Shown: piece after piece, positions 1 to 13,882 of the stretch
Position numbering within the stretch: position 1 is the first letter of the stretch
Layout: every line of letters starts with the position of its first letter
DNA from: Octopus sinensis
Lineage: Eukaryota
Reading direction: 5' to 3'
NCBI RefSeq assembly: GCF_006345805.1
Contig: NW_021825966.1
Location: 1 to 13,882, forward strand
Length of the DNA stretch: 13,882 nucleotides
Program-made: the position numbers and the translations under genes
Notes under the pieces: generated by a model
Databases searched by the model: none
Seen by the model: the letters and a program-made list of their open reading frames with translations, nothing else
What the model was told of the DNA's origin: nothing

Positions 1-244
1 TTGTACGTATGCACATGTGTGTGTGTCAAGTATAAATTTATCTGAGAGTTCTTCTGTCTCTGCTTTTCTATGCCTGTATGCAAATGAGTTTGGCTAAAAT
101 ATTGCTAAACTTGTCAGTCACGATGACCTGAGCGCGTGATTGCCGTGTTCGTTGAATCTGCTGCAGTCACGTGATTGACAACGGAATCGGTGGAGCATTG
201 GACAAAAGCGTTCTATTGAGTTAAACATTTTTTTTATATGCATA

Positions 245-646
245 TCTTTATATATAAAAGCGAAGTTGTGTGAGTGTCTGTCCCCTTCGATTTAGATTCC
301 TAACTACTCCCACATTTTGCGGTGCAGTTTTACCAAATTCGGGTATCTTATAGTCGTGATTCATATCGAGCCCTTCTGAGAATTAGCGCGCGTCCACGAT
401 GAGTCTACGATTTAAAAAAAAAATTACCATCATTTTTTCCATTTTAATGCATTTTTTCGCAATTATATAAAGGAAGTAACTCTCTAAAAATGTCTACGAT
501 GAGTCAACGATTTTAAAAAAAATTTACCATCATTTTTTTTTCCATTTTTAATGCATTTTTTTGCTATTTTTTTGCTATAACTCTCTAAAAATGCTTATAT
601 AGTTATTTCCCTTACAAACCCGAGCAACGCCGGGCGATACTGCTAG
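245..646 (+). mobile_element. Non-autonomous Helitron
   Basis: Starts A|TC (TCTTTATATATAAAAG at 245) and ends CTAG|T (643-646). A GC-rich hairpin CCCGAGCAACGCCGGG (619-634) lies 8 nt before the CTAG. There is no TSD and the element sits in an A|T site, which are canonical Helitron termini. Internal ~100-bp tandem duplication at ~392-594. Confidence 0.85.
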
Positions 647-699
647 TATGTATATATATCTAAATGCATGTCTTCGGTATGTCTTTAAACAGCATCCTA

Positions 700-1082
700 T
701 ATTAGGGGCCTGGTTTGGGTTTTCTAGCGTTTTGAGGAGTGTGGGGCCACTTCGTAGTCACTATTGTTCCTAAGTCTACTCTGACCCGGACATTTATCCC
801 TGCCAAGGTCATAGCTATGGATTAATAGAGGGGCTTCGGAACAGGGGTTCCAGGGTGTTGAAGTATGTGGAACCACTTCATAATTACTACTTTTCCTAGG
901 TCTACACTAACTTGGAGTGGTAGCTCCTGTCAGGGTCGTAGAAATGGGTTAATAGAAGGGCCCTAGAACAGGAGGTCAACGAGTTTGAAGGTTGTGGAAC
1001 CACCTCATAACTACTTGTGTTCTTAGGTCTAGTATGACTCGGAGTAGGTGCGCTTGTCTGGATCCCAGATATGGGTTAAATA
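700..1082. repeat. Degenerate tandem repeat, three units of ~126-127 bp
   Basis: The block TGTGG..CCACYTCRTA...CYTARGTCTA...GACYYGGA...ATGGRTTAA recurs with TGTGG at 740, 866 and 993. Confidence 0.75.
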
Positions 1083-1199
1083 CCAGGTAACCATCCAAGG
1101 CAGCTTGGTTACATGCTATTTAAGTCATGAATTACAACATGGATGTGAACCATTTCGGAAAATTAAGCTTAAAGGATAATGGCGAATTGAAAGGCTGAG

Positions 1200-1417
1200 T
1201 GAAGGAACAGACTACAAAGAGTCAACGGTCAGCTTCAAATAGGTCAGTTTGCGAACTACCATCTATAGTTGTGGTGACCGCTGGTATTTCAACAAGCGAA
1301 AGACCAATGGGCTTAAAACTCAATCCAAACGTTCATACCACATCGATTGAGCAGGACATTTGGCATAGAAGAGTCACATTGGACTGGGTAAATCGCTTGA
1401 TCGGATGAGGATGATGA
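1200..1417 (+). mobile_element. Possible eroded 3' end of an RTE-clade LINE
   Basis: The ORF tail ...SIEQDIWHRRVTLDWVNRLIG* resembles RTE C-termini (DRxxWRxxV) and is immediately followed by a TGAGGATGATGA short-repeat tail. The match is weak and degenerate. Confidence 0.3.
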
Positions 1418-1420
1418 CGG

Positions 1421-1421
<1 letters not shown>

Positions 1422-1472
<51 letters not shown>

Positions 1473-1652
1473 TATCATCATCATTATCACCATTATTATC
1501 ATCATTATTATCATCATTATTATCATCATTATCATCATTATTATCATCATTATTATCATCATTATTATCATCATTATTATCATCATTATTATCATCATTA
1601 TTATCATCATTATTATCATTATTATCATCATTATTATCATCATCATCATCAT
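1422..1652. repeat. (ATC)n/(ATT)n trinucleotide microsatellite
   Basis: Direct reading. It produces the poly-I and poly-M ORFs. Confidence 0.98.
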
Positions 1653-1848
1653 TTATTTTTTATCTCAGGTTTTGTTGTAACACCTGGAGTCTTACCTGCG
1701 TAGCGGGCTTACTACGTGCAGCCTACGGTACCATGTTATCCATTTTTTGCGATTATCTAATACTTTCTTGATTATTCTGGACGCACCAAAGAGGAAAACC
1801 TTTTGTATCACTTCTACCGGGCACTCTATTCCGATTTCCTTTATATAT
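1652..1848 (-). mobile_element. 3' fragment of an R4/Dong-clade non-LTR retrotransposon
   Basis: The minus strand from 1847 translates to YIKEIGIECPVEVIQKVFLFGASRIIKKVLDN, matching the R4/Dong C-terminal pattern (LGI...QKxxLLGTARIxRKVL). A ~100-nt 3' region ending GATAAAAAATAAA runs into (TGA/TAA)n. Confidence 0.7.
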
Positions 1849-1875
1849 GATGATGATGATGATGATGATGATGAT
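1848..1875. repeat. (TGA)n microsatellite
   Basis: Direct reading. Confidence 0.95.
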
Positions 1876-2013
1876 ATCCAGTTACTGACTTCTTAATGCT
1901 GCATTCTCTCAATAGTGAGGATACGAAACGCACCAATCAATGGCTAAGGCTGATCTAACTGATGATGGTCTATATGTGTCGAAACTGAGTGACCATAGCT
2001 CAGTAAGCTTTGC

Positions 2014-2141
2014 TTAACAGGAGCTGAAGTGTTCCTCTTGGTCGTAGCAGTTAAAGCGATGGGTATCTGACGTAATAAAGTAGGGTTCCCCAGGCACAAA
2101 GCCGCACCCCAGTACCGTGTGCTGGATCATTTGGTCCCGGA
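2014..2141 (-). CDS. Candidate terminal coding exon of an unidentified host gene
   Basis: Non-repetitive, relatively GC-rich island preceded on the minus strand by a good acceptor TGTTATTCTTTCTGTGCAG|. The phase-1 frame reads RDQMIQHTVLGCGFVPGEPYFITSDTHRFNCYDQEEHFSSC*. I do not recognise the protein. Confidence 0.3.
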
Positions 2142-2270
2142 CTGCACAGAAAGAATAACATTTCAAAACTTTGTCTATTCTGTTGGTTTTCGCAGTCTTC
2201 AAGATGATTTGCATTATATATGTATTCTATATGTAATGAATATGCATTATATATGTAATAATGAAAAGGT

Positions 2271-2515
2271 GGAGATGTATGGCTTAGTGGTTTGGAGTAT
2301 TACACTCATGTTCGTAAGATTGTAGGTTCGATTCGGTGACCGAGCGATGACGTGTGTCCTTGAGCAAAGCATTTTATTTCCCGTTACTTCACACAACTCA
2401 GATAGCAAAATGTGAATTCCTCCGACGGATCGACGTTACATCCAAGGGGGAGTATTTACTCCACAGAACCCAGTGAGGAAACTGACCTTATAAGCCTATG
2501 GCTCGGATAAGGAAA
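2271..2515 (+). mobile_element. Old tRNA-derived SINE
   Basis: A box TGGCTTAGTGG (2280-2290) and B box GGTTCGATTC, followed by a CORE-like TGTGTCCTTGAGCAAAGCA block. Heavily diverged. Confidence 0.7.
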
Positions 2516-2623
2516 TGACCTTTCTTTTGAATAATTAAATTATACTGTGTGACACGACTTTTGTCCTTGGGTAGCAACAGTTATTTCCTATTTGCTGACT
2601 CCTAGAAAGTATTAAAAACAGCT

Positions 2624-2741
2624 GATAGATAGATAGATAGACAGATAGATAGATATATAGACAGACAGACAGATAGACAGGCAAATAGATGGGTAAACAG
2701 AAATATATAGATAAACAGATATAGACAGATAGATAGATATT

Positions 2742-2801
<60 letters not shown>

Positions 2802-2823
2802 CAGACAGATAGGTAGGTAGATA
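2624..2823. repeat. (GATA)n/(GACA)n microsatellite, 3' flank of LINE copy A
   Basis: Direct reading. Confidence 0.97.
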
Positions 2824-3372
2824 AGTTTCTTTATTGGCCACACAGGCCTGCACACAGATGGGACAAGTTACAAGGTAGAGCTTTTCTTTTGGGGGATGAA
2901 AAAAACAAAAAACACAAGAAAAAAAAAGGGGTGGCGTAGGTTTTCGATCAAGAGGGATCGTAAAAGGGAAGAAAAGAAAAAAAAGAAAATAAAAATAAAA
3001 AGAATAAAAAGAAAAAAAAGAAAAGGAAAAAGAACACACAAAAGGAAAGAAATGAAAAAAGAAGAAAGAAGGGGGAAAAAAAAGGGGAAGAGGAAAAAAA
3101 GAACGATCAATAGGGATCGTGTATCGAGAGTGTTATGATATATGGTTGTAAAGGGGAAAGCAAGTAAGGTTATCCGTGGGAGAAAAGCCTACGAAAAAGA
3201 CCACGGTAACCTTGGTCAATATTGTTATATGTTACCACATTTGTGCAAGTGGGTAACCCTCTGTTTTCAAATTTCTGGGTTCATGGATTATGCTCAAGGT
3301 GGCTTCGTCATTCATACGTGCCATCCTTGCTACATTCACCCATCTTTTTTTAAAACATTCGCTAGACAAGAC
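2824..3372 (-). mobile_element. Tx1/L1-type LINE copy A, 5'-truncated (ORF2 end plus 3' UTR)
   Basis: The reverse complement aligns with ~11282-11738 and encodes [28 protein letters not shown]. It ends AATAAAGAAACT followed by (TATC)n. The UTR differs from copies B and C, indicating a separate subfamily or an older copy. Confidence 0.9.
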
Positions 3373-3459
3373 AGATAGATAGATATTTAGATAGATAGAT
3401 AGATAGATATTTAGATAGATAGATAGATTGACAGACATATAGATAGATAGATAGATGGG

Positions 3460-3535
<76 letters not shown>

Positions 3536-3610
3536 CAGACAAACAGATAATACATAGACAAACAGATAGACAAATATATAGACAGAAAGACAGACACAGA
3601 CAGACAGAGA
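3373..3610. repeat. (GATA)n/(GACA)n microsatellite, 5' flank of LINE copy A
   Basis: Direct reading. Confidence 0.97.
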
Positions 3611-3970
3611 CACTTAGAGTGTACAGGTATATGTACTTGTAGGCGTTGTTCATCTTTCTGTGATTTTATTCAAGATCTGCTCATAATACCGACGTTAGAA
3701 GGTGGCGATGGCGGAAAGGGTGTAGTAATGGAGGTGGAGGTGGTGTTGATAATGTGTTGGTGGCGGTGTACGTGTGTGGCGAATGAGGGGGGCAATGGTG
3801 TCGGCGAGGAATGAACAGAGATGTAAAGTAGAATGTAATAATATGACAGGTGAAATTTGGTGGAATCGTTGGCGTGAAGATTTTGATAAAAATCAACGGC
3901 AACAGATATTCGTAGCTTGTTGGAGCTGTCACTGATGGAAGTAAACCGTTGATAACAGTTTACGTACACA

Positions 3971-4013
<43 letters not shown>

Positions 4014-4018
<5 letters not shown>

Positions 4019-4325
4019 CCGTGATCACCGTGACCGACCAGGCTATCAGATGTTGCTACACATCGCTGGTCACAATGCGCTTCGCATTGTTTTAGCCTTC
4101 AAATGACGCCACCCCGCTGGCTAAGCGAGTAGGCCAACAGAAGAAAGAGTGAGAGAAATTTGTTTCGAAAGAGTACAGGAAGGATCGCCACCACCCCCTA
4201 CTGGAGCTTCGTGGAGCTTTAGGTGTTTTCGCTCAATAAACACACACAATGCCCGGTCTGGGAATCGAAACCGCGATCCTACAACCGCGAGTCCGCTGCC
4301 CTAACCACTGGACCATTGCGCCTCC
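4014..4325 (-). mobile_element. Full-length tRNA-derived SINE
   Basis: The minus strand starts GGAGGCGCAATGGTCCAGTGGTTAGG (A box) and contains GGTTTCGATTCCC (B box). It ends in a short repeated tail (CACGGTGAT)2 and lies between (TA)n and (CA/TA)n tracts. Confidence 0.85.
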
Positions 4326-4380
4326 ACACACACATATATATATATATATACAAACACACCATATATATATATATACACAT

Positions 4381-4422
<42 letters not shown>

Positions 4423-4713
4423 TATATATATACACACACACACACAAACGTACGTATGTACATATATGAGAGCGTTGTAGTTCGCATGAAGCTTGTAATA
4501 GCAAAACGCTAAAAAGAGAGCAAATAGAAAGCTTGCTAAAATATGGCAAGTTTAATAAAACCCTTATATATCAGGTGCAAACTCCCATCTTCAGGGGAAA
4601 ATTCCATAAGAAACGTACGATCTATCAACCCTCATAGCTGAAATATAAAAACTTTATTAAACTTAACGCTTTGTAACACGCTTTCTAGTTTTTTTCTCAT
4701 TTTCACCTTCTTC

Positions 4714-4757
<44 letters not shown>

Positions 4758-4795
4758 TGTAGCTGGATAGATACACACACACACACACGAATCTG

Positions 4796-4880
4796 TTTTG
4801 TCTTTTACGTAAGTCATTAGACTGCGGCCATGCTGGGACATCACCTTGAAGGATTTTAGTCAAACGAAATCATACCAGTC
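4796..4880 (-). mobile_element. 3' fragment of the SINE family seen at 11847-12274
   Basis: AGTCATTAGACTGCGGCCATGCTGG matches AGTCATTTGACTGCGGCCATGCTGG at ~11877-11901. Confidence 0.75.
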
Positions 4881-4962
4881 CCCGTTTAAAATTTATTATT
4901 ATCATTATTATTATTAGTATTGTTGTTGTTGCTTTTATTCGTGTTGTTGCTGTTGTCGTTAA

Positions 4963-5140
4963 GGCGGTGAGCTTGCAGAATCGTTAGAACGCTAAACGAA
5001 ATGCTTAGCGATATTCCACCCGTCGCTACGTTCTGAGTTCAAATTCCGCGAGGTCGACTTTGCCTTTCGTCCTTTCGGGGTCAACAAATTCAGCACCAGT
5101 TGTATACTTGGGTCGATGTAATCGACTCACCCCTCAAAAG
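4963..5140 (+). mobile_element. tRNA-derived SINE with uninterrupted head, same family as 8450-9251
   Basis: GGCGGTGAGCTTGCAGAATCGTTAG...GAAATGCTTAGCGATATTCC...GAGTTCAAATTCC (B box)...GCCTTTCGTCCTTTCGGGGTC. It shows the empty insertion site TTAGC|GATATT. Confidence 0.88.
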
Positions 5141-5149
5141 AAAACGACT

Positions 5150-5313
5150 CCCCCCCCCTCTGTCTTTCCTTCTCTGGATCTTCCTTCTCCTATGTTTCCG
5201 ACGAAGAGCTCCGCTCGAAACGTGAAACACTCCTTCTTTCCTGAGCGTCTAATAATACTATATTGTTCCACGTCCTCGCGTTGTTGTGTTTTTTTGTACT
5301 TTCTTGTTTGGAT

Positions 5314-5317
<4 letters not shown>
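5150..5317 (+). mobile_element. Probable Penelope-like element terminus with a hammerhead-like motif (5193-5229)
   Basis: TGTTT-CCGACGA-A-GAGC-TCC-GCTC-GAAACGT-G-AAACA folds as a type I minimal hammerhead with two core deviations. The pyrimidine-rich body ends at a (TA)n tract. Confidence 0.5.
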
Positions 5318-5350
<33 letters not shown>

Positions 5351-5352
<2 letters not shown>

Positions 5353-7570
5353 TGCTGGCCGAAATCTGCCTTTCAGCTTCTGACCAGCGTCGTGTTAACA
5401 TCGTTGTGTTTTCCGTCCGCCGCTATAGGCATCGCCGATAAGGCTCCTTTCCTCGCGCCAGAGAAAAATTTTGTTTGCTTTGTATCAGTCGTAAGACACT
5501 TGTTGTTGTTTTCACCGTTAATGCTTCTGTATTTCATGTTTCTGTATTCCATTATTTTTTTGTTTTTTTATATTCGTCCCTTTTGCTGTCCTGGTGTCCG
5601 TATGCATTCGATCCTTCTTCCAGGAAATCTACGCTCCCAGCTTAGTTTTTCTAATGCTCGTTGCTTAGTTTTTCTTGGAGGGCTGGCCGTGATCTAGTAA
5701 TCTCAAGATTAATCAGCCGAAATTACTACGATGATCCGGTTCTTGACTGAAGACTGAGGGTTCCGAATGTCCTGTCCGTGTTTATTGTATCGTCTTCTAA
5801 GAGTTATACGTTCTTGTCCATGTTGTATTTTTCTACATACCTTAACATATATTCCAGGCGCCACGTACCCTCTTAACATTAATGTGAGCACATATTCTTA
5901 ATAACTGGTACGACTCTTTGTTTGTCTCTCTCTCTCTCTCACTTTTACTTGATCTTCCCCTTCTCTCTCTACTCATCCTCTTTTTCTCTTCTCTTTCCTT
6001 GATTCTTTGGTCTAATCTTCCACTACCCTCCTATTTCTTTGTCTCGCTCTGCACTCACAGGTCAATCTTCGACACCCATCCCTTCTCCTCTCTGATTCCT
6101 TCTTTCTCTCTCTTCTCTCTCTTTGTTGCGTTTGTCCCTCCTCTCTCTCTCTCCTCTCTCTCTCTCCTCTCTCTCTCTCTTCCGTTGCTTCTCTTTCTTT
6201 TCTTTTCTCTCTTTTCTGTCACGTGACTGCTGGCCGAAATCTGCCTTTCAGCTTCTGACCAGCGTCGTGTTAACATCGTTATTTTTCGTCCGCCGCTATA
6301 GGCATCGCCGATAAGGCTCCTTTCCTCGCGCCAGAGAAAAAATTTGTTTGCTTGTTATCAGTCGTAAGACACTTGTTGTTGTTTTCACCGTTAATGCTTC
6401 TGTATTTCATGTTTCTGTATTCCATTATTTTTTTGTTTTTTTATATTCGTCCCTTTTGCTGTCCTGGTGTCCGTATGCATTCGATCCTTCTTCCAGGAAA
6501 TCTACGCTCCCAGCTTAGTTTTTCTAATGCTCGTTGCTTAGTTTTTCTTGGAGGGCTGGCCGTGATCTAGTAATCTCAAGATTAATCAGCCGAAATTACT
6601 ACGATGATCCGGTTCTTGACTGAAGACTGAGGGTTTCGAATGTCCTGTCCGTGTTTATTGTATCGTCTTCTAAGAGTTACGTTCTTGTCCATGTATTTTT
6701 CTACATACCTTAACATATATTCCAGGCGCCACGTACCCTCTTAACATTAATGTGAGCACATATTCTTAATAACTGGTACGACTCTTTGTTTGTCTCTCTC
6801 TCTCTCTCACTTTTACTTGATCTATCCCCTTCTCTCTCTACTCATCCTCTTTTTCTCTTTCTTTCCTCTGATTCTTTGGTCTAATCTTCCACTACCCTCC
6901 TATTTCTTTGTCTCGCTCTGCACTCACAGGTCAATCTTCGACACCCATCCCTTCTCCTCTCTGATTCCTTCTTTCTCTCTCTTCTCTCTCTTTGTTGCGT
7001 TTGTCCCTCCTCTCTCTCTCTCCTCTCTCTCTCTCTTCCGTTGCTTCTCTTTCTTTCTTTCTCTCTTCTCTGTCACGTGACTGCTGGCCGAAATCTGCCT
7101 TTCAGCTTCTGACCAGCGTCGTGTTAACATCGTTGTTTTTCGTCCGCCGCTATAGGCATCGCCGATAAGGCTCCTTTCCTCGCGCCAGAGAAAAAATTTT
7201 GTTTGCTTGTTATCAGTCGTAAGACACTTGTTGTTTTCACCGTTAATGCTTCTGTATTTCATGTTTCTGTATTCCATTATTTTTTTGTTTTTTTATATTC
7301 GTCCCTTTTGCTGTCCTGGTGTCCGTATGCATTCGATCCTTCTTCCAGGAAATCTACGCTCCCAGCTTAGTTTTTCTAATGCTCGTTGCTTAGTTTTTCT
7401 TGGAGGGCTGGCCGTGATCTAGTAATCTCAAGATTAATCAGCCGAAATTACTACGATGATCCGGTTCTTGACTGAAGACTGAGGGTTTCGAATGTCCTGT
7501 CCGTGTTTATTGTATCGTCTTCTAAGAGTTATACGTTCTTGTCCATGTTGTATTTTTCTACATACCTTAA
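5351..7570 (+). repeat. Head-to-tail tandem array of a complex ~865-bp unit (~2.6 copies), flanked by (TA)n; possibly Penelope-like terminal repeats
   Basis: ACTGCTGGCCGAAATCTG recurs at 5351, 6226 and 7080 (periods 875 and 854). Copies differ mainly by small indels in homopolymer and (CT)n runs. Internal junctions read CCTTAA-CATATAT-TCCAGG and the array ends CCTTAA-(TA)n. Confidence 0.95.
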
Positions 7571-7592
7571 TATATATATATATATAAGATCT

Positions 7593-7733
7593 GCTTCTTT
7601 CAGTTTCTGTCTAAATCTACTCACAACGTTTTGGTGGATTAGAGTAGGAAACAACTGCCCAAGGTACCACGCAGTGGGAGCGAACACGGGACATCTTGTT
7701 AGGAAGCAAACTCCATACTACACTGCCACGCCT
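7593..7733 (-). mobile_element. Diverged 5' half of the SINE family seen at 11847-12274
   Basis: GCTTCTTTCAGTTTC...CTCACAA...CCACGCAGTGGGA matches ~12125-12272. Confidence 0.8.
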
Positions 7734-7738
7734 ACGGC

Positions 7739-7774
<36 letters not shown>

Positions 7775-7964
7775 TGCATACATTCGTACACACACACACA
7801 TATATATATTATGTATATATATATAAGATGTGAGTACAAAATATGATAAATAAAAATAGACATTAAACCATTTGTAGGCAATTAATACAAAGTGACCCCT
7901 AGAGAATGATTACTGAAGGGGGCTAAATACGCTTTTCATATTAAAAGAATTATGGCTCCCTTAC

Positions 7965-8033
7965 GTCTCATTTGCAGAGATTTCGGGGTCTTGACAGCTC
8001 CGTAGGATATACGTAAAGACGAACTGTACCACA
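7965..8033 (-). CDS. Candidate 69-nt internal exon
   Basis: Minus strand TCAG|TGTGG...ATGAGAC|GTAAGG. The phase 1-1 frame is open (WYSSSLRISYGAVKTPKSLQMR) and compatible with the candidate exon at 2014-2141. The acceptor is weak. Confidence 0.15.
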
Positions 8034-8254
8034 CTGACATAAGCATATACTCTTACACACACACACACATATATATGCTTGGAGGTTTGCATAATTGTGT
8101 GGGCACACGTGCGCGTTTGTGGGCGTGCGCAGGCGTGTGAACATTGTGCATACATGTATGTAGATAGGTAGGTAGATAATGAAAAGCACGTTTCGGCCAC
8201 ACTGCAAATTCACTGGCAATCTGTAAATTTAATAACAGTACTTTCTAGTGTTGA

Positions 8255-8445
8255 CACAATGCCTGAATTTTTTGTGGGGGAGGGGATGGTCGATTACATC
8301 AATACCAGTGCTCAAATGGTGCTTACTTAATCGACCCCCAGAGGATGGAAGGCAAAAGTTGACCTTGACGGAATTTGAACTCAGATCTCAGAACGGAAGG
8401 ACGAACGAAATGCTAAGTGTGTTAACGATTCTGCTCACGCTCCTT
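8255..8445 (-). mobile_element. Diverged tRNA-derived SINE, same family as 4963-5140
   Basis: GGAATTTGAACTCAGA (B box reverse complement), AAGTTGACC, TAATCGACCCC and TAACGATTCTGC all match the family. Confidence 0.8.
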
Positions 8446-8448
8446 CGC

Positions 8449-8449
<1 letters not shown>

Positions 8450-8486
<37 letters not shown>

Positions 8487-9251
8487 TAATAATTTCAAAT
8501 TTTGCCACAAGTGCAGCAATTTTGGGGTATGGGATGTCGCTTACATCGACACCAGTATTCAACAGGTACTCATTTTATCGACTCTGGAAGGAGAAAGGTA
8601 AAGTCGACCTCGTCGGAATTTGAACTCAGAACGTAGCGGCAGACGAAATACCTATTTCTTTATTACCCACAAGGGGTTAAACACAGAGGGGACAAACAAG
8701 GACAGACACACGGATTAAGCCGATTACATCGACCCCAGTGCGTAACTGGTACTTATTTAATCGACCCCGAAAGGATGAAAGGCAAAGTTGACCTCGGCGG
8801 AATTTGAACTCAGAACGTAGTGGCAGACGAAATACCTATTTCTTTATTACCCACAAGGGGCTAAACACAGAGAGGACAAACAAGGACATACAAACGGATT
8901 AAGCCGATTACATCGACCTCAGTGCGTAACTGGTACTTATTTAATCGACCCCGAAAGGATGAAAGGCAAAGTTGACCTCGGCGGAATTTGAACTCAGAAC
9001 GTAGCGGCAGACGAAATACCTATTTCTTTACTACCCACAAGGGGCTAAACACAGAGGGGACAAACAAGGACAGACAAACGGATTAAGTCGATTATATCGA
9101 CCCCAGTGTGTAACTGGTACTTATTTAATCGACCCCGAAAGGATGAAAGGCAAAGTCAACCTCGGCGGAATTTGAACTCAGAACGTAGCGGCAGACGAAA
9201 TAACGCTAATCATTTCGTCAAACGCGCTAACGATTCTGCCTCCACGCCGCC
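8450..9251 (-). mobile_element. Host SINE (head 9205-9251, body and own tail 8493-8652, (TTA)n end) interrupted by three 184-bp units
   Basis: The head GGCGGCGTGGAGGCAGAATCGTTAGC...TTAGC and the distal body ...CCCCAAAATTGCTGCACTTGTGGCAAAATTTGAAA(TTA)n together make one diverged SINE. Confidence 0.85.
8653..9204 (-). repeat. Three near-identical 184-bp units (8653-8836, 8837-9020, 9021-9204), each a SINE body plus a LINE-like 3' tail
   Basis: Exact 184-bp period (AAGTYRACC at 8601, 8785, 8969, 9153). Each unit ends ...GTGGGTARTAAAGAAATA and is followed by GGTATTTCGTCTGCC. Confidence 0.95.
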
Positions 9252-9267
9252 ATAAAGTCGCCCGTGT

Positions 9268-9400
9268 AATGATGATTTCAAGTTTTTGCCAGCAGTTGTT
9301 GAGAGGAGGGGCAAGTCGATTCATTGATTCCAGTACGTGACTGTTATTCATTTCATTCACTTAGAGGTTGCAACGCCAAACCGACCACAGAGGAATGTGA
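9268..9400 (-). mobile_element. Highly eroded SINE fragment, same family as 4963-5140
   Basis: AAGTCGATTCATTGATTCCAGT...CCGACC...GGAATGTGAA parallels AAGTCGATTATATCGACCCCAGT...TCGACC...GGAATTTGAA. Confidence 0.55.
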
Positions 9401-9459
9401 AAAGGCCATCAAAATAATAACTACCTTATGAGATCTTAAAGAATTGAGGATTTACGTAT

Positions 9460-9530
9460 ACCTGTATACAGAAATATCATCTACTATACTCTCAAACACT
9501 GCCAGAAATAAATTGCGCATGAATATCTGT

Positions 9531-9535
<5 letters not shown>
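9460..9535 (+). repeat. 76-bp direct repeat, left copy
   Basis: 74/76 identical to 12732-12807 by manual alignment. Confidence 0.95.

Positions 9536-9600
<65 letters not shown>
9531..9600. repeat. (TATC)n microsatellite, 5' flank of LINE copy B
   Basis: Direct reading; perfect repeat. Confidence 0.98.
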
Positions 9601-9601
<1 letters not shown>

Positions 9602-10244
9602 CCTTCAAACGGGAAGGAAGAGCTATTTTCATCATCCTTGTGGCTATGGCGAAAGAATATATCTGGTGGACGCGTCTGAAAGGATTGGAGACAAACACTT
9701 TCCTCTCTGGTCAATCTCTCATCAACTTCTTCAAGTACCACTTGAAAAGGAAAGTGAGAGTAGAGAGGCAAGTTTTGTCTAGCGAATGTTTTAAAAAATG
9801 ATGGGTGAATGTAGCAAGAATGGCACGTATGAATGACGAAGCCACCTTGAGCATAGTCCTATGAACCCAGAAATCGAAAACAGAGAGTTGCTTTTTTATT
9901 TGCAAAAAAAAAAAAAAAAAAAAAAGAATATAAAATGTGACTTCATTGACCGAGGTTACCGTGGTCTTTTCCGTAGGCTTTTCTTTCCACGGGTAAACCT
10001 CACCTGTCCTCCCTTTAACACTTCATATTGACATTTCTGTGATAACGATCCCTATTGATCAATTTTTTTTCCTCCCCCCCTTTTTTTTTTTTTTTTTAAC
10101 CCCCCTTTTTTTGTCTCTTTCTCTCCTTTTACGATCCCTTTGATCAAACTCCCCCTTCCTTTTTTTTTTTTAAAACCTTCAAAGAAAAGCTCTACCTTGT
10201 AATTGTTCTATCTGTGTGCAGCCCTGTGTGGCTATAAAGAAACA
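9601..10244 (+). mobile_element. Tx1/L1-type LINE copy B, 5'-truncated
   Basis: Nearly identical to 11112-11738. It carries an in-frame TGA at 9799-9801 where copy A has AGA, and ends TATAAAGAAACA|(TATC)n. Confidence 0.92.
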
Positions 10245-10275
<31 letters not shown>

Positions 10276-10350
10276 TTATCCATCCGTCTCCGTCCGTCCA
10301 TCCTTCCATCCATCCATCCATCATCCATCTTCTATCTATCAACTTTTCTT

Positions 10351-10395
<45 letters not shown>

Positions 10396-10498
10396 TTATC
10401 CATCCGTCCGTCCGTCCGTCCATCCATCCATCCATCCATCCATCCATCTATCTATCTATCAACTTTTCTTTCTATCTATCTATCTATCTATCTATCTA
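10245..10498. repeat. (TATC)n/(CATC)n compound microsatellite with an internal ~125-bp duplication
   Basis: TATTTATCCATCCGTC...AACTTTTCTTTCTATC occurs twice. Confidence 0.92.
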
Positions 10499-11738
10499 GT
10501 GGTTGATGATGCGCAGACACGCGCTGAGACTGCGACATCTCTGGCTCTATGTAGACGACGGTGAACAGGTGTGGTCGCCGTTTGTGAGGCACGCTTTCCC
10601 GCAGCTCGTCTCCATGACCGAACTGCAGTCGTGGATCAAAAAGAGGCCGAGGAAGGGCGAATGGCACCGCGAGTGTCGCGTTGCTCTCAAGCAACTCTGC
10701 CGTCCTGGGTCGACCTTAAGTGACTTCAACACAACCAAAGCATTCTATAGGGGTTTAGTGGAGGGGAGGTACGACGACGAGCTCGGGTCGAACCTGGACG
10801 TCGACGAGGAGTACCTGACCCGCCTGTTCAGGACGACTTTCGGGCCAGGATCCATGGACAACTTCCAGAGATCCCTGGCCTGGCAGTGCTACCGAGAAGC
10901 GCTACCCGTTCGGGATAAGCTCTACAGACACGGCTCGAGAAACACGGGGCCGACCTGCCCGAGATGCGGTCAGAGCGACGAAACCGTTCTGCACGCACTC
11001 GTTCAGTGTCCAACAATTTCCGACCTGTGGGCTTGTGTCGAACAACTGCTGTCACGTGTGGGACGAGTCGGTTTATCAGCTGAGTGTATCGTCAATATTG
11101 TCACGCCTCCTTCCTTCAAACGGGAAGGAAGAGCTATTTTCATCATCCTTGTGGCTATGGCGAAAGAATGTATCTGGTGGACGCGTCTGAAAGGATTGGA
11201 GACAACACTTTCCTCTCTGGTCAATCTCTCATCAACTTCTTCAAGTACCACTTGAAAAGGAAAGTGAGAGTAGAGAGGCAAGTTTTGTCTAGCGAATGTT
11301 TTAAAAAAGATGGGTGAATGTAGCAAGAATGGCACGTATGAATGACGAAGCCACCTTGAGCATAGTCCTATGAACCCAGAATCGAAAACAGAGAGTTGCT
11401 TATTTGCAAAAAAAAAAAAAAAAAAAAAGAAATATAAAATGTGACTTCATTGACCGAGGTTACCGTGGTCTTTTCCGTAGGCTTTTCTTTCCACGGGTAA
11501 ACCTCACCTGTCCTCCCCTTTACACTTCATATTGACATTTCTGTGATAACGATCCCTATTGATCAATTTTTTTTTTTTTCCTCCCCCCCTTTTTTTGTCC
11601 TCTTTCTCTCCTTTTACGATCCCTTTTGATCGAAACTCCCCCTTCCCCTTTTTTTCTTTTTTTTCTAACCCTTCAAAAGAAAGCTCTACCTTGTAATTTG
11701 TTCTATCTGTTGCAGCCCTTGTGGCTAATAAAGAAACA
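10499..11738 (+). mobile_element. Tx1/L1-type LINE copy C, 5'-truncated (~1.24 kb)
   Basis: ORF2 C-terminal region plus 3' UTR. AATAAA at 11727-11732, no poly(A) tail, and (TATC)n on both sides. Confidence 0.92.
10500..11373 (+). pseudogene. C-terminal fragment of LINE ORF2 (post-RT region plus zf-RVT-type zinc knuckle), frameshifted twice
   Basis: Motifs SLAWQCYREALPV, C-x2-C-x8-H-x4-C (CPRCGQSDETVLHALVQC, 10956-11009) and AKECIWWTR are typical of L1/Tx1 ORF2 ends. Restoring one A at ~11204 (present in copy B) and one at 11303-11308 (present in copy A) gives a continuous frame to TGA at 11371-11373. Confidence 0.88.
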
Positions 11739-11803
<65 letters not shown>

Positions 11804-11846
11804 GTGTGTGTGTGTGTTGTGTGTGTGTGTGTGTGTGTGTGTGTGT
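11739..11846. repeat. (TATC)n followed by (TG)n
   Basis: Direct reading. Confidence 0.97.
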
Positions 11847-12067
11847 CTATTCTCTTTACTCTCTTTTACTTGTTTTAGTCATTTGACTGCGGCCATGCTG
11901 GAGCACCACCTTTAGTCGAGCACATCGACCACAGTACTTATTCTATCGGTCCCTTTTGCCGAACCGCTAAGTTACGGGAAAGTAAACACTCCAGCATCGG
12001 TTTTCAAGCGATGTCGGGGAGACAAACACAGACAGACAGACAGACAAACACACACACACACAGACAC

Positions 12068-12110
<43 letters not shown>

Positions 12111-12273
12111 CATACATACGACGGGCTTCTTTCAGTTTCCGTCTACCAAATCCACTCACAAGGCGTTGGTCAGCCCGAGGCTATAGAAGAAGAGACTCGC
12201 CGAATGTGCCACGCAGTGGGACTGAACCCGGACCATGTGGTTGGTAAGAAAGCTACTTACCACACAGCCACTC

Positions 12274-12274
<1 letters not shown>
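11847..12274 (-). mobile_element. Full-length tRNA-derived SINE with an internal (TG)n tract
   Basis: Minus strand AGAGTGGCTGTGTGGTAAG (A box), GGGTTCAGTCCC (B box), central GCCTTGTGAGTGGATTTGGTAGACGGAAACTGAAAGAAGCCCGTCG, and tail CAGCATGGCCGCAGTCAAATGACT...AAAAGAG. Partial copies lie at 4796 and 7593. Confidence 0.88.
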
Positions 12275-12276
<2 letters not shown>

Positions 12277-12313
<37 letters not shown>

Positions 12314-12384
12314 TATCTATATATATATATATACACACACATATATACACATATATATATACATATATATATATATACATATAC

Positions 12385-12444
<60 letters not shown>
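12277..12444. repeat. (TA)n/(CA)n microsatellite
   Basis: Direct reading. Confidence 0.97.
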
Positions 12445-12445
<1 letters not shown>

Positions 12446-12506
12446 TTTTATTCTCGAATTTGATGACATATAGTGGTACAAAAGCCGACTCAAGAAATCT
12501 CAACTC

Positions 12507-12575
12507 AGACTTTTTATTGATGTACCTGAAGAGACCCAGGGCGGGTCGAAACATGTGTTGTACCGAATGAAGTCT
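12507..12575 (+). ncRNA. Type I hammerhead ribozyme motif inside a (TA)n-bounded fragment (~12445-12712), probably Penelope-like
   Basis: GTAC-CTGAAGA-GACCC-AGGGC-GGGTC-GAAA-CATGT-GTT-GTAC has an intact core, a perfect 5-bp stem II, a short stem III and a 4-bp proximal stem I that can extend through TTATT/AATGA and AGACT/AGTCT. Confidence 0.7.
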
Positions 12576-12731
12576 ATTACACATTCCATATATTTTACCA
12601 CAACCTGCACAACCTAGTTTCTGCAGTAAGTCTACGAATAACAACAGGTAATCGAAACTGTGCAGGTGCTTTACTCATCATCCTTCTAGACATATTCTGC
12701 AATTTCTCCATTATATATATATATATATATA

Positions 12732-12807
12732 ACCTGTATACAGAAATATCATCTACTATACTCTCAAATACTGACAGAAATAAATTGCGCATGAATATCT
12801 GTTCTAT
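12732..12807 (+). repeat. 76-bp direct repeat, right copy
   Basis: Matches 9460-9535 with 2 substitutions. Confidence 0.95.
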
Positions 12808-13200
12808 GTAGCATTTCAATATGAGCTACATATAGACATCCACAAATTCTGTAAGTTTAAGACCTTCCATCGGATCTCCATGAATCGAACTTTCTTCAAT
12901 GCAGTTAATCTTACACCCTCATTTGTATCTACCACTTTTGATGTTTGGGAATTCTCTGATGTTTTTTCGGCTGACGAGTACGAGCCATCTGTATTTACTA
13001 CTGCATTTTTTGTAGTTTTAAAGATGTCCTCGTACGAAACAATTGTACCGAGATTTTAATCCATTCTTGTTGCTTTTTTCCTATTTGTAATCACCCCACT
13101 TGTCGTGTGGTTAACACACCATATATGTTTCCGGTGCATCCTAGTTAAGGACCATATTCATGTGAATTCATTAGAATTCACTTGAATCTTAATTACTTAA

Positions 13201-13241
<41 letters not shown>

Positions 13242-13246
<5 letters not shown>

Positions 13247-13443
13247 ATCCTTCAACTATCGCAGGTGTTACGTCCCAAAACTCTCTGCGATTAGTGAAAA
13301 TCTGCGAAGCAACCATATTTTTTTTAACTAGTTATATAATTTGTATATACTTATTTTTATATTCAAAACAACACCACGGAGGAATCGACGTAAGCTTAAT
13401 AATAAACCGCGATAGGTGACCGCGATATGGCAAGGGATTACTG
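13242..13443. mobile_element. MITE of Tc1/mariner (pogo/Tigger-like) type
   Basis: Imperfect ~24-bp TIRs: left TAGTAATCCTTCAACTATCGCAG, right (reverse complement) CAGTAATCCCTTGCCATATCGCGG. TA dinucleotide on both sides. Confidence 0.7.
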
Positions 13444-13448
13444 TAAAT

Positions 13449-13484
<36 letters not shown>

Positions 13485-13491
13485 TATATAT

Positions 13492-13597
13492 ATTTATTTT
13501 AAGAATGAGCTTCTACAGACTAGAACTGTTTCATCTGATGATTTCATTTGAATGAAAACAGTTCTAGTCCTGTAGAAGCTCCTTCTATAAAATAAAT
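13492..13597. repeat. Long inverted repeat (~43-bp arms, 17-nt spacer)
   Basis: ATTTATTTTAAGAATGAGCTTCTACAGACTAGAACTGTTTCAT pairs with ATGAAAACAGTTCTAGTCCTGTAGAAGCTCCTTCTATAAAATAAAT, with a few single-base bulges. Confidence 0.88.
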
Positions 13598-13674
13598 TAT
13601 TTACTCTGCTATGTATTGAGTACCTTATTTACTGTGGTTAACCCCAACTCAACCCGAACCTAAATATATATAAT

Positions 13675-13707
<33 letters not shown>

Positions 13708-13882
13708 TATATATATATATATACCCCTTTAATTTACTCTTCCTTTAAGTAGGGATTAACAAAAAGCCTCAAAATAACTTAGGGACACAGGGCACATTAT
13801 ATAATCTGTTTAAAACGCAGTGTCCCTGGGGTAAGGGGATAATTGTAGGTTTTATTTTAAATACTCTGCACTTAAATGATAC

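What the first reader, a model, noticed from the sequence alone, without database searches (positions are those of the whole stretch)
8450..9251. Apparent self-targeting SINE: three young 184-bp units stacked at one exact nucleotide inside an older SINE head
Seen: on the minus strand a diverged SINE head ends ...GAAATGATTAGC. It is followed by three near-identical 184-bp units and then by the rest of an older, diverged SINE with a different tail ending in (TTA)n. All three junctions are identical (AAAGAAATA|GGTATTTCGTCTG at 8652/3, 8836/7, 9020/1) and fall between the Pol III A and B boxes. The empty site is visible in the intact copy at 4963-5140 (TTAGC|GATATT). Each unit keeps the B box, lacks the A box, and has no T4 terminator on the sense strand. 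Inference: a derivative that repeatedly inserts, sequence-specifically and in the same orientation, into its own parental family. It would borrow the host A box to rebuild a full promoter and recreate the target downstream each time, so it builds concatemers. Established: Tx1-clade LINEs often target specific sites in repeats or Pol II/III small-RNA loci (Tx1L, Keno, Dewa). I do not know of a description of this SINE-into-SINE system.
Basis: partly seen in the sequence, partly recalled or inferred. Interest (0 to 1): 0.85.

Follow-up and report, generated by a model that had tools for sequence, protein, structure and literature searches.

The report
Self-inserting SINE and its targeting LINE
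The stacked 184-base repeats are the back four-fifths of a common short jumping element that has landed at one exact base inside older copies of itself tens of thousands of times in this genome, likely because it borrows the enzyme of a longer jumping gene found here that inserts almost only at that same base.

Summary
The three units are real. Each is bases 48-231 of a full-length 231-bp SINE with A and B boxes and a Tx1-like tail, not a headless derivative. The genome holds 93,741 exact tails; 28,080 are followed by the SINE's own base 48 onward, and many others are single insertions with target duplications. I found a 5.35-kb two-ORF Tx1-type LINE that inserts at this same base: 117 of 137 exact tails, and 30 of 30 copies inspected. 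Arrays grow on the head side: first units are younger than last ones, and 20 of 20 full-length LINEs sit next to the head. Only 70 matches keep a second head. The likely mechanism is target-primed insertion with homology-guided joining of the 5' end. About a fifth to a third of neighbouring units, probably including two here, are local duplicates. That this LINE moves the SINE is inferred. Nine full-text searches found no description; Repbase was not searchable. One earlier scan note describes LINEs nesting in LINEs in another genome, not this system. Verdict: a new variant of Tx1-driven targeting, as in SINEU/Tx1-Mar.

The parts
9205..9251 (-). SINE head (positions 1-47) of an old host copy; A-box-like motif at 9231-9241
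   Evidence: (scores as old family, not young)
9021..9204 (-). Unit 1 = SINE positions 48-231, likely the latest insertion; with the head it rebuilds a full-length SINE and a target site
   Evidence: shares no rare variant with unit 2; order inferred from genome-wide polarity
8837..9020 (-). Unit 2 = SINE positions 48-231
   Evidence: shares variants of frequency 6.9%, 2.8% and 33% with unit 3
8653..8836 (-). Unit 3 = SINE positions 48-231; likely a local duplicate of unit 2 or inserted with it
8653..8700 (-). Tx1-like 3' tail (also 8837-8884 and 9021-9068)
   Evidence: 30 of the last 38 aligned columns match the SINE-targeting LINE tail; 27-30 of 38 match TATC-targeting LINE tails
8604..8652 (-). 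Start of the host body (positions 48-96) that looks young rather than host-like; possibly copied from read-through RNA or converted
   Evidence: log-odds scan
8494..8603 (-). Rest of the old host SINE with its own, non-Tx1 tail
8449..8493 (-). (TTA)n end of the host
4963..5128 (+). Unfilled old relative showing the empty site (diverged: GATATT)

Best explanation
A full-length 231-bp SINE has inserted repeatedly at base 47|48 of older copies of its own family, likely by target-primed reverse transcription with the endonuclease of a Tx1-type LINE lineage that targets that same base, and the new copy likely joins the host head by homology so that only bases 48-231 are added each round. Shown: the unit is part of a full-length SINE; genomic copies are hit at 47|48 with a target duplication; a LINE family inserts at this base; newer units lie nearer the head; a second head is almost never kept. 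Inferred: this LINE lineage supplies the proteins; the cDNA end anneals to the host's duplicated bases or head; read-through RNA ending in GGTA helps choose, and sometimes overwrites, the 3' junction. Each round would restore head plus unit, that is an intact SINE and an intact target. Local duplication then lengthens some arrays.
For: Genome counts: tail 93,741; tail+GGTA 47,143; tail+GGTATTTC 28,080. Of 145 internal junctions in sampled arrays, 131 resume at 48-51 or 45 and 11 at 15-17 (loci largely chosen for the 48 junction). Intermediates: 70 matches of head+duplication+second head; 12 of 21 distinct loci read are host head, duplication, whole SINE, host body, several with host-specific letters on both sides, e.g. 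L113. LINE: 117 of 137 exact tails precede SGTATTTC; 30 of 30 copies taken in genome order precede SINE position 48; 20 of 20 fetched copies are full length, about 5.35 kb, behind SINE 1-63; base 48 agrees on both sides in 20 of 20; five copies with zero-length end branches on the tree have heads differing at 5-7 of 47 bases, so heads are the host's. ORF2 has endonuclease, RT and zf-RVT domains. Polarity: unit before a B2 host 3.2% diverged against 5.6% for the host body (n=30, p=0.0003); young dimers 2.9% against 3.9% (n=30, p=0.009); older C219 type 0 of 30 first and 18 of 30 last; 21 internal junctions behind 12 of the 20 LINEs were not used. Occupancy: one host subfamily's motif follows a tail 2,205 times and a head 685 times, and only 14 of 30 of the latter were empty.
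Against: Mobilisation by this LINE is not shown. Tail likeness does not single it out (30-31 of 38 against 27-30 of 38 for TATC-targeting families). The LINE uses C48 hosts in 18 of 30 copies, while SINE junctions are C in only 301 cases against 28,080 G. The LINE is scarce (137 exact tails) and mostly younger than the units, though 2 of 30 copies are 87-89% identical. Half of SINE tails are not followed by GGTA, and subfamilies prefer different targets, so several partners may act. The host's 61T/63T letters were kept in the first unit in only 5 of 25 arrays, and 5 of 25 heads were of a type the host lacks: simple retention of the duplication is not the rule. 23 of 124 adjacent pairs share two or more rare variants (background 0.2%). 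No polymorphism or start-site data were obtained.
Confidence: 0.75

Rival explanations
1. Arrays form in one event by template switching: reverse transcription of one SINE RNA stops at base 48, in the loop of a hairpin, and jumps to the 3' end of another RNA or rolls round a circle.
For: Base 47|48 lies at the edge of a predicted hairpin loop, with positions 43 and 48 varying together. Heads often match the first unit rather than the host. Arrays ending in a young tail are often bounded by one target duplication.
Against: Last units are older than first ones. Neighbouring units mostly belong to different subfamilies and share no rare variants. Genomic hosts are hit at this base with duplications by both SINE and LINE.
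Confidence: 0.08
2. A few founder arrays are transcribed whole by Pol III and retrotransposed as compound SINEs; true self-insertion is rare.
For: No T4 terminator in the array. Only 70 matches with a second head. Most B2 bodies sit behind a tail.
Against: First units in front of B2 bodies are of at least four types. Copying whole arrays would give equal post-insertion divergence in both parts, but the host part is about 1.7 times as diverged and close to free B2 copies (5.6% against 6.5%).
Confidence: 0.07
3. Arrays arise mainly by local unequal crossing-over or slippage, as proposed for SINE-derived satellites.
For: 23 of 124 adjacent pairs share two or more rare variants, 14 of 46 in arrays of five or more pieces. 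L072 and L145 are homogenised. Units 2 and 3 of the window share three variants.
Against: It cannot place a Tx1 tail inside hosts that have another tail (46 of 82 arrays end in an old or other tail). It does not explain one register at thousands of loci, nor the LINE at the same base. 82 of 124 pairs share no rare variant.
Confidence: 0.05
4. One reading: a headless 184-bp derivative moves on its own, borrows the host A box and rebuilds the target downstream.
For: In arrays every unit after the first lacks a head, and the junction is constant.
Against: No free-standing piece starting at 47-51 with unrelated upstream DNA was seen among 650 annotated chains; the four listed follow a damaged tail or a LINE junction. 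Singles are full length. Polarity points to the head side.
Confidence: 0.05

Closest known systems
SINEU-3 and Tx1-Mar of crocodilians (PMC4494074; passages read)
   Same: A SINE shares a repeat target with a group of Tx1 LINEs, taken as evidence of partnership; tandem insertions arise one after another.
   Different: The target there is an unrelated Mariner element, and tandem copies sandwich a target duplication. Here the target is the SINE's own head, joints are seamless and units stack in register.
Tx1L of Xenopus in Tx1D; Keno in U2 genes; Kibi and Koshi in microsatellites (as summarised in PMC4494074); Dewa in tRNA arrays (recalled)
   Same: APE-type Tx1 LINE with base-exact targeting of a multicopy sequence and a target duplication.
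   Different: The target here is a dispersed, mobile SINE family whose young branch carries a related tail.
R2 co-transcription with its 28S target (Eickbush 2000, Fujimoto 2004; seen only as cited in a passage of PMC4494074, details recalled)
   Same: Target-homologous RNA flanks are said to strengthen specific integration; this is the model for the seamless joint.
   Different: R2 uses a restriction-like endonuclease and an rDNA target and is autonomous.
SINE-derived satellites of squamates (PMC10702118, passages) and tandem SINEs of the clam S. broughtonii (PMC11481361, passages and section 15)
   Same: Tandem repeats of part of a SINE; in the clam, a first copy with a head followed by head-truncated copies.
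   Different: Those are ascribed mainly to unequal recombination and become homogeneous. Here most arrays are short and mixed, with an age gradient and a matching site-specific LINE.
Octopus tRNA-derived SINEs OK/OR1/OR2 (named in PMC4758252, passages; original paper not seen)
   Same: Probably the same genus and possibly the same superfamily (recalled, untested).
   Different: No sequence comparison was possible; no targeting or arrays were mentioned in the passages read.

Membership tests
tRNA-type SINE (SINE2) | Short, high-copy, non-coding, dispersed, with target-site duplications | tested here: met
   231 bp; 93,741 exact tails; duplications around most singles
tRNA-type SINE (SINE2) | Internal Pol III A and B boxes | tested here: met
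   Motifs at positions 11-21 and 74-84, judged against a recalled consensus
tRNA-type SINE (SINE2) | Head derived from a tRNA | tested here: inconclusive
   Rfam scan of 8400-9300 gave no tRNA match
tRNA-type SINE (SINE2) | Pol III transcription | not testable with these tools
   Only contigs of runs guessed to be RNA were available
SINE with LINE-derived tail | 3' end homologous to a LINE 3' end of the same genome | tested here: met
   27-31 of the last 38 columns match three Tx1-type families
SINE with LINE-derived tail | Mobilisation by that LINE | not testable with these tools
   Inferred from the shared target; the C48 difference is unexplained
Tx1-clade LINE (the partner) | Two ORFs; zinc knuckle in ORF1; APE endonuclease, RT and zf-RVT in ORF2 | tested here: met
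   ORFs of 520 and 1134 codons, stop to stop; PF00098, PF03372, PF00078, PF13966
Tx1-clade LINE (the partner) | Sequence-specific insertion with target duplication | tested here: met
   117 of 137, 30 of 30; duplication of about 13-16 bp
Tx1-clade LINE (the partner) | RT phylogeny inside the Tx1 clade | tested here: inconclusive
   Best named homologue is a 'Transposon TX1' protein at 31%; best PDB hit is L1 ORF2; no tree with reference Tx1 elements was built
SINE-derived satellite | Long homogenised arrays | tested here: not met
   58 of 82 arrays have one junction, 4 of 82 have six or more; 82 of 124 neighbours share no rare variant

The most novel reading that the evidence does not exclude
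A SINE lineage captured the tail of a LINE that had evolved to parasitise that very SINE, and so became a scarless self-writing element: its RNA carries homology to both sides of the cut, rebuilds its own promoter and target at every round, has filled most copies of some host subfamilies, and has selected an escape variant (G43/C48) that the SINE rarely fills but the LINE still hits.
Probability: 0.3. Interest if true: 0.85.

Novelty: new variant of a known kind. Interest (0 to 1): 0.68.

Why it matters
It gives a retrotransposition route, rather than a recombination route, from dispersed SINEs to tandem repeats, with tens of thousands of natural replicates. It suggests a closed loop in which a SINE is both target and passenger of a site-specific LINE, confining many insertions to existing repeats. 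The LINE has young copies with open ORFs, so target choice and homology-guided 5' joining by an APE-type element can be tested directly; this joining step is poorly understood and matters for RNA-templated gene insertion. It also warns that repeat libraries may list the 184-bp unit, or head-plus-units, as false families.

Tried and rejected
DNA search with the 64-bp tail returned nothing because common words are skipped; patterns were used instead. The TATC-targeting Tx1 family in the window was considered as partner: its copies end in TATC repeats, its ORF2 is 55% identical to the SINE-targeting LINE, and it is not excluded for other SINE subfamilies. A search for a LINE with a still closer tail did not run, so that question is open. 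Rfam found no ribozyme or tRNA in the array; a whole SINE folds no better than shuffles (z -0.38), so a retrozyme-like circle has no support. Laying contigs of four other runs on the window gave no usable filled/empty signal because SINE copies swamp it; flank contigs exist in these runs but none spans the array. Contigs of four runs guessed to be RNA cover much of the LINE and three bridge head to LINE; RNA status is unproven, so this is not counted as expression. Paper searches found no description; subscription papers, Repbase Reports, Dfam and supplements were not seen.

Full report
Observation. The array is as described: head 9251-9205, three 184-bp units and an old host body ending in (TTA)n, all on the minus strand, with three identical junctions and no T4 run. 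The units differ at 10, 10 and 6 positions. The window is contig C2437 of a 2.72-Gb assembly. From the repeats I take the animal to be an octopus; that is recalled and was not tested.

What the unit is. An exact 24-mer of the tail occurs 93,741 times. The first 30 loci show that it ends a 231-bp SINE with its own head. Most singles have target-site duplications, commonly 13-20 bp. The unit is positions 48-231 of this SINE. The tail is followed by GGTA 47,143 times and by GGTATTTC, the SINE's own position 48 onward, 28,080 times. In loci chosen largely for that junction, 82 arrays had 133 junctions: 58 arrays with one, 16 with two, 4 with three and 4 with six to nine. 36 end in a young tail and 46 in an older or other tail. 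A minor second register resumes at position 15. Position numbers refer to a column-majority yardstick built from fetched copies.

Genomic copies are the target. A pattern for head, short duplication and a second head gave 70 matches. The 30 loci read collapse to 21 distinct ones. 12 of these are host head, duplication, whole young SINE and host body, several with host-specific letters on both sides; 4 are tandem heads and 5 are other structures. These are ordinary target-primed insertions at 47|48, but they are rare beside 28,080 junctions, and none of the sampled arrays showed a second head at this site. One host subfamily (B2) is largely filled: its motif follows a tail 2,205 times and a head 685 times. 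14 of 30 head-side loci were empty singles, and 25 of 27 distinct tail-side loci had the motif in the final body. That is roughly 75-85% occupancy, allowing for unequal decay of the two probes. For scale, about 19,000 other tails are followed by GGTA, among some 15 million GGTA words (rough, from a SINE-enriched 798-kb sample).

A LINE with the same target. One array began with a LINE end. Searching with it gave a family whose best-scoring copies are 98-100% alike; 29 of those 30 are followed by SINE position 48. Its exact tail occurs 137 times, 117 times before SGTATTTC, and 30 of 30 copies taken in genome order precede a SINE body at 48, including two only 87-89% identical. All 20 copies fetched in full are about 5.35 kb and begin right after SINE positions 1-63. 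Base 48 agrees upstream and downstream in 20 of 20, and both states occur among near-identical LINEs; heads of five copies with zero-length end branches differ at 5-7 of 47 bases. Head and at least the start of the duplication therefore come from the host; base 61 disagrees in 7 of 20, so the exact duplication length is uncertain. The ORFs carry a zinc knuckle, and endonuclease, RT and zf-RVT domains. The best named relative is a TX1 protein. The cut falls at the edge of a predicted hairpin loop whose flanking bases 43 and 48 vary together. Contigs of runs labelled as another organism also join a SINE head to this LINE.

Direction of growth. Excluding CpG and subfamily sites, the unit before a B2 body is 3.2% diverged and the body 5.6% (30 arrays, p=0.0003); free B2 copies are 6.5%. 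In 30 young dimers the first unit is 2.9% and the last 3.9% (p=0.009). The older C219 type is first in 0 and last in 18 of 30. First, middle and last units average 3.0, 3.3 and 3.9%. All 20 full-length LINEs sit at the head junction although 12 had 21 internal junctions available. New copies thus enter between head and first unit.

How the joint becomes seamless (inferred). The SINE RNA matches the host on both sides of the nick. After the tail and body are copied, the cDNA end can anneal to the duplicated bases or further up in the head. The crossover varies: host letters 61T/63T were kept in 5 of 25 B2 arrays, and 5 of 25 heads were of a type absent from 17 free B2 copies, while array heads overall are older than the first bodies (6.7% against 2.9%). 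On the 3' side, SINE junctions are G48 28,080 times and C48 301 times, although 24 of 51 young singles have C48 and the LINE uses C48 in 18 of 30. G43/C48 heads are under-represented on arrays (12 of 79 against 20 of 51 singles, p=0.003) and there carry TA-type bodies more often (6 of 12 against 2 of 20, p=0.03). That fits partial immunity plus overwriting by read-through RNA, but the numbers are small. Subfamilies also differ in targets outside SINEs: ACA 10 of 13 GG, C219 19 of 40 AG, GC 9 of 14 TA (p=3e-8, small cells). This could reflect the flank of each source copy or different partner LINEs; I could not separate the two.

This window. The head and most of the last body are an old family. 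Unit 1 shares no rare variant with unit 2. Units 2 and 3 share three variants, one at 2.8%, so they are probably a local duplicate or came together. Positions 48-96 of the last body score young, so the 3' crossover lies inside the body. The array probably records two insertions and one duplication. Across the sample, 82 of 124 adjacent pairs share no rare variant, 19 share one and 23 share two or more, against 5.4% and 0.2% for random pairs.

Against my reading. Mobilisation by this LINE is not shown; tail likeness is no better than for sister families; the C48 contrast is unexplained; the LINE is scarce and mostly younger than the arrays; samples come mainly from the start of contig C1 and from exact-match probes, which favour young copies; no polymorphism or transcript-end data were obtained.

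Comparison. It works like SINEU/Tx1-Mar, where a SINE and Tx1 LINEs share a repeat target (PMC4494074, passages), with an R2-like homology step (recalled; cited in that paper). It differs in that the target is the SINE's own head and the joint is seamless. Tandem SINE parts in squamates (PMC10702118, passages) and a clam (PMC11481361, passages and section 15) look similar but are ascribed mainly to recombination. Passages of two mollusc repeat papers mention no such targeting (PMC8967140; PMC4758252). Nine full-text searches found no description; Repbase, Dfam, subscription papers and supplements were not seen and may hold one.

Verdict. Real and genome-wide; self-targeting is supported, the headless-derivative model is not. 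New variant of a known kind; interest 0.68.

Noticed in passing
window 9520-11740 (+) and 2620-3370 (-); L031-L060, L150: Fragments of a very abundant Tx1-type LINE whose copies mostly end in (TATC)n microsatellites; 25,276 candidates by protein search; L150 has a 1149-codon ORF2 frame, 55% identical to the SINE-targeting LINE.
   Followed up: partly
L024, L080, L081, L082, L117, L134, L213, L258: A second insertion register at SINE position 15 (GC|AGAA), used by the C219 subfamily and apparently also by B2-tailed elements.
   Followed up: partly
L104-L111, L122-L126; G000:C3430:1637-2208: A different array type: tandem copies of the head alone (positions 1 to about 63 plus AA or AAA, 65-67 bp), up to about nine in a row.
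   Followed up: no
genome-wide; L311-L340: The G43/C48 head variant keeps the hairpin closed, is rarely seen at SINE junctions (301 against 28,080) but is a common LINE target; possible escape variant.
   Followed up: partly
L174-L197: B2 family (about 212 bp, tail ending AGAAAAG) has its own target duplications, often starting AATAT; partner LINE unknown.
   Followed up: no
L152:7198-8600, L063:6880-8350, L120:6-1440: Further, more distant Tx1-type families (44-58% protein identity to L150), some ending at (TAA)n runs next to old SINEs.
   Followed up: no
window 5350-7560: Three tandem copies of an unrelated repeat of about 870 bp, start-to-start 873 and 852, parts 97-99% alike.
   Followed up: no
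window 9270-9400 and 8280-8445 (-): Two more decayed old-family SINE copies lie directly before and after the host, all on the same strand.
   Followed up: no
L018, L080, L090: Some singles carry a short extra piece of the head (about positions 1-18) at their 5' end.
   Followed up: no

What the first reader, a model, noticed from the sequence alone, without database searches (positions are those of the whole stretch)
8653..8705. The 184-bp unit's 3' tail is homologous to the 3' end of the Tx1-type LINE in the same window
Seen: plus-strand unit consensus TTTCTTTATTACCCACAAGGGGCTAAACACAGAGGGGACAA---ACAAGG versus LINE copy A (from 2826) TTTCTTTATTGGCCACACAGGCCTGCACACAGATGGGACAAGTTACAAGG. By manual count about 39 of 47 aligned positions match, with one 3-nt gap. 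Both end A[A/G]TAAAGAAA plus two bases with no poly(A), and both have a small potential stem-loop just before the AATAAA (AGCC/GGCT, GGCC/GGCC, GCCC/GGGT). Established: SINEs commonly share 3' tails with their partner LINE, though L1-dependent SINEs typically rely on poly(A). Inference: a Tx1-mobilised SINE. The targets differ (TATC versus GGTATTTC), so the true partner is probably a sister Tx1 family specific for the SINE head.
Basis: partly seen in the sequence, partly recalled or inferred. Interest (0 to 1): 0.75.

Follow-up and report, generated by a model that had tools for sequence, protein, structure and literature searches.

The report
Octopod SINE with Tx1-like LINE tail
A short, non-coding jumping element in an octopus-type genome ends in the same ~50 bases as a nearby self-copying L1/Tx1-group retrotransposon, which suggests it borrows that group's copying enzyme through a shared sequence tag, a pairing rarely described for this group.

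Summary
Observation confirmed. The last ~47 nt of each 184-bp unit match the 3' ends of three LINE copies in the window (38/47 per unit, 39/47 by majority, versus copy A). At most 1 of 2000 shuffles reaches the score; a LINE-only profile finds only the three units besides its own copies (E 2e-7 to 2e-6). The LINE is L1-group (zf-RVT; 61% to an Argonauta RT; relatives APE+RT+zf-RVT), sits in (TATC)n and lacks poly(A): Tx1-like, clade untested. The units are 5'-truncated tRNA-type SINE copies nested in the head-hairpin loop of an older sibling SINE with another tail. Chance translations of other loci (14 of 18 hits) carry the same body-tail fusion, so this is a dispersed SINE family, not a local chimera. 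Weak points: the tail hairpin is no better than shuffles; no LINE with the SINE's tail variant was found; none of 9 readable tail ends elsewhere shows the GGTATTTC flank (biased sample); units 2 and 3 may be a local duplication. So 'SINE with an L1/Tx1-derived tail' is supported; 'SINE-head-specific sister partner' is unproven. New variant of a known kind.

The parts
8655..8701 (-). LINE-homologous 3' tail of unit 3 (unit positions 136-182; two more bases, 8653-8654, end the element)
   Evidence: nhmmer E 1.7e-6
8839..8885 (-). LINE-homologous 3' tail of unit 2
   Evidence: E 1.8e-7
9023..9069 (-). LINE-homologous 3' tail of unit 1 (AGTAAA variant of the signal)
   Evidence: E 1.3e-6
9021..9204 (-). 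184-bp unit 1: 3' half of tRNA-type head with B box (9168-9177), conserved body, ~17-nt linker, LINE-type tail
8837..9020 (-). 184-bp unit 2 (B box 8984-8993); shares two derived changes with unit 3
8653..8836 (-). 184-bp unit 3 (B box 8800-8809)
9205..9255 (-). 5' part of an older SINE head: A-box-like 9231-9241 (one mismatch, read by eye), left arm 9209-9219 and loop 9205-9208 of the hairpin at whose loop edge the units begin
   Evidence: (z -4.29)
8495..8652 (-). 3' remainder of the older host SINE: identical to the units for 39 nt, then 16 mismatches and 1 gap in 79 nt, then an unrelated tail
8449..8493 (-). (ATT)n end of the older host SINE
2824..3363 (-). LINE copy A, 5'-truncated, flanked by (TATC)n on both sides; tail 2826-2875
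9602..10244 (+). LINE copy B, 5'-truncated, flanked by (TATC)n; tail 10195-10242
10499..11738 (+). LINE copy C, 5'-truncated, flanked by (TATC)n; reading frame 10500-11255 with zf-RVT; tail ends 11736
4959..5127 (+). related older SINE copy with whole head and body but without the LINE-type tail (comparison)
8272..8445 (-). related older SINE copy without the LINE-type tail (comparison)

Best explanation
The 184-bp unit is the 3' three-quarters of an octopod tRNA-type SINE family that replaced its original tail with the last ~50 nt of an L1-group, Tx1-like LINE (shown: homology, position at both 3' termini, dispersed family; inferred: tail swap by template switch). The tail is most likely the RNA tag that the ORF2 protein of that LINE lineage binds to start target-primed reverse transcription, i.e. 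stringent recognition rather than poly(A) recognition (inferred from L2/CR1/RTE precedent). The mobiliser is probably a relative of the TATC family rather than that family itself (inferred from ~20% tail difference and other flanks). At this locus a copy landed in the loop of the head hairpin of an older sibling SINE and joined seamlessly to the old head at its 5' side, probably because the cDNA is homologous to the upstream target (structure shown, mechanism inferred). The old head gives the A box, each unit a B box, and there is no run of four T in the array, so Pol III could read through it (sequence shown; transcription untested). The trimer then grew by a further insertion and/or unequal exchange; units 2 and 3 are sisters. 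SINE heads may be a preferred target but not the only one.
For: Shuffle and profile tests. LINE identity: zf-RVT E 2e-8; 61% to Argonauta hians RT; that RT's relatives are ~1150-aa APE+RT+zf-RVT proteins; best solved relatives L1 ORF2p E 1e-50 vs R2 1e-24; 3 of 3 copies in (TATC)n without poly(A). Units differ from each other at 6-10 of 184 sites but from the host body at 17 of 118, so the unit was not copied from the local host. 14 of 18 peptide hits span the same body-tail fusion and 5 of them, plus P0141, run on into a whole head. Sibling SINEs in the window share head and body but not the tail. Tail exchange among SINEs and 35-61 bp, 72-95% LINE-SINE tail matches are the norm in molluscs (PMC11481361 passages; PMC4824008 passages).
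Against: No LINE with the SINE's own tail variant was seen; no eukaryote DNA collection could be searched, and the two genome-contig scans found nothing. Tail hairpin not significant. Source organisms of the peptide hits are unknown. Without the AATAAAGAAA end, 4 of 9 pairs are reached by 18-100 of 2000 shuffles. A shared tail shows ancestry, not current use.
Confidence: 0.7

Rival explanations
1. First reader's sharper version (a special case of the best explanation): a sister Tx1 family cuts specifically at GC|GGTATTTCG in the SINE head, so the SINE targets its own head; each insertion regenerates a head-plus-target at the 5' end and copies stack.
For: 3 of 3 junctions in the window are identical and at the loop edge of a strong hairpin. 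The first 39 nt of the old host remainder have no mismatch while the next 79 have 17 (chance 0.0006-0.015 depending on how many are family differences, boundary chosen after the fact), as expected if intact sites are chosen or read-through RNA supplies the flank. 2 clear and 1 doubtful of 9 tail ends elsewhere also abut a SINE head. Tx1 families that target other transposons, and tandem SINEU-3 copies around one TSD, are described (PMC4494074).
Against: None of 9 readable tail ends elsewhere shows this flank, and the two clear head junctions lie ~10 and ~34 nt further 5'; the sample is biased against the window-type junction because an in-frame stop precedes it. The three junctions are not independent if units 2 and 3 arose by local duplication. 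The clean 39 nt is also what a crossover between a unit and the host body would leave.
Confidence: 0.3
2. The TATC-targeting family itself mobilises the SINE in trans, with looser target choice or with priming set by the SINE RNA's read-through sequence.
For: It is the only partner seen, it is young (B vs C 285/286 identical in the shared block) and the units are young (2-3% from their majority).
Against: No unit is flanked by TATC; tails differ at ~8-9 of 47 sites plus a 2-3 nt gap; target choice is set mainly by the endonuclease (PMC4494074).
Confidence: 0.12
3. The tail is a fossil of an old template switch; the young 184-bp units spread mainly as a SINE-derived satellite by DNA-level duplication, not by retrotransposition.
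For: Units 2 and 3 share two derived changes; SINE-derived satellites whose unit runs from the head's B-box part through the LINE-derived region exist in lizards (PMC10702118 passages) and (SINE-TSD)n arrays in bivalves (PMC11481361); hairpin not significant.
Against: The unit body is not a copy of the local host; the unit ends at the same point as the LINE; dispersed single copies with unrelated flanks exist, one at 87% peptide identity (P0123).
Confidence: 0.15
4. Chance or convergence: two AT-rich, pyrimidine-rich ends with a polyadenylation-like signal; or a one-off local chimera of an old SINE and a LINE stub.
For: The match is short and includes AATAAAGAAA; significance drops without it.
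Against: (profile E 2e-7, background max 20 vs 35-40); the same fusion at 14 other loci.
Confidence: 0.03

Closest known systems
SINEU / Tx1-Mar of crocodilians (Kojima 2015, PMC4494074; main text read, parts 1-4 of 5)
   Same: SINE inferred to be mobilised by a Tx1 family; insertion into another transposon; tandem copies at one site.
   Different: SINEU has U1/U2 snRNA heads and poly(A), and no LINE sharing the SINEU-1 3' end was found; the link rests on shared targets. Here the head is tRNA-type, there is no poly(A), the link rests on a shared tail and the targets differ.
ZmSINE2/ZmSINE3 with LINE1-1_ZM, and SINEX-3_CR with L1-1_CR (PMC3472496, PMC3747384; passages)
   Same: SINEs sharing ~50-80 nt 3' ends with an L1-clade LINE, read as stringent recognition.
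   Different: Plants and green algae; they end in poly(A) or poly(T) and have a hairpin with compensatory changes. These were the only 3 L1-tailed SINEs among 58 pairs in that 2012 survey; none was animal or Tx1.
Mollusc tRNA SINEs with conserved central domains and swapped tails (PMC11481361, PMC4824008, PMC4758252; passages)
   Same: Shared head and body with exchangeable LINE-derived tails of 35-61 bp at 72-95% identity; short tandem arrays.
   Different: Partners reported are CR1, CR1-Zenon, L2 and Nimb; 'Tx1' does not occur in the main text of PMC11481361 or PMC4824008.
Kibi / Koshi and crocodilian (TTCC)n/(TTTC)n Tx1 families (PMC4494074; PMC3812793 passages)
   Same: APE-type Tx1 elements inserted in microsatellites, like the window LINE in (TATC)n.
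   Different: Different repeat unit and host; phylogenetic placement of the window LINE not tested.
Octopus OR1/OR2/OK tRNA SINEs (Ohshima and Okada 1994; not held, seen only as a citation)
   Same: Octopus tRNA-derived SINEs, OR1 or OR2 being filed as CORE-SINE; this family may be one of them or a Repbase/Dfam entry.
   Different: Sequences could not be compared; no Tx1 partner is mentioned in the citing passages.
SINE-derived satellites of squamates (PMC10702118; passages)
   Same: Tandem units covering B box, body and LINE-derived region (e.g. 179-215 nt in whiptails).
   Different: Here only 3 units, nested in a sibling SINE with another tail.

Membership tests
tRNA-derived SINE (SINE2) | Pol III A and B boxes in a tRNA-related head | tested here: inconclusive
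   B-box motif in all 4 array pieces and the 4959 copy; the strict A-box pattern (recalled consensus) is not matched in either head, one mismatch each by eye; ARAGORN and Rfam find no tRNA.
tRNA-derived SINE (SINE2) | Short, non-coding, dispersed in many copies with head, body and tail | tested here: met
   ~235 nt with head; 14 of 18 peptide hits carry body+tail, 5 of them and P0141 also the head; sibling copies in the window.
tRNA-derived SINE (SINE2) | Pol III transcription | not testable with these tools
   No T4 run between 8358 and 9260 on the sense strand is compatible only.
SINE/LINE pair with shared tail (stringent type) | 3'-terminal sequence shared with a LINE | tested here: met
SINE/LINE pair with shared tail (stringent type) | Conserved stem-loop with compensatory changes | tested here: inconclusive
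   22 of 24 cells paired, 1 two-sided change, 203-242 of 500 shuffles as high; energies like shuffles.
SINE/LINE pair with shared tail (stringent type) | Same insertion signature as the partner | tested here: not met
   TATC for the LINE, GGTATTTC for the units; this fails for the TATC family as partner, not for an unseen sister.
SINE/LINE pair with shared tail (stringent type) | Trans-mobilisation that needs the tail | not testable with these tools
   Needs a cell assay.
L1 group of non-LTR retrotransposons (window LINE) | RT closest to L1 ORF2p; APE + RT + C-terminal zinc region | tested here: met
   Through homologues, as the window holds only the C-terminal part: P0003 (67% to the window frame) hits L1 ORF2p at 1e-50; its relatives carry PF03372+PF00078+PF13966; window frame has zf-RVT.
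Tx1 clade (window LINE) | RT phylogeny grouping with named Tx1 elements | not testable with these tools
   No named Tx1 sequence among the hits; the tree (20 of 122 hit proteins, C-terminal region) only shows a 6-member clade with the Argonauta protein, 100/99.
Tx1 clade (window LINE) | Target preference for a repeat (common, not universal) | tested here: met
   3 of 3 copies have (TATC)n on both sides; B and C lie in one tract.
MetaSINE | 66-bp Meta domain after the head | tested here: inconclusive
   Bivalve MetaSINE sequences in the supplement (part 1 of 4 read) show no likeness by eye and none of 6 window strings occurs in it; no alignment made; the figure with the cuttlefish member is not held.
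CORE-SINE (OR1/OR2) | ~65-bp CORE domain | not tested

The most novel reading that the evidence does not exclude
A self-targeting SINE: an animal tRNA-SINE that carries a Tx1-derived recognition tail and is inserted by a Tx1 family whose endonuclease cuts the hairpin loop of the SINE's own head. Every insertion fuses to a resident Pol III promoter, rebuilds the target and converts old sibling SINEs into new templates, giving head-to-tail stacks. It would also show that Tx1 elements recognise their RNA stringently, bearing on whether stringent recognition is ancestral in the L1 group.
Probability: 0.25. Interest if true: 0.8.

Novelty: new variant of a known kind. Interest (0 to 1): 0.55.

Why it matters
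Shared tails are common for L2, CR1 and RTE partners but rare for the L1 group: 3 of 58 pairs in a 2012 survey, all in plants or algae (PMC3472496). The one Tx1-mobilised SINE class found in these searches (SINEU) has poly(A) and no identified shared tail. An animal SINE with a Tx1-type tail and no poly(A) would make the question 'do Tx1 elements read a 3' tag?' directly testable, and SINEs are ~12% of an octopus genome (PMC13282606), so naming a partner matters for cephalopod genome evolution. Ten full-text searches found no description of this pair, but Repbase, Dfam, SINEBase and subscription papers, including the 1994 octopus SINE paper, could not be searched, so the family itself may be catalogued.

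Tried and rejected
Exact junction scan of bacterial/archaeal genomes for stray eukaryote contigs: 0; LINE relative scan: 31 pattern matches, none confirmed; plasmids: no match. No eukaryote DNA collection was available and the metagenome and viral contig collections stayed unchecked. A junction-spanning peptide profile in a second frame returned 1 protein of 6 candidates, without the junction. Rfam and ARAGORN: nothing on the unit. Tail hairpin: not significant. Idea that the unit is a LINE stub with a 118-bp target duplication: rejected, host and unit bodies differ at 17 of 118 sites while units differ at 6-10 of 184. My recalled guess that the body is a Meta domain found no support. String searches of three papers' supplements (index html files not searched) and of the library (one unrelated primer hit) found no published copy; sequences held only as figures could not be seen. 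Four of the 18 peptide hits were dropped before counting (P0131 body only; P0132, P0135, P0140 unrelated repeats). PMC85248 (Tx1L endonuclease) is not held.

Full report
Observation. The window holds a 184-bp tandem repeat, 3.6 copies at 8541-9202, and three 5'-truncated copies of one LINE: A 2824-3363 (-), B 9602-10244 (+), C 10499-11738 (+). On the minus strand each unit ends AATAAAGAAATA (AGTAAA in unit 1) and each LINE copy ends (A)ATAAAGAAAC(A/T), with no poly(A). BLASTN of the unit tails against the window returns the LINE ends as the best non-self hits (E 4e-6 to 2e-3). In all 9 unit x LINE pairs the best local alignment ends at unit position 182 and 2 nt before the LINE end, and 0-1 of 2000 dinucleotide shuffles reach the score. 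A profile built from the three LINE ends alone finds, besides its own sources, only the three unit tails (E 1.8e-7, 1.3e-6, 1.7e-6); among 5356 windows the tails score 35-40 against a background maximum of 20. Removing the terminal signal weakens the match (0-100 of 2000 shuffles), so the signal carries part of it. The small hairpin before AATAAA appears in all six minimum-energy folds but is no more stable than shuffles and its covariation is not above control.

The LINE. The frame 10500-11255 carries zf-RVT (E 2.3e-8). Its 6 longer homologues include an Argonauta hians protein (61% over 232 aa) and an Octopus bimaculoides gene model with an 83% identical piece, so the window is inferred to be octopod. 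The 67%-identical P0003 has 549 relatives among 8000 scored candidates, many of ~1150 aa with APE, RT and zf-RVT, and is closest to L1 ORF2p among solved structures (1e-50, R2 1e-24). All three copies have (TATC)n on both sides. These are Tx1-like traits (PMC4494074), but no named Tx1 sequence was available; a tree of 20 of the 122 hit proteins only shows that the window frame has five sisters at 59-70% identity (100/99). Sister families therefore exist; O. vulgaris has 80 L1-Tx1 consensus sequences (supplement of PMC13282606).

The unit and its setting. Read on the minus strand the locus is: SINE head 9255-9205, units 1-3 (9204-8653), the rest of a SINE (8652-8495) with a different tail, then (ATT)n. 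Two more sibling SINEs (4959-5127, 8445-8272) share head and body but not the tail. The units differ from each other at 10, 10 and 6 of 184 sites; the host remainder differs from their majority at 16 sites plus a gap in 118. The head seems older than unit 1 (about 7 private changes in 53 nt by my manual reading against the sibling copies, versus 5 in 184; Fisher p 0.006). So young units sit inside an old sibling element and were not copied from it. Units 2 and 3 share two derived changes absent from unit 1 and from the host (positions 48 and 117): either one local duplication or two insertions of one subfamily. The head folds into a long hairpin (-41.6 kcal/mol, z -4.29, 0 of 200 shuffles; DNA z -2.85) and the units begin exactly at the 3' edge of its 4-nt loop; the sibling head at 4959 does not fold this way (z -0.98). 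A paired double change (9210 and 9203) keeps the stem and suggests that the first bases of unit 1 still belong to the old head (inference). The host remainder is identical to the units for 39 nt and then diverges (chance 0.0006-0.015, boundary chosen after the fact); this fits selection of intact targets, read-through RNA supplying the flank, or a crossover between a unit and the host. Each unit has a B box, only the old head has an A-box-like site, and no T4 run interrupts the array.

Other loci. With no eukaryote DNA collection, I searched protein sets with chance translations of the unit's opposite strand. The 56-aa frame gave 18 hits; 14 align across the same body-tail fusion and 5 of these continue into a whole head; 4 were dropped. 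A second frame gave one more head-body-tail copy, P0141. The fusion is therefore a dispersed family. Nine tail ends have a readable 3' flank (manual reading): none shows the window's flank; two clearly (P0125, P0138) and one doubtfully (P0129) abut a SINE head, the clear ones about 34 and 10 nt further 5' than here; two (P0124, P0130) look like AT/AC-type repeats; four are unassigned. This sample is biased both ways: the window-type junction has an in-frame stop just upstream and no start codon, so it would rarely be predicted as a protein, while tandem copies score twice. The hosts of these hits are unknown.

Mechanism. Most likely (0.7): a tRNA-type SINE gained the last ~50 nt of an L1/Tx1-group LINE by template switch and is copied in trans by ORF2 of that lineage, which recognises the tail; for L2 elements such recognition is shown experimentally (PMC4176376 passages). 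The partner is probably a sister of the TATC family. Insertion into a sibling's head lets the cDNA join the homologous upstream DNA without a seam, which explains why the unit starts where the host was split. Shown: homology, terminal position, family status, nesting. Inferred: recognition, partner identity, joining. Rivals are listed separately; strict head specificity (0.3) is a special case that the present data neither prove nor exclude.

Comparison. Works like the stringent SINE/LINE pairs of L2, CR1 and RTE. For the L1 group only three tail-sharing SINEs were known in the 2012 survey, in maize and Chlamydomonas (PMC3472496 and PMC3747384 passages). SINEU is Tx1-mobilised but has snRNA heads, poly(A) and no identified shared tail (PMC4494074 parts 1-4 of 5). 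Bivalve surveys name CR1, CR1-Zenon, L2 and Nimb partners (PMC11481361, PMC4824008, PMC4758252 passages). Also seen: PMC13282606 (part 1 of 3 and a supplement search), PMC8967140, PMC5786205, PMC3812793, PMC10702118 (passages). Ten searches found no account of this pair; Repbase, Dfam and the 1994 octopus SINE paper were out of reach, and alignments held as figures could not be read.

Verdict. Real feature; new variant of a known kind; interest 0.55. The bold reading, a SINE that targets its own head through a dedicated Tx1 partner, has probability about 0.25 and would deserve 0.8.

Noticed in passing
window 12522-12563 (+): Rfam Hammerhead_1 match, 25.4 bits, E 0.017, below the gathering score of 34; possibly a Penelope-like element or retrozyme remnant (recalled association).
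   Followed up: no
window 5352-7574: About 2.6 copies of an ~870-bp tandem unit, 97-99% alike in gap-free blocks, bounded by (TA)n at both ends; possibly another microsatellite-targeted element stacked head to tail. Its end does not match the LINE tail.
   Followed up: partly
window 9460-9535 and 12730-12806: A ~76-bp direct repeat (2 mismatches by eye) brackets the 3.2-kb block holding LINE B, LINE C and their (TATC)n tracts; the first copy runs into (TATC)n, the second into unique sequence.
   Followed up: partly
window 9531-11803: LINE copies B and C are stacked in one orientation in one (TATC)n tract and are 285/286 identical in their shared block; all three copies show 5-6 nt microhomology-like 5' joins with the repeat in A and B. 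A TATC target was not among those listed in the passages read.
   Followed up: partly
window 8200-9345 (-): Four sibling SINE pieces lie head to tail in one orientation (fragment ~9345-9262, the split host, and 8445-8272), each following a short (ATT)n-type end.
   Followed up: partly
window 12115-12273 (-) and 7585-7730 (-): Two copies of a second SINE-like family ending ...AAACTGAAAGAAGC before (TA)/(TG)n; their tails do not match the LINE.
   Followed up: partly
P0006: An Octopus bimaculoides RhoGEF10-like gene model begins with ~45 residues of this LINE family's reading frame, probably a gene-prediction artefact; several other database proteins are translations of the SINE's opposite strand.
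   Followed up: no
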